Assembly (NCBI GenBank): GCA_001871765.1
Contig: MNVN01000015.1
Location: 52,543 to 116,542 of the forward strand
DNA length: 64,000 nt
Direction of reading: 5' to 3'
Source of the DNA: Candidatus Nomurabacteria bacterium CG1_02_43_90
Lineage (GTDB): Bacteria > Patescibacteriota > Minisyncoccia > Phycocordibacterales > UBA1550
Shown here: positions 1-64,000 of the stretch, one piece after another
Layout of the letters: every line of letters starts with the position of its first letter
Numbering within the stretch: position 1 is the first letter of the stretch
Program-made: the position numbers and the translations under genes
The notes under the pieces: model-generated
What the model saw: only the letters and a program-made list of their open reading frames with translations
What the model was told of the DNA's origin: nothing
Databases searched by the model: none

Positions 1-449
1 CAGAACCAATGATTCTAGAGAATGTTAAGACTGTTCCTGGTACCGATGGCCGTAAAATGAGTAAGAGTTATGGAAATACCATCCCCCTTTTTGGAACTAA
101 TGAAGAAATCAAAAAGGCCGTGATGAGTATCCCCACAGACTCAAAGGGTGTTGAGGACCCAAAAGATCCAAAGGAGTGCAAGGTGTTCGCAATGCACGAG
201 CTTTTCCCTGGTGACGAGCTGGAAGCACTTCGCGCGCGCTATCTTGCGGGAGGTATTGGTTACAAGGAGTCAAAGGATTTACTGGTAGCAAAAATAATTA
301 ACTTTATTACCCCAATGCGCACACGCCGTGAGGAGATTGCACAGAACCCCGAAGCAGTATTAAAAATTTTGAAAGAGGGTGGGGAAGTGGCACGAGCAGA
401 AGCGCAAAAGAAGGTTCAGGAAGTTCGCGAAAAGGTGGGTTTAATTTAA
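1..449 (+). CDS. trpS: tryptophanyl-tRNA synthetase, C-terminal part (gene starts upstream of window)
   Basis: Translation contains GTDGRKMSKSYGNTIPLF (class I KMSKS signature in TrpRS context) and a C-terminal anticodon-binding helical region; reading frame open from position 1. Confidence 0.85.
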   Translation, partial: EPMILENVKTVPGTDGRKMSKSYGNTIPLFGTNEEIKKAVMSIPTDSKGVEDPKDPKECKVFAMHELFPGDELEALRARYLAGGIGYKESKDLLVAKIINFITPMRTRREEIAQNPEAVLKILKEGGEVARAEAQKKVQEVREKVGLI

Positions 450-460
450 TAATAAAAATT

Positions 461-718
461 ATGAACTTTTTTGAACAAGTAGCAGAGAATGACGGGGAAT
501 TTATTAATAGTGAACAAACTGCTTTTGAGATTGCTCAAGCAACACAAATGCAACTCATGAAGGATGCCGACACGGATGTGGGAAACTGGATTACGGCAAA
601 TAGCGAACGGTTCCGGACCCCCATGCAAGACCCAGAGCTTAATTTAGTTGAGCGACTGGCAAAGAGGGAAACACGTGCTGAAGCGATGGAGGAAATAAAG
701 AGCAAACTTTATAATTAA
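461..718 (+). CDS. hypothetical small acidic protein (85 aa)
   Basis: Complete ORF tightly packed between trpS and aspS (12 nt and 7 nt gaps), same strand; no recognisable motif. Confidence 0.4.
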   Translation: MNFFEQVAENDGEFINSEQTAFEIAQATQMQLMKDADTDVGNWITANSERFRTPMQDPELNLVERLAKRETRAEAMEEIKSKLYN

Positions 719-725
719 CATTATT

Positions 726-2120
726 ATGGAACGAACATACATTAAAGATTTAAAAGAGAAAATCGGGCAAGAGGTATCCATTTCTGGATGGGTTAATGTT
801 CGGCGTGATCAAGGGAAGATGGTTTTTCTGGACTTGCGTGATGTCACCGGCAAAGTCCAAGCAGTCGTTCTTCCTATGCATACCGAGGCACTTGAGGTTG
901 CACAGCGTGTTCGCTCAGAATGGGTTGTAAGTGTTTCTGCTCAAGTGAACAAACGCCCCGATCGCAATATCAAAGAGGGCGTATTGAATGGGGATATTGA
1001 ACTTGAAGTTTTGAATATTGAAGTCTTGAATGAGGCACAAACTCCACCGATGGATATAGCTTCGGATGGACATGAGATCGGAGAAGAAACGCGCCTCAAG
1101 TACCGCTACCTTGACCTTCGTCGTCCTCGCCTCCAGTACAACATGCGTTTGCGCCACAGCGTTACGCTCCATGTACGTAATTTTCTTTCCCGTCATGGAT
1201 TTCTCGAAATAGAAACGCCGATTCTTACAAAGTCGACCCCCGAAGGTTCTCGGGACTATGTTGTGCCCTCACGTCTTGAACAGGGCAAATTCTATGCGCT
1301 TCCGCAGTCACCTCAACAATACAAACAACTCCTTATGGTTGCAGGGACGGAACGATACTTCCAGGTTGCGCGGTGCATGCGCGACGAAGACACTCGTGGC
1401 GACCGTCAACCAGAGTTCACTCAGCTTGATATGGAGCTTTCCTTTGTAAGAGAGGAGGACATTATGCGTCTCAACGAGGAGCTTTTGATTGAGCTTGTGC
1501 AAACCTTGACTCCGGAAAAGAAAATTCAAACTATCCCATTTCCCCGTATTACCTACAAGGATGCGATGGAGAAGTATGGGAATGACAAGCCAGATATCCG
1601 TGAAGACAAAAACGACCCTGACCTCTTGGCATTTTGTTGGGTTATCGATTTCCCGTTTTTCGAGAAAGATAAAAAGGGGGCATGGACTTTTACCCACAAT
1701 CCATTCTCTTCACCACAGAAGGCGTACTACGAAGACTTAATGGAGAAAAAAAATATTGGCGAAATTTTAGCGACACAATATGATATTGCGCTCAACGGAT
1801 TTGAAATCGGTGGTGGAAGTATCCGCAATCATCGCCCCGAGGCGCTCATCAAAGTTCTCGAGATTATGGGACACACTGAAGAAAGTATTCGTTCAAATTT
1901 TGGACACATGCTCGAGGCATTTTCGTACGGCGCACCTCCGCACGGTGGTATTGCGTGGGGACTCGACAGGCTTGTAACCTTGCTCACGAATGAGCCAAAC
2001 ATCCGTGAAGTTATCGCATTCCCGAAGACGGGCGAAGGCCGTGACCTTATGATGGAAGCACCGTCTGAAATAAGCGCAGAGCAGTTGCAGGAGTTGGGTA
2101 TTGAGGTGAAGAAGAAGTAA
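726..2120 (+). CDS. aspS: aspartyl-tRNA synthetase, compact form lacking the GAD insertion
   Basis: Motifs LPQSPQQYKQLLM, FQVARCMRDED, RQPEFTQLDMELSF (class II motif 2, Asp-type), C-terminal GIAWGLDRLV motif 3; 464 aa, no insertion domain between motifs 2 and 3. Confidence 0.9.
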   Translation: MERTYIKDLKEKIGQEVSISGWVNVRRDQGKMVFLDLRDVTGKVQAVVLPMHTEALEVAQRVRSEWVVSVSAQVNKRPDRNIKEGVLNGDIELEVLNIEVLNEAQTPPMDIASDGHEIGEETRLKYRYLDLRRPRLQYNMRLRHSVTLHVRNFLSRHGFLEIETPILTKSTPEGSRDYVVPSRLEQGKFYALPQSPQQYKQLLMVAGTERYFQVARCMRDEDTRGDRQPEFTQLDMELSFVREEDIMRLNEELLIELVQTLTPEKKIQTIPFPRITYKDAMEKYGNDKPDIREDKNDPDLLAFCWVIDFPFFEKDKKGAWTFTHNPFSSPQKAYYEDLMEKKNIGEILATQYDIALNGFEIGGGSIRNHRPEALIKVLEIMGHTEESIRSNFGHMLEAFSYGAPPHGGIAWGLDRLVTLLTNEPNIREVIAFPKTGEGRDLMMEAPSEISAEQLQELGIEVKKK

Positions 2121-2123
2121 ATT

Positions 2124-2315
2124 ATGTCAAAAAATAAAGAATCAGGTGATGATGGGGAGAAGGAGGTCTGTGACTTTGTTCCATGCCCAAACTGTGGTAA
2201 AAAATTAATGTTACTTCCTCCAAATTACCCACTTTATGACGTACAGTGCACGGGGTGTAGTTTCCGTGCACAAGTAAAAACAAACAACACGAGGCCCAAA
2301 GCACAAATTTTTTGA
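2124..2315 (+). CDS. small zinc-ribbon protein (CPxCG...CxGC)
   Basis: 63-aa ORF with CDFVPCPNCGKK ... CTGCSF four-Cys ribbon, starts 4 nt after aspS stop. Confidence 0.45.
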   Translation: MSKNKESGDDGEKEVCDFVPCPNCGKKLMLLPPNYPLYDVQCTGCSFRAQVKTNNTRPKAQIF

Positions 2316-2515
2316 GCAGGATGGGATATTATGGAAAAAGTTTTGAAATCGGGGTTTATTACCCCACCATTAATCGCTAATTTCAAGAATATTCCTAACC
2401 TTACTGATATGGTAGGATTTGATTTTGTTGATTTAGAAAGTAATTTTTTCTAGTTTGCAATTAAAAGGCGGGCAACTAAGAAGGTCGGGGTCCAAAATAG
2501 CCTTTTAGTTTATCG

Positions 2516-3304
2516 TTGCTTTATCCCCAAAAATTTGATGTAATGAGGCTAATGCAACCTGACTACCAAATCAAAACAGAAGTATTCGAAGGACCGCTGG
2601 AGCTCTTACTTGACCTCGTGGAGAAACGCAAGCTTTTTATCAATGATATTTCGCTTGCGACGGTTACTGATGATTATGTAGCACACCTCAAGCAGTTTGA
2701 AAAAATGCCGGTGGACTTTGTATCCAACTTTCTCATCGTTGCGTCTACCCTCGTACTCATCAAATCAAAATCCTTATTGCCCTCACTCGACCTGACTCCT
2801 GAGGAAACACAAGACATCGACGAGCTTGAGCGACGCTTGAGAGAATACCAAAAAATACGCGAGCTTGCCGTCGGGCTGAAGCAAATGTTTGGTGCTAATG
2901 TTTCTTTCCCTAAAGGGCAGTCGCGGGAGCGCGCTGTTGTGTTTACCCTGAGCGAAGAGATCACGCTCGCAGGGATCATTGAAGCAATGCAGTCCGTGAT
3001 TGCGCATTTTCCTAAAAAGGTGGCGCTCCCTAAGGTCTTGGTCAAAAAGGTAGTATCTCTCGAGGAGATGATGGATCGCCTCGCTACGCGCATTACTGGG
3101 AGCTTTAAGATGAGTTTCCGTGAGTTTGCAGGGGTAGGGAAGGAAGAAAAGGTGAATATCATTGTAAGTTTTCTTGCTATGCTCGAGCTCGTAAAGCAGG
3201 GGATGATTGCAGTCACCCAGGGTTCTCACGGTGATGATATCCAAATAGAGACTAATGTCGTAGAGACTCCGCATTACGGCAGGTCGGTACCACCTTTGAA
3301 TTAA
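2516..3304 (+). CDS. scpA: segregation and condensation protein A (kleisin); true start probably ATG at 2543 or 2552
   Basis: N-terminal EVFEGPLELLLDLVEKRKLFINDISLATVTDDY typical ScpA motif; size 250-260 aa. Confidence 0.85.
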   Translation: MLYPQKFDVMRLMQPDYQIKTEVFEGPLELLLDLVEKRKLFINDISLATVTDDYVAHLKQFEKMPVDFVSNFLIVASTLVLIKSKSLLPSLDLTPEETQDIDELERRLREYQKIRELAVGLKQMFGANVSFPKGQSRERAVVFTLSEEITLAGIIEAMQSVIAHFPKKVALPKVLVKKVVSLEEMMDRLATRITGSFKMSFREFAGVGKEEKVNIIVSFLAMLELVKQGMIAVTQGSHGDDIQIETNVVETPHYGRSVPPLN

Positions 3305-3310
3305 ATTATT

Positions 3311-3700
3311 ATGAAAAAAAATACTATTTACATTATGGTGCTGGCGGTCGCCGTTTTTATTGCCGGATTCTTTATGTACCTCTTTGCCAAGAATTATAGG
3401 CATTTGCAAAATACTGGTGCATTTCGGTCGACAGTGCACAGTTATCGACAGGCACTAAATGAGCGGGCGCCTATTACGGATCCGCACGCCATTGAATCAT
3501 GGATGACGTTTGATTATGTGAACAAAATGTTCAATCTCCCCGTTAGTTTTTTAAAGACAGAGATGGGAATAACGAGCACGAAGTATCCTCGGCTCACTCT
3601 TTATCGTGAAGCAAAATTGCAACAAATTCCCGAACAACTTTTCCTAGAAAATGTAAAAAATGCGGTTCTTCAATACGCTACTTCAACGCCACAAAAATAA
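3311..3700 (+). CDS. hypothetical membrane-anchored protein
   Basis: N-terminal hydrophobic helix IYIMVLAVAVFIAGFFMYLF, ORF directly follows scpA. Confidence 0.45.
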   Translation: MKKNTIYIMVLAVAVFIAGFFMYLFAKNYRHLQNTGAFRSTVHSYRQALNERAPITDPHAIESWMTFDYVNKMFNLPVSFLKTEMGITSTKYPRLTLYREAKLQQIPEQLFLENVKNAVLQYATSTPQK

Positions 3701-3709
3701 TTATCTTGT

Positions 3710-4303
3710 ATGGAAACAATCCTCGGGTCATTTTTATCATTCCTTCTCCTCTATAAATACACTGCGCTCTTTGTTATTTCTTTTTTTGCTGCGTTCTTAC
3801 TCCCCCTTCCTTCGAGTAGCACCCTCGCTGCTTCGGGGGCGTTTGCTTCACAGGGGTATTTCAGTTTAGTAGTCGTTCTCTTTGTGGCACTTCTCGGAAA
3901 TGTTGTGGGAGATCTTGCTGGATATTTCCTCGCACGACGGTACGGCGAAGGATTTATGAGTAAGATTGGTTTCAAGAAAGTTTTTAGCTCACGCTACTAC
4001 AAGTCTGTCGTTGATTATTTGACGGGAGCTCCGCACTCGCTTATCTTTTTTAGTCGATTCTTGCCTGAAGTAGGTCCTGCGGTGAACATTCTTGCGGGGA
4101 TCACTGGCGTGCCGGTGCGTACCTTCCTCGTCGTTGATATTATTGGCGAAGTTTTTTATGTGCTTTTGTATGGACTCGTTGGTTTTTTTATGGGGAGTGG
4201 GTGGGAGAGCAACATGAGCTTTCTTCTCGAAGGAGGAATGGTTATGCTCTCGCTCGGTATCGTGATGGCCCTCATTCAGTATCTTCTTTTTCGGGCGCGA
4301 TAG
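3710..4303 (+). CDS. dedA: DedA/SNARE-associated family membrane protein
   Basis: Multi-pass hydrophobic profile with ALLGNVVGDLAGYFLARRYG and FFSRFLPEVGPAVNILAGI motifs typical of DedA family. Confidence 0.75.
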   Translation: METILGSFLSFLLLYKYTALFVISFFAAFLLPLPSSSTLAASGAFASQGYFSLVVVLFVALLGNVVGDLAGYFLARRYGEGFMSKIGFKKVFSSRYYKSVVDYLTGAPHSLIFFSRFLPEVGPAVNILAGITGVPVRTFLVVDIIGEVFYVLLYGLVGFFMGSGWESNMSFLLEGGMVMLSLGIVMALIQYLLFRAR

Positions 4304-4343
4304 GTATTTCCTCTTCGCACTGACAATATGTTAGAATATCAAA

Positions 4344-4934
4344 ATGGATAGCGAATTAGATATTTCAGCAAGAATAGAGGCACTCATATTTTTTAAAGGG
4401 GAACCCGTGACCGTTGCCTTTTTGGCAAAAACGCTAGGTATTTCAGATGAAGAAGTGCGAGCAGGCCTCATGACGTTGGAGCAGTCTCTTTCTGGTCGCG
4501 GAATTGTATTGATGAAAAACGATGATGAATACATGTTCAGCACTGCGCCACAAATGGGACAAATAATAGAAACGATTATTAAAGACGAGCTTGCAAAGGA
4601 GCTTGGTAAAGCAGGGCTCGAGACACTCGCCATCGTACTCTATCGTGGGCCAGTACTTCGCAGTGAGATAAACTACCTTCGTGGAGTAAACTCGAATTAT
4701 ATTTTGCGCGCTTTGCTGGTGCGTGGCTTAATCGAAAAAGTGGAGCAGGGGGGTCGCAGTACAGCGTATCGGCCTACTTTTGAACTTTTGTCTTATATGG
4801 GCGTAAGTAAGGTAGAAGATTTACCAGGGTATGAAGATACCACCAAAGCGGTCGAAGAATTTCATGAGGAAAATGACAACAATGGACACAAAGAAGAAGG
4901 AGACGGAATGGGTACTCCAGGAGGGGCGGCTTAA
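4344..4934 (+). CDS. scpB: segregation and condensation protein B
   Basis: RIEALIFFKGEPVTVAFLAKTLGISDEEV ... GLETLAIVLYRGPVLRSEINYLRGVNS winged-helix tandem typical of ScpB; C-terminal acidic tail. Confidence 0.85.
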   Translation: MDSELDISARIEALIFFKGEPVTVAFLAKTLGISDEEVRAGLMTLEQSLSGRGIVLMKNDDEYMFSTAPQMGQIIETIIKDELAKELGKAGLETLAIVLYRGPVLRSEINYLRGVNSNYILRALLVRGLIEKVEQGGRSTAYRPTFELLSYMGVSKVEDLPGYEDTTKAVEEFHEENDNNGHKEEGDGMGTPGGAA

Positions 4935-5880
4935 ATATATTGCCTTGCTTCTTGCGGGGGGTGCAGTAATAGTAGTTCTTTTACAAGGGCTTCTTTATTT
5001 TATTTCTCCTTTGCAAAATAAGGTTGGTAACCAAAGTTCAAAAGAAACAGCGACACAAGAACAGATTGATCCTTTCGCCGGGGTTTCTCTCGAAGCGCGT
5101 GCAGTGTATGTGCTTGATTTAAAAACAAATACGGTCCTCTTTGAGAAAAATAGTCAAGAAAAACTTCCCCTTGCTTCCATAACCAAAACGATGACAGCAC
5201 TCCTTGCACGGGAAAATATTTCTCAGAATGCCGTAATCACGCTTTCAAAAGACGATCTTGCTACTGAAGGGGATTCCGGGTTACGGACCGGGGAACGCTG
5301 GCGGGTGGGAGACCTCCTCAATGTGATGCTCATTATATCCTCGAACGATGCCGCACATGCGATCGCAGGTTTTGTGGGTGGTGGTAGTCAAAATATTGAG
5401 CGAGGCACACCAGAAGCACGAGCGCAATTTATCGCAATGATGAATGAGAAAGCGCATACCCTGGGATTTCCTCAGATGGAATTTTTTAATGAGTCAGGGC
5501 TTGACATCATCGATGTTAAAAATGGTGCTCCCGCTCGTAGTGGGGGATATGGTTCTGCACATGACGTGGCACTACTTTTTGCAGAACTTTGGAAAAAATA
5601 TCCTGAGACCGTAGAGATAACCACGCACAAGGCAGCGCGGATTGTTTCGCAGAGTGATATTGTTCATGTTTTGCCGAATACTAACGAGATAACGGGTCAA
5701 ATACCAGGTCTTATTGCATCAAAAACAGGGTATACCACACTTGCGGGAGGTAACCTTGTGGTAATTTTTGACCATGGTATCGGCGACCCAGTCGTTGCGG
5801 TAGTACTCGGCTCTACCTACAAAGGTCGCTTTGATGACATGCAGAAGATTGTAGGTGCAGTGCGGACTCTGGAATTATAA
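4831..5880 (+). CDS. dacA: D-alanyl-D-alanine carboxypeptidase (serine-type, S11/PBP5-like); start uncertain, annotated ORF overlaps scpB 3' end
   Basis: SxxK (LASITKTMTALLA), SxN (IISSNDAAHAIA) and KTG (ASKTGYT) active-site triad; N-terminal TM anchor. Confidence 0.8.
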   Translation: MKIPPKRSKNFMRKMTTMDTKKKETEWVLQEGRLKYIALLLAGGAVIVVLLQGLLYFISPLQNKVGNQSSKETATQEQIDPFAGVSLEARAVYVLDLKTNTVLFEKNSQEKLPLASITKTMTALLARENISQNAVITLSKDDLATEGDSGLRTGERWRVGDLLNVMLIISSNDAAHAIAGFVGGGSQNIERGTPEARAQFIAMMNEKAHTLGFPQMEFFNESGLDIIDVKNGAPARSGGYGSAHDVALLFAELWKKYPETVEITTHKAARIVSQSDIVHVLPNTNEITGQIPGLIASKTGYTTLAGGNLVVIFDHGIGDPVVAVVLGSTYKGRFDDMQKIVGAVRTLEL

Positions 5881-5973
5881 AAAATACATAAGGACTACAC
5901 CTGTTACCACTTTCAGCGAGCTAATTTAAGCGTTTGGTATTTGTTCATATTTTTTGTACAATAGGGTATATCT

Positions 5974-7029
5974 ATGCCTATCGACGTTGTAAAAATATTT
6001 CTTCCTACTGCCACAGCCTTTTTTGTTGGTATTGTCATGACGCCGATTCTTACGAATTTTCTCTATCGTCATAAAATGTGGAAAAAATCGAGTGTGAAGC
6101 TTACTATGGATGGCAGGGAAGCGACCATCTCGAGTAAACTTCATAATGATGAAGAGCGGAAGACGCCTCGCATGGGTGGGGTCGTGGTGTGGGGTTCTGT
6201 CTTCCTTACCGTCTTTTTATTTTTTATTCTCGCAACCGTATTTCCTGAAAGTATCTTTGCGAAACTTTCATTTCTCTCACGTAACCAAACATGGCTTCCG
6301 CTTTTTACGCTCATTGCAGGAGCGCTTTGCGGGCTTGTTGATGATTATTTAGTTTGTCGCGAAGCAGGTACTTATGCAGGGGGTGGTCTTTCCCTCCGTA
6401 TCCGTCTCGCATTCGTGTCAGTGCTCGCTTTATTGGGCGGGTGGTGGTTCTATGCAAAATTAGGAATGGATAGTATCCATATTCCTTTTGTCGGTGACGC
6501 TCATTTAGGACTCCTCTTCATCCCTCTTTTTGTTATTTTTATGATCGGTATTTATTCAGGAGGAATTATTGATGGTATCGATGGACTCTCAGGAGGTGTC
6601 TTCGCTGCTATTTTTTCTGCGTACACCATCATCGCGTTTTCTCAAGGACAGATTGACCTTGCCGCATTTTCAAGCGTTATCGTAGGAGGGCTTCTTGCGT
6701 TTCTTTGGTTCAATATTCCTCCTGCGCGATTTTTTAATTCAGAAACAGGCACCATGGCACTCACTACCTCTTTGGTTGTCGTGGCGTTTCTTACCAAAGC
6801 AGTACTTGTACTTTTGATTGTCGCTTTTCTCCTCATTGTTACGAGTGCTTCAAGTATTATTCAGATTCTCTCAAAGAAATTTCGTAAAGGGAAAAAAGTT
6901 TTTCTGGTAGCACCCCTCCATAACCACTTTCAGGCAAAGGGGTGGTCTCCGTACAAGGTCGTGATGCGGTATTGGGTGCTCTCAATTATTTTTGCGATTA
7001 TGGGAACGATTGTTGCATTGGTGGGGTAA
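5974..7029 (+). CDS. mraY: phospho-N-acetylmuramoyl-pentapeptide transferase
   Basis: Polytopic membrane protein, KxxTPxMGG motif (ERKTPRMGGVVV), DDxxD-like GLVDDYL and IDGIDGL motifs of MraY. Confidence 0.9.
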   Translation: MPIDVVKIFLPTATAFFVGIVMTPILTNFLYRHKMWKKSSVKLTMDGREATISSKLHNDEERKTPRMGGVVVWGSVFLTVFLFFILATVFPESIFAKLSFLSRNQTWLPLFTLIAGALCGLVDDYLVCREAGTYAGGGLSLRIRLAFVSVLALLGGWWFYAKLGMDSIHIPFVGDAHLGLLFIPLFVIFMIGIYSGGIIDGIDGLSGGVFAAIFSAYTIIAFSQGQIDLAAFSSVIVGGLLAFLWFNIPPARFFNSETGTMALTTSLVVVAFLTKAVLVLLIVAFLLIVTSASSIIQILSKKFRKGKKVFLVAPLHNHFQAKGWSPYKVVMRYWVLSIIFAIMGTIVALVG

Positions 7030-7060
7030 TACTCATGAATAGTTATTTTGTAACGAAAAG

Positions 7061-8170
7061 ATGAAAAAAAAACATTCTATTGATAAAGTATTTCTTGGGC
7101 TCGCACTTACGATTGCCCTCCTCGGACTTTTTGTTTTTACTTCGGCATCGTTTGGACTTTTTGCGCGAAAAGGGTTCTCTTTGCAAGACCTTTTTTTTGA
7201 TCAAGTAGCTCTTGGTTTATTTCTTGGTCTTATTGCGATGGTTGTTGCCATCCGTTTCCCTATAGACCTTTTACGCAAATATTCCCTACACCTTTTTATT
7301 GCTTCAGTTGTCTTAACCATTCTTGTTTTTGTTCCTCATGTTGGCCTCGAGAAGATTAAGGGCGCACATCGATGGATAGATCTTCGGTTTACCTCATTCC
7401 AGCCGTCTGAGGCGCTCAAGCTTGCTACGGTAATCTATTTTGCGTCACTCTTACCTCTTTTTAAAGACCGCATCCATGAGCCAAAATATTCCCTAGGTAT
7501 CTTTTTTGGTGTTGTTGCCGTACCCGCAGCCCTGCTCCTTAAAGAGCCTGACACGGGAACTCTCGCCGTCCTTTTTGCAACCCTCCTCACTATGCTTATT
7601 GCGGGTGGGGCAAAATTGCGACATTTTTTCGTTGTGATGGCTATTGCTGTTGTTGCGGTGGGGGTTCTTGCTTTCGTAAAGCCATACATTATGGAACGTG
7701 TGCTTACTTTATTTGACTCATCACGTGACCCACAAGGGTCAAGCTATCAAATCCAAAAATCACTTCTCGCTATTGGTTCAGGTGGTATCACGGGGCGCGG
7801 GTTTGGTCAAAGTATTCAAAAATTTAGCTCACTCCCTGAACCCACAGGTGACTCTATTTTTGCCGTCGTAGGTGAGGAGTTTGGATTTATAGGTGGAGCG
7901 CTGGTCATCATACTCTTCTTCCTTTTTGGTCTTCGAGGGATTCAGATTGCACGACGGGCGCCCGATATGTGGAGTGGACTTTTAGCCATGGGAATTGTTA
8001 TACTGATAATATCGCAGTCATTTGCGAATATTGCAGCGATGCTGGGGTTGATCCCCCTTACGGGGGTGCCTTTAGTTTTTGTGAGCCATGGGGGGACGGC
8101 ACTTCTTTTTGCATTCCTGGAAATTGGTATATTGCTCAATATCTCTAAATTAACTAAACCAATCAAATGA
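7061..8170 (+). CDS. ftsW: FtsW/RodA (SEDS) family peptidoglycan glycosyltransferase
   Basis: 10-TM profile, SEALKLATVIYFASLL and C-terminal GGTALLFAF SEDS motifs; position between mraY and murG. Confidence 0.85.
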   Translation: MKKKHSIDKVFLGLALTIALLGLFVFTSASFGLFARKGFSLQDLFFDQVALGLFLGLIAMVVAIRFPIDLLRKYSLHLFIASVVLTILVFVPHVGLEKIKGAHRWIDLRFTSFQPSEALKLATVIYFASLLPLFKDRIHEPKYSLGIFFGVVAVPAALLLKEPDTGTLAVLFATLLTMLIAGGAKLRHFFVVMAIAVVAVGVLAFVKPYIMERVLTLFDSSRDPQGSSYQIQKSLLAIGSGGITGRGFGQSIQKFSSLPEPTGDSIFAVVGEEFGFIGGALVIILFFLFGLRGIQIARRAPDMWSGLLAMGIVILIISQSFANIAAMLGLIPLTGVPLVFVSHGGTALLFAFLEIGILLNISKLTKPIK

Positions 8171-9306
8171 AAATTCTTTTTACCGGTGGGGGTAGTGGTG
8201 GACACTTTTATCCCATCATTGCCGTTGCAGAAAAATTAAACGTCCTCCTTGAGCGCGAAAAGATCGCAAGCGTTAATTTTTACTACATGTCGACTGAGCC
8301 TTATAATGAGCGACTTTTGTCTGATAACAAAATAAAATTCATCCCCGTGATCGCAGGTAAAGTTCGGGGTTATTTTTCGGTATCTAATTTCGTTGATTTT
8401 TTCAAAATGGGGTGGGGTATTGTCAAAGCTTTTTTCCAACTCTTTGCTCTCTACCCCGATGTAATTTTTAGTAAAGGTGGATTCCCTAGTTTCCCTGTTC
8501 TTTTTGCTGCTCGCTTTTTTCGTATACCCGTAATTATCCATGAGTCAGACAGTGCTCCTGGAAGGGTAAACGCGTGGGCTGGATCGTTTGCGCAAAAGAT
8601 TGCAATATCATATCCTGAGGCCGCTCAATTTTTCCCGGCAGGACGTACTGCACTTACGGGAAACCCTGTTCGTGAAGAAATCTTGCGCCCAACGGGAAAA
8701 GACACCTTCAAAGAGCTTGGTCTTGACCCTACTATCCCTGTCATCTTGATTCTAGGAGGGTCTCTTGGTGCACAAATCATAAATGAACAATTTGAAACCC
8801 TTGCTCCGCGTCTCGTTGATAAATATCAAGTTATCCACCAAACAGGAGAAGGGAATCTTGAGAGTGTGCACACTACGGTCTTAGGACTTCTAGGCAATAA
8901 TCCGCACGCTTCACGGTACCACCTCTACGGATACCTCGATACAGAAACGATGAGGCTCGCCTCCGAAGCAGCCACGATTGTTGTATCGCGTGCAGGATCA
9001 GCAATTTTTGAGATTGCAGCGTGGGGTATTCCCGCAATCATTATTCCTATCACTGAATCGAATGCAAACCATCAACGGAAAAATGCTTACGCGTACGCAC
9101 GTGCCGGAGCATCATTGGTAATAGAAGAGGCAAACCTTGGTCCCAGTATCCTTCTTTCGGAAATTGATAATCTTATGTCAGACGAACAAAGGAGAACAGC
9201 GATGCGCGAAGCAGCAAGGACCTTTTCCCATGTTGATGGTGCCGAAAAAATAGCAGAACAAATCGTCGCGGTTCTCTTGCGTCACCAAAATCCTTCTACC
9301 CTATGA
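8167..9306 (+). CDS. murG: UDP-GlcNAc:lipid I N-acetylglucosaminyltransferase
   Basis: N-terminal ILFTGGGSGGHFYPIIAV G-loop, GT28 fold, 4-nt overlap with ftsW. Confidence 0.9.
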   Translation: MKILFTGGGSGGHFYPIIAVAEKLNVLLEREKIASVNFYYMSTEPYNERLLSDNKIKFIPVIAGKVRGYFSVSNFVDFFKMGWGIVKAFFQLFALYPDVIFSKGGFPSFPVLFAARFFRIPVIIHESDSAPGRVNAWAGSFAQKIAISYPEAAQFFPAGRTALTGNPVREEILRPTGKDTFKELGLDPTIPVILILGGSLGAQIINEQFETLAPRLVDKYQVIHQTGEGNLESVHTTVLGLLGNNPHASRYHLYGYLDTETMRLASEAATIVVSRAGSAIFEIAAWGIPAIIIPITESNANHQRKNAYAYARAGASLVIEEANLGPSILLSEIDNLMSDEQRRTAMREAARTFSHVDGAEKIAEQIVAVLLRHQNPSTL

Positions 9307-10646
9307 GTAAAGTAATAACTCGATTCGCACCATCGCCTACAGGTGTTCTTCATATCGGTTCAGTGCGTACGGCACTCTATTCATGGCTCTATGCGCGACA
9401 ACAAGGTGGTACGTTTATTTTACGTATTGAGGATACCGACAAGGAACGCTCAAAAAAAGAATTTGAGGAAAATATCATCGATGGACTCGCTTGGTTAGGT
9501 TTGGCACATGACGAATTTTACCGGCAGTCAGAACGCGGCGCCATTTATAAAAAACATCTCGAAACGCTTATTGCAAAAGGTGCAGCGTATCTTTCAAAAG
9601 AAGAAGCTACCGAAGAAGGTCAGCGTGCTGAGGTAATTCGTTTTAAGAACCCTAATCAAGTCGTTACCTTCCATGATGAAGCGCGGGGAGATATTTCTTT
9701 TGATACCACCGAGCTTGGAGATTTTGTTATCGCAAAAGATTTTGATACACCCCTTTATCATTTTGCTGTCGTTGTCGATGATTTTGAAATGGGGGTGACG
9801 CATATTATTCGTGGGGATGACGGAATATCTAATACGCCACGCCAGATACTCATCCAAGAGGCCTTAGGAGCGCCCCGACCTGCCTATGCGCATTTGCCAA
9901 TGATTCTCGCAGCTGATCGATCAAAGCTTTCAAAACGTCATGGTGCGCTTGCGGTGACTGAATATCGTGATGAAGGATACCTACCCCAGGCAATATTAAA
10001 CTTTGTTGCACTCATGGGGTGGAACCCTGGCAATGATCAAGAAATTATTTCCATTGATGAGATGATGAAGCTTTTTACTCTTGAGAAATTGCAAAAAGCA
10101 GGAGCTGTTTTTAATATTGATAAACTAAAATGGTTGAATAAGCATTACCTTAAGCTTCTTTCTATCGAAAGGGTAGGGGAGGAACTTCTTGCTTGTTTCC
10201 CCGACACTCTCCAAAAACAAGTCTCGCAAAATCCGATAATTTTTTCAAAAGTTATTCCCCTTATACTCGATCGCGTCGCTAATTTTTCTGAAGTGCGTTC
10301 TCTCGTAGAGGAAGGGGAGCTCACGTACTTTTTTGAAGATCCACGCTACTTACCTGAATCGCTTTTATGGAAAGATGAACGCGATCCCGTACGCGCAATC
10401 GTGCATATTGACAAATCTATTGAATTATTGCGTAATGTACCTTCTGAGAATTTTACGACTGAGGGTGTAAAACTTGCTCTTTGGGATTATGCCACGGAGG
10501 TTGGTAGGGGAAATGTTCTCTGGCCTATGCGCTATGCACTATCCGGGCGAGATAAATCACCCGATCCTTTTACTCTAGCAGATATTCTTGGAAAAGAAGC
10601 GACACTTCGTCGTCTTGAGGAGGCAAAAAAGCTCTTACAATCGTAA
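9303..10646 (+). CDS. gltX: glutamyl-tRNA synthetase
   Basis: RFAPSPTGVLHIGSVRTALYSWLYAR (HIGH-type), KLSKRHG (KMSKS variant); ATGA overlap with murG stop. Confidence 0.9.
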   Translation: MSKVITRFAPSPTGVLHIGSVRTALYSWLYARQQGGTFILRIEDTDKERSKKEFEENIIDGLAWLGLAHDEFYRQSERGAIYKKHLETLIAKGAAYLSKEEATEEGQRAEVIRFKNPNQVVTFHDEARGDISFDTTELGDFVIAKDFDTPLYHFAVVVDDFEMGVTHIIRGDDGISNTPRQILIQEALGAPRPAYAHLPMILAADRSKLSKRHGALAVTEYRDEGYLPQAILNFVALMGWNPGNDQEIISIDEMMKLFTLEKLQKAGAVFNIDKLKWLNKHYLKLLSIERVGEELLACFPDTLQKQVSQNPIIFSKVIPLILDRVANFSEVRSLVEEGELTYFFEDPRYLPESLLWKDERDPVRAIVHIDKSIELLRNVPSENFTTEGVKLALWDYATEVGRGNVLWPMRYALSGRDKSPDPFTLADILGKEATLRRLEEAKKLLQS

Positions 10647-10656
10647 ATGAATTACT

Positions 10657-11931
10657 ATGCCTAAATTTCTTTATCAACTTGGTGTGTTACTAACGTTAGG
10701 AGGGCTTATTCTCGCTACACATTCCTTTGTTTACGCACAGACTATCGAGGAGCTACAAACAAAGATTTCGGCAAAAAATGAAGAAATAAAAAAGCTTGAA
10801 GAATCAATAAAACAACACCAGGACGACCTTGTTGTGTTGGGAGCACAAAAGAAAACATTAAAAAATTCAATTGCCGAGCTTGATGTTTTGCAAAAGAAAC
10901 TCAATGCTGACCTTAAACTAACCCAGGTAAAAGTTGATACAACCGACCTTACTTTGCGTAAGCTTGGCTCAGAGATATCAATTAAAGAAAACGAAATTGA
11001 TACTCACCGAGCAGCCCTCAAAGAAGCTCTCCAGGCAATTTATGAGCGTGATGAATACTCGCTTGCAGAGGTTGCCCTTTCAAATGAGAGCTTTTCTGGT
11101 TTTTGGGGCGACCTCGAGTCGCTCAATCAATTTAGCGACAAAGTTGAACAAAACGTTGGGTTGCTCAAGGTTTTAAAAGGAGACCTTGAGGATAAGAATA
11201 TTGTTCAAGAGGCCGAGAAAAAGAAATTAATAGGTTTAAAAACTGAGCTTGGTGATCGCAAGAAGATTACTGATGCGAATAAGAAAGTACAAGCGAACCT
11301 CCTTGCGGAGACAAGTAACCAAGAAACGAAATTTAAGAAGATGTTGAATGCTGAGCTGGCATTAAAAGATGCAGTTGAACAAGAATTACGAAGCTATGAG
11401 ACTTCGCTCAAATTTATTCTTGATCCTTCGTCGATTCCTCCTCGTGGTACAAAAGTTTTTTCATCACCGCTTGACCAGATGGTAATAACTCAGCAGTTTG
11501 GTAAGACAAGCTCCTCAGGGCGGTTATATGCGTCAGGAACGCATAACGGAACAGATTTTCGTGCACTTGTTGGTACTCCCGTGAAGGCCATGCTCAGTGG
11601 AACGGTAATAGGGACAGGGGATACCGATATCGTGTGTAAGGGCGCATCCTATGGTAAATGGGTACTTATCCGACACAATAATGGGCTCGCGACCCTCTAT
11701 GGTCATTTTTCTATGGTGAAAGTTTCACAAGGACAGGCCGTGGACACTGGTGAACTTATTGGGTACAGTGGGAACACTGGATATACAACGGGCCCACATC
11801 TTCATGTTACTGTTTTTGCTGCTGCTGCAGTTAAGGTACAGAGTCTTCCTAGTAAAGCATGCGGAGGAAGAGTTTATACGATGCCCTTGGCGGCGATTAA
11901 TGCGTACCTCGATCCGATGGATTATTTGTAA
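10657..11931 (+). CDS. M23 family metallopeptidase with N-terminal coiled coil (EnvC-like murein hydrolase factor)
   Basis: Signal/TM then long heptad-rich region; C-terminal HNGTDF ... GNTGYTTGPHLHVTVF (HxxxD and HxH LytM motifs). Confidence 0.8.
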   Translation: MPKFLYQLGVLLTLGGLILATHSFVYAQTIEELQTKISAKNEEIKKLEESIKQHQDDLVVLGAQKKTLKNSIAELDVLQKKLNADLKLTQVKVDTTDLTLRKLGSEISIKENEIDTHRAALKEALQAIYERDEYSLAEVALSNESFSGFWGDLESLNQFSDKVEQNVGLLKVLKGDLEDKNIVQEAEKKKLIGLKTELGDRKKITDANKKVQANLLAETSNQETKFKKMLNAELALKDAVEQELRSYETSLKFILDPSSIPPRGTKVFSSPLDQMVITQQFGKTSSSGRLYASGTHNGTDFRALVGTPVKAMLSGTVIGTGDTDIVCKGASYGKWVLIRHNNGLATLYGHFSMVKVSQGQAVDTGELIGYSGNTGYTTGPHLHVTVFAAAAVKVQSLPSKACGGRVYTMPLAAINAYLDPMDYL

Positions 11932-11956
11932 AATAAAAGTTACAATAGGGAAAAAT

Positions 11957-12178
11957 ATGAAAAGGAACATTTCAAAAAATAAAGGATTTATTCAGCTAGT
12001 GATACTCGCCATTGTAATCATCGCGACTCTTGCATATTTTAAAATCGATTTACGAACTCTTTTAAATAGACCCGAGCTTCAAAAAATATGGGGGATTTTT
12101 GTAAGTGCGTGGGCGTTGTACATCAAGCCATTATTTTGGTTTCTCTTTACGAGTATTTCAGGATTATTTGTGAAATAA
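11957..12178 (+). CDS. small hypothetical membrane protein (73 aa)
   Basis: ATG at 11957 preceded by AGGGAAAAAT RBS-like sequence; two hydrophobic helices; followed by hairpin plus T-run at 12197-12237. The longer listed ORF from 11750 overlaps the M23 gene and is rejected. Confidence 0.35.
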   Translation: MKRNISKNKGFIQLVILAIVIIATLAYFKIDLRTLLNRPELQKIWGIFVSAWALYIKPLFWFLFTSISGLFVK

Positions 12179-12196
12179 AAAATCCGTGTCAGCCGT

Positions 12197-12237
12197 TCTT
12201 CTTTTTTGTATTTACAAAAAAGAAGAGTCAGGTTTTT
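12197..12237 (+). terminator. intrinsic terminator candidate (12-bp A/T-rich stem, T-run)
   Basis: tcttcttttttg / caaaaaagaaga stem, loop tattta, followed by gtcaggttttt. Confidence 0.4.
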
Positions 12238-12291
12238 GCAGTAAAGAAAAGAGAGAAGGTGGGGAGAAGTACTCTTCAAGATAAGCTAAAG

Positions 12292-12339
12292 GCCCCTATA
12301 ACAAAAAGCCCCTGTGCAGGTGCTTTTTGTTATAGGGGC
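12292..12339. repeat. perfect 18-bp inverted repeat hairpin (loop 12 nt) in convergent intergenic region
   Basis: gcccctataacaaaaagc ... gctttttgttataggggc; no U-tract on either side. Confidence 0.6.
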
Positions 12340-12459
12340 TAATGAAGTACACTATACGTCGCAAAAGATATATTGTGCGACGTAGTGATGATAAAGAACA
12401 AGGGGCTTTTAGACCCTTGTACCCTATATTCCCTCCGCCGAATATCCTCCCTTAAGGCG

Positions 12460-13089
12460 TTACTTGTCTTTCTTATAAAATTCCCTGAGCGGACAGGTGG
12501 TGTGCTTACAATATGCTGGACAATATTCTCTTCCGTATAAAATAAGTAAATGTGAAAATCTCACCCAGTCTTTTTTTTGTACGATTTCCATCAAGTCGCG
12601 CTCAATTTTTATCGCATCACTATGTTTGGTTAGTCCAAGGAGTCGTGCAATACGGATGACGTGCGTATCGACCACAATACCTTCGGCTGTACCATAGAGT
12701 TCACCCAAGACGACATTAGCAGTCTTCCTGCCTACTCCTGGAATGGTGACCAGCTCCTCTATCGTCTTCGGAATCTTTCCATTAAAATTCCCCTTGACTG
12801 CTTGTGCCGCCTTGAGAATATTTTTTGTCTTCGCACGATAAAATCCCGTGGAATAAATATCTCGTTCGAACTCTGCAGGTGTGGCCTTGGTATAGTCATT
12901 GAGTTCTGGGTACTTTTTGAAAAGCTCCCGGGTAACCTCGTTTACACGCTTGTCCGTACATTGCGCGGACAAAATCACGGCTACAAGAAGATCCCACGGC
13001 TTTCGGTAGTTGAGCGCGCATGCAGGCTCAGGAAAAAGCCGGCTGAGCACTTTTATAATACTAGGCAAGTTGGTATTTTCTTTTTTCAT
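12460..13089 (-). CDS. nth: endonuclease III (HhH-GPD glycosylase with 4Fe-4S cluster loop)
   Basis: LLVAVILSAQCTDKRVN, HhH-GPD IPGVGRKTANVVL, catalytic VDTHV, C-terminal CPAYCKHTTCPL Cys cluster. Confidence 0.9.
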   Translation of the reverse strand: MKKENTNLPSIIKVLSRLFPEPACALNYRKPWDLLVAVILSAQCTDKRVNEVTRELFKKYPELNDYTKATPAEFERDIYSTGFYRAKTKNILKAAQAVKGNFNGKIPKTIEELVTIPGVGRKTANVVLGELYGTAEGIVVDTHVIRIARLLGLTKHSDAIKIERDLMEIVQKKDWVRFSHLLILYGREYCPAYCKHTTCPLREFYKKDK

Positions 13090-13888
13090 ATTTTATTAAA
13101 CCCTCTTTTTTAAGGACTTCAAGCACTTCTTTTGTCCGCGGGTCATCATTAGATATTTTTTTAATAGACGGTAAGGTACTTGCTTCACCATTTAGCCCGC
13201 GGATTATTTTACCCCGTAGTTCCCGAAGTGAACCTTTAAACGTACTTTGTTTCAAATAATGCTTACTCTGCTTATTAGAGTTTGTTTTTGTAATTTTTGG
13301 CAAATGTGCACCGTAGTCCATAAGTGCATAATACCATTCACGCGGATTTTTTGTATCAAGCATTTTTTGTACGAGGGACAAAATTTCTTGGTCGCTCACT
13401 TCCCTTCTCCTCGTAAAAAAATGATGAATGAAGGCACGACGAATATTGGTCTCGATGAAAACTTCAGCTTCGTTGAATGCAAACGCGCGTACTGCTCCCG
13501 CGGTGTAGGGTCCGACCCCAGGCAATAACTCGAGCTCTGTACGACTGCGAGGAATTTTCCCCTTGTGTTCTGTCACGATTTTTTCTGCCATACGCTTGAG
13601 CGCAAGCGCACGTCTGTTGTACCCCATCCCCTGCCACACATGAAGCACTTCAGAAAGTGGAGATTTTGCGAGTGATTCGATATCGGGGAACCTCTTCAAA
13701 AATTCTGGATATTTTTCCAGCACGCGCGATACCTGGGTCTGCTGGAGCATTATTTCCGAAACAAGGATTTTGTAGGCATTTCGGGTATTCCTCCAGGGCA
13801 TTTTACGCCCAGAATGCGCATAAAATGCCCAAATTTGAGCCTGAAATTGGGTTATTTTTGATTTAGGTAGTTTTGGAGATTGTGACAT
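13061..13888 (-). CDS. MutY-like HhH-GPD DNA glycosylase lacking all Fe-S cysteines
   Basis: SEIMLQQTQVSRV (MutY signature), LPGVGPYTAGAVRAFAF HhH-GPD, but zero Cys residues in the whole 275-aa product and a basic C-terminal extension instead of a NUDIX-like domain. Confidence 0.7.
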   Translation of the reverse strand: MSQSPKLPKSKITQFQAQIWAFYAHSGRKMPWRNTRNAYKILVSEIMLQQTQVSRVLEKYPEFLKRFPDIESLAKSPLSEVLHVWQGMGYNRRALALKRMAEKIVTEHKGKIPRSRTELELLPGVGPYTAGAVRAFAFNEAEVFIETNIRRAFIHHFFTRRREVSDQEILSLVQKMLDTKNPREWYYALMDYGAHLPKITKTNSNKQSKHYLKQSTFKGSLRELRGKIIRGLNGEASTLPSIKKISNDDPRTKEVLEVLKKEGLIKYEKRKYQLA

Positions 13889-13953
13889 TATTAAGTTATT
13901 TTAACATGAATTTTAAATAATTTTTTGGGTATTAATATCCAGAACTCTTTTAG

Positions 13954-13982
13954 AGAAAAACCGCGCAAAGTACGCGGTTTTG
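13954..13982 (-). terminator. intrinsic terminator downstream of 14005..14544 gene
   Basis: aaaaaccgcg-caaagta-cgcggtttt; on minus strand stem is followed by TTTTTCTC. Confidence 0.6.
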
Positions 13983-14004
13983 GACGCCTTAACCCCTTAA
14001 AATC

Positions 14005-14544
14005 TTAGACTAAACTGATGAGTGGGCATGGAGAGGTTAGATCATAAGCATTTTTGTCTTCTCGTGCAGACAAGAGAACTTTTGCCATAAAAGGAAATCC
14101 TTGACACACACTATGGTAAAGATTTGCATGGGATTTGATGTTCCTTCTTTCAAAAGAAGTCGCGAGTTCTTCAAACGCCATCCGCCCAATCTCAACGAAG
14201 TACGATGGCGAGACGTTAAGATTTTTTGTTCGTTCCGGGAAAAGCCCCGCAAGGATGAGACTTATGTCCCCTACACTACTCAATGCTTGTTCCTTTTTGT
14301 GCCCCGTATATTCAGAAGAAGCATTAAGAAACTCGAGAGCGAGGGTAACAGAAAAAAGATCGGTGCGGCGCATAAAACGCATGAGGGTGAAGACAAGAAA
14401 ACTCTCTAAGTCTTCATTGAGGTCCTGTCCTATTTTTTGCTCACCTTTTTTAACAAAATCAACCCAAGTTGCTACAACTGTTTTTTCAAAATCTATTGGT
14501 TCTAGTTTTGCATCAGGTTTTTTAAGCAGGATAATAGTTCCCAT
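14005..14544 (-). CDS. hypothetical protein (179 aa)
   Basis: Complete ORF with own terminator, divergent from PD-(D/E)XK nuclease gene; no recognised motif. Confidence 0.5.
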   Translation of the reverse strand: MGTIILLKKPDAKLEPIDFEKTVVATWVDFVKKGEQKIGQDLNEDLESFLVFTLMRFMRRTDLFSVTLALEFLNASSEYTGHKKEQALSSVGDISLILAGLFPERTKNLNVSPSYFVEIGRMAFEELATSFERRNIKSHANLYHSVCQGFPFMAKVLLSAREDKNAYDLTSPCPLISLV

Positions 14545-14645
14545 AACGATCCCTTTTTAGTATTTATTAAAGAGACTACCTTTACCAAGCCTATTCTTTT
14601 TTTTAGCAATGTCTAGTTCTTTATTTTTTATGTTAAAATACTCAA

Positions 14646-15857
14646 ATGCGGACATCCTACTCAGCCCTCGAGACCTACCGAAGTTGCCCCTTGAAGTACA
14701 AGTTTCAAGAGGTAGATAAAATACGTATGCCAAAAGGAGTAGCGGCGGTTTTCGGTACGATTGTACACAGCGCACTCAATTACATGTTTGAACGCAATCC
14801 CCTCTACCCTACCCTGGATGAGGTTATTGATTTTTATACGACGCATTGGAAAGAAAAGTCAGAGAGCATTGTATGGTCAAGCCCTGACCGAAAAGAACAA
14901 GAGGAGAAAATGTATTTTGAAGAAGGTCTCTCTGTCCTCAAAAATTTTTATAAAAAAAATCAACCATGGATGTTTAACGTAGTGGAGCTTGAGGGGCGTT
15001 TTTCTCTTGAACTTCCTGATGAAAAAAGCGGGACGACGCACACCCTCGCAGGTATTATCGACCGTCTCGACAAGGATCCCGAAACGGGTAGATATGAAAT
15101 TATCGACTACAAGACCGGCAAACGTATGCCGAGCGAAGCAGAGCTTGCCGAGAACCTTCAGCTTGGCGTGTACCACCTTGCGCTTACCGCGCGATGGCCG
15201 TCGATGGACCCTGGAAACTTCACAACCAGTCTTTATTTTTTGAAACACAATGAAAAGGTTTCGGTCGTCCCTTCGCGTGAGACGCTTGTCCACACTCGAG
15301 ATTTTGTTCTCAAAACAATTCGTGAAATTGAGAAGCATTTACAGGACGGCAACTTCCCGCCGATGCCAAGTCCTCTTTGTGGGTGGTGTTCCTACCAAAA
15401 GCTATGTCCAATGTGGGCGCATGAGTTCAAGGAAGAAGAAACACGAACGGCGAGTGATGCCGAAGTTGCGGAGGCTATCCGTGGATTCTTTGATATTAAA
15501 AAAAGTGATGATAAAAACAAAAAACGCCTTGCAGAAATTCGCGCTACTCTTTTGCAGTATATGCAACAAGAAAATCTTGCCCGCGTTTTTGGTGAGGGTG
15601 GCTATATTACAAAAAACGTGCAAGAGCGAATAAGTATTGACGTAGAGCGTGCTGAGCCATTCCTCAAGTCTGCGGGTGTATGGGAACAAGTGCTTGAGCC
15701 AAGTGAAAAGAAACTTCAAACACTCCTCTCTTCCCTTCCCGAACCTATTCAAGAAGAAATTTTGAAATTTGAGACTAAGAAAATGATAACGGTATTGAAG
15801 CCCACAAAAAAGAAAGGCGGGGCAGATGACGAAGAGGAAGACAGTTTGTTGGTGTAG
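14646..15857 (+). CDS. PD-(D/E)XK family nuclease with Cas4-like four-Cys Fe-S cluster
   Basis: N-terminal YSALETYRSCPLKYKF, nuclease motif GIIDRLD ... YEIIDYKTGK, C-terminal CGWCSYQKLCP; acidic tail. Confidence 0.75.
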   Translation: MRTSYSALETYRSCPLKYKFQEVDKIRMPKGVAAVFGTIVHSALNYMFERNPLYPTLDEVIDFYTTHWKEKSESIVWSSPDRKEQEEKMYFEEGLSVLKNFYKKNQPWMFNVVELEGRFSLELPDEKSGTTHTLAGIIDRLDKDPETGRYEIIDYKTGKRMPSEAELAENLQLGVYHLALTARWPSMDPGNFTTSLYFLKHNEKVSVVPSRETLVHTRDFVLKTIREIEKHLQDGNFPPMPSPLCGWCSYQKLCPMWAHEFKEEETRTASDAEVAEAIRGFFDIKKSDDKNKKRLAEIRATLLQYMQQENLARVFGEGGYITKNVQERISIDVERAEPFLKSAGVWEQVLEPSEKKLQTLLSSLPEPIQEEILKFETKKMITVLKPTKKKGGADDEEEDSLLV

Positions 15858-16060
15858 CCCTTTACTCCACCGTGACTGACTTTGCGAGATTGCGCGGTTT
15901 GTCGACGTTGTTGCTGAGCACTCGCGCATAATGATATGCAAAAAGTTGCAGAGGTGATATTTCGAGGATGGGATACAGGAGCGCGTTATTTAGCGAAGAA
16001 ATAATCTCCGGTATGAGGTTCCTTTTTTCGCTCGTGATGATACCAATGATGCCACACATA

Positions 16061-16672
16061 TTATTTTTGGTGAATTATAGGATACTCTGCGAACTCGGGT
16101 AAAATATTTTTTCCATACAAAATACGTGAGATTGCTTCTGCTTCATACTTTGCACCATTGATGCCGATGTGCGGTTTTGGTTCTTCTGGAAGCCCAAGGT
16201 ATACAAGGATGCTGTCGAGAGTAAGGTCTGCACGATCATTCTTTTGAGGTACAGGGATTCCTCGTCTCACCATATCCATATATGCCATGGTATTGAGGTC
16301 GAGGGTGCGATATGCAAAGTGCCAGCCAATATGTGTCCGGGCGAAAGAGTCATTGAGAAAATCACGGTCAAAAGAAGGATTTTTCCCTGCAAGAGTTTTG
16401 TCTTCACACTGCTCAATCCAGTGCAAAAAGTTTCCCATAAGATCTTCGAGGGAATGCTTTTTAGAGTCGGTACATTCTTCTTCGGTAAACCCGTTGACGG
16501 CAAGCGCATCACTCATCATGCTCGCGCCTTCCCATATGCGACATTCACCATAAAACTGTCGCTCAGGATGTTCAAGTTCAACCGCCCCAATACTTAAAAG
16601 GGAATGCTTGTGTGGGTCCAGCCCGCTTGCTTCAACATCGGCAACAATCATAGTACTTATATTGTAGCACAA
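16061..16672 (-). CDS. DEDDh 3'-5' exonuclease (DnaQ/RNase T-like); probable start at 16651 ([10 protein letters not shown])
   Basis: Exo I motif ADVEASGLD, Exo II FDRDFL-like, Exo III HxxxxD near C-terminus ([14 protein letters not shown]). Confidence 0.7.
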
Positions 16673-16697
16673 AAAGGAGTTTCCTTCGTGCTATAGG

Positions 16698-16725
16698 CGT
16701 ATAATGTACTATAGTATATTATACG
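16698..16725. promoter_or_regulatory. near-perfect 12-bp-arm palindrome containing a TATAAT box upstream of exonuclease gene
   Basis: cgtataatgtac-tata-gtatattatacg (one G.T mismatch). Confidence 0.4.
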
Positions 16726-16749
16726 TCTATGGTACCTGCTGCAAAAATA

Positions 16750-17808
16750 TTAAACAAACGAAGAGAATTTTTTATATACCTTCCCTGTTGTTAAAATCTT
16801 TTCCGTAAAACCATTTGTTTCCCCTGAAAACCATGTTCGTTCAGCGTAGAGTTCGAGGTCTTCTTTACTATGCGCATCAGAACCTCCTCCTGTAATGGCA
16901 CCATATTTTTTTGCCATAGCGCGGAGGATTTCCCTTTCCTCTTCAATTGAGTCCTCTCTGTCGGTACCGTATTCACGCATACCATAAACTACTTCGACAC
17001 CGTCAATACGGTTTTCCGCAAGAAGTTTCTCAAGTATTGTGAGGGGCATTTTGTTGCGAATGTAACAGTAGTGTGCAATGAGAGCTACTCCACCCGCATT
17101 ACGAATAAGTGCCACGCCTTCATCAAGGGTTGGCATGTAATCATTTTCAAAGTACGCACTCTTAAAAGCATCAGGAGTTAAAAATAGTGAGTAAGAGTAA
17201 GAAGCCTCCCCTTTTTGCATCATTAAATCATACCGTTCGCGTATTAGAGTGTCATTCTCCCCTGCTTCCTGCATTTTTTTACGGAGTTTTTCGATGATAG
17301 TGTTATTTTCTGTATGTCGTTTGAGTGCCTCAACAATATGCGGACGACCCACCGATTCCCCTCCCGATGCTTCTAAACATTCTTCTTCGGTGATGATAAA
17401 TCCAAGCTCTTGTAATTTTCCCACCATTTTTTTCATACGCTTTACCCGTGCCACTTGTGCAAGGTCACAGTGCTTGATGAGCTCCTCATTTTTGGGATCA
17501 ACAAAAAGACCGATCATATGGAGTGTCGATGAATCAGGAGCAAGTTCCTGTGGTAGACCCGTGGTAAGCTCAATGCCGAGAACCCATTTTGTTGTGCGGT
17601 CTCGTAAAACATCAAGCTCGTCGAGAATTTTTTGCGGTGGTACGGCGTCGTGGTCAGTAAAAGCAATCACGGAGACATTGAGCGATTCCGCCAAGTCAAA
17701 CATCTCTCGATGTGTAAGCTTGCCATCAGAGAGTGTGGTATGAGTGTGGAGAGATTCGATAGTGGGCATAGTTTTTGAGTATAGCACAATTTTTATAACC
17801 CTTTGCAA
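16750..17808 (-). CDS. PHP-domain metal-dependent phosphoesterase (TrpH/YciV-like); probable start at 17769
   Basis: LHTHTTLSDG ... IAFTDHD ... GGSDAH His/Asp metal-site motifs of PHP family; 350 aa with inserted helical region. Confidence 0.75.
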   Translation of the reverse strand: MQRVIKIVLYSKTMPTIESLHTHTTLSDGKLTHREMFDLAESLNVSVIAFTDHDAVPPQKILDELDVLRDRTTKWVLGIELTTGLPQELAPDSSTLHMIGLFVDPKNEELIKHCDLAQVARVKRMKKMVGKLQELGFIITEEECLEASGGESVGRPHIVEALKRHTENNTIIEKLRKKMQEAGENDTLIRERYDLMMQKGEASYSYSLFLTPDAFKSAYFENDYMPTLDEGVALIRNAGGVALIAHYCYIRNKMPLTILEKLLAENRIDGVEVVYGMREYGTDREDSIEEEREILRAMAKKYGAITGGGSDAHSKEDLELYAERTWFSGETNGFTEKILTTGKVYKKFSSFV

Positions 17809-18224
17809 GCAGTTGCGGGAGAATACCCGCGCGCCTCAGCTTCATTTTTGTCCGCAAAATGAATGAGGTTGGCAGGAGAGATACTTTTTACCCCTGAACA
17901 CCATGGATAGTAATATTTCTTTCCATTTTTTGACCCCACAAGGTCATTCCTTGTTGTGCTAATAATACTCGCGCTTTGAGTTGTCTTAGCAGAGCCCGTC
18001 CCTACTGAAGAATCCTTGCTCGTTACTTCGGTGGGAATATTTTCAATCCGTATGGGTGTCTTTGCTCCTTCTATTTTTGAGAGTCGCCCAAGTCCAAAAG
18101 AGCAAAATGCAACAAGGATAATAATGAGACCCAGAAAGAGATCGTCGGGGAGTATTGGTGGTTGGCGGAGTTTGGATTGACTATAGGCCTTGATTTTTTC
18201 TCGCAAATCTTTTATACTGGTCAT
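17793..18224 (-). CDS. membrane-anchored protein with C-terminal Ada-like zinc-binding domain
   Basis: Single TM (LFLGLIIILVAFCSFGLG), low-complexity linker, C-terminal KKYYYPWCSG...AEARGYSPATAC resembling Ada N-terminal metal-binding fold; 16-nt overlap with PHP ORF. Confidence 0.5.
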   Translation of the reverse strand: MTSIKDLREKIKAYSQSKLRQPPILPDDLFLGLIIILVAFCSFGLGRLSKIEGAKTPIRIENIPTEVTSKDSSVGTGSAKTTQSASIISTTRNDLVGSKNGKKYYYPWCSGVKSISPANLIHFADKNEAEARGYSPATACKGL

Positions 18225-18270
18225 TACTTTAGATTATAGGCGTTTTATAGACATTTACAAATTTTAAACC

Positions 18271-18543
18271 ATGGCACATAGAAAAGCAGGCGGATCCGCC
18301 AAAAACTTAACTGATTCTCAGGCAAAGTACCTCGGTACGAAGCTTTATGCTGGCGAGGTTGCCAAGGCTGGCTCTATTATTGTTCGTCAGCGTGGTACCG
18401 TAATCCTCGCAGGAGAAAATGTTGCAATCGGCAAAGACCATACCCTCTACTCTCTCAAGGAAGGCACCGTAGCTTTCAGCGAGAAACGTAAACAGAACTT
18501 TGACGGGACAACAACACGTCGCAAAGTTGCGAGCGTAAAATAA
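18271..18543 (+). CDS. rpmA: 50S ribosomal protein L27
   Basis: [29 protein letters not shown]... near-identical to L27 consensus. Confidence 0.95.
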
Positions 18544-18556
18544 TACTCAAACAAAA

Positions 18557-18587
18557 AACCCGACTCATTAATGAGTCGGGTTTTTTG
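18557..18587 (+). terminator. intrinsic terminator after rpmA
   Basis: aacccgactcat / atgagtcgggtt stem followed by TTTTTTGTTT. Confidence 0.8.
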
Positions 18588-18663
18588 TTTGACAAATAAT
18601 TTGAACGTGGTAAGCTTTTTTCAGCTTGAAAATTCGTAGGTTAACTTACACGGGGAGATTACC

Positions 18664-18891
18664 ATGAAAAGGTGGGACTTGGTCGTACTTGACCAGAAAA
18701 TAGTCGAAGAAACTTTTGGGGAATGTGAGAGCTTTTTTGATCTCGAGTGGGGCCATGTTTATCGAGTAGAAGAAGCCTATTCTCTTATGGGAGCAGAGTC
18801 ATCGCTCCTCATTCAGAATGAAGACTACGCGGCAAAGTTTTTTCGGCGCGCAACGCCTGCTGAAATTGCGGCATCCAAAATTGCCGCGTAA
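18664..18891 (+). CDS. hypothetical small protein (75 aa)
   Basis: Good RBS (CGGGGAGATTACC before ATG), own terminator downstream. Confidence 0.5.
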   Translation: MKRWDLVVLDQKIVEETFGECESFFDLEWGHVYRVEEAYSLMGAESSLLIQNEDYAAKFFRRATPAEIAASKIAA

Positions 18892-18937
18892 AACCCGCAA
18901 ACGACAAAAACCCGTCGTTTGCGGGTTTTTGTTTTTT
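18892..18937. terminator. bidirectional intrinsic terminator between convergent genes
   Basis: cccgcaaacgac / gtcgtttgcggg 12-bp stem flanked by A-run and TTTTTGTTTTTT. Confidence 0.8.
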
Positions 18938-18957
18938 AAAACTTAAAAAAGTAAGTA

Positions 18958-19401
18958 TTACTCTCCTGCTTCAACCACTACCGTAAAGGTGACACGGTGT
19001 TTTTCAATGACCACAGGAATTTCGTAGGCCCCAGTTTCTTTAAGGGGGCGGTCAAGGATGACGTAGTCGGGGTTCATGTCAAGGTGTGTCGCGCGCTTAA
19101 GCTCGGTGAGTACTTCTTCTTTGTGAATGCTTGCAAAGAGGTGACCTTTTTCATTTGCCTTGCCATGGAGAGTCACCGTCGCACCGCTCAAGTTTTCAAG
19201 ATTTTTCATGAGCAGGTCGGTATGCACTTTTTTAAGTGTTGCATCCGTCATGATTTTTTTCTCAAGTTGTGCAAGTGCAGCAGGGGTAGCTACTTCGGCA
19301 AGTTTTTGGGCAACCAGGTGACGCCCGTAACCATCGGCAACTTCTTTTGTTTCGTATTTTTTACCAATGCGAGGGATATCTTTAAGGAAGAGTATTTTCA
19401 T
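18958..19401 (-). CDS. rplI: 50S ribosomal protein L9
   Basis: MKILFLKDIPRIGKKYETKEVADGYGRHLV matches L9 N-domain consensus. Confidence 0.9.
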   Translation of the reverse strand: MKILFLKDIPRIGKKYETKEVADGYGRHLVAQKLAEVATPAALAQLEKKIMTDATLKKVHTDLLMKNLENLSGATVTLHGKANEKGHLFASIHKEEVLTELKRATHLDMNPDYVILDRPLKETGAYEIPVVIEKHRVTFTVVVEAGE

Positions 19402-19425
19402 AATTGATTTTTATCGTTTAGTTTT

Positions 19426-20673
19426 CTAATTTCTCTTAAAATTTGGGTCGGTTAATATTTCAGCTACTTTTTCCATTTGCGGATCACGTTTATTTTCAAA
19501 ATCTTTTTGTGTCATACCAACTTTTATATCAGGCTCAAGTCCGTTTTGAGAAATTGAGTGCCCGAGTGGAGTGAGCCAGCGCGCGATGGTAACTTTGAGT
19601 GCTGTGTCAGGCGTAATATCAATAAGTTCCTGGACGGAGCCCTTACCAAAACTCTTTTCACCTACAAGCTTTGCAACACCGTGTTCGTGAAGCGCACCCG
19701 CAAGAATTTCTGAAGCTGAAGCAGAACCTTCGTTAATAAGCACAGCCATTCTTAGGTTTTGATTAAAAACATTGTACCCCTTACTCCTTTCAAACTGTTG
19801 TTTTGCTCTTGTCCCACTATCCTCGATAACAACAGTCTTTCCCACTGGCAAAAAGTAGCTGGCCATGTCAGTCGCTGCCTCTAGGTATCCACCCGGGTTC
19901 CCTCGAAGGTCGAGTACTAGCTTGTCTGAACCAGAGAGAATAAACTCACGGAGGGCACCACGGAAGAGTTCGGGTGAATTTGCAGAAAAAGTATACAGAG
20001 AGATTACAAAAACGCCATCATCGCGAAGCTTGGTATCAATAGTAGGGATGTTGATGGTGTCGCGCTCAACAGGAACCTCGGTAATTTTATCGCCACGTTT
20101 TATCGTAAGGAGTACGCTTGTTCCTTTGGGCCCCCGTATGTGTTTAATGGCGTCATCTACGGTTAAACCGGCGGTAATAAACTTTTCAATTTTTATGATT
20201 TGATCCCCAGGTTTTAAACCTGCGCGTTCAGCAGGGGTTCCCTTGAGAGGCGCGATGACCGTAAGAACGCCGTCTTTTGTCGTAATCTCTACACCAATAC
20301 CCTCAAAGTCCCCGCGCACTTCTTCTTGGAAAATAGAAGTTTCCTTGGGCGGGAAGAATACCGTATAGGGATCACCATATTCTTGTGCTAACCCTCTAAT
20401 CGCTCCCCACACTTTGTCCTGATCGGTGGGTACAGAGGAAGATGCTGTTGTGGGTACGAATTTTTCATTAAGAGTGTCAACAGCTTTCCAGAAAGGCTTA
20501 AGGTCGAGGTTTCCCGAAGTTGTGGTGAGTTGGAGATCTCGGAGACCGGTAGTATCTACCACGAGTTCTTTTTCTTGTATCTGTTTACCTACGATAATTC
20601 CTGCACCAAAAGTGGCTGCAATTGCCACAAAAAGAACTGCAGTAATAGTAACTTTATTAAAATGGTATTTCAT
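19426..20673 (-). CDS. ctpA: S41 family C-terminal processing peptidase
   Basis: N-terminal TM, PDZ-like segment, LVLDLRGNPGGYLEAA and catalytic Ser/Lys region (SASASEILAGAL ... KLVGEKSFGKGSVQ). Confidence 0.85.
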   Translation of the reverse strand: MKYHFNKVTITAVLFVAIAATFGAGIIVGKQIQEKELVVDTTGLRDLQLTTTSGNLDLKPFWKAVDTLNEKFVPTTASSSVPTDQDKVWGAIRGLAQEYGDPYTVFFPPKETSIFQEEVRGDFEGIGVEITTKDGVLTVIAPLKGTPAERAGLKPGDQIIKIEKFITAGLTVDDAIKHIRGPKGTSVLLTIKRGDKITEVPVERDTINIPTIDTKLRDDGVFVISLYTFSANSPELFRGALREFILSGSDKLVLDLRGNPGGYLEAATDMASYFLPVGKTVVIEDSGTRAKQQFERSKGYNVFNQNLRMAVLINEGSASASEILAGALHEHGVAKLVGEKSFGKGSVQELIDITPDTALKVTIARWLTPLGHSISQNGLEPDIKVGMTQKDFENKRDPQMEKVAEILTDPNFKRN

Positions 20674-20754
20674 ACACTGTAGTATCGCAAAAGATTATGG
20701 TGCGGTCAATATTTTATGTTGAGTATTCCTAGTTAAGTATGGTACACTAGAAAC

Positions 20755-21672
20755 ATGATTTCGCGCTATACATATAAGGATCTTGTTTGGGTTGATGTAG
20801 AGGCTCCAACCTCAGAAGAAATTCGGGAGCTTATGGAAGAATTTAGTGTACACCCTCTTGTTGCAGAGGAGCTCCTGACGCCAACGCTTCGCCCTAAAGT
20901 AGACCTTTATCAAAATTTCATTTACTTAATTTTGCATTTTCCCATGATGTCCCACAAGCATGATGGTGGGAGCGAACAAGAGATCGATTTTGTTATTGGT
21001 AAAAATTATCTCATTACCACTCACTATGATCTTGTTGATCCACTTCATGAATTTTCAAAAGTATTTGAAGTAAATTCAATCCTTGAAAAATCAAATATCG
21101 GAGATCATGCCGGATTTCTCCTTTTCTATATTATGCGTGAGCTTTACAAAATGCTTGATCGCGAGCTTGACCATATCAACCATGATTTTAGTGACATTGA
21201 AGCAAAGATTTTTGAGGGAAAAGAACGTGATATGGTGAATGCAATTTCCCACCTCAATCGCGATTTACTCAATTTCAAACAAATTCTCCGTCCTCACAAA
21301 GAAGTTCTTGAGTCATTTGAAATTGCAGGTACTAAATTTTTTGGGCAAGATTTTTCGTATTACCTTCGTACTATTGTTGGTGAATACTACAAAATTTCAA
21401 CAATTCTTGATGGGCATCGTGAGACGCTCCTTGAACTCCGCGGTACCAATGATTCCCTTTTGACGACAAAGACCAATGACATCATTAAAACGCTTACTGT
21501 AACGGCATTTATTATTCTGCCACTTACGTTTATTGGGCAAGTTTTTGGTATGAGTATCCCCAATATCCCTCTTACGAATGACCCCAACGCTTTTTGGATC
21601 ATTACAGTCTCGATGGGCATCATTGGCTTTTGTCTTTTTGGATATTTCAAGTTTTTTAAAAAATGGATGTAA
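20755..21672 (+). CDS. corA: CorA-like divalent cation transporter (GMS variant of GMN loop)
   Basis: Soluble N-domain then two C-terminal TM helices with FGMSIPN between them; family-typical length. Confidence 0.7.
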   Translation: MISRYTYKDLVWVDVEAPTSEEIRELMEEFSVHPLVAEELLTPTLRPKVDLYQNFIYLILHFPMMSHKHDGGSEQEIDFVIGKNYLITTHYDLVDPLHEFSKVFEVNSILEKSNIGDHAGFLLFYIMRELYKMLDRELDHINHDFSDIEAKIFEGKERDMVNAISHLNRDLLNFKQILRPHKEVLESFEIAGTKFFGQDFSYYLRTIVGEYYKISTILDGHRETLLELRGTNDSLLTTKTNDIIKTLTVTAFIILPLTFIGQVFGMSIPNIPLTNDPNAFWIITVSMGIIGFCLFGYFKFFKKWM

Positions 21673-22997
21673 CCCTCTTCAACACTCTTACTCGTTCTCT
21701 TGAGAAATTAGAACCCCTCAATGCAGGAAACATACGCATGTATCATTGTGGTCCAACGGTCTATGACTATGCACACATCGGAAATCTTCGTGCGTACATT
21801 TCGTGGGATATCCTTCGTCGCACTCTTGAATATAGTGGGCTAGAAGTAACGCAAGTCATGAATTTCACTGATATTGATGACAAAACAATCAAGCGAAGTC
21901 ATGACGAAGGGGTTACTTTAAGGAAACTGACAAAAAAGTATGAAGATATTTTTCTTGCAGACTTACAACATTTAAATATAAAAATCCCTCAGTACTTACC
22001 GCATGCAACAGAGCATATTGGTGGGATGGTTGCTATCGTTGAGAAGTTGCTTCGTGATGGATATGCCTATACGACTGACGATGGGGTGTATTTCGATATT
22101 TCGAAATCAAAAGGATATGGCGCGCTTGCTGAGCTTGACCTTGAAGCAGGCACGCAGTCACGTATCGCGAATGACGAATATGACAAAAAGAATGCACGAG
22201 ACTTTGCTTTATGGAAATTTTGGACAGAAGAAGATGGTGGGAACGTGTTCGAGGCATCATTTGGTCGCGGACGCCCTGGTTGGCATATTGAATGTTCTGC
22301 AATGGCAATAAGTAAGCTAGGAGAAACGATTGATATTCACACCGGAGGTATTGACCTTCTTTTCCCCCACCATACCAATGAGATTGCACAGTCTGAAGCA
22401 TTTACAGGAAAACAGTTCTCAAAATATTGGCTCCATAATGAGTTTGTGATGGTTGATGGACAAAAGATGTCAAAATCATTGGGAAATATTATTACCTTGA
22501 GAACTATTATGGAGCGCGGGTTCTCACCCCTTGCTTATCGCTACTCGATACTGGGAACACACTATCGTGCAAAAGCAAATTTTACGTGGGAGGGTCTAGG
22601 GGGTGCCCAAACAGCGCTTGTACGGCTGGGTTCACACGTGGGGAGTAGTATGGGGAGGATTAATACTGACTACCAGGAAAAGTTTGGTCAGATTGTTGCG
22701 CACGATTTGGATACTCCACGAGCGCTTGCTCTTGCATGGGAGGTTGCAAAAGATACTTCCCTTTCAACCGCCGACAAGACGGCGACCCTTCTCGAATTTG
22801 ATAAAGTTCTTGGTCTCGGGTTTACCCTACAAAAAGAAGAAGCTGTACCTGGGGAAGTTCTTGTTCTTGTACGCAGTCGTGAAGATGCGCGTACAAATAA
22901 AAACTGGGTAACGTCTGACGAACTTCGCAATCAAATCAACGCTCTTGGTTGGGAAATTTTAGATACGGATAAAGGGCAAGAGATTAAGAAAAAATAA
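21663..22997 (+). CDS. cysS: cysteinyl-tRNA synthetase
   Basis: MYHCGPTVYDYAHIGNLRAY (HIGH), KMSKSLGN, zinc-site Cys/His residues. Confidence 0.9.
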   Translation: MDVTLFNTLTRSLEKLEPLNAGNIRMYHCGPTVYDYAHIGNLRAYISWDILRRTLEYSGLEVTQVMNFTDIDDKTIKRSHDEGVTLRKLTKKYEDIFLADLQHLNIKIPQYLPHATEHIGGMVAIVEKLLRDGYAYTTDDGVYFDISKSKGYGALAELDLEAGTQSRIANDEYDKKNARDFALWKFWTEEDGGNVFEASFGRGRPGWHIECSAMAISKLGETIDIHTGGIDLLFPHHTNEIAQSEAFTGKQFSKYWLHNEFVMVDGQKMSKSLGNIITLRTIMERGFSPLAYRYSILGTHYRAKANFTWEGLGGAQTALVRLGSHVGSSMGRINTDYQEKFGQIVAHDLDTPRALALAWEVAKDTSLSTADKTATLLEFDKVLGLGFTLQKEEAVPGEVLVLVRSREDARTNKNWVTSDELRNQINALGWEILDTDKGQEIKKK

Positions 22998-23310
22998 AAA
23001 AACACCTGAACCACCAGACTTACGCTCTAGGGCGTAGGTGGTAGCTGAGGTGTTCATAGCGCTCTATTTTAAGGCGTTAATTAAACAATTTTAATGTCGA
23101 GTTCTGCAAAAGTAGTTACGAGTTATTCATGGCTCTCCATCCAAATATCGCGAAATGAAATCAGAAAAATCGCAAAAAAGTCAATTTTCTAAGCCTTTCT
23201 CTTAAAGAAAACAAGTAAGTATGGTGTAGTTTGTTATCCCCCGCTTTTCCCCCATATTGCACACAGAGTCAAGTTCCCGAGGTCGTACCACCGTGCTACA
23301 ATAGACACCT

Positions 23311-24726
23311 ATGGCAAACAAAACTAATACCCCTGAACGACAGTTCAAAACGCGTGAGCTCCGTATCCCTCCTCAAAATATCGATACAGAAAAAGCACTT
23401 CTTGGTTCGCTCATGCTTCGACCTGAAGGAATATACGACGTCGGTGATATGATTACCCGGGAATCTTTTTATGTTGATAAGCATCGTATGCTTTTTGACG
23501 CAATGCTCGAGATTCATACACGACACGAACCAATAGACTTGCTCTCGGTGTCAACGCGCCTCAAAGAACGTGGTAAATTCGATAGTATTGGTGGCGGGAG
23601 TTATCTTGCTGAACTCGTTGATATGGTCCCCTCTTCAACGAATGTGAAACATTATGCAGAGATTATTCAAAGAAAATATATTTTGCGTTCACTCATTGAG
23701 GCAGCAGAACATATTTCTGAGCTTGGCTATAATGAAGTAGAACAAATAGAAAATGTGCTTGATGAGGCAGAAAAGAAAATTTACTCAGTTACCAACTCAA
23801 GTGTTTCTAAGAAATTTGTATATCTCAAAGACACTCTCGAAGAAGCATGGGAACGTCTCGACAAGATGCATAGAGAAGGCGGTGAGCTTCGCGGTGTACC
23901 ATCTGGTTTCCCCGCACTTGATACTCTTTTGTCTGGTTTTCAAAAATCTGACCTCATCATTCTTGCAGCACGCCCTTCTATGGGAAAGACAACACTCGCA
24001 CTCGATATTGCCCGTCAAGCAGCAACACAACATAACATCCCTGTTGGTATATTTTCCCTTGAAATGAGCACACAGCAACTTGTGGACAGAATGCTCTCTG
24101 CGGAGGCGCGCGTGAATGCTTGGAAACTCCGTACGGGGAAACTATCGCTTGACGAGGATTTTGAGAAACTTCGTGGATCCCTTGATCGCTTATCTAAAGC
24201 GCCAATTTTTATTGATGATCAGTCAGGAAATACGATTATGAAAATGAGGTCTGCTGCACGCAAACTCAAAAGTGAGCATGGTCTTGGTTTGATTATCGTT
24301 GACTATTTACAGCTCATGCATACGGCAAAAAGTCATGATTCTATGGTAAATCAGGTCACCGAGATCTCCCATTCGCTCAAGGAGCTCGCCAAGGACCTTG
24401 ATGTGCCTGTTATCGCCCTTTCTCAGCTTTCACGTGCAGTAGAGGCTCGTGGGGGCAAACCAAAGCTTTCTGACCTCCGTGATTCGGGCTCTATTGAACA
24501 GGATGCTGATATCGTTATGTTTATCCATCGTGAGGATAAAATGGATAAAAATGCTGACAAGACAAATATTGCTGAAATTTTGATTGAAAAGCACCGCAAT
24601 GGACCTGTTGGTTCCATTAACCTCTACTTTGACGAGGAGAAGTCAACCTTTATGTCTATCGACAAAAATAATTATGGTGAGAACGGGGGTATGCGTAATC
24701 CAGGAGGAAACTTTGATGATTTTTAA
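23311..24726 (+). CDS. dnaB: replicative DNA helicase
   Basis: N-terminal DnaB domain (IPPQNIDTEKALLGSLMLRPE), Walker A AARPSMGKTTLALDIA, Walker B LIIVDYLQLM, arginine finger region. Confidence 0.9.
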   Translation: MANKTNTPERQFKTRELRIPPQNIDTEKALLGSLMLRPEGIYDVGDMITRESFYVDKHRMLFDAMLEIHTRHEPIDLLSVSTRLKERGKFDSIGGGSYLAELVDMVPSSTNVKHYAEIIQRKYILRSLIEAAEHISELGYNEVEQIENVLDEAEKKIYSVTNSSVSKKFVYLKDTLEEAWERLDKMHREGGELRGVPSGFPALDTLLSGFQKSDLIILAARPSMGKTTLALDIARQAATQHNIPVGIFSLEMSTQQLVDRMLSAEARVNAWKLRTGKLSLDEDFEKLRGSLDRLSKAPIFIDDQSGNTIMKMRSAARKLKSEHGLGLIIVDYLQLMHTAKSHDSMVNQVTEISHSLKELAKDLDVPVIALSQLSRAVEARGGKPKLSDLRDSGSIEQDADIVMFIHREDKMDKNADKTNIAEILIEKHRNGPVGSINLYFDEEKSTFMSIDKNNYGENGGMRNPGGNFDDF

Positions 24727-24729
24727 AAT

Positions 24730-25341
24730 ATGAGTAGCATTGATAATCTCGCACAATTATTTATGAAGTTTCCGGGTATCGGAACGCGTCAAGCAAAACG
24801 CTTCGTGTATTTTCTCCTTGCGCAAGACCCCTATTTTGTAGAAAGTCTTGCGCGTGAAATAGCTGAGCTCAACAAATCAATCGCGCAATGTGAAAGCTGT
24901 TTCCGGTTCTATCCTCGTACGGGTGTAACAAATCTATGTAGTACCTGTGCGGAGGACGCGGACAACACTACCCTTCTCGTTATCGAAAAAGATCCTGATT
25001 TTGATACTGTAAAACGAAGCGGAAGCTACACAGGTAGGTATTTTGTTCTCGGTGGCACTATTCCTGTTCTCGAGCGCGACCCCTCTTCAAAAATCCGCAT
25101 TCGCGAGCTCCTTGCACGAATTGAGCGTGGTGCAGTGGACGGACTTTCTGAAGTCATTCTTGCTCTTTCCGCAAATCCTGAGGGCGATTTCACACGGGAG
25201 TATGTCGCAAAAACACTCACACCTCTTGCCGAAAAATTCAGCATTTCGATCACCACGCTTGGGCGAGGGCTTTCTACCGGTACTGAACTTGAATATTCAG
25301 ATAGCGATACACTGAAACATGCGCTGAAGAATAGAGGTTAA
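24730..25341 (+). CDS. recR: recombination protein RecR
   Basis: HhH FPGIGTRQAKR, C4 zinc finger CESCFRF...CSTCAED, Toprim LLVIEKDPDFDTV. Confidence 0.9.
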   Translation: MSSIDNLAQLFMKFPGIGTRQAKRFVYFLLAQDPYFVESLAREIAELNKSIAQCESCFRFYPRTGVTNLCSTCAEDADNTTLLVIEKDPDFDTVKRSGSYTGRYFVLGGTIPVLERDPSSKIRIRELLARIERGAVDGLSEVILALSANPEGDFTREYVAKTLTPLAEKFSISITTLGRGLSTGTELEYSDSDTLKHALKNRG

Positions 25342-25461
25342 CTTGTTGTTAAAAGTAATGAAAATGACCCAAAATTTGATTCATGGAATTCAGTTTTCTA
25401 TCACTACCAATGTTATTGTGATCTTGTCGTCGCATTAACAGCTGGGTAGTTGGATAGAAAA

Positions 25462-25490
25462 TAAAAAACCCGCATCGCTTGCGGGTTTTT
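25462..25490. terminator. bidirectional intrinsic terminator (recR / rplU convergent pair)
   Basis: aaaaaacccgca-tcgct-tgcgggtttttt. Confidence 0.75.
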
Positions 25491-25508
25491 TATTTGAGAG
25501 ATTTTAAT

Positions 25509-25835
25509 TTATTTAATCGCATCAATCATCACCTTCATGAAAGGTTGACGATGTCCGTTCTTTTTGAAATAACGTGATTTGTTGCGATAACGAATTACTA
25601 CAACTTTCTTTCCACGCCCTTCTTCAACGAGTGTTGCGTGAACGGATGCTCCCACAACTATCGGTGCTCCAATAAGGGTCTTTGAACCATCGTTAACTAA
25701 GAGCACTTGGTCAAAAACAATCTTGTCGCCAACCTTGGGTTCTCCGGGAAGCTTCTCAATAACGAGGGTTTCACCGGGAGCAACCTTGTACTGCTTTCCT
25801 CCTGTCTGTATTACTGCAAAATTCATAGTTCTCAT
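25509..25835 (-). CDS. rplU: 50S ribosomal protein L21; probable start at 25826 (MNFAVIQTGGKQY)
   Basis: AVIQTGGKQYKVAPGETLVIEKL matches L21 consensus. Confidence 0.9.
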   Translation of the reverse strand: MRTMNFAVIQTGGKQYKVAPGETLVIEKLPGEPKVGDKIVFDQVLLVNDGSKTLIGAPIVVGASVHATLVEEGRGKKVVVIRYRNKSRYFKKNGHRQPFMKVMIDAIK

Positions 25836-25923
25836 ATTGTACAGGAAAAAAAAGAAAATGCAAGTATTTGTGCGAATAAATGAAACTCTGGTATCCTTAA
25901 GCTCTCTTTTGAGATTATGGGTA

Positions 25924-25953
25924 TTGACAAAACAACATATTTTATATTATAGT
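25924..25953 (+). promoter_or_regulatory. sigma70-like promoter (TTGACA-N18-TATAGT) driving candidate sRNA
   Basis: ttgaca at 25924-25929, tatagt at 25948-25953. Confidence 0.4.
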
Positions 25954-25957
25954 AGAA

Positions 25958-26098
25958 ATGTTAGGGTGTTCTTGAGTCAAGGTCGTAGCATCTACGAGAT
26001 GCTACTGAGGACTCCACGCTAACACACTTGGGTTTTTATGTACTCACCCGCCCGGGAGCATCCCCCTTTTGCTCCCGGTTTTTTTATTCAAAATACCA
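25958..26098 (+). ncRNA. candidate small structured RNA (about 140 nt) of unknown family
   Basis: Promoter-like element upstream. Internal stems: gttagggtg/cacgctaac closing helix, cttg-agt-caag and gtagcatct-acg-agatgctac hairpins. Strong terminal hairpin ccgggagca/tgctcccgg followed by TTTTTTT. No ORF. Confidence 0.4.
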
Positions 26099-26103
26099 GA
26101 CTT

Positions 26104-27240
26104 CTAACCCTCAATGATTGGCTTTTCAATAAGAAGTGGGTCAATTCCTGCCGTTTCGCCTGCAATCTTTACCACGTCCTTGTCTACCTTTTTGAGTTCT
26201 TTGTAGGCAGTATTATAGTGGTTCACGGTTGTCCCAAGAGCATTCCCGAGCTTCTTCATATATTCTTCATATGCGGTCAGGTGTTTTCGAAGTTCTTCCA
26301 CGCGCCCAATAATGAGTTGCGCTGACTCTTCTATTTTAAATGCTCGAAAACCGTAGAGGACTGATTGTAAATATGCAGAAAATGTTGTTGGGGAAACAAT
26401 GATGACTTTCTTTTCGTTCGAAGCGTAGTCAATGAGACTTCGTGTGTTTACTTTTACTGAACCGACTTCATTGATAAGGAGGTCATAGTAGATACCTTCT
26501 GCAGGAATAAACATAAAAGCAAAGGGCAGAGTTCCCTCCTCGGGTCGTATGTACTTTGCAGTTTCATCAATACGTTTTTTGAGATCGTTGCGAAAATCTT
26601 TCTCAAGTTCCTCTTTTCGTATTTCATCAGTTTCATTCACAATACGGTTATAGTTGTCGAGAGAGAACTTTGCATCAACGGGAATATAGCCATCTTTGGT
26701 CAAAATGACGGCATCTACTGCATCACCATTTTTGAATTGATACTGAATCTTGTATGCAGTAGGAGGCAGAATATTCGAAAGAATGAGTTCGAGCGCCGCT
26801 TCACCAAGGTTCCCACGTTGCTTCTGGTGCTTGAGGACTTTTTCAAGGTTTTGTAACTGATCCGTAATACCGAGCACTTGTTTTGAAGTTTCATTTGCCG
26901 CGGTCATCTCCTTTGCGACACTGGTAAGGTTGCGTTCTACTTGCTCGTTGATTTCACGAATGAGGTTTTGAGATTCTGTAAATTGCATGTGTACGGCTTG
27001 TTGCATCTCTTTGTTTGAAGAGCCAACCTTAGCGTCAACCGTTTTCATAAAATCGCCAAGCTGTGCCTGGAAGTTTCCAAGCTGGTTTTGAATAAGGAGA
27101 AGGGCGTCACCTTGAGGGTCGCGCTCTGATGCCGGTTCTTTGTGTAAAAAGCTTATGGTAACAATCACCATAAGCGCTCCGAGAATAAGGACGATGAGGA
27201 TAAGTAGGGTTGATGACATATTAGATTCCATAAGCAGCAC
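26104..27240 (-). CDS. rmuC: DNA recombination protein RmuC
   Basis: N-terminal TM, long coiled coil, C-terminal RmuC nuclease-like domain (YIPVDAKFSLDNY ... FAFMFIPAEGIYY ... VIIVSPTTFSAYL). Confidence 0.8.
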   Translation of the reverse strand: MLLMESNMSSTLLILIVLILGALMVIVTISFLHKEPASERDPQGDALLLIQNQLGNFQAQLGDFMKTVDAKVGSSNKEMQQAVHMQFTESQNLIREINEQVERNLTSVAKEMTAANETSKQVLGITDQLQNLEKVLKHQKQRGNLGEAALELILSNILPPTAYKIQYQFKNGDAVDAVILTKDGYIPVDAKFSLDNYNRIVNETDEIRKEELEKDFRNDLKKRIDETAKYIRPEEGTLPFAFMFIPAEGIYYDLLINEVGSVKVNTRSLIDYASNEKKVIIVSPTTFSAYLQSVLYGFRAFKIEESAQLIIGRVEELRKHLTAYEEYMKKLGNALGTTVNHYNTAYKELKKVDKDVVKIAGETAGIDPLLIEKPIIEG

Positions 27241-27418
27241 TCATATTTGATAAAAATGCGGGGATTGCAAACATGAGCCCAATAAGAGGGAGGATAAAAA
27301 GTGCGAGGCTCCCGTAAAAAGTCCACATGAGGTACTTGCGCGTTTTTTCGGTGGCAATATTTATTTTTTGTAAAAGTTCATTTTGCTCTTGTATGCGTTG
27401 TAAAATTTCTTGTTCCAT
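27221..27418 (-). CDS. small membrane protein (65 aa), likely co-transcribed with rmuC
   Basis: Coiled N-part plus one TM helix; 20-nt overlap with rmuC start. Confidence 0.35.
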   Translation of the reverse strand: MEQEILQRIQEQNELLQKINIATEKTRKYLMWTFYGSLALFILPLIGLMFAIPAFLSNMSAAYGI

Positions 27419-27445
27419 ATGGTCATTGTACTACAGTGATGAGCA

Positions 27446-27480
27446 AAATAAAAACAGGTCGCCAATTTCTGGCGACCTGC
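27446..27480 (-). terminator. intrinsic terminator downstream of GGDEF gene
   Basis: caggtcgcca-atttc-tggcgacctg; on minus strand followed by TGTTTTTATTTT. Confidence 0.7.
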
Positions 27481-27483
27481 ATA

Positions 27484-27515
27484 GGTTTTTTATTTCTTTT
27501 TATTTCTTTTTATTT
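27484..27515. repeat. three tandem copies of a 10-bp unit (tatttctttt)
   Basis: ttttatttctttttatttctttttatttctttttt. Confidence 0.8.
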
Positions 27516-28078
27516 CTTTTTTGCTCGATTTGTCGCCTATCAGCGACCTGAAGCAACTCTTCTACCCCACCCTGTATCCCCTCAGATGTGCTTGCTACGC
27601 CCCACGACGCACATAAATACGTTAGGGTTCCTTGTTTATCAAACCAAAACTTGCTGAGTTGGTGCTCTATTTTCTTGCACACCGACACTGCTTCGTGATG
27701 AGTGCCTGGTATCAGAATACAGAACTCATCGCCCCCAAATCTCGCAATAATATCAGAGCTCCGTACGCAAACGGAAAGAAAATCCGCAAACTCAATGATC
27801 AAACGATCTCCCCGGGTATGATCCTTGTCATTTTCTTTTTTGAAATTATCAATATCAATAAAGACTATCGAAAAATGCATACCGGATCGCTTATACAAAC
27901 CAAGATGATGCTCAATTTCACGCATCAGCCTTTTTTTGTTAGCCAAACCCGTCATTATGTCCGTCTCCCGAGCTTTCTGTAACTCTTCAGTAAGCTCGGT
28001 CAGTTTTCTATAAAGGCGGAGGTTCTCCACCTGGAGTCTTGTTGCGAGTATTTGGTACTCGCATGTTTTTTTATTCAT
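27500..28078 (-). CDS. minimal GGDEF-domain diguanylate cyclase with short N-terminal coiled coil
   Basis: RFGGDEF active-site motif, DIMTGLANKKRL, FSIVFIDIDNFKKEND; 192 aa, no sensor domain. Confidence 0.8.
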   Translation of the reverse strand: MNKKTCEYQILATRLQVENLRLYRKLTELTEELQKARETDIMTGLANKKRLMREIEHHLGLYKRSGMHFSIVFIDIDNFKKENDKDHTRGDRLIIEFADFLSVCVRSSDIIARFGGDEFCILIPGTHHEAVSVCKKIEHQLSKFWFDKQGTLTYLCASWGVASTSEGIQGGVEELLQVADRRQIEQKRNKKK

Positions 28079-28132
28079 TTTCCCCTACCTACCTTTCTTT
28101 AAAAACTTTGATGTAAGATACCCTATTTAATA

Positions 28133-28170
28133 TTAGCACACTATATACATAAGTGTCAATAGTGTGCTAA
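28133..28170. promoter_or_regulatory. 11-bp perfect inverted repeat (16-bp spacer) in GGDEF/yqeY divergent promoter region
   Basis: ttagcacacta-N16-tagtgtgctaa. Confidence 0.45.
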
Positions 28171-28212
28171 AGACAGAGAAAGTTTATACTATAACGATAA
28201 TTATATAAATTT

Positions 28213-28668
28213 ATGACATTACACGAACAAATTAAAAGTGAAGTTAAGGTAGCTATGATGGCAAAAGACGCAGTACGCCTATCAGTGGTGCGTAATATGA
28301 TTTCCTCGTTTACCAATCAACTTGTAGCAACCGGCAAAACTCCGCAAGATCTTCTTGATGATGCAGGGGTTCTCAAGGTCATCAAACGCCTTGCAAACCA
28401 ACGCAAAGACTCAATGGAGCAATTCATTGCAGGTGGTCGCCCCGAGCTCGCAGAAGGAGAAAGGGCAGAATTAGCAATTCTCGAGATATACCTCCCTACT
28501 CTCATGTCTCGTGAAGAAATTAAAGTGGTCGCACTTGCAAAAAAAGAAGCGCTTGGCGTTACAGATAAGGCAAAAGCAGGTCAACTCACGGGTGCTATTA
28601 TGAAAGACCTCGCAGGGAAAGCTGACGGTGGAGACGTGAAAGCAGTGGTGGATGAGCTGTTTATTTAA
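28213..28668 (+). CDS. yqeY: GatB/YqeY domain protein
   Basis: LHEQIKSEVKVAMMAKDAVRLSVVRNMIS... and C-terminal GQLTGAIMKDL typical of YqeY. Confidence 0.75.
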   Translation: MTLHEQIKSEVKVAMMAKDAVRLSVVRNMISSFTNQLVATGKTPQDLLDDAGVLKVIKRLANQRKDSMEQFIAGGRPELAEGERAELAILEIYLPTLMSREEIKVVALAKKEALGVTDKAKAGQLTGAIMKDLAGKADGGDVKAVVDELFI

Positions 28669-29962
28669 TTTTCCCCCTCAATTGCCGGTGGTACCCTATT
28701 GCAAAACGATGGGCCTCACTGTTGGCGAGGAGGATAGATCTTTTAAAATTACTAAGGTCCGCCCTTAATTTCAGATTCTCAAGGGCAGGTCTTGCAATTT
28801 TCCCGCTCAGAATTTCTTTTGGCTTGTGGTGCTCATCTTTTACCACACCAACTACGGGAATAGCTATCCCCTGTTCGGTAAAGATTTTTTCTGCAGTATG
28901 TATTTGTGCTGTTCCTCCGTCTACTACCACTAGGTCAGGCAGACACCATTCAGAGTGAGCAAGTCTGCGCTCGAGTACCTCACGAAGCGATGCATTGTCG
29001 TCGTTCGTACTTGTCTTAATCTTGAATTTTCGATAATCACTCTTTTTGGGTTCGCCATCTTCTAACACAACCATTACCCCGACAGTATTGGTACCAGAAA
29101 TATGCGCGACGTCATAGGCTTCGATACGGTAGGTTTCTTCACCAAGAGCAGCCCTTGGTTCAATCGCGTAAGTACGCAAGAAGTTCTCTTTTATGAGGGC
29201 AACATCCTGAATATGATTGAGTGCAAAAATTGTTTTTTTAATACGCGTAGCATCCTCAAACTGTAATTTCTTTGCCGCGGATTTCATATCGCGCTCAAGC
29301 GAACGTATAAGGGGTTTTTTCTTTCCTTCAAAAAACAACGTAATGTGGCGAATTATTTTTGCGTACTCTGCTTTTGAGATAGTGCCCGCGCACACCCCCG
29401 GACAAAGATTAATTTGTGCATTGAAGCAGGGTTTGCATTTTCTTGTCGGTTGTATGCAAGGCGTACATTTGTCACGAAACGGAAAAATCTTTCGGACGAT
29501 GGCGAGCGCCTCGCGCAAGACACTTCCTTTAGGAAAAGGGCCGAATACAGCTTTTGGAGGTAAGGTTTTAGGTTTTAGATCAGCCCCACCTAACTCGCGT
29601 CCACGCATCGTTATGACACGGGGAAATTCTTCACTGGTGATTACTACGTAGTTGAAACTTTTATTGTCCTTTTCTTTAGTGTTATAGGGTGGTTGATATT
29701 TTTTAATCAACGATGCTTCGAGAATAAGTGCTTCAATCACCGAATCCGTTTCAATATAATCAACAGAGGTTGCAGACTCAATCATACCCACGAGAAGTGG
29801 TCCGCGGGTTTCCATAAGGTCATGACGAAGATAGCTCATCACACGAGTCCGTAAAGAAGTTGCCTTCCCTATATAAATAGGTTTTCTTTTTTTATTACGA
29901 AAGATATATATTCCTGGTGTTTGGGGAAATTTTTTAACGATTTGTTCTATTGACATATTCAT
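28661..29962 (-). CDS. uvrC: excinuclease ABC subunit C, short form (GIY-YIG + Cys-rich + RNase H-like endonuclease domain, no C-terminal HhH2)
   Basis: PGIYIFRNKKRKPIYIGKATSLRTRVMSY GIY-YIG, UvrC Cys cluster CKPCFNAQINLCPGVCAG, C-terminal VVDGGTAQIH endonuclease motif. Confidence 0.8.
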   Translation of the reverse strand: MNMSIEQIVKKFPQTPGIYIFRNKKRKPIYIGKATSLRTRVMSYLRHDLMETRGPLLVGMIESATSVDYIETDSVIEALILEASLIKKYQPPYNTKEKDNKSFNYVVITSEEFPRVITMRGRELGGADLKPKTLPPKAVFGPFPKGSVLREALAIVRKIFPFRDKCTPCIQPTRKCKPCFNAQINLCPGVCAGTISKAEYAKIIRHITLFFEGKKKPLIRSLERDMKSAAKKLQFEDATRIKKTIFALNHIQDVALIKENFLRTYAIEPRAALGEETYRIEAYDVAHISGTNTVGVMVVLEDGEPKKSDYRKFKIKTSTNDDNASLREVLERRLAHSEWCLPDLVVVDGGTAQIHTAEKIFTEQGIAIPVVGVVKDEHHKPKEILSGKIARPALENLKLRADLSNFKRSILLANSEAHRFAIGYHRQLRGKIK

Positions 29963-30025
29963 CTATTCGCTATACAATAACACAATTTTGCACCTTTAAT
30001 CAACTAAATAAACGGGGGTGTATCA

Positions 30026-30597
30026 TGGCAACAAGATATCCGCTAGTCCTCAGTCAGCGAGTTCCTTTCTCTGTGCTCTTTCCGGGAGTTGCAAGCGTTA
30101 TTGAATGTGAGCTTATGTTGAAATTCAAGCTCTTGCAATGCGGATTTTTGAGAGGACTCCTTTCTCATTGTACGGAAAAATTAACACGAGATATTGTTTT
30201 AATTCCTGAAAATATTGTACGTCCTTCAACAATAAGGGAAAAGCGCACTTTTTGTCTTTATGACCCAGGGCGTATAACTCCCTATCTCATACTCAGCGAC
30301 AGTGAAGGGGTATTTAGTCAAGGGAAGATCCGCAGGTTCGTCGTTGCCTGGTACAATTTTGTCACTGCATTCCGTGATGAGCACATCGCACGGATCGCAT
30401 ACCCTTCTTTATTTGAGTTTGTCCGCAGTCAGGTTTTGTGCAGGGAGAAAATCCCCTGCACGCTCGATGATCAAGACATTGCGCAAATTGTAATGCTCCT
30501 TGTGAAAGAAACCTCACTGCTCTATAAAGGTAATCGGTGGGTTTCGAACAACGCAGACACTGCAAAAACATTTGGTCGTTGGTTCACCAAGGATTAA
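30026..30597 (+). CDS. hypothetical protein (190 aa from ATG 30026; ORF opens at 29950) embedded on opposite strand between uvrC and uvrA
   Basis: GGGGGTG RBS 5 nt upstream of ATG 30026; no competing ORF on minus strand; no recognised motif. Confidence 0.5.
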
Positions 30598-30637
30598 CTT
30601 TTTATGCAAATTTCATGGGCACTGCCTCGCGCGGTGC

Positions 30638-33229
30638 CTATTTTCTTTTTAATACTTTCTTTAAATATTTCCCTGTATGAGATTTGGTACTTGCGGCGAT
30701 TTGTTCAGGAGTACCCCGTGCCACAACTTGTCCACCGCCTTCCCCACCCTCGGGTCCAATATCCAGCACATAGTCAGCACTCTTGATAACATCCATATTG
30801 TGCTCGATGAGGAGAACACTATTGCCTTTGTCGACAAGCTTTTGTAGTATTTCAATAAGTTTGCGTACATCTTCATAGTGGAGTCCCACCGTAGGTTCGT
30901 CCAGAAGATAGATAGTTTTTTCGACATTAGGGCGATAGAGCTCTGACGAAATTTTTACGCGTTGAGCTTCTCCCCCAGAAAGCGTCGTAGCTGACTGCCC
31001 AAGTTTCAAGTATTCAAGCCCCACGTCACAGAGTGTCTTTAAGCGATCATAGATAGCCGGAATATCTTCAAAAAAAGTAAGCGCTTCTTCGACGGTCATT
31101 TCGAGTACCTCATAGATATTTTTCTTTTTGTATTTTACTTCGAGGGTATCCTTTCCAAAACGTTTTCCACGACAAACATCACAGGTCACATATACGGTGG
31201 GCAAAAAGTGCATCTCGACAGCGATAGTGCCATTTCCTTGGCAGGTTTCGCAACGCCCTCCTTTGACATTAAAAGAGAACCGCCCAGGACCCCATCCGCG
31301 CAAGCGGGCTTCTGCGGTTTCCGCAAAGAGATCACGTATAAAAGTAAACGAACCTGTGTAGGTAGCAGGGTTAGAACGAGGGGTCCGTCCAATGGGCGAT
31401 TGATCAATGAGAATGGTGCGCGAAAGATATTCTGTCCCCGTAAAACTTTCACAATTATAAATGTCATTCGTGCGATACTTGTGTTCGAGTCGCGCTTGTA
31501 AGTTTTTATGCACGAGCTCGTACATAAAAGTAGACTTGCCTGACCCTGAAACTCCCGTAATAGCCACAAGCTTTCCCAACGGGATATCTGCATCTAAATG
31601 CTTAATGTTAAAAACATTACCTTCACGAATACGTAAATGCCCTTTGTCTGTATCACGTCGTGGTGGTGTAGGAACCGATACATCTCCCCTCAAATAGTCA
31701 AGGGTAAGTGACTTGTATTTTTTAGTATTCGTAATCAGCTCATCAAGTTCTCCCGCAACGACAATATTCCCGCCATGTACGCCCGCCCCTGGACCGATAT
31801 CTACCATATAGTCTGCAGCAAAAATAGTATCCTCGTCATGCTCTACGACAATAATCGTATTCCCCATATCACGAAGATCCTTGAGTGTTTTGATGAGGCG
31901 GTCATTATCACGCTGATGAAGTCCAATGGTTGGCTCATCAAGAACGTAGAGTGCTCCTACGAGGCGTGAGCCAAGCTGGGACGCAAGGCGAATACGCTGT
32001 GCTTCACCGCCAGAGAGCGTTGTAGCGCGCCGACTGAGGGTCAAATAGTTTAGCCCGACTTCGAGCATGAAGGTAAGGCGGCTTTGAATTTCTTTTACCA
32101 CAGGTACGGAAATATCTTTGTCGCGGGCAGAAATGTTTAACTGCGCAAAAAAGTCTGACGCTTCTTGTATCGACATGTCTACCAACTCCACGATATTTTT
32201 TCCATCCACAAGTACGCTCAATGCCTCTTTGCGCAAGCGCGCACCTTCGCAATCAGGGCAATCTTCTTTTCCAAAGAAATGTTTTGTGCCGAGCCCATTA
32301 CAAAGCGGACACGCACCGTAGGGTGAGTTGAAGGAGAAAAGCCTTGGCTCGATTTCAGGATAGGAAAAGCCATCATTTGGACACGCAAAGCGATTGGACA
32401 TAATCATATCTTTGGTGTCACTTCCCTCTTTATTAAAAATAATACGCACGAGGCTTTCTGTTTCGCTGATTGCTTTTTCCACTGCTTCACCAAGACGTTC
32501 ACGCCCTTTTTCATTTTTACCCCTAAAATCAGCGAGCAAAATTTCATCGACAAGAACATCAATCTCGTGCTTCTTTGTTTTTGAAAGAACAATCTGTTCG
32601 CGGAGATTTTTCATTTCACCATCCACCCGCACCATAAGGTAACCTTTGCCCAAGAGGTCGTAGAGGAGCTGATAGTACTCACCTTTTCGTCCGCGCACGA
32701 GTGGTGCAAAAATACGAATCGAGGTAGCCTTTTTCCCCTGAGGACTATTCACTTCGGCCATAATGAAATTCAAAATTTCTTCAGTACCTAAACGTTTGAT
32801 CTCTTCACCACACACCAAACAATGTGGTTTTCCAATACGCGCATAGAGAACACGCAGGTAATCATATACCTCAGTGATCGTAGCGACGGTTGAGCGTGGG
32901 TTTGAGGAATGAGATTTTTGGTCAATAGAAATAGACGGCGAGAGTCCCGTAATTTCATCCACATCGGGCTTCTGCATTTGGTTTAAAAATTGTCGCGCAT
33001 ACGCAGAGAGGGACTCCACGTAGCGCCGTTGTCCTTCAGCAAAAATGGTATCAAAAGCAAGCGAAGACTTCCCCGAGCCAGAAAGTCCGGTAAATACAAT
33101 CATCTTGTCGCGAGGTATCTCTAAGCTGATATTCTTCAAATTGTGCGTACGCGCCCCGCGGACAGTGATTTTTTCTATTGCTTTCGAACCAGCTGGTTCG
33201 CGGCTTGACCGTAGACTTTGTTGCTTCAT
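30638..33229 (-). CDS. uvrA: excinuclease ABC subunit A
   Basis: Two ABC modules ([15 protein letters not shown] and [13 protein letters not shown] Walker A; LSGGEAQR signatures twice), zinc-finger Cys pairs. Confidence 0.95.
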
Positions 33230-33321
33230 AGGTCAGTAAAAAATACCACGAAATGGGTATATCGGCAAGCAACAAAAAACCGCCTCGAATTAAGTCGTGG
33301 CGGTGTAAAAACTAGGAATAC

Positions 33322-33519
33322 TCAATTCTGAAGACTTAATAGTCCAGAAAATTTATGAGGGTATTTATTCCAGAAATTTATAAGGTTATTAACCAGCGCA
33401 GTCACGGATTCGGCTTGGATGTTTGTAGGGCAAGACTGTTCATAGTTTGCCCACATCTCTTGAACCTCTCGACGATTGTCGCGGATAACTTTCATAAATT
33501 TTAAAAAACTATCTAACAC
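33322..33519 (-). CDS. hypothetical small protein (65 aa) between uvrB and uvrA
   Basis: ORF followed on minus strand by hairpin caccgcc..ggcggtg plus TTTTTTG (33266-33300). Confidence 0.3.
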   Translation of the reverse strand: MLDSFLKFMKVIRDNRREVQEMWANYEQSCPTNIQAESVTALVNNLINFWNKYPHKFSGLLSLQN

Positions 33520-33656
33520 ATCTTGTACTTGAAGATGCAGGAAGACCCAAGATATGCATATGGATTATTGTACTGACGTGCCTTGTGTCCCAGTGTGCTC
33601 GCTCATTTTTAGATACGAATATATTATGTATTACCTATTCTGAACAGCAAAACAAA

Positions 33657-35681
33657 TTACTTCACCAGCTGTTCTCGCAATAGCACAATCTCATCTCTCA
33701 AAATCGCTGCGGTCTCAAAGTCGAGTTCTTTTACCGCTTTCGACATCTCTTTCTCTTTCAACTTCAAAAGTTTTTGAGGATTTTTTGCAAAAATTTGCGC
33801 ATCAATACCAAGGTTCATTTTTACCGCTTTCATATGGTCTGTCTCGAGGTGTTCGGTAATATCCTTAATTTGTTTGATAATCGTTTTTGGTGTAATGCCA
33901 TGCTCTTTATTATAGGCAACTTGGATAGCGCGACGACGATTCGTTTCACCTACCGCCCTCTCAATAGAGCCTGTAATCGTTTCTGCGTAGAGAATAACGC
34001 GCCCCTCAGCATTACGCGCCGCACGACCAATCGTTTGAATGAGCGCAGTATCAGAACGCAGAAAGCCCTCCTTGTCGGCATCGAGGATACCGATGAGGGT
34101 GACCTCGGGAAGATCCAATCCTTCACGAAGAAGGTTTACACCGACCAAGCAGTCAAAGGTTCCCCGACGAAACTCAGTGAGGATTTGAATACGTTCAATT
34201 GTTTTTATATCACTATGCAGATACTCCGCCTTAATCCCCTTTTCTTTTAAATATTGAGAAAGGTCTTCGGCCATCTTTTTGGTGAGCGTGGTCGCGATGA
34301 CCCGCCCGCCCTTCTTAACGGCTTGTAATGTCTCCGCGATAAAATCTTGGATTTGACCTCCATATTTTCCTTTTTCTAAAATAGGGCGGATAGAGATCTC
34401 AGGATCAATAAGTCCGGTTGGGCGAATCACTTGTTCTACGACTTGTTCGCTATTTTCTTTTTCATACGTGGAAGGAGTTGCCGAAGTAAAAATCATCTGC
34501 CCTACACGCTCATGAAATTCCTCTGCACGAAGCGGTCGGTTATCTATAGCGCTTGGTAGCCGAAAACCGAACTCGACAAGTGTCTTTTTGCGGGATTGAT
34601 CACCTGCATACATTCCGCCGATTTGGGGAATCGTTACGTGGGACTCATCAATAACGGTTAGGAAGTCCGGCTTCCCGTCTTTTGTTTTGGGAAAATAAGA
34701 GAGGAGCGTGTCAGGAGCCGAACCTGCTTTGCGTCCTGCCATATGACGAGAATAATTTTCTATACCACTACAGTAGCCCACCTCGCGCATCATTGCGACA
34801 TCATACGTTGTTCGTCGACTAATGCGTTCCGCTTCAAGTAATTTCCCTTCTTTTTCAAATTTTTTGAGTTGAGTCGCGAGCTCTGTTTTGATGGCTTTAA
34901 TTGCACGGTCTTTTTCTGCTTTGTTGGTAATGAAATGCTTTGCAGGAAAAATAAAAATAGATGACGGAGTATCGGTAATTTTTTGTGAGACAGGATCGAC
35001 TTTGTTGATGGACGCTATTCCTAGCATATCCATGGTGATGCTCCACGCAATTTTTTCTGACACAGGCATAATCTCAATAAGTGCGCCGATAGAGCGAAAT
35101 GTGCCGGGGGTAAGATCCACGTTAGTGCGCGTAAAGTGAATAGCAATGAGATTTTGCATAAGTGTCTTACGGTCAATTTTTTGACCTACAAAAAGTTTCA
35201 TATTTTTTTCCTCGTATTCTTTAGGACTCCCCAAGCCATAGATACACGAAACAGAGGCGACAATAATGACGTCCTTGCGTGTAAGGAGTGCTTGTGTGGA
35301 CGCATGACGAAGACGATCGATTTCTTCGTTAATCTGGGCGTCTTTTTCTATATAGGTATCAGTTGTTGGCATGTACGCCTCTGGCTGATAATAGTCATAG
35401 TACGAAACAAAATAGTGCACGGCATTGTCGGGGAAAAATTCTTTATATTCTTGAGCAAGCTGAGCAGCGAGAGTTTTGTTGTGTGCAATCACCAGTGTCG
35501 GCTTCCCGACCGAAGCAATGACATTCGCCATCGTAAACGTTTTTCCTGAGCCGGTCACCCCAAGCAAGGTCTGCGCGCGCATACCTTTTTTGAGTCCTGT
35601 CAAAAGCTCTTTAATTGCCTTTGGCTGATCGCCTGCTGGTGGCCAATCTGATTTTAGATTAAATACAGACATGCTTGACAA
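33657..35681 (-). CDS. uvrB: excinuclease ABC subunit B
   Basis: Helicase motifs GVTGSGKTF, beta-hairpin region YYDYYQPEAY, C-terminal UVR domain. Confidence 0.95.
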   Translation of the reverse strand: MSSMSVFNLKSDWPPAGDQPKAIKELLTGLKKGMRAQTLLGVTGSGKTFTMANVIASVGKPTLVIAHNKTLAAQLAQEYKEFFPDNAVHYFVSYYDYYQPEAYMPTTDTYIEKDAQINEEIDRLRHASTQALLTRKDVIIVASVSCIYGLGSPKEYEEKNMKLFVGQKIDRKTLMQNLIAIHFTRTNVDLTPGTFRSIGALIEIMPVSEKIAWSITMDMLGIASINKVDPVSQKITDTPSSIFIFPAKHFITNKAEKDRAIKAIKTELATQLKKFEKEGKLLEAERISRRTTYDVAMMREVGYCSGIENYSRHMAGRKAGSAPDTLLSYFPKTKDGKPDFLTVIDESHVTIPQIGGMYAGDQSRKKTLVEFGFRLPSAIDNRPLRAEEFHERVGQMIFTSATPSTYEKENSEQVVEQVIRPTGLIDPEISIRPILEKGKYGGQIQDFIAETLQAVKKGGRVIATTLTKKMAEDLSQYLKEKGIKAEYLHSDIKTIERIQILTEFRRGTFDCLVGVNLLREGLDLPEVTLIGILDADKEGFLRSDTALIQTIGRAARNAEGRVILYAETITGSIERAVGETNRRRAIQVAYNKEHGITPKTIIKQIKDITEHLETDHMKAVKMNLGIDAQIFAKNPQKLLKLKEKEMSKAVKELDFETAAILRDEIVLLREQLVK

Positions 35682-35863
35682 TATACCACAAAATAGTAGT
35701 TTTGTGGAGGATCTATTTTACTATAACTTAAGGAGAGACAGTATGGTTGGAAAATCGGAGTGATAGGATTCATCGGGATCCATTTCGGAGTATTCCCTGT
35801 TTTCTATTAGTTCTAAAGGAGTAGCAGATTAAATGGGTTCTATCCTATAACGGCCGGCGATTT

Positions 35864-37096
<1,233 letters not shown>

Positions 37097-37230
37097 TTAA
37101 CATATTTAATCTTTACCGTTACTCTTGGGGATTTCTGAAACGAATACGCATTGACACTGTCAAAGCAAATCGGTAGCATATTCTATAGATATGCTCACTA
37201 ACAACATCGACTCCACGTCGCAGAACCATT

Positions 37231-37557
37231 GTGCTCACTCACCACCCAAGAGAAATCCAAGAACGATTCGGGGGTACGGTTTGCACGAGCGACAACATAG
37301 GCGAAGTTGTCGAATTATCTAAAGAAAGAGATGTCTATATCTTAGGAGGACAGAGTGTTTTTGAACAGTTTATGTCCCGACCTGAGTTAAGGACATTATA
37401 CGTAACACATGTACACGATAACCTCACCGGCCCTCGTGGTGATAGATTTTTCCCACATTTTTCCGAAGATCGCTGGAGCAAGATAAAAGCTGAGTTTCAT
37501 GCACAGGGTCCACAAAATACGCATGCCCTTAGTTTTGAAGTATGGATTCGTAAGTAA
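37231..37557 (+). pseudogene. dihydrofolate reductase paralog fragment (C-terminal two-fifths only, GTG-initiated ORF)
   Basis: VYILGGQSVFEQFM ... LYVTHVHDNLTGPRGDRFFPHF ... ALSFEVW aligns to residues about 70-167 of DHFR. No in-frame ATG; upstream frame closed at 37186 with no N-terminal NADPH/folate-binding half. Confidence 0.6.
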
Positions 37558-37709
37558 AATTTATTGAAAGAACCTCAGCTTCTTGCTCCTGAGGTTTTCT
37601 TTTGTAAAAAATATACTCGCGAAAAGGTCTTGCTAAAACAAAAAAATACTGGTAGTGTGCAAAAGGGTAAAATCTGTCAAGAAATTAAACAAACGAGTTA
37701 GGAGAAGCA

Positions 37710-38213
37710 ATGTCGATTATAATTATCTGTGCAGTTGGTACGAATTGGGTTACGGGCAAAGCAGGAAAGCTTCCTTGGGGAAAAACTATCTCTGCAGATA
37801 TGGAACACTTTCGTAAAAAGACCCTTGGTAAGACGATTGTTATGGGGAGAAAAACATGGGAATCAATAGGTGGAAAAGCACTCCCTCGACGCAATAATAT
37901 TGTGATGACTCGTGAGAAAAACTTCACCGCATCTGAGGCACACATAGCAAGTAATACAAGGGCGATCCTTGAAATCGCAAAGGAACAAGATGTTTTTGTC
38001 ATTGGCGGAAGTGAAATCTACGCAGAACTCCTTCCTTATGCAACACAAATGTTTATTACGATTGTTGAGGGTGTTTTTGAGGGAGATACGTTCTTTCCCG
38101 AATACGACCAACATGGATGGGAAGAAGTTCGAGTAAAAACTATCCGACGTGGACCCACGACTCCTTACGTACTCCGTATCGTAGAGTACATCCGCATTTC
38201 TCCACCGGCATAA
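37710..38213 (+). CDS. folA: dihydrofolate reductase
   Basis: IIICAVGTNWVTGKAGKLPW, VMGRKTWESIG, VFVIGGSEIYAELLP, EGDTFFPEY full-length DHFR motifs. Confidence 0.9.
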   Translation: MSIIIICAVGTNWVTGKAGKLPWGKTISADMEHFRKKTLGKTIVMGRKTWESIGGKALPRRNNIVMTREKNFTASEAHIASNTRAILEIAKEQDVFVIGGSEIYAELLPYATQMFITIVEGVFEGDTFFPEYDQHGWEEVRVKTIRRGPTTPYVLRIVEYIRISPPA

Positions 38214-38232
38214 ACATAAATATGTTATCATC

Positions 38233-38261
38233 AAAAAGCCCCGCTTGCGCGGGGCTTTTTT
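38233..38261. terminator. bidirectional intrinsic terminator after folA / ROK kinase
   Basis: aaaaagccccgc-ttgc-gcggggcttttttc. Confidence 0.8.
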
Positions 38262-38278
38262 CTATAAAAATCTATGCA

Positions 38279-39112
38279 TTAGTAGTGCGTACGCGCATAC
38301 GCAAGTGATCCATAGAGCCCGCCAAAGTCAGCAAGCTCTGCCTTTTCAATAAGAGGAAGTTCTGGAAATATTTTTAAAATATTGGCAAGATATTTTTTGA
38401 CTGCGGGGACAGGTATTCCGACCTCACGCATCATAGATCCACCAAGCACAACAATATCGGGAGACCAGTATACGATAGTATTGTTCAAGCCGTAGGCAAG
38501 AAATTTTGCAAGTTCATCCCACACTGCGTCATCATGGATTTCATAAGGCTTTTTCCCAAAGCGTTTTTCGACGGAAGTTCCTGAGACGTATGCTTCAAGG
38601 TCATTTCCGTCACACGCTGGACAAAGGCTATTGTCAGGATCAATGATCTGATGACCTGGCTCAAAACCAAAAGACGAATTATCAATCTCACCGTCAACGA
38701 TACGAACTCCGCCAACACCCGTGCTTATAGTGAGGTATACCACAATAGACTTACCCTTCCCTGCCCCAAAATGCGCCTCTCCGAGTCCAACCATCGCAGC
38801 ATCATTCTCTATCTGTACAGGTACCTGGTACGCTTCCTGGAGGGCATTCTTGAGGTTAAAGCCTACCCAGCCACTCAAATTTGGGCTTCGCACGAGCATC
38901 GTCTTTTCTTTGTTGATAGGACCAGCAATACCCCCCACAACCGCGTCAATAATGCCCCCATTTGTAAGGTTGTTGACAATCCGTTTGAGGGTCTCGATGC
39001 CATCATGAACATCTTTTGGTGTTGAAACGACGACAGGGTCACTCAAAAACTTTTCTTTGTCTGCTGCAACGACACGCATTTTTGTCCCCCCAATATCAAA
39101 AAGAATATACAT
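38279..39112 (-). CDS. ROK family sugar kinase (glucokinase-like)
   Basis: N-terminal FDIGGTKMRV ATP site, ROK zinc motif HQIIDPDNSLCPACDGNDLEAYVSG. Confidence 0.8.
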   Translation of the reverse strand: MYILFDIGGTKMRVVAADKEKFLSDPVVVSTPKDVHDGIETLKRIVNNLTNGGIIDAVVGGIAGPINKEKTMLVRSPNLSGWVGFNLKNALQEAYQVPVQIENDAAMVGLGEAHFGAGKGKSIVVYLTISTGVGGVRIVDGEIDNSSFGFEPGHQIIDPDNSLCPACDGNDLEAYVSGTSVEKRFGKKPYEIHDDAVWDELAKFLAYGLNNTIVYWSPDIVVLGGSMMREVGIPVPAVKKYLANILKIFPELPLIEKAELADFGGLYGSLAYARTHY

Positions 39113-39162
39113 GCTCTCTATGGTATCAGATGATGGATAAAAAGCAAAAATGAACCCTCTTT

Positions 39163-39196
39163 TTATAAAAAGAACCGCACTTTTGGTACGGTTCTA
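39163..39196 (-). terminator. intrinsic terminator downstream of SDR gene
   Basis: agaaccg-cacttttggta-cggttct preceded on plus strand by A-run (T-run on minus). Confidence 0.6.
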
Positions 39197-39225
39197 GTTT
39201 CTTTCTTGAGAAATATAGAAGATAA

Positions 39226-39999
39226 CTATCTATATCCCCCATCAATCATGAAGTTCTGCCCATACGCGTACGAGCCACCCGAACCAACAATGAACGCAAC
39301 GAATGTTGCAATCTCTGAAGGTTCAGCAAACCGACCGCTCCAAATCCTGCTCATTTCTTTTGCGCGCTCATCTTCGGGAAGAGTATCGTTCATCGAGGTG
39401 TTGATCCACCCTGGAGCGACGCCGTTGATACGAATACCAAAGGGGGCATATTTCTCAGCAACAATGCGCATCATCATTGCTTGGGCTGCTTTTGACGCAT
39501 CATAATGTGCAGAAATTTCAGATTGAGAGTTAATGCCATTTGTCGAAGTAATAAGCACTATCGAGCCAGGGACCTTTTTCTCTTTCATTCGTTCTGCAAT
39601 CGCCCGCGTTGAAATGAAGCATCCATGAACATTGACATCAAATATGTTACGCCAGCCATCTTTACCGTCAAGTGTTTGCTCTTCAAGGGGGATGTTTGGC
39701 GAAATGCCAATTGAATTCACTGCGACCGAAATTTCTTCGCCATTCGCGTTAACCGCATTCTCAAGAAACTGCTTGAAGGAAGGTTCGTTGAGTTGATCAA
39801 CGGGTTCAAAATAGACCTTCACCCCAAGACCCACAAGTTCTCGAGCAAGACTTTCAGCCTTTGCTTTGTTCCCGCCGTAAGTGAAGCTTATTGCCTTTGC
39901 TCCATTGGCAACAAGGGCCTTCACAATCTCAGAACCAATTCCACCACTTCCACCAAGTACTAACGCATGCCCTGATAATTTTGAGATATATTTTTCCAT
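39226..39999 (-). CDS. short-chain dehydrogenase/reductase family oxidoreductase
   Basis: GGSGGIGSEIVKAL Rossmann motif, catalytic YDASKAAQ (YxxxK), NAG-like segment. Confidence 0.8.
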   Translation of the reverse strand: MEKYISKLSGHALVLGGSGGIGSEIVKALVANGAKAISFTYGGNKAKAESLARELVGLGVKVYFEPVDQLNEPSFKQFLENAVNANGEEISVAVNSIGISPNIPLEEQTLDGKDGWRNIFDVNVHGCFISTRAIAERMKEKKVPGSIVLITSTNGINSQSEISAHYDASKAAQAMMMRIVAEKYAPFGIRINGVAPGWINTSMNDTLPEDERAKEMSRIWSGRFAEPSEIATFVAFIVGSGGSYAYGQNFMIDGGYR

Positions 40000-40117
40000 G
40001 ATTTTTCCTTTGTAATTTACAATCTTTTTTAATTGTACACCATTTCCAGTGTTTTGTCAAAACCAACTCAATACCGCACTACCAAAACTTTTAACCGTAC
40101 TTTTTTCTTTGGTAGTT

Positions 40118-40777
40118 TTAATTCCTCACAAGTACCGCACGTGCTGGTGCTCCATCAATATCGCCGAGCTTGAGGGGAAACCCTACAAAAGTATAGTTGC
40201 CACCTTCTACCTTTGAAAGGTCTAGTCCTTCAAAGATTACAATCCCTTTTTTAAGGAGTGCGGTATGCGGTCGTTGATCCTTTCCCCCACGTTTCTTTAT
40301 TGAAAGGTAATCAATACCAAAGAGTACAATCCCCTGCTCTGCAAGATAATCCGCCGCATCACCGTCCAAATAAATATACGTATCGTAGAATTTTTTAAAT
40401 CCCTTTTTTGAATTGCGAGTTTTTACCAAAATACGCTCATTTTTTGTGATGCGAAATTTTTTTAGGTCAGCTACTTTGATTGATTCTTCTATGTTCGAGA
40501 GGTCAAGAACACGACAAGCACCCATAAAAATATCCAGAGGGATTTTCTCAACTCCTTTTCCTTTTGCAAATACATGCCTGGGTGCATCAATATGGGTGCC
40601 CGTATGGGTCCCAAATTCAAGAATTGAGTGTGTCGAAGTTTTCCCTTCCACTACTTGTATTCTTGGTACAGGGTTCCCCGGATAAACGATCATATCTTCC
40701 TTAATAGAAAGAGAAATGTCTATGATTTGTTTTGGCTTCTTCTTAGTCATTCTTCTTTGCAACTTCATGTCCACCAA
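40118..40777 (-). CDS. cyclase-family metal-dependent hydrolase (kynurenine formamidase-like)
   Basis: HTGTHIDAPRH metal-binding motif characteristic of the cyclase/arylformamidase family. Confidence 0.7.
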   Translation of the reverse strand: MVDMKLQRRMTKKKPKQIIDISLSIKEDMIVYPGNPVPRIQVVEGKTSTHSILEFGTHTGTHIDAPRHVFAKGKGVEKIPLDIFMGACRVLDLSNIEESIKVADLKKFRITKNERILVKTRNSKKGFKKFYDTYIYLDGDAADYLAEQGIVLFGIDYLSIKKRGGKDQRPHTALLKKGIVIFEGLDLSKVEGGNYTFVGFPLKLGDIDGAPARAVLVRN

Positions 40778-41651
40778 ATTGATTACGGAGTGCAGATACT
40801 ACTTGCCCAGTATAACTTGGGTTCGACTGTGAGTCTTCTCGAAACTTGAGAGACCCTTCTATAATGGGTACGAGGACACCAAATTCACGTGCCGTTTCTA
40901 CCGTCCAAAGCCCTTCACCACTATGCTTAACTGATCCTGAGATTGCCTCGAGGTCCTCTCCATACTCCTTGAATGCAGTCTCTAGCCATCCTACGAGGCG
41001 AGATTCGATAACACTTTCGTGGTTATATAAGTTTGCGATATTTGAGAGATTAAGCTCGAAAGGTGATTTTTTCATTATTTCGAAACCTTCTCCAATTGCT
41101 TGCATCATTCCATATTCTATGCCGTTATGAACCATTTTTACAAAATGTCCCGCGCCTGCTTTCCCGACGTATGCATAACCATTAGCAACAGAGATGTCTT
41201 TGAAAAGTTCTTCATAGCGATCAAAGATATCTTTTTCTCCTCCCACCATGGTACATGCTCCTTCGCGTGCCCCATGAGGTCCTCCGCTTGTTCCCGCGTC
41301 AAGGAAATGAATTTCTTTTTGCGCAAGCTCTTCTCCGTGACGTATTGAGTTTTTATAGAGAGAGTTTCCCCCGTCGATAATAGTGTCACCCGCAGACAAA
41401 AGAGGAACTAGATCAGCAACCACTTCATCTACAGCTTGATGAGGTACCATGAGCCAGATAATTCGTGGTGACTCAAGATTCTCAACAACTTCAGCAAGTG
41501 TATAAGAAGGTGTAGCCCCGAATTCAGCAACCTCTTTTGTTGCTTCAGGTGTTCTATTGAAAGCGACAACACTCCAACCCTTTTCAAGAAGGTTGAGGGT
41601 CATCCCTTTCCCCATTTTTCCGAGTCCAATATATCCTATTTTTTTATTCAT
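40743..41651 (-). CDS. gnd: 6-phosphogluconate dehydrogenase, short (about 300 aa) decarboxylating type
   Basis: IGYIGLGKMGKGMTLNL NAD(P) site, DGGNSLYKNS, GTSGGPHGAREGACTMVGG, HFVKMVHNGIEYGMMQ. Confidence 0.85.
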   Translation of the reverse strand: MNKKIGYIGLGKMGKGMTLNLLEKGWSVVAFNRTPEATKEVAEFGATPSYTLAEVVENLESPRIIWLMVPHQAVDEVVADLVPLLSAGDTIIDGGNSLYKNSIRHGEELAQKEIHFLDAGTSGGPHGAREGACTMVGGEKDIFDRYEELFKDISVANGYAYVGKAGAGHFVKMVHNGIEYGMMQAIGEGFEIMKKSPFELNLSNIANLYNHESVIESRLVGWLETAFKEYGEDLEAISGSVKHSGEGLWTVETAREFGVLVPIIEGSLKFREDSQSNPSYTGQVVSALRNQFGGHEVAKKND

Positions 41652-41667
41652 ATTTTTTAAAATTATT

Positions 41668-43128
41668 TTATAATACTATCTCTGGACCAGCACTTCCTTT
41701 TTTGTACCGATGAAGAGGTGTATCTCTCCAAAGGTCGAGGATAGGGGTGATAAAATGCCACGTTGCCGAAACCTCTTCAGTGCTCGTAAAAAGCATCTGG
41801 TCTCCTAAAATACCATCAAAAAGTACTTTTTCGTAAGCATCTGCCAGTGGTTTTACCTCAGGAGATCCTTTGTACGAAAACGAAAGTTCTCGCGGTTCAA
41901 TTTCTAATGAAAGTCCCGGTTTTTTTGCCCAAAAGAGCACTGAGGTTCCTTCGTCTGGTTGTATTCTAAAGGTAAGAACATTCTGACGAGGAGACTTTTC
42001 TTCAGAAATACACAAGCAAGATTCTGTCTTCTTGAAATAAACTTTTATTTCTGCCTTATTTTCAGTAAGAGCCTTTCCACTTTCGAGATAGAAGGGTACC
42101 CCGTTCCATCGTTCATTATCAATAAATGCTTTTATCTTAAAGTATGTTTCTGTCTGAGAGCCAGAGGCGATATTAGGTACTTCAAGATACCCGTCATACT
42201 GTCCACGCACCACAGTTTCGCATACTGTTTCTTCGGTTATTGGGCGAAGTGCTTTAAGCACACGGGCACGTTCAGCTCTAACGTGTTGTGCGTCGAGCTC
42301 TACTGGATCTTCAGTAGCAACAAATGCGAGCATTTGTAATAAGTGGTTCTGACCCACATCGCGCAAAGCACCCGTTTCGTCAAAAAAAGCGCCACGACCC
42401 TCAACACCTCTCGTTTCAAAAAGACTAAGCTCTACCCGCTCAATGAAGTGCTTACTCCACAAAGGTTCAAAAATAAGATTTGAAAAACGAAACATAAGAA
42501 TATCCTGCAATACTTCTTTTGCGAGGTAGTGATCGATACGAAATACTTGTTCTTCTTTAAAAAGTTTCCCTAAAATCGCATCAAGCTCCTGTGCGGTAGT
42601 GATATTATTACCAAAAGGTTTTTCGACAAGTATCCGCGTCCAGCCCGCTTCATTACTACAAGGCTTCATGAGCTCTGATTGTGCTAAGTGCTCAAAAATA
42701 TTTTTATAATACACAGGAGGGACCGCAAGATAGAAGAGTTTGTTTGTACACTGACCTATTTCATCTTCTTTTATTTTGAGAGTTTCCAACAATTCTAAGT
42801 AGCTTTCAATTTTATCGAAGAACCCCTGCGCGTAGGAAATGTGCGAAAGAAATTCAACAAGGTCTTCTTCGGAAAAAGAAGTCTTTTTTGCCATGATTGC
42901 TTTCTTCGCATATTCTCGATAGTCCTTATTAGAAATTTCCTGTCGAGAAAACCCAACAATTTTGAATTTTTTGGGAAGATATCTTTTTTGGAAAAGGTCG
43001 AAAAGCGACGGCAAGAGCTTTTGGGTGCTGAGATCTCCTGTAGCACCAAAAATAGTAATAATAGTGGGCGGAGTTATCTGCATGTTTTCGAATGATGTCA
43101 TATCGGATATAAGATAAATTGCATACAA
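41668..43128 (-). CDS. zwf: glucose-6-phosphate 1-dehydrogenase
   Basis: IFGATGDLSTQKLLPSLF, RIDHYLAKE active-site motif, EKPFG. Confidence 0.9.
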   Translation of the reverse strand: MYAIYLISDMTSFENMQITPPTIITIFGATGDLSTQKLLPSLFDLFQKRYLPKKFKIVGFSRQEISNKDYREYAKKAIMAKKTSFSEEDLVEFLSHISYAQGFFDKIESYLELLETLKIKEDEIGQCTNKLFYLAVPPVYYKNIFEHLAQSELMKPCSNEAGWTRILVEKPFGNNITTAQELDAILGKLFKEEQVFRIDHYLAKEVLQDILMFRFSNLIFEPLWSKHFIERVELSLFETRGVEGRGAFFDETGALRDVGQNHLLQMLAFVATEDPVELDAQHVRAERARVLKALRPITEETVCETVVRGQYDGYLEVPNIASGSQTETYFKIKAFIDNERWNGVPFYLESGKALTENKAEIKVYFKKTESCLCISEEKSPRQNVLTFRIQPDEGTSVLFWAKKPGLSLEIEPRELSFSYKGSPEVKPLADAYEKVLFDGILGDQMLFTSTEEVSATWHFITPILDLWRDTPLHRYKKGSAGPEIVL

Positions 43129-43133
43129 AACGG

Positions 43134-45143
43134 CTACTCTCCCTCATAAAGTGGGTTGCATTTAAGGCATACACCGAGCTCTTCGAGTTTGTCCAGGTAT
43201 TTTACCACAGTCATGATGTATTCCGAATGACTCCACGTAAGAGGAGTTGCGGAAAGTAATTCTCCTGTATAAGGATGAAGCTGTTCCGAGAAAATCCCCG
43301 AGGGGCTTGCGTGTTTTACTGCCCAGGCGAGCCACTGATGTACGGGTGCAAAATCTGCTTCTGTTTTTGCGCGCGCAATATAATACTGAGCGAGCCAAAG
43401 GCTGGTGATAATCCAAGGATTGCCCGGCACACCGATGGTGTCCCGGAAGTACACGTCTCCCTCGTAGCGTGCGACCCCACCAACCGCAGTTTTTACGATG
43501 ATGTGTTCCTCAACCTGCGATACGGCGCGAGTGAGGCGAGGGTCAGAAACATCAAGTACGCCAAAAGCAAAAATTCCATACACGCTCGACATATCGATGG
43601 TGCGGTCATAAGAGATAACTCCCTGGTCTGAAACATTAATCATTTTTATAAACGAACCTCGCTCCTCATCATAAAGGTAGTCAAGGATTCCCTGACGAAT
43701 TTCTTCTGCTGCGGTAGTGTAGATATGTTCACTTTTTTCCTTACCGAGGAGTTTTGCAAATTTTGCAGAAACCATCAGTGCTTGATATACCGAGGACGCG
43801 GTGAAGGTGTGTATACCGAACTTTTCTTCCCAGAGGTCGTAGGAAGCTTTCGGGAGCTTTGTCTTGGTATCACGATACCCAACCATAAAATCCGCGGCTC
43901 GTTTGATAAGCGTATTGTAAACTTTTTCAATAAACTCAAGATCACGTGATTGGGTGTAGTGGTGCCAGAGAGCAACAATTACTAGTGCTGTTTCGTCCTC
44001 CTGAATGGGGAGCTCTACTTTTCCATTCCGCATCCAAGGGTGCCACGAACTCCCGAGGGATTCGTCGGGACGATATTTATGCATGAGGTACCCATCATTA
44101 GTAATGACATGTTCGCAAAAATCAAAGAACCTCTCTGTTACATTGAAGTTTCCCGCCATATCAAAAGCAATAGCAGAAAATGCACCATCACGAGGCCACA
44201 TGTAGCTGTAAGTATCGCGACCATTTTGGAGCATATCGGAATCTGCGGAAGCGATGATCGCACCCCTGTTGTCTGCATGTGTACGTATAACGAGAAGTGA
44301 CCGCTTAAAAAGTGCAATCTCATCCTGGGTAAGGCCATAAAAACTAAAGTTATATTTGTTCACCCACGCATACCAATAGTCACGCGTTGTCCGCACAAGG
44401 TGTCCTGGTTTTTTCTCGAGCGTATAAGCATTGAGTTCAAGCGCTTCCTTGATTGATTCTGCTACCGCAATCCAGTAGTAAATAGTTTTCGTTTCTTGAG
44501 GGGCAAGATCAATATAAAATCCAACAACTGAGTCAGAAGGACCATGTTCGATGAGATTTTTTGACAACATACCATCTTCTGCGTCCTTAAAACTTCCTTC
44601 TTTCCCCTCTATCTTAAATATGCCCGCAGTATAATCGTCAAAACTACCCCTATCTGATAAGCCATTCACCAAAAAAACGCGCTTGCCGTTGTAGTGAACG
44701 ACAACATGGTTTATGGGGTCAAAATATGAGGTATCACCACGATGTGACTCATAAATCTCAAACTCATGACCAAAAAAAAGTTTAACCGTCCTTTGTCGGT
44801 CGGTGTCATTGGTAACCTTTACCTCACGTAAAAAAATATTTTTTTCGTTATAAACTGTATCAGAAAATTTGAGCGTAACACCGAGAGTATTATTTATGGC
44901 TATTGTTTCTCCTACGAGTGATTGATCAGCGGAATGCATCTGAATATCCCAGTTGGAATGTTCAAACCAATTGAGCTGATAGTCTACATATACCCCTACG
45001 CGATGGGTGTAGTGCCCCCCCACGTGATTTTCAAGACCAACATAAGGAAAGTACAGGTCCCGTACCTGTGCGCGCTTGTCTTCGCAAACGAGCATTGTTC
45101 CATTTCCGAGAGAAAGCGCTTTTGACATGCATATAGTATACAA
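43134..45143 (-). CDS. glycoside hydrolase family 15 (glucoamylase/glucodextranase-like)
   Basis: Beta-sandwich N-domain plus (alpha/alpha)6 catalytic domain; conserved segments SYMWPRDGAFSAIAF, LWEEKFGIHTFTASSVYQAL, GIFSEQLHPYTGELLSATPLTWSHSEYI. Confidence 0.8.
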   Translation of the reverse strand: MYTICMSKALSLGNGTMLVCEDKRAQVRDLYFPYVGLENHVGGHYTHRVGVYVDYQLNWFEHSNWDIQMHSADQSLVGETIAINNTLGVTLKFSDTVYNEKNIFLREVKVTNDTDRQRTVKLFFGHEFEIYESHRGDTSYFDPINHVVVHYNGKRVFLVNGLSDRGSFDDYTAGIFKIEGKEGSFKDAEDGMLSKNLIEHGPSDSVVGFYIDLAPQETKTIYYWIAVAESIKEALELNAYTLEKKPGHLVRTTRDYWYAWVNKYNFSFYGLTQDEIALFKRSLLVIRTHADNRGAIIASADSDMLQNGRDTYSYMWPRDGAFSAIAFDMAGNFNVTERFFDFCEHVITNDGYLMHKYRPDESLGSSWHPWMRNGKVELPIQEDETALVIVALWHHYTQSRDLEFIEKVYNTLIKRAADFMVGYRDTKTKLPKASYDLWEEKFGIHTFTASSVYQALMVSAKFAKLLGKEKSEHIYTTAAEEIRQGILDYLYDEERGSFIKMINVSDQGVISYDRTIDMSSVYGIFAFGVLDVSDPRLTRAVSQVEEHIIVKTAVGGVARYEGDVYFRDTIGVPGNPWIITSLWLAQYYIARAKTEADFAPVHQWLAWAVKHASPSGIFSEQLHPYTGELLSATPLTWSHSEYIMTVVKYLDKLEELGVCLKCNPLYEGE

Positions 45144-45189
45144 GTAATGCGTTCCAAAAACAAATTTTGGGAAATAATTTTCTAATTAC

Positions 45190-46425
45190 CTAAGGCAACT
45201 TTTTCACCGCAACTTTTTTTACATAGTTTGGGTGCCCCACCACGCGTAAACGTAAGTCTTGAAGTGCATTCATGTAGGCAATAAATGCTTCATAGGGCGT
45301 ATTGTAAGGATTGAAATATTTGTGTACATCGCCATCGTTAAACCATTTGGTGCACATATAATAGAAGTGATCGGAAGTTTGCAGTTTACGCCAATCGCTG
45401 ATAATTTTTTCGTCTTTTGTTGCAAGAACATCCTCTTCAAGCTTATAGATACTCTGTATTGCATCATGTTGCATAGGATTGGAGAGCCACGCCGAAAGGT
45501 CACGCTCCACATCTGCCCACGACATAAAGTTGTGCACATCGAGCTCTGCTACTGGTTCATAGCGCGCAATGGCTTCACTGGGCGTTATAAAATCGTTGTT
45601 AGGGTTTTTGTATATTTCTTCAGGGAGATGACGCAGGAAATTAAAAATACCAGTATCTTCCCATTGGTGCTCTCCGAAGGTTTCGTAGTCCATAAAGAGA
45701 TTAATCACGTGTCCATTGCCGTTGACCTCGTTTGCCCATTTTGCAAATTTGGGAGCAGTCAAAGGAAAGTCCACCCACTCCTTTGATGAAAATCGAAAAG
45801 CGATATCATCAGAGAGGCGGTAATTTTTGAGCATAAGTTTTATGTTCTCTGTCCCCTGCGGGCGATACAAAAAATTTGGACTTTTCCAACCAAGGACATG
45901 GTCGGCACCCTCAGCGATGATACCCTTGTACCCCATCCTCTCGACCTCGTGCGCAAGTGCGTTATTGTAAATGAGCTCGGTATTACGAAATACGGTCGGC
46001 GTAACCCCAAAAAGTTCTTGGATTTTTTCGCGATGCATTGTGACCTGACGACGAAATTCCTCAGGTGAGTAAAGAAACGAGAGCGAATGATAGTACGTTT
46101 CTTCCAAGACTTCTACACGCCCCGTTGCAATAAGCTCCTGAAAAGAGGCAAGTGTTTCGGGGCTAAATTCCTCGAGTTGGTCGAGGAATACTCCTGAAAA
46201 AGAAAAGCTGATTTTAAATTCGGGATGTTTCTTGAGAAGCTCAAGTAAAACAGCGTTCGCAGGCAAATAGCACTTCCCTGCTACTTTACGGAGAATTTTT
46301 TTATTATTGATCGAGCGCTCTGAATCATCATTAAAATATTCGTTATCATTCCCCACGTCAAAAACCCGATAATCTTTCACGCGGTAGGGTTGGTGAACTT
46401 GAAAATAAAAGCAGAGGGAGGCCAT
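45190..46425 (-). CDS. glycoside hydrolase family 57 protein
   Basis: N-terminal CFYFQVHQPYR motif and downstream GH57-type WLSNPMQHDA / FMDYETFGEHQWE segments. Confidence 0.65.
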   Translation of the reverse strand: MASLCFYFQVHQPYRVKDYRVFDVGNDNEYFNDDSERSINNKKILRKVAGKCYLPANAVLLELLKKHPEFKISFSFSGVFLDQLEEFSPETLASFQELIATGRVEVLEETYYHSLSFLYSPEEFRRQVTMHREKIQELFGVTPTVFRNTELIYNNALAHEVERMGYKGIIAEGADHVLGWKSPNFLYRPQGTENIKLMLKNYRLSDDIAFRFSSKEWVDFPLTAPKFAKWANEVNGNGHVINLFMDYETFGEHQWEDTGIFNFLRHLPEEIYKNPNNDFITPSEAIARYEPVAELDVHNFMSWADVERDLSAWLSNPMQHDAIQSIYKLEEDVLATKDEKIISDWRKLQTSDHFYYMCTKWFNDGDVHKYFNPYNTPYEAFIAYMNALQDLRLRVVGHPNYVKKVAVKKLP

Positions 46426-46596
46426 GGAATAGTTAATAGTTCTTATTTAATAAAAAATACTTCCTCTATTGTAACAGATATATTTTTTTAGCAAAAGAAA
46501 AAGCGCACCGCGAAGTAATAGATACACCAACCACTCTTGTAAATCAACCAAAAATGCTACCATTTTGGATTCCTTCATTTCTTTCAAGAAAAATGG

Positions 46597-46631
46597 CAGG
46601 CACACTACTCTTAAAAAGAGTAGTGTGCCTG
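46597..46631 (-). terminator. intrinsic terminator downstream of glycosyltransferase gene
   Basis: caggcacactactctt-aaa-aagagtagtgtgcctg 16-bp stem. Confidence 0.7.
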
Positions 46632-46663
46632 TTTATCTTTGTCGATGTTTAGATTCAAAGAAA

Positions 46664-47896
46664 CTAGATGTAGCGAGTATCCGATGTTGCTCCACAGTCA
46701 CAAATAATTTTTTCGTAATAACTCACACACTTCTCGCTTGCCACGTCCCAATTTACTTTTTTTATTTCCTGCCGACTGTTCCCCCGCAGTGTTTCCGAGA
46801 GTGACCGATGTGCTACCGCCCCGAGAATTTTATTTGCCATATCCTCAGTGTCCCAAAAATCTGTTTTGAGTGCGTGAGTAATCACCTCTGATACTCCTGA
46901 TTGTTTTGAGATCAAGACTGGCGTACCCGCAATAATCGATTCAAGAGGGGTGATACCAAATGGCTCTGAAACAGACGGCATTACAAAAAGGTCTGCTGCT
47001 TTATATGCTGCATTCAAGTCATCTCCCCGAAGGAAACCCATGAACATCACGTGGTCTGAGATCCCCAAAGAGGCTGTTTCAAGCATCATTTGACGCTCCA
47101 TATCCCCTGAACCTGCTACAAGAAAAAGAACATTGGGGTTTACCTCAAGAACTCTCTTTGCTGCTCGAATAAAATATTCGGGACCTTTTTGGATAGTGAT
47201 ACGCCCTGCAAAAAGAACAATCTTTTGTCCCGCCTTCTTAAGATCAGCAAGCTTGTCAGGAATACTTGTATAGTCACACTCATCAATACCATTGTGCACG
47301 ACTTGGATCTTATCTGCAGGTATTCCATAGTGCTCTACAATTTTCTGCTTGGTAAAATTACTTACCGCAATAATACCATCAGCGTACTGCATTGCTTCCC
47401 GCTCTATCTTATAGACTTCTTCGTTTGCTCCTTGACCCCCTGTGCGGTCAAATTCAGTAGCATGCATATGGAGGATAAGGGGTTTACCCGAAACTTTTTT
47501 TGCAGCAACTCCTGCAAGGAAAGAGAGCCAATCATGTGCATGGATAACATCGAAGTGTTCTTTTTTGGCTATTTCGCGAGCGCGAAGAGCGTAGCGTTTT
47601 ACTTCTTGCATAAGGGTATTTCCATATATATCAGAAACCACCTTATCCCGCTCCCGTATATACCCTTCTGAGGTAACGTAAGGTTTTAGCGTTGTTTCAA
47701 TCTCAAGAAATTTAACTCGACGCTCATCTCCAAACAAAATATCCATAAACGATGCTGTCACGCTAACTTTTTTTGGAAGAACAAAGAGTACTTCAATCTT
47801 TTTTACTGCGAGCGCGCGGGTCAAACCAAAACACGCTGTGCCGAGGCCACCGCTATTGTGAGGAGGAAATTCCCATCCGAACATAAGTACGCGCAT
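46664..47896 (-). CDS. glycogen-synthase-like GT-B glycosyltransferase (GT4/GT5); start taken at MRVLMFGWEFPP, ORF opens at 47971
   Basis: MRVLMFGWEFPPHNSGGLGTACFGL N-terminal motif, C-terminal EPFGITPLESIIAGTPVL nucleotide-sugar site. Confidence 0.75.
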   Translation of the reverse strand: MRVLMFGWEFPPHNSGGLGTACFGLTRALAVKKIEVLFVLPKKVSVTASFMDILFGDERRVKFLEIETTLKPYVTSEGYIRERDKVVSDIYGNTLMQEVKRYALRAREIAKKEHFDVIHAHDWLSFLAGVAAKKVSGKPLILHMHATEFDRTGGQGANEEVYKIEREAMQYADGIIAVSNFTKQKIVEHYGIPADKIQVVHNGIDECDYTSIPDKLADLKKAGQKIVLFAGRITIQKGPEYFIRAAKRVLEVNPNVLFLVAGSGDMERQMMLETASLGISDHVMFMGFLRGDDLNAAYKAADLFVMPSVSEPFGITPLESIIAGTPVLISKQSGVSEVITHALKTDFWDTEDMANKILGAVAHRSLSETLRGNSRQEIKKVNWDVASEKCVSYYEKIICDCGATSDTRYI

Positions 47897-48062
47897 AAAA
47901 TAAATATAAAATGTAAAAGACTCAAGTTCATTGTACCACATGATTACAAATTTATTTTTAACAAAAAACAAAAAAGTTGTGTATAACTCTAAATTATTAG
48001 TTTTATTTTCTCGTGCTAGAATATATTTAAGGTCAGTGCACGACCCCTAATATAAATAAAAC

Positions 48063-48254
48063 ATGCTCAACAATCATACTTACAATTTATTACTCCAAGC
48101 AACACAAGAGCACAAAAGTCTTTGGCGCATAAAAAATACGTACAAAAAAGATACTGACGAGTGTGCAGAATGTGTTGCTTTTTGGGAAAAAATGGAAAAA
48201 GATAAGGAGGGTCACGTTGCTGAACTTGAAGCACTCATTAAAAAACATATCTAA
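48063..48254 (+). CDS. hypothetical small protein (63 aa)
   Basis: Isolated complete ORF with Cys pair ECAECVAFW; no recognised family. Confidence 0.35.
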   Translation: MLNNHTYNLLLQATQEHKSLWRIKNTYKKDTDECAECVAFWEKMEKDKEGHVAELEALIKKHI

Positions 48255-48341
48255 AAAAAGTAACAATAGAAGGAAAACGCCTTACGGGTAATTACTCGGG
48301 GGCGTTTTCCTCTTGTCAAATCACTATTTTTAGTGTAGAGT

Positions 48342-49184
48342 ATGGAAATTACATACAACCAACGTGCTCCGAGGCCCCTTATTTCAGCTCTACTTATGAA
48401 AAACCCATCAAAAAATACACCTCGGAAACAAGCTCGGCCAAGCGTTAAAAAAACAATCTCTTCTGATGCAGAGTCCCTCACCTTCCCTATTCGTCTTAAC
48501 CGCTACCTTGCACACAAGGGATTTTCAACTCGTCGTGGAGCAGATGAACTTATTACAAAAGGTTTAGTGAAGATAAATGATAAAGTCGCCGTACTCGGTG
48601 ATCAAGTAACATCAGGAGATGATGTCATCGAGGTTTCCCCTAGTGTCCTTACCAAAATAGAAGGATCCTATCGTTATGTTGCGTACTACAAACCTCGCGG
48701 AATTTCAACTGATACACAAAAAGAAGGAGAGAGCATCAAGATGGCACTCCCTGCACTCCGAGGACTCTTCCCTCTTGGTCGTCTTGATAAGGACTCGGAA
48801 GGATTGATTATTCTTACGAACGATGGTCGCCTTACTGACCGCGTCCTTTCACCTGACCGCGCACATGAAAAAGAATATCTTGTAAAAGTTGATAAAAAAG
48901 TCTCTGACACCTTTATTCGTCACCTCGAACGAGGGATCCTCATTGAGGTGTACAAAACCAAACCGGCAAAGGCTCGTCGCACTGGCGAAACTATTTTTCG
49001 TATTATCCTTACGGAAGGCAAGAAACACCAAGTTCGTCGCATGTGCGCCGCTGAAGGGTACCAAGTACTCGATCTTACTCGCGTACGTATTATGAATGTA
49101 ACTCTCGGAAACTTAAAAAGTGGTGCCTATCGTGACATTGTCGGGGCAGAACTTACTGAACTGAAAAAAAGTATTGGGCTCTAA
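48342..49184 (+). CDS. RsuA/RluB-family pseudouridine synthase with S4 domain (start possibly 48396)
   Basis: S4 motif FPIRLNRYLAHKGFSTRRGADELI, catalytic GRLDKDSEGLIILTNDG. Confidence 0.8.
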   Translation: MEITYNQRAPRPLISALLMKNPSKNTPRKQARPSVKKTISSDAESLTFPIRLNRYLAHKGFSTRRGADELITKGLVKINDKVAVLGDQVTSGDDVIEVSPSVLTKIEGSYRYVAYYKPRGISTDTQKEGESIKMALPALRGLFPLGRLDKDSEGLIILTNDGRLTDRVLSPDRAHEKEYLVKVDKKVSDTFIRHLERGILIEVYKTKPAKARRTGETIFRIILTEGKKHQVRRMCAAEGYQVLDLTRVRIMNVTLGNLKSGAYRDIVGAELTELKKSIGL

Positions 49185-49526
49185 AAATATCCTAAAAAAT
49201 AAAAGGACACCGATAATTCCCACAAAAAAGGCAACCAGAAGTACGAAACCTCCCATCATATCTTTCACTTTTCCAATGAGCGGGTCATGGTTCGGCTCAA
49301 CCTTATTACATAAATCCTCAACGACCGTATTTACAATCTCCGCAGTAAGTACCGCGCCGATACAAGCAATGAGGATAATCCACTCAAGGGTTATAAATTT
49401 GAAATAAATACCAAGAGCTATCACCGCGAGAGATATACCAATTTCAATACGAAAATTGACTTCCTCTTGCCATACGGTACGCAGTCCATGCATTGCCCAC
49501 CCAAAACTTTTTATAAATTTATTCAT
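49113..49526 (-). CDS. dgkA: diacylglycerol/undecaprenol kinase family membrane protein
   Basis: Three TM helices, conserved EIVNTVVED and GKVKDMMGG motifs; 3' ends overlap convergently with pseudouridine synthase. Confidence 0.75.
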   Translation of the reverse strand: MNKFIKSFGWAMHGLRTVWQEEVNFRIEIGISLAVIALGIYFKFITLEWIILIACIGAVLTAEIVNTVVEDLCNKVEPNHDPLIGKVKDMMGGFVLLVAFFVGIIGVLLFFRIFLEPNTFFQFSKFCPDNVTIGTTF

Positions 49527-49532
49527 GAGATT

Positions 49533-49787
49533 TTATGATTTATGTTTTGAGAGAAAATCGAGTTTCTTCTCCCTTGTCCACCGCTTTATTTCTGCTTCAC
49601 GAGCGCGCGCAACAGCAAGATCAAGGACCTCTTCAGAATATTTTAAAAATACCGGGCGGCGAATCTTTGTATAATGCGCCCCTGATTTTAAATGATTATG
49701 AGCGTACAACCTCTTTTCAAGATCACTTGTTGAACCTATATAGAGACTACTGTCCGCACATTCTAAAATATATACGGTATAGGCCAT
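49533..49787 (-). CDS. GIY-YIG nuclease domain protein (85 aa from MAYTVYIL; ORF opens at 49871)
   Basis: [35 protein letters not shown] core; the shorter start avoids overlap with the hemerythrin gene. Confidence 0.7.
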
Positions 49788-49798
49788 CTCGGTAAGAC

Positions 49799-50209
49799 TT
49801 ATCGTAACCCGTTTTGATGGAAACAATCTACATATTCTCGGTCTTCTCCCAAAATATGCCTTACCCACCATTCCCCAAGAAAATCCATCATCTCAAAAGG
49901 GAGCATGACCTCATCTTCATAATAAGCTTTTGAGAACTTACTGATTTTTTCTCGGTAGGCTTCGTGCTCTCGTATGTGCTCTTCTCTTCCCGCATACTCA
50001 AATTCATTAAAGTATTTCTCCTCAGTAGCAAAATGCATATCAGCATACCGAATAAGCTCCTGAATTGTCGAACGCAATACTTCTTTGTCTGGTGAAGCCT
50101 GGAGAGACCGATAAAGAACATTAATAATCTCAATCATTTTTTTGTGCTGGGTATCGATAACCTCAACCCCAAGATTGTACTTTTCACTCCAAAAAATTAA
50201 ATCTGCCAT
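49799..50209 (-). CDS. hemerythrin-like (bacteriohemerythrin) protein
   Basis: [46 protein letters not shown] iron-ligand His/Glu pattern. Confidence 0.8.
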
Positions 50210-50299
50210 AATTCTTATTACTTAAATAATATAACTGAATTATACCATACTTATTAAAAAAGTTTTGAGTATTTATAAAAATTCTGCCATACTGTCATT

Positions 50300-50926
50300 A
50301 TGTTTGAACTTTCCAAAGAAGAAACTTCGATTTTGAAAAGCCTCTCAACACCCAATAAAATCCAAGATTTTTTGGATACCCTTGCTTTTAATTACGAGAA
50401 AAGTGGTGAAACTTGCATGTCGCCACGGAGGGTATTGCGTGAAGGCAAAGCGCACTGTCTTGAAGGGGCACTTTTTGCAGCCACCGCACTCTGGCTTCAC
50501 GGAGAGCGACCCCTTCTTCTAAACCTCGAAACCCTCGATGATGATGACGACCATGCACTCGCGCTCTATAAAAAAAATGGGCTCTGGGGTGCACTCAGTA
50601 AGACGAACCACAATGTGTTGCGTTTCCGTGACCCCGTATACCATACGGTACACGAGCTCGTACTCTCCTATTTCCATGAATACTTTATGCCCGGCACGGG
50701 ACAAAAAACATTGCGCGCATATTCACGTCCATTTTCACTCAAACAGTTTGGTACAGCATGGATTATTTCTGAGGAGAATTTATGGACTATCGCGCATGCA
50801 CTCGATGAAGCACCACACTCCCCTATTGTTCCCAAGGATTATACGCGCCACCTCCGGCCTGCATCATTGGTTGAGCAAACATCAGCAAGTATCGCCGAGT
50901 GGGATAAAAAAAATCCCCGAACGTAG
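50300..50926 (+). CDS. hypothetical protein with transglutaminase-like Cys-His-Asp core (tentative)
   Basis: GKAHCLEGALFAATALWLHG (Cys motif), DDDDDHALALY (His), LRFRDPVY (Asp) in TGase-like order. Confidence 0.45.
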   Translation: MFELSKEETSILKSLSTPNKIQDFLDTLAFNYEKSGETCMSPRRVLREGKAHCLEGALFAATALWLHGERPLLLNLETLDDDDDHALALYKKNGLWGALSKTNHNVLRFRDPVYHTVHELVLSYFHEYFMPGTGQKTLRAYSRPFSLKQFGTAWIISEENLWTIAHALDEAPHSPIVPKDYTRHLRPASLVEQTSASIAEWDKKNPRT

Positions 50927-50928
50927 TA

Positions 50929-50972
50929 CAGGAGAAAAATGCGGTTCCGCAAGGAACCGCATTTTTCTCCTA
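50929..50972. terminator. bidirectional intrinsic terminator (18-bp stem, GCAA loop)
   Basis: ggagaaaaatgcggttcc-gcaa-ggaaccgcatttttctcc. Confidence 0.8.
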
Positions 50973-51194
50973 AGTTAAGAAGGATAGCCAATCGACTAAC
51001 GTAGCAATAACGAAGATAAGCTTTTTAAGCTCTACTTCAATAAATACCCGACCAACTTTAGTACCCAAGCATCCTGAGTAAATATCAGCCCGATACCAAC
51101 AATGATTAGCACGAGGAGAATAATACGTAGCGCTCGAACAATGGGGCTTGTATTATCTTCTATTTTTTTCCATTGAAAAATCACAAGGGAAGTA

Positions 51195-51830
51195 CTATTT
51201 TACCTCAATAACCATGTGCTCTTTAGGGTACCGCACTTTCTTATACTGGGCAGTTGGGTCATCAGAAGCGCGGAATCCTGCCGCAGCAATAACTTTTGTT
51301 TCAAGACCTTGTTCTTCTAACCCAAGGATTTCATCAAATTTCTTTGGGTCAAATCCTTCCATTGCAGCAACATCAATGCCTTCGATTGCACCTGCCGTGA
51401 TGAGTACGCCGAGCGCAAGGTATGCTTGCTTTGTTGCCCAATCCTTTCGTTCTTCTTCACTCTTTGGCGCAATAGCCCCTTTGATCATGCCTGCATAGCC
51501 AGCAAGATTTTCAAGAGGTATTCCCCGTACATCAGATACTGATTTGATAAACGCATCAACGAGTGCATCGTCAATATGTTTCTCTACGGCAAAAACCACA
51601 AGATGTGACGCCTCAGAAATTTTTGGTTGACCATACCCTGCTTCTTGAAGTTTTGTGCGTATTTCAGGATTAGTAACAACAATCATTTTCCATGGCTGTA
51701 GTCCATACGATGAAGGCGCAAGAATGGTCGCCTCCAAAAGACTTTCAAGTTGTTCATCGCTCAATTTTTTACTTACCTCAAACTTGTTGGTGGCATAACG
51801 CCATTGCATTGCTTCAATAATATTTTTCAT
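51195..51830 (-). CDS. nitroreductase family protein
   Basis: RYATNKFEVSKKLSDEQLESLLEATILAPSSYGLQPW FMN-binding N-terminal motif, family-typical length. Confidence 0.8.
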   Translation of the reverse strand: MKNIIEAMQWRYATNKFEVSKKLSDEQLESLLEATILAPSSYGLQPWKMIVVTNPEIRTKLQEAGYGQPKISEASHLVVFAVEKHIDDALVDAFIKSVSDVRGIPLENLAGYAGMIKGAIAPKSEEERKDWATKQAYLALGVLITAGAIEGIDVAAMEGFDPKKFDEILGLEEQGLETKVIAAAGFRASDDPTAQYKKVRYPKEHMVIEVK

Positions 51831-51968
51831 ATAAATAATCGTGATTATTACTCTTTTTAAATTAACAGGAGTACAGTATACCAGTTTTCTATTCTTTGAG
51901 AAATTCCCCGTATAGCCTTATCCACTCCGATACAAAACAAAATAGAATCTAAAAGTATGTCCCTAAAA

Positions 51969-52000
51969 TACAAAAACTCCAACATGTTGGAGTTTTTGTA
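51969..52000. repeat. perfect 32-nt palindrome (A-run/T-run flanked) in AT-rich divergent region
   Basis: tacaaaaactccaacatgttggagtttttgta. Confidence 0.7.
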
Positions 52001-52206
52001 TAACCAATTTAGGTGTACGTAATGTATTACGCAGTTAATGATAATAATAGAATTATAGCATTTTTCCTTTATAAGAATGTACGGCGCGAACATATATTTA
52101 TGAAACTAAACTTTGCTTAGTAGACATACGTCTATGCATGAGAATCCTCTCTATAATTTCCTAGCAGTACCCACATAAACATTTTTTTGGTATAGTTGTC
52201 TCAATT

Positions 52207-52578
52207 ATGAAAGAAAAATTATCGCGATTGTCCATGGCAAATGAATGGTTTATGGGCTTCCTTGTGTTATTCAGTATCTTCATGCTGATTTTTGAAGAAA
52301 CGCACACGGTCACCCCTTATGAAATTCAAATAATCGATGGTATCGACCTCACGATTGCATTCATATTTATGGCAGAGTTTTTTACCGCTCTTTATTTTGC
52401 GCATAATCGCTATTCTTTTTTCAAATCACATTGGTGGGAGCTTCTTGCGACCATTCCTTTTACAAACGCTGCAACACAAGCTCTACGCGTTCTGCGTATT
52501 CTGCGTGTCATAAAAGTCTTTCGTGCGGGAGCACATTTTTCTCTTACCGAACAGAATTATAAAAGCGTAAAAAAATAA
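52207..52578 (+). CDS. stand-alone voltage-sensor domain (S1-S4) protein, no pore module
   Basis: Four TM segments; S2 acidic residue (FMAEFF), S4 with Arg/Lys every third position RVLRILRVIKVFR; ORF stops about 20 aa after S4 and no S5-P-S6 coding potential is present downstream in any frame. Confidence 0.6.
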   Translation: MKEKLSRLSMANEWFMGFLVLFSIFMLIFEETHTVTPYEIQIIDGIDLTIAFIFMAEFFTALYFAHNRYSFFKSHWWELLATIPFTNAATQALRVLRILRVIKVFRAGAHFSLTEQNYKSVKK

Positions 52579-53123
52579 TTCTTACCCAACAAAACCTTCG
52601 AGTACGCGGAGAGAGTTTTCGAATTCTTGTAATTTTCTCTTCATCACTGGAGGAAGGTTGAGTTTCTCGAGCATTCCTTTTTGCTCTTTGTCGGATGTCG
52701 CAAATGGAAAAGGAGGGTGAGAAGCGAATGCTTGTAGCTTCGCAAGGCCGGAGCGCGACGGCGCGAGGCGGGGTCGCGGAATTTCCCAGCAGGAAAATAT
52801 CCGTGATCTTGGGGAGGAATTTTCCATTTGCTCATCTTTTTATTTTGGCGGAATTCGGGGCGGACAAAAATGCAAATTCAAAACCTTTTTATATTGTGCC
52901 TCTACCATTCTACTATTTTTCGTCCACGATCTAAAGGAGACCATCCTCGGCATTCGCCTCGGACATTTCCGCTAGGGCTACTCGCGCCTAGATGTCTAGG
53001 TTTTCTGCTTATCCTCCGCATTCCCGCTCCGCGCGTGCGATTAGTCAGCAGTCGGATTGTTTTGGAAAAAAGTTCGGATTTTGTTCAAGAGACACAGCTC
53101 TGCGAAGAAGTTATCGTTTTTAG

Positions 53124-53162
53124 AAAAATGCGGAGCGTCGCAAAGCGACGCTCCGCATTTTG
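53124..53162. terminator. bidirectional intrinsic terminator immediately 3' of tRNA-Gln
   Basis: aaaaatgcggagcgtcgc-aaa-gcgacgctccgcatttt 14-bp GC-rich stem. Confidence 0.8.
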
Positions 53163-53185
53163 GCGAAAACGGCGATTCTATTTTT

Positions 53186-53259
53186 TGGCTGGGAGGCTTG
53201 GAATCGAACCAAGATTAACGGCTTCAAAGGCCGCTGTCCTACCATTAGACGATCTCCCA
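53186..53259 (-). tRNA. tRNA-Gln (anticodon TTG)
   Basis: Minus-strand sequence TGGGAGATCGTCTAATGGTAGGACAGCGGCCTTTGAAGCCGTTAATCTTGGTTCGATTCCAAGCCTCCCAGCCA: cloverleaf with D-arm, anticodon loop CTTTGAA, T-arm GGTTCGATTCC, encoded CCA; close to E. coli tRNA-Gln architecture (one A-C mismatch at base of acceptor stem). Confidence 0.85.
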
Positions 53260-53313
53260 AAGTTATTTAATTCTCTTTACAAGCACTGATGCAGAATACA
53301 CCAAAAAGGCCTC

Positions 53314-54366
53314 TTAGGCAACGGGTTGCTTCTGTGCACCTTCGACGAGGCTTAGGAGTGCGAGTTCAAGCGGTAACGTTTGAATTGTTGCGTTACGTAA
53401 GTTAGTATACACCCCCAGGAAAACTAGAAGTTCTTTTGAGGACAGAGTCTTAATTGCTTCCTTTGCAAGCTTCTCAAGAAATGCAAAATCTTCATCGGAA
53501 GAATTTGCACGGACCTCATTTTTCATTGCAGGAGCGAAACGAAGAAGAAGAACAAAGCGCATTTTACGCACCACAAGGTCAAGGAAAACTTTTATATCAC
53601 TCGAGGCCATTACTGAGTTCAATACCTGTACTCCTTTTTCAAAATTACGCTCGACAATGGCAGAGATGAAATCATTTACGGCGCGCGCACTCGGCGCGCC
53701 GAGCACGGCCTCTACTTCTTCGGGGGTTATCTTTTTATCGGCGGATGAATACAATACTTTTTGTAATGTACCCAACGTATCACGAAACGACCCGTCGCCC
53801 AAAAGCGCAATCAAGTCTGAGGAAGCAGGTGCGAGGTCGTACCCCTCCTTTTTTGCTACTGTTTCCACAAACTTCTGCAAGATTACCTGTATAGGTTTTT
53901 TGAAATGGAAACTCTGACAGCGAGAAACAACCGTTTCGGGAAGTCTCCCCTCTTCGGTCGTTGCAAGAATAAACACGACATGCCGTGGTGGCTCTTCAAG
54001 AGTCTTCAGGAGCGCATTGAAAGCTCCTTTGCTCAACATGTGGACCTCATCAATAATATACACTTTGAACTTTGAGTGCAGGGGCATCGTATGTACCGCA
54101 TCACGAAGTGCGCGTATATCATCAACGCCACCGTTTGATGCTGCGTCTATCTCGTAGATGTCATCGTCATGCACACCAATTGCACGTCCAAAAATACGTG
54201 CGATGGAAGTTTTTCCGGTACCACGGGATCCTGAGAAAAGATACGCGTGTCCGACAGAATCTTCCTTGATAGCACCCTCAAGGTTTTTCACAATTTGCTC
54301 CTGCCCCACAACTTCGGCAAAAGTTTGCGGGCGATATTTACGGTAGAGGGCGAGATTTGCAGACAT
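53314..54366 (-). CDS. dnaX: DNA polymerase III gamma/tau subunit, short (350 aa) form
   Basis: KYRPQTFAEVVGQEQIV, Walker A GSRGTGKTSIARI, DEVHML, sensor/arginine-finger SRCQ. Confidence 0.85.
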   Translation of the reverse strand: MSANLALYRKYRPQTFAEVVGQEQIVKNLEGAIKEDSVGHAYLFSGSRGTGKTSIARIFGRAIGVHDDDIYEIDAASNGGVDDIRALRDAVHTMPLHSKFKVYIIDEVHMLSKGAFNALLKTLEEPPRHVVFILATTEEGRLPETVVSRCQSFHFKKPIQVILQKFVETVAKKEGYDLAPASSDLIALLGDGSFRDTLGTLQKVLYSSADKKITPEEVEAVLGAPSARAVNDFISAIVERNFEKGVQVLNSVMASSDIKVFLDLVVRKMRFVLLLRFAPAMKNEVRANSSDEDFAFLEKLAKEAIKTLSSKELLVFLGVYTNLRNATIQTLPLELALLSLVEGAQKQPVA

Positions 54367-54410
54367 AAAAAGAGTATATCAGAAATGCGCAGTTTGCTCA
54401 AAATTTATTT

Positions 54411-54438
54411 AAAAAAGGCCCCGCGAGCGGGGGCTTTT
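54411..54438 (-). terminator. intrinsic terminator downstream of 54445..54858 gene
   Basis: gcccc-gcgagcg-ggggc stem preceded by A-run (T-run on minus strand). Confidence 0.55.
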
Positions 54439-54444
54439 GAATAT

Positions 54445-54858
54445 CTAAATAACATACCTCAACATTCTTTCATAAAAATCAGGATGAGGGGACTTCCCTT
54501 TTCTTTTTAATTCAACAAACTCTGCTTCGTCAGTCAGGTTCAGAACCTTGATTTTTAGTGGCCTTAGTTTTGAGACTTCTTTTTCGCGTTGTTTTTGTAA
54601 GCGGACAAGGGCATCAAGAAGTGAGTATTCAACTCTTCTTGCGTCATCATCCAACAACCTCGAGTCAAGAATTTCAATTTGCCACTCAATTTCTTCAAGA
54701 CGCTTTGATGCTACTTCTTGTTCTACAAAAGCCAGACAATAAAGACACTCCTTGTTATTTGTTTCAGGTTTTAAAACAATCGGTATTATCCTCCAGTCAC
54801 GATTACTCGCACACATCTCCTCCTCGTAACACCTAGTACAAGTAGGTGGTCTTTGCAT
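54445..54858 (-). CDS. hypothetical protein with N-terminal CxxC...CxxC zinc ribbon and C-terminal coiled coil
   Basis: CTRCYEEEMC ... CLYC pairs; own terminator. Confidence 0.45.
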   Translation of the reverse strand: MQRPPTCTRCYEEEMCASNRDWRIIPIVLKPETNNKECLYCLAFVEQEVASKRLEEIEWQIEILDSRLLDDDARRVEYSLLDALVRLQKQREKEVSKLRPLKIKVLNLTDEAEFVELKRKGKSPHPDFYERMLRYVI

Positions 54859-54925
54859 AGCACACCTACCTTTCTATAAAATTTATCCTTGTACAGATTA
54901 ACATACAAGCAAGTAAGAACCAAGA

Positions 54926-55951
54926 CTATCTTGTTTCCAAGAACTCCCGTGCTATTTTCTCGACCTCGTCAGCATTTTTTGCATCCATCATTCTTACCCG
55001 CAACTCTTTTGCGCCATCAAAGCCATTCACATAGGCTTTGTAGTGCTTTTTCATAATCGCAAAACTTTTTATATCCCCCAGTTCTTTTTCAAAAAGGTGC
55101 GTGTGTTCAATCATTATTTCAAATTTTTCAGCAAGTGTTGGGAGTGTTGTGCGTGTGCGGTCAAAGAACCACGGAGTACCAAAAACTGCGCGACCAACCA
55201 TAATGCCGTACGCCCCTGTTGTGCGTGCTTTCTCAAGTCCATCAGAAAGACTCTCCACATCACCATTCCCCACAATGAGCGTTCCCGTGCCCTCGGCAAG
55301 CTCTATCGCACGCTTCACAAGCTCCCACCGCGCAGGAACAAGTGAGAGGTCTTTGCGTGTGCGTGCGTGTACGGTAATCACTGCTGGTTTTGTTTCAAGT
55401 ATCGCGCCGATCCATTCATCGAGGTTTTCCTTGTTGTACCCCACGCGCGTTTTCACGGACACAGGCAAGCCCCCCGCCCCCGCCATAACGGCGCGAATCA
55501 CTGCTTGTGCATGTTGTATATTTTTCATATGCGATGCACCTGCGCCCTGCTTTTCAATACTCTTGTCAGGGCACCCCATATTGATATCAATACCGTCAAA
55601 ACCGAGCTCACGAATGAGCTCCGCAGTCTTTTGCATATTCTCTAAATTTGAACCAAAAATTTGCGCGACAATAGGATGCTCACCCTTCGTGAAGGAAAGG
55701 TCACGTTTCAGTATCTCCCGCCCTTGACTACAGAGACCGTCTGAAGAAACGAACTCCGTCCAAAAGACATCAGGTCCACCACCCTTTTCCCCGTGCCGAC
55801 TATATTTCGCAATCATCTGCCGAAATGCAGCGTCCGTCACATCCGCCATTGGGGCAAGCGCAAAAAATGGCTGAGGAAGTTTTCCCCAGAAACCCATAAC
55901 TGGTTTTTGTACTGATGATTTAGTTTCGCTTTTCATATTTACACCAAGCAC
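54926..55951 (-). CDS. dus: tRNA-dihydrouridine synthase
   Basis: LAPMADVTDAAFRQM N-terminal motif, TIM-barrel FMN site, catalytic Cys region DINMGCP. Confidence 0.85.
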   Translation of the reverse strand: MLGVNMKSETKSSVQKPVMGFWGKLPQPFFALAPMADVTDAAFRQMIAKYSRHGEKGGGPDVFWTEFVSSDGLCSQGREILKRDLSFTKGEHPIVAQIFGSNLENMQKTAELIRELGFDGIDINMGCPDKSIEKQGAGASHMKNIQHAQAVIRAVMAGAGGLPVSVKTRVGYNKENLDEWIGAILETKPAVITVHARTRKDLSLVPARWELVKRAIELAEGTGTLIVGNGDVESLSDGLEKARTTGAYGIMVGRAVFGTPWFFDRTRTTLPTLAEKFEIMIEHTHLFEKELGDIKSFAIMKKHYKAYVNGFDGAKELRVRMMDAKNADEVEKIAREFLETR

Positions 55952-55962
55952 TCTATCACAAC

Positions 55963-56826
55963 TTACGAGTTTTCAAACCCAAAGAAAATTTTATTCCCAA
56001 AACGCATATCAATATAGAGAAGCTTTTTTCTGAGCGCGACATTTTCAGGAAACTGCGCCGCAATCGCCGCACGAAGATTTTTAACGAGCGTTACTAAATC
56101 ATTTTCATCTTTGCACCGTATTATTACTCCCGAGAGAAAAGGGTACGCAGTGCTTAATCGCATGGTAATTTCAAATTGTTTATCTTCTTTTATCTCCACC
56201 CGGAGAGGTTCTCCCACTTCAGAACGTAACATTTGAGAAAGGGTATCGGTATAAGAAAAAAGGTCAGCAGGAAGCATGCCACGCAAGGGGGTCTGTTCAT
56301 CTTTTTGCGCGAGCTTCCCGTACACTTCTTGATACACACCACTTGAAAAAGTCGGGGCGCGGTCAAAGACAAATCCTGTTGTATCAAGGAACCAACAATT
56401 ATCAAGGATAGCCTTATCGTTTTTAAATTCATTTCCACACCAGATATCGTGAGGTTTTCGCTCCGACACATTAACGGTAACCGTGTGGGCATCAATACGA
56501 AATGTTTCTACGCTCACAAGACGAGGAAAAGTATCGAGAAGCACTTCTTGTATTTCCTTACGGGGATAGAGGTTGCTATTCTTGCGTGCATATACAAAAA
56601 AATAGTTACCCTGGAGTTTCTCTACTACTTTTTCACGAATTGCATCTTCTGAGACCGCATTCGCTCCCTTGACACGGACAGTCTCGATTTCCCAACGATG
56701 ATTTTGCGAGATACCACCACCTGCAATAAAGAAGATAAAAAGAAGAATGATAATTGCAATCACATACAGAGACCACTCACCAAACTGTGCTCGCGTACGC
56801 TCAACAATCGTGGTAAATCGTTCCAT
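55963..56826 (-). CDS. ftsQ: FtsQ/DivIB-like cell-division protein (TM + POTRA-like domain)
   Basis: Single N-terminal TM (LYVIAIIILLFIFFIAGG) followed by beta-rich periplasmic region; call rests on architecture only. Confidence 0.45.
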   Translation of the reverse strand: MERFTTIVERTRAQFGEWSLYVIAIIILLFIFFIAGGGISQNHRWEIETVRVKGANAVSEDAIREKVVEKLQGNYFFVYARKNSNLYPRKEIQEVLLDTFPRLVSVETFRIDAHTVTVNVSERKPHDIWCGNEFKNDKAILDNCWFLDTTGFVFDRAPTFSSGVYQEVYGKLAQKDEQTPLRGMLPADLFSYTDTLSQMLRSEVGEPLRVEIKEDKQFEITMRLSTAYPFLSGVIIRCKDENDLVTLVKNLRAAIAAQFPENVALRKKLLYIDMRFGNKIFFGFENS

Positions 56827-56838
56827 GAGAAAATAACG

Positions 56839-58098
56839 CTATCCTATTTTATCTTTGCCCATGTAGGGACGGAGTACTTCGGGAATAACAATACTGCCAT
56901 CTTCCTGTTGGAAATTTTCAACAAGCATAATAAGCGGGCGACCAGAGAGTGCCGTGTTGTTGACTGAATGCACAAACTTCAATTTGCCATCATCACGATA
57001 ACGAATATTTAATCTGCGTGTTTGAAAATCATGGAAGTAACTTGCTGATCCTGTTTCGCGATACGTGTTCTCGGAAGGAAGCCATGCTTCAATGTCATAC
57101 TTCTTTACTTGTCCGAGTCCGAGGTCTCCCCCACAGTTCACTACGACATGGTACGGAATACCGAGTGCCTGCATAATTCCTTCGGTGTTTGCTTGCACCT
57201 CCTCATGGTACTTTACGGATTCAGTATGCGAAGCTTCACACAAAACGACTTGCTCTATTTTATAAAATTCATGTACGCGCAAAATACCCTTGGTGTCTTT
57301 GCCGTGGCTCCCCGCTTCGCGACGGAATGAATCTGCAAAGGAAAGGAGCTTGATGGGTAAATCTTTTTTCTCTAAAACTTCATCCATGTAGTACCCCATC
57401 GTGGCAACCTCAGCCGTCCCTGCAAGGTAGTCTCCATCTTGTGTTTTATAGAGATCTTCTTCTCCTTGAGGCAAGTACCCTGTACCAAAAAGCAGTTCGC
57501 GTTTTATAAGGGACGGCACAATCATTGGGGTGTAGCCCTCTTTTTTTAAAAAGTAATCTTGTACAAAATGCCAGAGGGCAAACTGTAGACGTGCACCGTC
57601 CCCTTTTAATACGTAGCCACGGAACCCTGCAACTTTCGTGCCACGCTCAAGGTCGAGCATTCCCAAATTTTGCATAAGCTCAATATGATCCTTGGGGGTA
57701 AAATTGAACTGAGGAATAGCACCCCACGTGCGTAACTCTACATTATCAGAATCTTCTTTACCCTCAGGCACCGACATATCGGGAACATTTGGCACTTGTA
57801 CCATGAGCCCTTGCCACTGCTTCATTACTTCATTGAGTTCAGATTCTTTTTGCTGGAGTAATTCTTTTGCCGATTTTGATTCCGCAATAAGTCGCTCACG
57901 TTCTTCGGGGTTCTGCGCGCGCGGTACCGCGTTCGCAATTTCATTTTGTTTACTGCGCATTGTCTCTACTTCAGTGAGGATGGCACGACGGCTATCATCG
58001 ACCGTTATCAGTTCTGCCACATCAAAGGTGATGTTCTTTTTGCGCGCCGCCTCTTTCACTAAATCTGCATTTTCCCGAATGAATTTAATATCTAACAT
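56839..58098 (-). CDS. serS: seryl-tRNA synthetase
   Basis: N-terminal coiled-coil arm, class II motifs FRREAGSHGKDTKGILRVHEF, GSASYFHDFQTRRLNIRY. Confidence 0.9.
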   Translation of the reverse strand: MLDIKFIRENADLVKEAARKKNITFDVAELITVDDSRRAILTEVETMRSKQNEIANAVPRAQNPEERERLIAESKSAKELLQQKESELNEVMKQWQGLMVQVPNVPDMSVPEGKEDSDNVELRTWGAIPQFNFTPKDHIELMQNLGMLDLERGTKVAGFRGYVLKGDGARLQFALWHFVQDYFLKKEGYTPMIVPSLIKRELLFGTGYLPQGEEDLYKTQDGDYLAGTAEVATMGYYMDEVLEKKDLPIKLLSFADSFRREAGSHGKDTKGILRVHEFYKIEQVVLCEASHTESVKYHEEVQANTEGIMQALGIPYHVVVNCGGDLGLGQVKKYDIEAWLPSENTYRETGSASYFHDFQTRRLNIRYRDDGKLKFVHSVNNTALSGRPLIMLVENFQQEDGSIVIPEVLRPYMGKDKIG

Positions 58099-58158
58099 AA
58101 TAAATAGTATAGCAGAAAAAGATAACAGTGTACAAAAATTTGTTTACGCAACCAACTT

Positions 58159-58210
58159 TCTGACTATCTACTTATAGAGTATAATAGTACTCTATAAGTA
58201 GATAGTCAGA
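58159..58210. promoter_or_regulatory. perfect 23-bp-arm inverted repeat (6-bp spacer) centred on a TATAAT box in the serS/dprA divergent region; second 9-bp hairpin at 58210-58233
   Basis: tctgactatctacttatagagta-taatag-tactctataagtagatagtcaga, then agtttagaa-atacta-ttctaaact followed by CAGGTTTTT. Confidence 0.6.
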
Positions 58211-58240
58211 GTTTAGAAATACTATTCTAAACTCAGGTTT

Positions 58241-59197
58241 TTGGAGAGTTATCCACTATTAAAATACCTAGACACTCGTGTTACACTTATTTATAAGAAC
58301 ACAATGTCTCCTACTCCCTATAAAATCAAAAAACTTACGCAAGAAGAATTTCCAAAATCACTTCTCGAAATTCCCCAAGTGCCTGAAAAACTTTTTGTTG
58401 CAGGCGAGCTCCCCGACCCTACTCAATTTTACTACCTCGCAGTCGTTGGCTCCCGCAAGTACACAAACTACGGTCGCGAAGCATGTGAACGAATCATCAC
58501 AGGACTTGCGGGGTACCCCATCGTTATTGTTTCGGGGCTCGCTATGGGTATCGACGGTATCGCACACCGCTCTGCGCTCGATGCAGGACTTCTTACAATT
58601 GCCATCCCCGGATCAGGGCTCGAACCTGCTGTGATCTATCCACGCACAAATTTTAATCTTGCACAAGAAATTCTTGAGAACGGAGGAGCCCTTCTTTCTG
58701 AGTTTGAGCCGGACCTCCATGCAGCGCCGTGGACCTTTCCGCAACGTAACCACATCATGGCAGGCATCACGCAAGGTACCCTTGTCATTGAAGCCGAAGA
58801 AAAGTCAGGTACGCTCATCACGGCGCGCATGGCACTCGACTACAATAGAAATGTGTTCACGGTCCCGGGACCAATTTTCTCAGCAACCTCAAAAGGTACG
58901 AACGGGCTCCTTCGCCAAGGTGCAACCCCGATCACCTGCGCAAAAGACCTCCTTGAAGAAATTGGCTTTATTGAACAAACTTTTGGTGACCCTGAACAAC
59001 AAGGAAACAAACTCGACCTCACTCTTTTTAGCCCCGAAGAACAAGTGGTGCTCCTACTGTTAGATGAGCCACGTGAGCGTGAAGAAATTATTTCATCACT
59101 CGACACACCGCTAACAGAAATACTTTCAATTCTCATGATTCTCGAAATCAAAGGAATCATTCGCGAGAGAATGGGGAAAATTGAGCGAGTAAAATAG
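58241..59197 (+). CDS. dprA: DNA processing protein A (Smf); probable start ATG 58304
   Basis: LAVVGSRKYTNYGRE, IVSGLAMGIDGIAHRSAL, NRNVFTVPGPIFS Rossmann-like DprA core; C-terminal winged-helix-like tail. Confidence 0.85.
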   Translation: MESYPLLKYLDTRVTLIYKNTMSPTPYKIKKLTQEEFPKSLLEIPQVPEKLFVAGELPDPTQFYYLAVVGSRKYTNYGREACERIITGLAGYPIVIVSGLAMGIDGIAHRSALDAGLLTIAIPGSGLEPAVIYPRTNFNLAQEILENGGALLSEFEPDLHAAPWTFPQRNHIMAGITQGTLVIEAEEKSGTLITARMALDYNRNVFTVPGPIFSATSKGTNGLLRQGATPITCAKDLLEEIGFIEQTFGDPEQQGNKLDLTLFSPEEQVVLLLLDEPREREEIISSLDTPLTEILSILMILEIKGIIRERMGKIERVK

Positions 59198-59677
59198 TAA
59201 AAATTATCCACAGAAAAACTTGGCGATGAAAAGATAGTAGTGCTACTCTTGGGTGGTGTTGTAGTGCACTAGTGCTCTACAAATTTTATGTAGTTTCTTT
59301 TTGAGCGATCTGAGTATAAAAAAGTAAGCAGGCACTTAAAAGTCTCATTGATCGTCTTGAGAGGAATCCACCTTGTCGATATCGGCATGATGGACTAGCT
59401 GGACTTTTTGTGCATGAAGGAATTCATGCACAAAGTATGCGACGCAACCCTGAAAGAACTGTTCATTGGGAGCATTGCGTTTGCAGTACTTGCCTATCGG
59501 CGGAAACTCAGCAGGACTCTTTGTCATCATGCATCAAGCATCTGGAAACATTCCTGATATTTACCTCGCCGGCATCACTAATTTTAATGGACCTCGGTTC
59601 ATTTCAGTCTCCAAATTCGGTGGCTGTTTTATTTTTCATTTGCAAAATAAATCACTCTATAGTACTAATGTATTTTA

Positions 59678-61909
59678 ATGTCTACAAAATCATACAAACT
59701 CCTCATCGTTGAGTCACCATCAAAAGCAAAAACAATTGGCAAGTATTTGGGTGATGAATATATTGTACGCGCAAGCGTAGGTCACGTGCGTGATCTTCCT
59801 AAAAGTAACAAGCAAGCAATTGATATCCCCGCTGGTTTTGTACCACACTATGAAATCTCAAAAGGCAAAGCAGAGATTGTACATGAACTAGATTCACTCG
59901 CAAAAAAGGCCAGCGAAGTCCTGCTCGCTACCGACCCCGACCGTGAAGGTGAGGCTATCGCGTGGCACATCGCACAAGCGTGCGGACTCAAAAACCCAAA
60001 GCGGGTGACCTATCACGAGATTACAAAGAGCGCAATCGAAGAGGCGATCAAGCACCCTCGCGTGATTGATGAAAATCTTCGCAGGGCCCAGGAAGCACGT
60101 CGCGTACTCGATAGACTTGTGGGCTACGACCTCTCAGGTCTCATTTGGAAAAAAGTACGCTATGGTCTCTCGGCAGGGCGCGTACAGTCGCCTGCCCTTC
60201 GTATTCTTGTCGAACGTGAACGGGAAATCAAAGCGTTCACCCCTGAGGCATATTGGGCACTGACCGCAAAGGTAAAGACGCAAGGAGGAGCAGAGCTCGA
60301 GCTTTCCTGTACCGAAGAACCACGCGACGAAGAAGTCGTAAAAAATATTTTAAAAATTGGACGCGCTAATCAGTGGATGGTGCGTGAAGTCAAAGAAAGT
60401 GAAGTCCGGCGTGCACCAAAGGCACCCTTCATTACCTCCACCCTTCAACAAGCAGCGAGCTCACGCCTCGGCTTTGCGCCGTCGCGCACGATGGGCGTTG
60501 CGCAGAAACTTTACGAGAAAGGCTTCATCACCTATATGCGTACAGACAGCACCACGCTTTCGAACGATGCACAAAAAGCTATCCTTGTTGAAATAGTAAA
60601 ACGCTATGGTGCAGGCGCCGGTGAGGCACGCGTATTCAAAACAAAAAGCAAAAACGCACAGGAGGCACATGAAGCAATTCGCCCTACTGATTTTAGTAAA
60701 AACTCCCTCGGTACTACTCCTGAAGAAAAGAAGCTCTACGAGCTTATTTGGGCGCGCACCGTGGCTTCTCAAATGATAGAGGCGCGACTTGCGCGCACCA
60801 CGATACTCGCGAACGTCCGTAATGGAAGTGATCCAAGATCCGAATCTACTGATTCGCCGAATTTTTCCATTACCGGCTCTCGTGTCATTGTCCCTGGATG
60901 GCTTTCTGCTGACCCCGACGCGCGCGGTGAAGACGTGCAACTTCCTAAAGTAGCACAGGGCGAGATGCTTATCCTTCTTAGCCTCAGCGATGAAGCAAAG
61001 TTTACTGAACCGCCTGCACGCTACTCTGAAGCAGGGCTTGTGAAAGAACTGGAGAAACGTGGTATTGGTCGCCCTTCAACCTATGCTTCTATTATTAAAA
61101 CTATTTGTGACCGTGGCTATGTGATAAAAGAAGGCAAAGCTCTTCGCCCTACGGATACGGGTGAAGTCGTAAGCACGTTCCTCGAACAAAATTTTTCGAA
61201 CTACATTAGTGATGTCTTCACGGCAGAAATGGAAGACAAACTCGATGATATCGCAAACGGAACCCGTGAGTATGTACCCACGCTCAAAGAATTTTATGAC
61301 CCTTTCTCAAAAGAGGTAAAAGAAAAGGATAAACTTGAAAAAATCACCAACCTTGGCGAAGCAGACGCACAGTTCAAGTGCCCAAAATGTAACAGCTCAA
61401 TGATTATTAAACTTGCCCGTACGGGGAAGTTTCTTTCCTGCAAAGAATATCCCGAATGTGATGGCGCGCGTATGATTGATGGGTCTGAACTTGCAGGACC
61501 ACGCGACACGGGTGAACTTTGTCCAAAGTGTGAAAAATCAAACCTCTTTGAACGCGATGGGCGCTTTGGGAGATTTATCGCTTGTGGAAATTATCCAAAG
61601 TGTAAATTTATTAAAAAAGATGACACGGCTGCCCTCCTCAATCATACTGGTGTCCCCTGCCCCATGTGTAAAAAAGGTTTTATGACGGAACGCAAAGGGC
61701 GCTTTGGTATTTTCTATAGCTGTACTGGTTATCCCGATTGTAAAAATGCCATCAAAGCGCGCCCCACCGGAAACTTCTGCACCTATAAAAAAGCAGAGGG
61801 AACCCTCTGTGCATCACTCATGATGGATGGCACAAAAACAATCCCCGAACGATGTAGTAACAAAACCTGCCCCAACCATAATCCGCATAAACTCAACAAG
61901 ATGGAATAA
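59678..61909 (+). CDS. topA: DNA topoisomerase I with three C-terminal C4 zinc ribbons
   Basis: Toprim KLLIVESPSKAKTIGKYLG, catalytic Tyr region, C-terminal repeats CPKCNSS...C, CPKCEKS...C, CPMCKKG...C. Confidence 0.95.
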   Translation: MSTKSYKLLIVESPSKAKTIGKYLGDEYIVRASVGHVRDLPKSNKQAIDIPAGFVPHYEISKGKAEIVHELDSLAKKASEVLLATDPDREGEAIAWHIAQACGLKNPKRVTYHEITKSAIEEAIKHPRVIDENLRRAQEARRVLDRLVGYDLSGLIWKKVRYGLSAGRVQSPALRILVEREREIKAFTPEAYWALTAKVKTQGGAELELSCTEEPRDEEVVKNILKIGRANQWMVREVKESEVRRAPKAPFITSTLQQAASSRLGFAPSRTMGVAQKLYEKGFITYMRTDSTTLSNDAQKAILVEIVKRYGAGAGEARVFKTKSKNAQEAHEAIRPTDFSKNSLGTTPEEKKLYELIWARTVASQMIEARLARTTILANVRNGSDPRSESTDSPNFSITGSRVIVPGWLSADPDARGEDVQLPKVAQGEMLILLSLSDEAKFTEPPARYSEAGLVKELEKRGIGRPSTYASIIKTICDRGYVIKEGKALRPTDTGEVVSTFLEQNFSNYISDVFTAEMEDKLDDIANGTREYVPTLKEFYDPFSKEVKEKDKLEKITNLGEADAQFKCPKCNSSMIIKLARTGKFLSCKEYPECDGARMIDGSELAGPRDTGELCPKCEKSNLFERDGRFGRFIACGNYPKCKFIKKDDTAALLNHTGVPCPMCKKGFMTERKGRFGIFYSCTGYPDCKNAIKARPTGNFCTYKKAEGTLCASLMMDGTKTIPERCSNKTCPNHNPHKLNKME

Positions 61910-61976
61910 TTGACAATTATTTTTTTAAAGGATAACCTCTCAAAAGAGAAATTCTTTAACCTGAAAGGAATCAAAA

Positions 61977-62276
61977 ATGTTCGATAAAATTTGGCCAGTT
62001 CTGCATATCCTCATCCCCCTTCTTCTCATTCTTATTTCCATTACTGCTATTTACTTACTTTATAAAATTTGGACGATTGACCACAATGAACTCAAGGAGT
62101 ATCAAGATCTTGTACAAATTGTTAAAGATACAAATAAAGGAGGCTTTGATGCTTGCCGCCGATGCGAACATGACCCACGCGTTAAAAAGGAAATACTTTT
62201 TACAAAGGACAACAGTCTAAAAAGTTGCTATTCAGTTCATTCATATGTCCTTTTCAATCTTTTTGGTTTTTACTAG
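61977..62276 (+). CDS. hypothetical small membrane protein (99 aa)
   Basis: N-terminal TM helix ILIPLLLILISITAIYLLY, complete ORF after topA. Confidence 0.45.
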   Translation: MFDKIWPVLHILIPLLLILISITAIYLLYKIWTIDHNELKEYQDLVQIVKDTNKGGFDACRRCEHDPRVKKEILFTKDNSLKSCYSVHSYVLFNLFGFY

Positions 62277-62456
62277 TACTCTCCCCTGCCTACGAAATTC
62301 GTGCGCGGGGGATTCGTTTGCCAAAAATACAAAGTATGTTATTCTGCACAGCAGTAAATTGGTCTGCCTTTGTGCAGGTTTTGTAATTTGTAAAAAAGGA
62401 AAATTAGATGAGAAAAATTTGTACCCCCCCCTCCGCCCTTCAACAATCCAGATTTT

Positions 62457-62831
62457 GTGCTTTTGAAAAGTACCACCATTGAGGTCCCGCTATCCCCAGG
62501 AAACGAAACGGCCGTAAGAAGAATTAAAGTTGGCATTGTCGCAACCTGGAAACACCTCTTGCCAGCAGAATGTATCGAGGTGCTCAAGCAAGATGGCGCA
62601 TTGCTCCTCGGAAAACTGGGGGCGGAATTAGTCATTGAGCATGCCCCCTCAGATTTTGTCCTTCAGCACCCATGGTGGATCGCATCGTTTAGCGAGCATC
62701 ATGAAGTCGAGATTAATGGCGTCACGGACCCCCTTTCAAAAAGTGTTCTAAAAAGAACCACGAGAAATCGGGACCGTATGAACCTGCATGGTGTTGGTTA
62801 TTTCTTTTGGTTCAACGATGTAGACGAATAA
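62457..62831 (+). CDS. hypothetical protein (124 aa, GTG start; weak RBS)
   Basis: Balanced composition; followed by strong terminator at 62849-62886; frame open from 62412 through a C8 tract. Confidence 0.35.
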   Translation: MLLKSTTIEVPLSPGNETAVRRIKVGIVATWKHLLPAECIEVLKQDGALLLGKLGAELVIEHAPSDFVLQHPWWIASFSEHHEVEINGVTDPLSKSVLKRTTRNRDRMNLHGVGYFFWFNDVDE

Positions 62832-62848
62832 CACTTCGTCCCTTCCCT

Positions 62849-62886
62849 GGCTCTTGCAGTTTTTCTGCAAGAGCCATTTTACTTTT
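62849..62886 (+). terminator. intrinsic terminator
   Basis: ggctcttgcag-ttttt-ctgcaagagcc followed by ATTTTACTTTTTATTT. Confidence 0.75.
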
Positions 62887-62917
62887 TATTTACGGGGAAT
62901 TATGGCACAATAGCCGT

Positions 62918-64000
62918 ATGTTTTCACCAAAAAAAGATGGCTCGTGTCCTACCGCACTAGAGATTATCAGGATGCTCAAAAATTCTAGCGCTGAGGATAT
63001 TGCTCTTATAAAAAAAGCGTACCTCTTCGCTCAAGATGCACACAAAGAGCAAAAAAGGAACTCGGGTGAACCGTATTTTTTCCACGTTGCACATGTTGCC
63101 GCAAACCTCGCCATTATTAATGTTGATGCTTCTACGGTGGCCGCAGGTCTTCTTCATGACACTATCGAGGATGCTGGAGTTCTTCCAAAAACAATAGAGC
63201 GAGAATTTAGTAAAGAAATTCTCGCTCTCGTGGAAGGAGTAACGAAACTTGGAAAAATCAAATATCGTGGTATTGAACGCCACGTAGAAAGTCTGCGCAA
63301 ATTTTTCATTGCAATGTCACGAGATATTCGTGTACTCCTTATTAAGCTTGCCGACCGCCTGCACAATATTCAAACACTCGAACATATCCCTGAAGCAAAA
63401 AGAAAACGTATTGCACTCGAGACCCTCGAGATTCACGCCCGCCTTGCTGACCGTTTTGGTATGGGAAAATGGAAAGCAATTTTTGAAGATGCTGCATTCC
63501 CTTATGCGTTTCCCGAAGAATATGAGAGAGTTGCAGCCATCATCAAAACAAAACGTATTGCAGATGAAAAATACGCCCAAAAAATCTATCGCTCCATTCA
63601 AAAAGAGTTGGTTGCAAATGGCATCATCGATGCACGGGTAAACTATCGAGTAAAAAATCTTTATAGTCTCTGGAAAAAACTTGCACGCAAAGAAATGGAC
63701 TCCAACAAAGTGTACGACATCCTTGCCGTACGAGTTATCGTGAAGACTGTTGAGGACTGCTATCGAGCACTCGGCATTATCCATAAACACTGGCGCCCTG
63801 TTCCAGGACGAATCAAGGACTATATCGCCCTCCCTAAAGCAAATGGCTATCGATCTCTTCATACCACTATTTTTCATGGAGATGGCGGGGTTATCGAAAT
63901 CCAAATCCGCACCGAAGAAATGCACGGCGAGGCACAGTACGGTATTGCTTCCCATCTTGCCTACAAAGAAAATGGCCTTGAAAAGAATAATCTTGAAAAG
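62918..64000 (+). CDS. rel: RelA/SpoT-family (p)ppGpp synthetase/hydrolase, N-terminal part (runs off window; absent from the supplied ORF list for that reason)
   Basis: HD domain GEPYFFHVAHVAANLA ... LLHDTIEDA, synthetase domain YSLWKKLARK ... DILAVRVIV ... GYRSLHTTI; the antisense ORFs 62957..63283 and 63317..63955 are spurious. Confidence 0.85.
   Translation, partial: MFSPKKDGSCPTALEIIRMLKNSSAEDIALIKKAYLFAQDAHKEQKRNSGEPYFFHVAHVAANLAIINVDASTVAAGLLHDTIEDAGVLPKTIEREFSKEILALVEGVTKLGKIKYRGIERHVESLRKFFIAMSRDIRVLLIKLADRLHNIQTLEHIPEAKRKRIALETLEIHARLADRFGMGKWKAIFEDAAFPYAFPEEYERVAAIIKTKRIADEKYAQKIYRSIQKELVANGIIDARVNYRVKNLYSLWKKLARKEMDSNKVYDILAVRVIVKTVEDCYRALGIIHKHWRPVPGRIKDYIALPKANGYRSLHTTIFHGDGGVIEIQIRTEEMHGEAQYGIASHLAYKENGLEKNNLEK

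Follow-up and report, generated by a model that had tools for sequence, protein, structure and literature searches.

Ribosomal-protein leaders are known upstream of rplU (Rfam RF00559). Among independent small RNAs (sRNAs), LhrC is 110 nt long and carries three CUCCC...UUUU sites (one in loop A, one in a single-stranded stretch and one in the loop of the terminator), and any of them can bind the G-rich SD region of lapB mRNA (PMC4132741). More generally, SD-blocking sRNAs of one class, built of a 5′ hairpin and a classical terminator, can be told by their unpaired UCCC motifs, and Geissmann et al. found the C-rich motifs in the most conserved, unpaired parts of these variable, Hfq-independent molecules (PMC2790875). 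Sequence alone hardly reveals Ms1, which is best followed through its conserved gene neighbourhood (PMC9130861).

Here, we describe a predicted RNA gene located between rplU and rmuC in the window, i.e., the whole stretch of 64,000 nt of DNA that was analysed. As read from the sequence, the plus strand at 25960-26085 very probably carries a genuine small RNA gene equipped with a promoter and a terminator of its own. We lean slightly towards the view that it is an independent sRNA of a lineage-specific, rapidly evolving rplU-rmuC family, with trans base pairing as the mechanism that we would infer.

The window RNA and LhrC of Listeria monocytogenes (RF00616) resemble each other in size (~110-125 nt) and in layout: a hairpin at the 5′ end is followed by a short unpaired stretch and an intrinsic terminator, the loop of which is C-rich and flanked by U (CUCCC...UUUU in LhrC, UCCCCCUUUU in the window). 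The relatives of the window also have CUCCC in the loop of the 5′ hairpin, giving the same multi-site layout, and LhrC was the sole Rfam sRNA alignment to follow the architecture of the 255-nt homologue L004 (L-numbers designate related loci fetched through L21 and RmuC homologues). However, L004 scored 15.5 bits where the gathering threshold is 110, and the window gave no LhrC match at E ≤ 10. Moreover, LhrC is found in another phylum and is multicopy, whereas the window gene is single-copy in 64 kb, and the three motifs of LhrC compare with one clear site (the terminator loop) in the window and two or three in its relatives. A similar likeness is seen with RsaE/RoxS, RsaA, RsaC, RsaG, RsaH, RNAIII and FsrA of low-GC Gram-positives, since in the rplU-rmuC family, too, helices vary and loop motifs stay, but none of these sRNAs gives an Rfam match; in addition, they block SDs in genomes having an SD at nearly every gene, whereas the window genome appears SD-poor.

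Like Ms1, the rplU-rmuC family is traced by gene neighbourhood and barely by sequence. It differs from Ms1 and 6S in that the window RNA has no long irregular hairpin or central bubble, its 5′ and 3′ ends are not paired together, its 3′ end is a terminator, and no Rfam match to 6S or Ms1 was obtained. Finally, the gene lies directly upstream of rplU as the L21 leader (RF00559) does, but on the opposite strand, with its own promoter and terminator and without an Rfam match to that leader.

Results

Organisation of the rplU-rmuC locus

The 277-nt spacer between rplU and rmuC holds the promoter, the body and the terminator of the predicted sRNA gene. The features of the locus are as follows:

25509-25826, minus strand: rplU, ribosomal protein L21 (105 aa, Pfam Ribosomal_L21p PF00829), divergent neighbour of the sRNA
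25836-25863, minus strand: predicted rplU promoter, read from the sequence (TTGCAT 25863-25858, 16-nt spacer, TACAAT 25841-25836)
25924-25929, plus strand: putative -35 box TTGACA (promoter score 11/12)
25948-25953, plus strand: putative -10 box TATAGT, after an 18-nt spacer from the -35 box
25960-26085, plus strand: predicted transcript of ~126 nt, with the probable start at G25960, 7 nt past the -10 box, and the end at the U-tract
25960-26023, plus strand: predicted 5′ domain (closing helix, 5′ internal loop UUCUU, inner helix GAGUC/GACUC)
25985-26005, plus strand: predicted apical 9-bp perfect hairpin GUAGCAUCU-ACG-AGAUGCUAC (stem 25985-25993 / 25997-26005)
26029-26050, plus strand: D3, a second, weak predicted hairpin (UGGGU / ACCCG, 12-nt loop UUUUAUGUACUC) outside the closing helix and before the terminator
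26052-26078, plus strand: predicted terminator hairpin with a 9-bp GC-rich stem and the C-rich loop UCCCCCUUU at 26061-26069
26079-26085, plus strand: U-tract (T7) of the terminator, read from the sequence
26104-27219, minus strand: rmuC (371 aa, Pfam RmuC PF02646, 100% identical to P0121), convergent neighbour

An independent small RNA divergent from rplU had been proposed here in a preliminary description, on the basis of a TTGACA-N18-TATAGT promoter at 25924-25953, a GC-rich terminator followed by seven T and the lack of an ORF between them. All three elements were recovered. The promoter was the top site in a 3-kb scan, the terminator has the 9-bp stem and T7 run listed above, and the only ATG frames within 25960-26085 encode 5 and 7 aa, with no SD ahead of any frame and no useful ORF. 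The automatic terminator scan accepts loops of ≤8 nt, and the 9-nt loop was the sole reason that this hairpin was missed. The 95-aa ORF at 26038-26325 runs antisense through rmuC. Taken by itself, the promoter is not significant, since such patterns occur about as often as expected: promoter-like sites were not enriched in the 3-kb scan (4 found vs 5.7 expected), and the pattern TTGACAAAA-N15-TANNNT was found once in 64 kb, where 0.94 occurrences are expected. The case against chance rests on conservation, and not on the motifs themselves.

The rplU gene has a putative promoter of its own, the -10 box of which lies 9 nt ahead of the ATG at 25826. This promoter was missed by the automatic promoter scan because its -35 box matches at only 3/6 positions, and an equivalent TTGCAT-N17-TAGAAT is present upstream of rplU in all close relatives. 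From these signals, rplU is predicted to be essentially leaderless here, its mRNA starting at 25827-25829. With a conserved promoter so close to the ATG, the spacer is not an rplU leader. No plus-strand gene was found past the sRNA terminator in any of the relatives' loci examined, and in the window the rmuC stop codon follows 18 nt past the U-tract. The earlier statement that the RNA is not a 5′ leader, no plus-strand gene lying downstream, thus agrees with the separate rplU promoter, with the polarity of the element and with the loci of the relatives. On the minus strand, no hairpin with a trailing U-tract was found in 25836-26103; rmuC would therefore have no terminator of its own, and its transcripts would read antisense through the sRNA gene.

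For strand and INDEPENDENCE, four observations (promoter, U-tract, G-U pairs and fold energy) favour the plus strand. The promoter and the U-tract are on the plus strand in all family members, and on the minus strand the terminator hairpin is trailed by GCGGGUGAG, which is no U-tract. The stems of the relatives contain G-U pairs that would turn into A-C mismatches on the minus strand. Finally, the plus strand gives the better fold in 18 of 21 members, with a mean advantage of 6.4 kcal/mol.

Predicted structure of the RNA

The predicted 126-nt RNA has an MFE of -50.1 kcal/mol, compared with -31.8 ± 3.6 kcal/mol in dinucleotide shuffles (z = -5.06, or ~-5.1), and none of the 200 shuffles folded as well. 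The closing helix pairs GTTAGGGTG (25960-25968) with CACGCTAAC (26015-26023), including one G-G mismatch, and the inner helix (GAGTC/GACTC in the DNA) is formed by 25974-25978 and 26010-26014. The predicted fold is dominated by the apical hairpin. In the terminator stem, CCGGGAGCA (26052-26060) is paired with TGCTCCCGG (26070-26078), leaving the 9-nt loop TCCCCCTTT. The fold proposed previously was a closing helix around two hairpins, followed by the terminator. The helix is retained in our model, at the positions just given, but it encloses a single stacked, extended hairpin made of the inner helix and the apical stem, and the second hairpin, D3, is placed outside.

Conservation in close relatives

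In the close relative L177/L178, the same RNA is present and the RmuC protein is 96% identical to that of the window. At the fourfold-degenerate sites of rmuC, 51/162 positions differ (31.5%), vs 4/126 positions over the predicted transcript; the binomial probability of ≤4 changes in 126 neutral sites is ~1e-15. All four differences from L177 fall within the apical hairpin region (25985-26012), with 0/25 in 25960-25984 and 0/73 in 26013-26085, and a 1-nt indel is included among the differences between the window and L177. D3 is identical in both, as are all the single-stranded parts of the 3′ half. Divergence in the flanks reaches 23% upstream of the promoter, 3/6 positions (50%) from the -10 box to the start and 67% past the T-run, while the promoter itself differs at 2/30 positions, both in the spacer. 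The block conserved with L177/L178 opens exactly at 25960 and runs as far as the T-run, and these sharp edges mean that it shares the boundaries of the predicted transcript.

Conservation at the same position in related genomes had been named as a check of the proposal; the conservation observed far exceeds that of neutral sites, and its extent is that of the predicted transcript. Purifying selection is confined to this transcript, as the comparisons with L177/L178 show. Other close pairs combine 94-97% sRNA identity with 17-32% fourfold divergence in rplU. Among the distant long forms, overall identity drops to about the neutral level apart from shared motifs. In four more contigs of the window's species, the spacer is identical. 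Contigs of this organism are present in groundwater data (ENA ERZ909571 / SRR1534154, PRJNA229517; ERZ27293351; ERZ27293407).

The apical hairpin is the least constrained part of the RNA and the only one that is not conserved. Its changes in L177 are weakening and not compensatory. L184 has a plain CGUU loop where the window has the apical hairpin (GGUUAGGCUUGAGUC-CGUU-GACUCCC), and the palindrome itself occurs once in the window and in none of the other species fetched. Together, the plain loop of L184 and the confinement of the changes to this region indicate that the apical palindrome is an expansion, specific to this lineage, that sits in a conserved hairpin loop.

An sRNA family between rplU and rmuC

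A gene with its own putative promoter and terminator and without an ORF was found at the rplU-rmuC locus in ~20 genomes, with lengths of 64-255 nt (L002-L006, L008, L010, L012, L013, L015, L016, L020, L173-L176 and L177-L185). The carriers, like the source of the window, are Candidatus Yonathbacteria-like Patescibacteria (Candidate Phyla Radiation, CPR), an assignment taken from the names of related genome records and of the best L21 homologues. Complete MAGs with a family member include MHUT01, DMXP01, PCUO01 and JBAQCU01. The family promoter, TTGACA(A)AA-N17/18-TAnnnT, is on the strand opposite to rplU, and the TTGACA(A)AA element has kept its position in at least 17 relatives. A GC hairpin and a T-run are found just ahead of the rmuC end in the family members. 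The window copy conforms in its promoter as well as in its position between the divergent rplU and the convergent rmuC.

Using blastn with the window RNA against 80 related loci, the terminator alone was matched, in three of them, which suggests that the body is fast-evolving. As blastn was insufficient, homology was established by gene neighbourhood and covariance models. The covariance model R2, built without window-type sequences, recognised the window copy at 42.7 bits (E = 7e-11), with the next best match in 64 kb at 15.5 bits, and also recovered the held-out L179, L177, L012, L184, L013 and L020. There was no second copy in the 64 kb, where the best other matches gave 15-18 bits. In an L21-based search of metagenome contigs, almost only distant bacteria were found among the matches listed.

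Nearly all members have the 3′ module in common, i.e., the short hairpin D3 and the terminator. The counterparts of D3 (GGGU..ACCC in the window) are GGUC..GACC, GGCC..GGCC and GGGC..GCCC in relatives, which are compensatory changes. In an alignment of twelve 3′ modules from 12 species, 92% of the cells are paired and 8/13 pairs are changed on both sides; this pairing was matched by none of 500 shuffles, and no slid register came close. Compensatory change in relatives, also named beforehand as a check, was thus found in both D3 and the terminator, with 6/9 pairs of the terminator stem changed on both sides in the family. While this stem covaries, the loop retains the motif YCCC(C)CUU (C-rich, YCCCCCUUU) in ~15 of 22 homologues, the window having UCCCCCUUU.

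Most members have a hairpin with the loop CUCCCUGRG, CUCCUCCCUGAG or CACCUCCUU; the latter was found in L174 and CUCCUCCCUGAG in L008, L010, L173 and L185. In the middle domain of the long forms, the core is YUGAG-loop-CUCCCUCU, and the YUGAG..CUCC hairpin core was identified in L184, L003, L005, L012, L013 and L020, where its fourth and fifth pairs covary. Most relatives therefore contain one or two extra C-rich motifs, in the CUCCCUGRG or CACCUCCUU hairpin loop and in the CUCCCUCU shoulder. CTCCCTGRG is absent from the window, where the loop of the 5′ domain is ACG; this anti-SD-like type of 5′ loop is not universal, L004 also being without it. Similarly, the CCCCACUUUUUACCAC loop found in D3 of a dozen species is absent from the window copy. 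The D3 loop carries the motif CCCCAC(A)UUUUUACCAC in L002-L006, L008, L010, L173, L176, L180, L183 and L185, whereas the window, L177, L179, L012, L013 and L184 lack it. Retained in the window copy are the promoter, D3, the hairpin core UUGAG..CUCC and the terminator, C-rich loop included. Judging from these motifs, this copy is a reduced, shortened family member that has lost further C-rich motifs.

The gene is missing in some equally close relatives (L009, L017, L022 and L023), and in L007 and L025 small ORFs are found in its place. Its absence from some close relatives indicates that the gene is dispensable and accessory.

Database searches

Rfam 15 at gathering thresholds gave only one tRNA in the whole window. 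At E ≤ 10, nothing credible was obtained on the window locus, on 13 related loci or on the 255-nt homologue L004; the sub-threshold matches were noise only (Hrs13, SpF10, anti-hemB, mir-959 and LhrC, the last at 15.5 bits). No tRNA or tmRNA was detected by ARAGORN. Because neither Rfam 15 nor ARAGORN gave a match, we place the RNA outside the curated SRP, 6S, RNase P, tmRNA and leader families, and by its sequence it cannot be recognised as SRP, 6S, RNase P or tmRNA, nor as a riboswitch or ribosomal leader. The initial reading, made from the sequence alone, had likewise found no SRP, 6S, tmRNA or RNase P signature, and this now extends to the longer homologues.

The family is new, in that it is absent from Rfam and from the literature searched, where we found no sRNA study of Yonathbacteria, Parcubacteria or CPR. 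A described regulatory RNA from CPR was found neither among Rfam matches to the element nor in that literature. The kind of molecule is a known one, a small regulatory RNA having its own promoter and terminator and C-rich loops, with a function that this design would suggest.

Discussion

Promoter and terminator anatomy, predicted fold, conservation and plus-strand polarity all support the proposal of an independent sRNA divergent from rplU. Its transcription would start at a sigma-70-type promoter, and the RNA would end at the intrinsic terminator. The layout shared with the C-rich sRNAs of Firmicutes makes trans base pairing the mechanism that we take as most likely. The exposed, C-rich loop of the terminator, UCCCCCUUU (26061-26069), would serve as seed, and the D3 loop and the invariant single-stranded linker may assist it. 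The RNA would bind G-rich stretches of target mRNAs, for example at the ribosome-binding site or the 5′ end, and this would lower the translation or the stability of the targets, as with the UCCC-motif sRNAs of Firmicutes (LhrC, RsaE/RoxS and RNAIII). By analogy with these systems, action in trans by base pairing with the C-rich loop as seed is possible rather than probable. GGAG or GAGG was found upstream in at most 20 of 61 crude gene calls, allowing up to six alternative starts per gene, and with apparently so few SD sequences in the genome a general SD-blocking role is less natural than in Firmicutes. In the window copy, only a single C-rich motif is left that is clearly exposed.

A search of the 64 kb yielded no convincing target. 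Complements of the loop, 10-12 nt long, at ~80-91, 39685 and 62021 were rejected as targets, all of them being antisense to likely genes. The rplU mRNA was rejected as well, its complementarity being neither consistent nor covarying in the comparisons completed: pairing at its 5′ end was no better than with shuffles, the longest complementary stretches were within chance in 15 of 17 species, and the conserved loop does not track the synonymous changes of the K-V-G-D codons. Isolated cases of strong pairing were seen in L002 (-38 kcal/mol with rplU nt 77-102) and in L020 (a 13-nt perfect match to rplU), and neither is conserved.

Another possible role is that the loops mimic the 3′ end of 16S rRNA (CACCUCCUU and CUCCUCCCUGAG), the RNA being a decoy or competitor that would tune the translation of the SD-bearing minority of genes, as a Patescibacteria-specific riboregulator in genomes that appear SD-poor. 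We consider this quite unlikely. If it were true, the window copy would demonstrate that the 5′ "business" module is open to exchange or loss at a locus that retains its 3′ module, and modular sRNA turnover at a fixed position would have an unusually clear example in this uncultivated lineage.

Less unlikely than such a decoy, and still doubtful, is a real and selected RNA that acts by means other than trans pairing of the C-rich loop, either by binding or titrating a protein or in cis, as an antisense to rmuC. In the cis variant, convergent transcription or a duplex could limit the 3′ extension of rmuC transcripts into rplU and set the stability of rmuC mRNA, and the lack of a minus-strand hairpin with a U-tract in 25836-26103 makes such read-through plausible. 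The position beside rmuC, fixed in every genome having the gene, is compatible with a cis role, but shared ancestry alone could explain it. Moreover, a pure antisense or insulator would not need a conserved C-rich loop or covarying stems, and it would leave unexplained that L009, L017, L022 and L023, which lack the gene, have the same rplU-rmuC arrangement. A protein-binding or multi-site surface would fit the invariance, relative to L177, of the whole single-stranded 3′ half and not just of the loop; however, no RNA-binding-protein gene is associated with the locus.

The remaining explanations dispense with the plus-strand regulatory RNA. A DNA-level element or a decaying remnant without RNA function (a protein site, a mobile-element scar or an old rplU duplication) seems very unlikely to us. 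The promoter-terminator cassette is bracketed by an 11-nt imperfect inverted repeat (25884-25894 / 26093-26103), but such a repeat is near chance level in 268 nt (~0.3 expected by our estimate) and is not conserved in L177. The locus is variable, being empty in some genomes and occupied by small ORFs in others, two family motifs are lost in the window copy, and the minus strand of the L002 terminator resembles rplU codons 26-34. Against decay stand the 0/98 changes outside the apical hairpin, compared with 31.5% neutral divergence, and the covarying stems, while the conserved block fits the boundaries of a transcript and not a compact binding site. A repeated or mobile element was rejected, with the apical palindrome unique and the flanking repeat neither above chance nor conserved; a phage or attachment-site origin was also rejected, as two motifs of the family had no match in viral contigs. 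Still less probable is a minus-strand element, either a structured rplU leader of the L21 autoregulatory type or a 3′ UTR/terminator region of rmuC. Leaders of this type do exist upstream of rplU (RF00559), the window helices are all Watson-Crick and would also form on the minus strand, and folding the whole spacer as minus strand gives z = -3.7. However, the -10 box of the rplU promoter, 9 nt before the ATG, leaves essentially no room for a leader, an L21 leader gave no Rfam match, and conservation breaks off 6 nt past the -10 box of the plus strand, without continuing in the direction of rplU. The U-tract is on the plus strand only, where at least 17 genomes have a consensus promoter; folding is better on this strand in 18/21 members, and the G-U pairs would be A-C mismatches on the other. 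That the region encodes a very small protein is scarcely credible. L007 and L025 do have small ORFs with SD-like sequences at the same position, and the window RNA contains the 5- and 7-codon ATG frames, but there is no useful ORF in 25960-26085, no SD ahead of any frame, no reading frame shared among the 64-255-nt homologues, and a 1-nt indel separates the window from L177.

The reading as an independent sRNA of the rplU-rmuC family leads to an exact prediction, a 126-nt plus-strand RNA running from 25960 to ~26085. The locus provides a concrete family of sRNAs, traceable through gene neighbourhood and with a signature of selection that can be measured. It also suggests that ultra-small bacteria, too, may have the C-rich-loop design of Firmicutes.

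Probably leaderless start of rplU, and -10-like boxes near other start codons

The -10 box of rplU, TACAAT, ends 9 nt upstream of the ATG (window 25826-25863, minus strand), and because of this spacing the rplU mRNA is, judging from the sequence, probably leaderless. A -10-like hexamer was also found 7-11 nt ahead of the start codon in several other genes of the window, as seen in the following upstream sequences:

23311: dnaB, -10-like hexamer near the start
5974: gene starting here, -10-like hexamer near the start
52207: gene starting here, -10-like hexamer near the start

In a positional count, the end of a -10-like box lay 7-18 nt upstream in 13 of 59 genes, which is only a mild enrichment. 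GGAG or GAGG was found upstream of at most 20 of the 61 gene calls of the window, the calls being crude.

Surroundings of the sRNA gene

The entire sRNA cassette, from promoter to terminator, is flanked on both sides by an inverted repeat:

25884-25894 and 26093-26103: 11-nt inverted repeat, AACTCTGGTAT / ATACCAGACTT, 10/11 complementary

Its frequency is at about chance level, and it is not kept in the close relative L177. Three further features were mapped upstream of rmuC:

27221-27418, minus strand: 65-aa ORF, hydrophobic in its C-terminal half
27454-27480, both strands: perfect palindromic hairpin, CAGGTCGCCA...TGGCGACCTG, with a terminator score on either strand
27500-28078, minus strand: GGDEF-domain gene, preceding the 65-aa ORF

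The end of the 65-aa ORF, for which no Pfam match was found, directly adjoins the rmuC start, a position conserved in all relatives fetched. The hairpin lies between this ORF and the GGDEF gene. Elsewhere in the window, the 180-nt spacer at 62277-62456, ahead of the plus-strand gene at 62457, carries a long plus-strand C-run (GTACCCCCCCCTCCGCCCTTCAA, about 62423-62445) and may be a further C-rich RNA element or a 5' UTR.

Complementarity between the sRNA and rplU

In L002, one of the rplU/rmuC loci fetched from related genomes, the terminator loop and 3' arm of the sRNA (GCCUCCCCCCUUAGGCUUCCGGGA; 2037-2070, minus strand) are a near-perfect complement of rplU codons 26-34 (nt 77-102), with a duplex energy of -38 kcal/mol versus -25 +/- 2.4 in codon-shuffled controls. 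This complementarity is not kept in other species, and the match could be due to chance, a target site, or the remnant of an old partial duplication. The homologue in the related locus L020 (2173-2236, minus strand), the shortest at 64 nt, contains 13 nt (UCACCCGGAAGUU) that pair perfectly with nt 74-86 of rplU from the same genome, at the E-K-L-P-G-E codons, a match equalled by none of 200 codon shuffles. Pairing at this rplU site is weaker in L006 and L008 and absent from most other species.

Possible turnover at the sRNA locus

In the related locus L018, both covariance models matched positions 1724-1800 (minus strand) with 21-24.5 bits, ~700 nt upstream of rplU, and the immediate upstream region of rplU is without the sRNA; on these model matches, the segment may represent a copy of the sRNA 3' module that has been displaced. 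In two other relatives, L007 and L025, the place upstream of rplU where the sRNA gene would lie holds a similar promoter and, downstream of it, a small ORF that has an SD-like sequence (GGGAGATAAAAATG; ATAGGAGGGACATTATG). The sRNA locus upstream of rplU seems to be a hotspot for the exchange of small genes.

Follow-up and report, generated by a model that had tools for sequence, protein, structure and literature searches.

The stretch studied here, at positions 52579-53127 of the 64,000-nt DNA that was analysed (the window), lies between an ion-channel-like gene and a tRNA-Gln gene, the latter being accompanied by dnaX (Table 1). The DnaX protein of the window is short (350 aa) and shares 95% identity with that of the Candidatus Paceibacterota MAG L001 and 64-75% with its counterparts in Candidatus Yonathbacteria; the host is therefore a member of the CPR/Patescibacteria, with 43% GC. 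In 13 of the 15 closest related loci, dnaX is likewise followed by tRNA-Gln, and the DNA beyond tRNA-Gln differs locus by locus among these 15 relatives. On the + strand, the 3' end of the tRNA reads GCTG (53188-53191). Next to it stands the strong terminator described by the first-pass annotation, which is real: a 17-bp palindrome with two 27-nt arms (53115-53141 and 53145-53171) that are 85% complementary (inverted repeat I1). Its central part has the sequence form of an intrinsic terminator, i.e., a GC-rich hairpin followed by a U-run. The tRNA-side half of this terminator together with its flank (53145-53187) is a unit that recurs beside the serine-recombinase gene of L113 and beside the tRNA-Gln of L005, as placed by alignment with L113, L005, and L088.

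At the other edge, the upstream ion-channel-like gene encodes 123 aa and carries an Ion_trans domain with S1-S4 only. The idea that this gene is truncated, and that the region is its decayed 3' half, was ruled out: all its homologues are 102-123 aa long, so the Ion_trans gene of the window is not truncated. The stretch had been described as holding only junk ORFs, and this fails for its left 110-120 nt, which on the minus strand are the genuine 3' end of another, conserved gene of 305 aa. Indeed, in a tblastn search, residues 266-305 of the 305-aa protein of L018 match 52704-52585 with 90% identity (E=3e-19), and DNA orthology with L018 (90%), L019, and L020-25 ends at 52690. In L018 and L019, intact homologues of this gene (305-308 aa) stand directly after the Ion_trans gene and are convergent with it. 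By tblastn, the translated similarity expected of a pseudogene was found only at 52582-52704(-). The remnant is joined to the next piece within a T-rich microhomology (52673-52690), and a k-mer across this junction is present in four independent metagenome contigs (L026-L029). Apart from this remnant, a six-frame chimera query assembled from every ORF piece that reaches 24 aa found no homologue among 5.8 billion proteins, and the three longest ORFs of the region contain no Pfam domain.

Table 1. Pieces that make up the stretch and its tRNA-proximal border (window coordinates).
Feature	Position	Strand	Details
3' remnant of a conserved ~305-aa gene, function unassigned	52582-52690	-	last ~35-40 codons and stop; first ~265 codons gone
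Arm inner end, overall	52691-52866	+	12-bp hairpin, T-run, GGCGGACA; 91-nt GC-rich optional insert in the loop
Arm, hairpin 2 5' strand	52691-52717	+	stem GCAAATGGAAAA at 52700-52711; 96% identity to L001 4389-4415
Module b, three-hairpin GC-rich insert, 91 nt	52718-52808	+	in hairpin 2 loop; optional
Arm inner end, hairpin 2 3' strand	52809-52866	+	TTTTCCATTTGC at 52820-52831, T-run CTCATCTTTTTATTTTGG, conserved end GGAATTCGGGGCGGACA
5' part of non-coding module 'c'	52867-53033	+	first ~29%; cut off inside helix 5
Outer module of the opposite (tRNA-proximal) arm	53024-53098	-	inverted; ends at tetranucleotide CAGC, 53095-53098
Palindromic terminator-like hairpin	53115-53171	both	ATGCGGAGCGTCGC-aaa-GCGACGCTCCGCAT at 53128-53158, A and T runs either side
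tRNA-Gln (UUG)	53186-53259	-	ARAGORN and Rfam

The stretch had been proposed to be a structured RNA gene, on account of its composition and of its inverted repeats. The GC content of the whole, 0.468, is modestly above that of the window (mean 0.431, sd 0.032) and is equalled or exceeded in 11% of 550-nt windows; the description as markedly GC-rich applies to a core of ~200 nt (GC 0.53, top 2.7%) but not to the stretch in its entirety. The repeats themselves are present: a 12-bp inverted pair with 108 nt between its strands, the CCTAG-ATGT-CTAGG hairpin, and the gcgaa...ttcgc pair (~52724-52744). The claim that the region is heavily base-paired did not survive. Compared with shuffled sequences, the whole region folds with z-scores of -3.4 and -3.6 when the terminator is included, and these strong values (~-3.5) are due to the terminator. 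Without it, 52691-53110 folds like shuffled DNA: z is -0.25 for the plus strand and -0.64 for the minus strand, 38 and 25 of 100 shuffles, respectively, folding at least as well.

The absence of a convincing match to a known RNA was borne out by covariance models. At the Rfam gathering thresholds, the tRNA alone passes over the whole window, and a permissive scan of 52400-53300, with E up to 10, returned chance matches on the terminator and nothing else; the models used were those of Rfam 15, including RNase P, tmRNA, 6S, SRP, group I/II introns, OLE, GOLLD, ROOL, HEARO, and raiA. Applied to 14 related loci and to one intact copy of the module 'c' described below, Rfam found tRNAs only. Pattern scans of viral contigs gave chance matches only. 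The matches of GCAAATGGAAAA elsewhere in the window fall inside genes and are due to chance. A copy of the tRNA 3' end at 52784-52799 was considered as a possible att repeat; being inverted and identical at 13 of 16 positions, it was judged to be a chance match.

Most of the stretch consists of pieces of two non-coding modules that are found elsewhere at greater length, an "arm" and the module 'c', for which we used nhmmer profiles of 417 and 496 nt, respectively. Arm positions 318-358 match 52673-52717 (+), and positions 361-417 match 52809-52866 (E=7e-11), the latter segment sharing 95% identity with L001 4418-4475. Segments 52691-52717 and 52809-52866 are contiguous in L001; thus, 52718-52808 is an insert in the loop of the 12-bp hairpin 2. 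In L001, the match to the arm pieces from 52691 on stands in another context and in another orientation than in the window. The insert, module b, is the source of the local GC peak. It was found in six other loci, with 92-96% identity in L145, L134, L049, L116, and L135, and is missing from L001 and from most copies of the arm; its consensus fold consists of three hairpins with few compensatory changes. On the + strand, the 3' strand of hairpin 2 and the T-run CTCATCTTTTTATTTTGG have a terminator-like shape, and hairpin 2 with this T-run also takes the sequence form of an intrinsic terminator. A simple terminator scan listed neither this hairpin nor the palindrome, because their loops and stems exceed the limits of the scan.

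This left arm is truncated at 52691, and ~320 nt of its outer part are missing. A piece of the opposite arm lies on the tRNA side: arm positions 5-67 match 53096-53024 (-), with BLAST matches to the outer module in L046, L122, L080, L124, and L113. The order on the minus strand, from the tRNA through the terminator to the outer module, is the same in L088 at tRNA-Arg. Homology to the ~417-nt arm consensus (outer module, hairpins, hairpin 1, hairpin 2, and GGCGGACA) is therefore partial, positions 68-317 being missing from both arm pieces of the window. Rather than two complete arms around cargo, what is left is ~100 nt and ~65 nt of arm sequence, 160 nt apart, with no gene between them.

The piece between them belongs to 'c'. 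The 'c' model matches in the window at positions 3-144 of 496 only (E=5e-44), and 52860-53033 shares 82-92% identity with at least 15 contigs in which the same segment directly follows an arm. This piece contains an A-rich spacer, TATATT at 52890-52895, the helix-1 hairpin, the 5' strand of a 23-bp long-range helix (52956-52978), the CCTAG-ATGT-CTAGG hairpin (52987-53000), and the 5' strand of helix 4. The window does not contain GCCCTAGCGGAAATGTCCGAGGC, the 3' partner strand of the 23-bp helix, and the set that makes up a full-length 'c', i.e., both strands of this helix and helices 4-8, is incomplete there. The piece is fused to the outer module through the microhomology CGCTCCGCG (~53026-53033).

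A functional structured RNA gene at 52579-53127, whether new or a divergent member of a known family, would account for the several local hairpins, for the recurrence of module b and hairpin 2 with conserved pairing, and for the covariation of the parent module 'c' in intact copies. Against it, nothing in Rfam matches even at E up to 10, the left 110 nt are a coding remnant, the arm is cut to ~100 of its 417 positions, 'c' is reduced to its first ~29% with the main helix deprived of its partner strand, and folding is no better than that of shuffles once the terminator is removed. The locus is also not conserved: in 14 related genomes, the stretch is missing from the equivalent place beside the tRNA, and the arm and 'c' profiles have no nhmmer match at the tRNA-Gln locus of other relatives. 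The copy in the window is a mosaic of truncated pieces with chance folding, and we regard an RNA gene at this place as very unlikely. The broader suggestion of a new RNA fares differently, since two of the fragments come from non-coding modules that are conserved, rich in hairpins, and outside Rfam, and one of these modules, 'c', covaries in intact relatives; it fails for the window copy itself.

The arm family was sampled in metagenome contigs by means of an exact 19-mer (52813-52831), which matched at least 146 copies in at least 120 contigs. This exact selection over-represents near-identical arms and leaves covariation tests on the arms under-powered. Among the matches listed, 25 of the 26 contigs with two copies carry them inverted, 2.0-11.1 kb apart, and bracketing restriction-modification or other defence genes. 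Intact arms are 340-450 nt long, near-identical, hairpin-rich, and inverted, and paired arms are 99-100% complementary over 100-341 nt. Contigs often end inside arms, as they do in repeats that break assemblies. The full arm is best seen in L088, where it comprises, from the outside to the inside, a terminator hairpin, the outer module with CCACGCGCGGAGCGCGTGG, two further hairpins (one with a stem of 13 bp, then the CTGCC hairpin), hairpins 1 and 2, whose stems measure 14 and 12 bp, respectively, and the end GGAATTCGGGGCGGACA. After each of hairpins 1 and 2 comes a T-run on the inward-reading strand, and both have TTTGGGGARRGA in their loops. The stem of hairpin 1 exists in compensatory variants (GGCAAA/TTTGCC, GCGAAA/TTTCGC, GCCAAA/TTTGGC, and GCGGAA/TTCCGC). 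We also considered the loops of the arm hairpins as programmable guides, the loop of hairpin 1 being complementary to CCAAAAAATAG beside the tRNA. This match is an A/T run, and the loops are invariant across islands located at tRNA-Gln, Arg, Val, Ala, and Leu, so a guide role was rejected. Two side observations concern the arms: one hairpin loop was found flipped, and IS110-family elements insert site-specifically into arm hairpins.

In intact islands, the cargo between the arms spans 2-11 kb, is exchangeable, and consists mostly of defence genes. It includes methylases of the N4/N6 and C5 types (18 loci for one cluster), LexA-fused or EcoRI-type; nucleases (HNH, GmrSD, Mrr, REase); an XRE controller (C-protein); AAA_5/VWA genes; and a nucleotidyltransferase with a transmembrane partner that is CBASS-like by its architecture alone. 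In at least 12 contigs, a gene for a large serine recombinase (Resolvase, Recombinase, and Zn_ribbon_recom domains; 490-590 aa) lies just outside one arm, mostly divergent from it, with an orientation that varies (L104 and L081 versus L139 and L073). The 3' end of the recombinase gene abuts tRNA-Leu in L073, tRNA-His in L135, and, at the dnaX locus of L011, tRNA-Gln itself. tRNA genes stand at island borders in L088, L063, L073, L135, and L125. No recombinase was found within the L088 contig, nor in the window by tblastn with five island recombinases.

These neighbourhoods bear on another reading, in which the arms are dispersed repeats of the REP/BIME or MITE kind, without any recombinase-driven island, and the window holds one decayed copy. 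The modular mosaic composition with its optional modules, the site-specific entry of IS110-family elements into hairpins, as occurs in REPs, and the flipped loop would all suit such repeats. However, there are only about two arm copies in a 435-kb contig (L067, L086), no second copy of the stretch was found elsewhere in the 64-kb window, the pairs among the matches listed are almost always inverted around defence cargo, and serine recombinase and tRNA genes are recurrent neighbours. We give this reading a low probability. An orphan retron-like msr/msd, which had been put forward as well, finds its sole support in the inverted repeats and the GC-rich hairpin cluster. It can be set aside as extremely improbable: there is no reverse transcriptase among the neighbouring genes or in the backbone of the intact islands, and all the pieces map to other elements, namely to the arm and 'c' modules, to which the inverted repeats belong, or to the gene remnant.

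In intact islands, 'c' often follows one arm, as ~500 nt devoid of ORFs. It is characterized by the long-range helix of 23 bp, whose strands (GCCTCGGACATTTCCGCTAGGGC and its complement) are separated by 270-350 nt, by a hairpin made of GGGGGAAGGA/TCCTTCCCCC, and by variable insertions. For 13 related sequences, RNAalifold predicted 65 pairs, 15 of them with compensatory changes. In the alignment, 95.4% of cells are paired, against 39-47% when the partners are slid, and none of 500 shuffles reaches the observed values. G-U pairs, as counted on the alignment, outnumber A-C cells (46 versus 14), and this excess favours the strand that reads from the arm inwards. The possibility that the 23-bp inverted repeat is an invertible switch was rejected, all 13 copies having the same orientation and the internal helices covarying. 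No Rfam family matches intact 'c'. Its covariation thus argues, with moderate confidence because the sample consists of 13 related sequences, that intact 'c' is a structured RNA.

The tRNA-Gln 3' end is the border of variable DNA. This is seen directly in relatives of the window: L157 is 100% identical to it from 55142 down to 53188 and then unrelated, and L156 ends at 53188, so that the edge of the element coincides with the 3' end of the tRNA and strains differ beyond it. Between the terminator loop and the tRNA lies a flank of 43 nt, which in both the window and L005 meets tRNA-Gln at GCTG; in L113, the same flank is joined at GCTG to the outer module of an arm beside the recombinase gene. 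The outer module of the window is joined to a third sequence at this same tetranucleotide (GCTG/CAGC), and a GCTG core is therefore common to three types of junction. In L088, GCAC is found at both arm ends, the right-hand GCAC being the 3' end of tRNA-Arg. We infer that these GCTG and GCAC joins could be junctions made by the recombinase.

The mapping of the pieces gives their order: the gene remnant, arm positions 318-417 with the insert, 'c' positions 3-144, the inverted arm positions 67-5, the terminator, and the tRNA. As judged from the sequence, two deletions in a canonical island would produce this order. The window has no recombinase, no cargo, and no second complete arm, and the membership of its pieces in a parent island would therefore rest on fragment homology. 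Taken together, these results indicate that the stretch is very probably a non-functional scar of a mobile defence island that decayed at the 3' end of tRNA-Gln. The first-pass annotation had named, among its alternatives, the remnant of a mobile element degraded at a tRNA integration site, and it is this alternative that the evidence shows.

One could object that the part from ~52785 to 53187 is an assembly chimera over a repeat, the true genome having a full island or some other sequence from the arm to tRNA-Gln. In favour of this, four contigs that are identical to the window stop at 52729-52784 and two more stop or diverge at 53188, the arms are repeated sequences at which assemblies break everywhere, and the inner junctions have no matching record, exact-protein look-ups of four spurious ORFs having found none. 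However, the join between 'c' and the outer module rests on a microhomology of ~8 nt, which is too short for a de Bruijn mis-join and thus favours a real deletion. Moreover, the arm, 'c', and the inverted outer module are ordered and oriented toward the tRNA as a simple internal deletion would leave them. We consider a chimera unlikely.

For the decayed island, we propose the following course of events. In the parent, a serine recombinase would integrate the island at tRNA 3' ends via a short core (GCTG/CAGC here), as the adjacent position of its gene suggests. The two tandem terminators of each arm, each a hairpin with a T-run and both pointing inwards, may insulate the cargo, and the arms could provide an inverted homology that permits cassette exchange without loss by deletion. 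The module 'c' may be transcribed as a regulatory or maintenance RNA. It counts against this scheme that serine integrases do not normally require long inverted arms. In the window, at least two microhomology deletions would then have occurred. One would have joined the truncated neighbour gene to the middle of the left arm; through the other, the outer end of the right arm would have come to follow the first 29% of 'c'. The recombinase, the cargo, the remainder of 'c', and the greater part of both arms would have been lost in these deletions. Hairpin 2 and its T-run may still serve as a terminator for the ion-channel-like gene, which is the sole function that plausibly survives.

For the window, this means that the supposed "RNA gene" is debris and should not be annotated as a gene. 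For the parent family, no published description of the arms or of 'c' was found in the literature searched, and none in Rfam. The family from which the fragments derive looks new, and it is widespread in tiny groundwater bacteria of the CPR (Paceibacterota), most of its contigs bearing no taxonomy label. In this family, 'c' is a credible new structured-RNA candidate. We tentatively propose that the intact parents might form a new class of element-borne structured RNAs in CPR, composed of the ~500-nt 'c' and of a multi-hairpin arm transcript of ~400 nt ending in tandem terminators, on defence islands with serine recombinases, the copy of the window being dead. If this is true, the 'c' and arm RNAs might control cargo expression, or act in the recombination or the maintenance of the island. 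CPR bacteria are mostly devoid of CRISPR and depend on restriction-modification systems; a vehicle dedicated to the exchange of these systems would help to explain how reduced CPR genomes maintain a diverse immunity. The family would also add a new candidate to the structured RNAs and might supply new att sites for serine recombinases.

Among known systems, the closest are the tRNA-integrating islands with site-specific recombinases, i.e., the tycheposons of Prochlorococcus (10.1101/2020.12.28.424599) and the pipolins (PMC11551731). As in these, variable DNA starts at the exact 3' end of a tRNA, the cargo is small, exchangeable, and made up mainly of defence genes, a recombinase lies at the border (in this case a large serine recombinase), and decayed remnants are found at tRNA sites. 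On the other hand, the islands described here have inverted, hairpin-rich, near-identical arms of 340-450 nt instead of short direct att repeats; many carry a covarying module of ~500 nt; the recombinase is outside the arms; there is neither PolB nor tyrosine integrase; and the hosts are CPR bacteria.

By their architecture, the closest systems are MITE- or IS-flanked composite transposons and the segments inverted by serine invertases (Mu G/Gin, Hin), in which two inverted non-coding repeats likewise surround a cargo, with a serine recombinase gene immediately outside one of them. Unlike composite transposons, the islands showed no target-site duplications and yielded no transposase that matches the arms. 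Unlike in Mu G/Gin and Hin, the island recombinases are large and of the integrase type, neither 'c' nor the cargo was seen in both orientations, and the cargo consists of whole defence operons rather than of a switchable promoter or a tail-fibre gene. In the minimal mobile elements (MMEs) of Neisseria and in cassette-exchange hot spots such as the defence hot spots of phages P2 and P4, conserved flanks enclose a highly variable restriction-modification or defence cargo. Homologous recombination between flanks is a plausible route of exchange for the islands too, whose flanks, by contrast, are not host or phage genes and are instead inverted non-coding structured repeats that travel with the cargo to different tRNA loci.

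As for the RNA itself, intact 'c' resembles the HEARO/IscB omega RNA, GOLLD, ROOL, and the IS110 bridge RNA in being large, borne by an element, GC-rich in an AT-rich genome, and endowed with covarying helices and variable insertions. It differs from HEARO, GOLLD, ROOL, and the IS110 bridge RNA in matching no Rfam model and in having no IscB, TnpB, or IS110 gene adjoining it, and the hairpin loops of the arms, unlike programmable guides, do not vary between islands at different tRNAs. In conclusion, this family is distinguished from tycheposons, pipolins, and composite transposons by its long structured inverted arms, its 'c' module, and its CPR host.

In other Yonathbacteria genomes, the surroundings of the tRNA-Gln gene contain further, partial copies of segments of this tRNA (contigs L007, L005 and L012; Table). 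These copies are att-like leftovers, which suggests that tRNA-Gln has been the target of repeated integration. CAGC/GCTG is the switch point common to three junction types, i.e., between the 43-nt flank and tRNA-Gln, between the flank and the outer module of the arm (the hairpin-rich repeat found in inverted pairs around defence cargo), and between other sequence and this same outer module. In the window, two inverted CAGC/GCTG cores are separated by 95 nt, the centre of which is perfectly palindromic, and the counterparts of this palindrome in L113 and L005 are imperfect. Beside the arms, one family of large serine recombinases is found in both orientations, pointing either into the adjacent arm or away from it, which implies inversions or two integration orientations.

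Table. Coordinates of the features in the window and in related contigs
Feature	Sequence	Position	Detail
Partial extra tRNA-Gln segment	L007	7377-7406	
Partial extra tRNA-Gln segment	L005	7144-7204	
Partial extra tRNA-Gln segment	L012	7183-7206	
CAGC/GCTG sites	Window	53095-53098; 53188-53191	
CAGC/GCTG site	L113	~3040-3050	
CAGC/GCTG site	L005	~7428	
Serine recombinase, compared for orientation	L104	2228-4158	vs L139, L073, L113
Serine recombinase, compared for orientation	L081	894-2692	vs L139, L073, L113
Ion_trans-matching protein, 123 aa	Window	52207-52578	+; profile positions 5-113 of 241
Gap in gene order	Window	51857-52200	
GC-rich insert	L020	4640-4790	
Arm hairpin 1, inverted loop	L043	46-316	
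IS110-family element, hairpin 2 loop	L053	~941-2297	
IS110-family element, hairpin 2 loop	L081	~2692-4035	
IS110-family element, hairpin 2 loop	L111		
IS110-family element, hairpin 2 loop	L114		
IS110-family element, outer hairpin	L088	209-1590	

Upstream of the decayed island scar, profile comparison limits the Ion_trans match of the 123-aa protein to S1-S4, and a length of 102-123 aa is kept across four clusters from related CPR contigs. This protein looks like a stand-alone voltage-sensor-like domain and not a truncated channel. Before it, the window presents an AT-rich gap of 350 nt at the place occupied in L018-L025 by a DoxX/MauE gene, between the nitroreductase and ion-channel-like genes (together with a GT4 glycosyltransferase gene in L018). 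This gap is a second deletion in the neighbourhood of the scar. In L020, from the same MAG as L001, the conserved 305-aa gene, of which the window keeps a truncated copy, is interrupted by a GC-rich insert of ~140 nt containing two perfect hairpins, CCACGCCCCTCTGGGGCGT and CCTCGGGGCTTTGCCCCGAGG, which suggests that these genomes carry a further structured insertion element of small size.

The arms are themselves targeted by IS110-family elements, encoding proteins of 356-366 aa with DEDD_Tnp_IS110 and Transposase_20 domains. The elements of four contigs share one identical insertion point in the hairpin 2 loop, GGGGTT^TGGGG, and a ~250-nt non-coding end adjoins the insertion junction. This targeting looks site-specific and is presumably bridge-RNA-guided. 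In L043, arm hairpin 1 carries its loop in reverse complement (TCCTTTCCCCAAAAAATAG in place of CTATTTTTTGGGGAAAGGA) between unchanged stem arms, a flip/flop-like inversion of the 19-nt loop.
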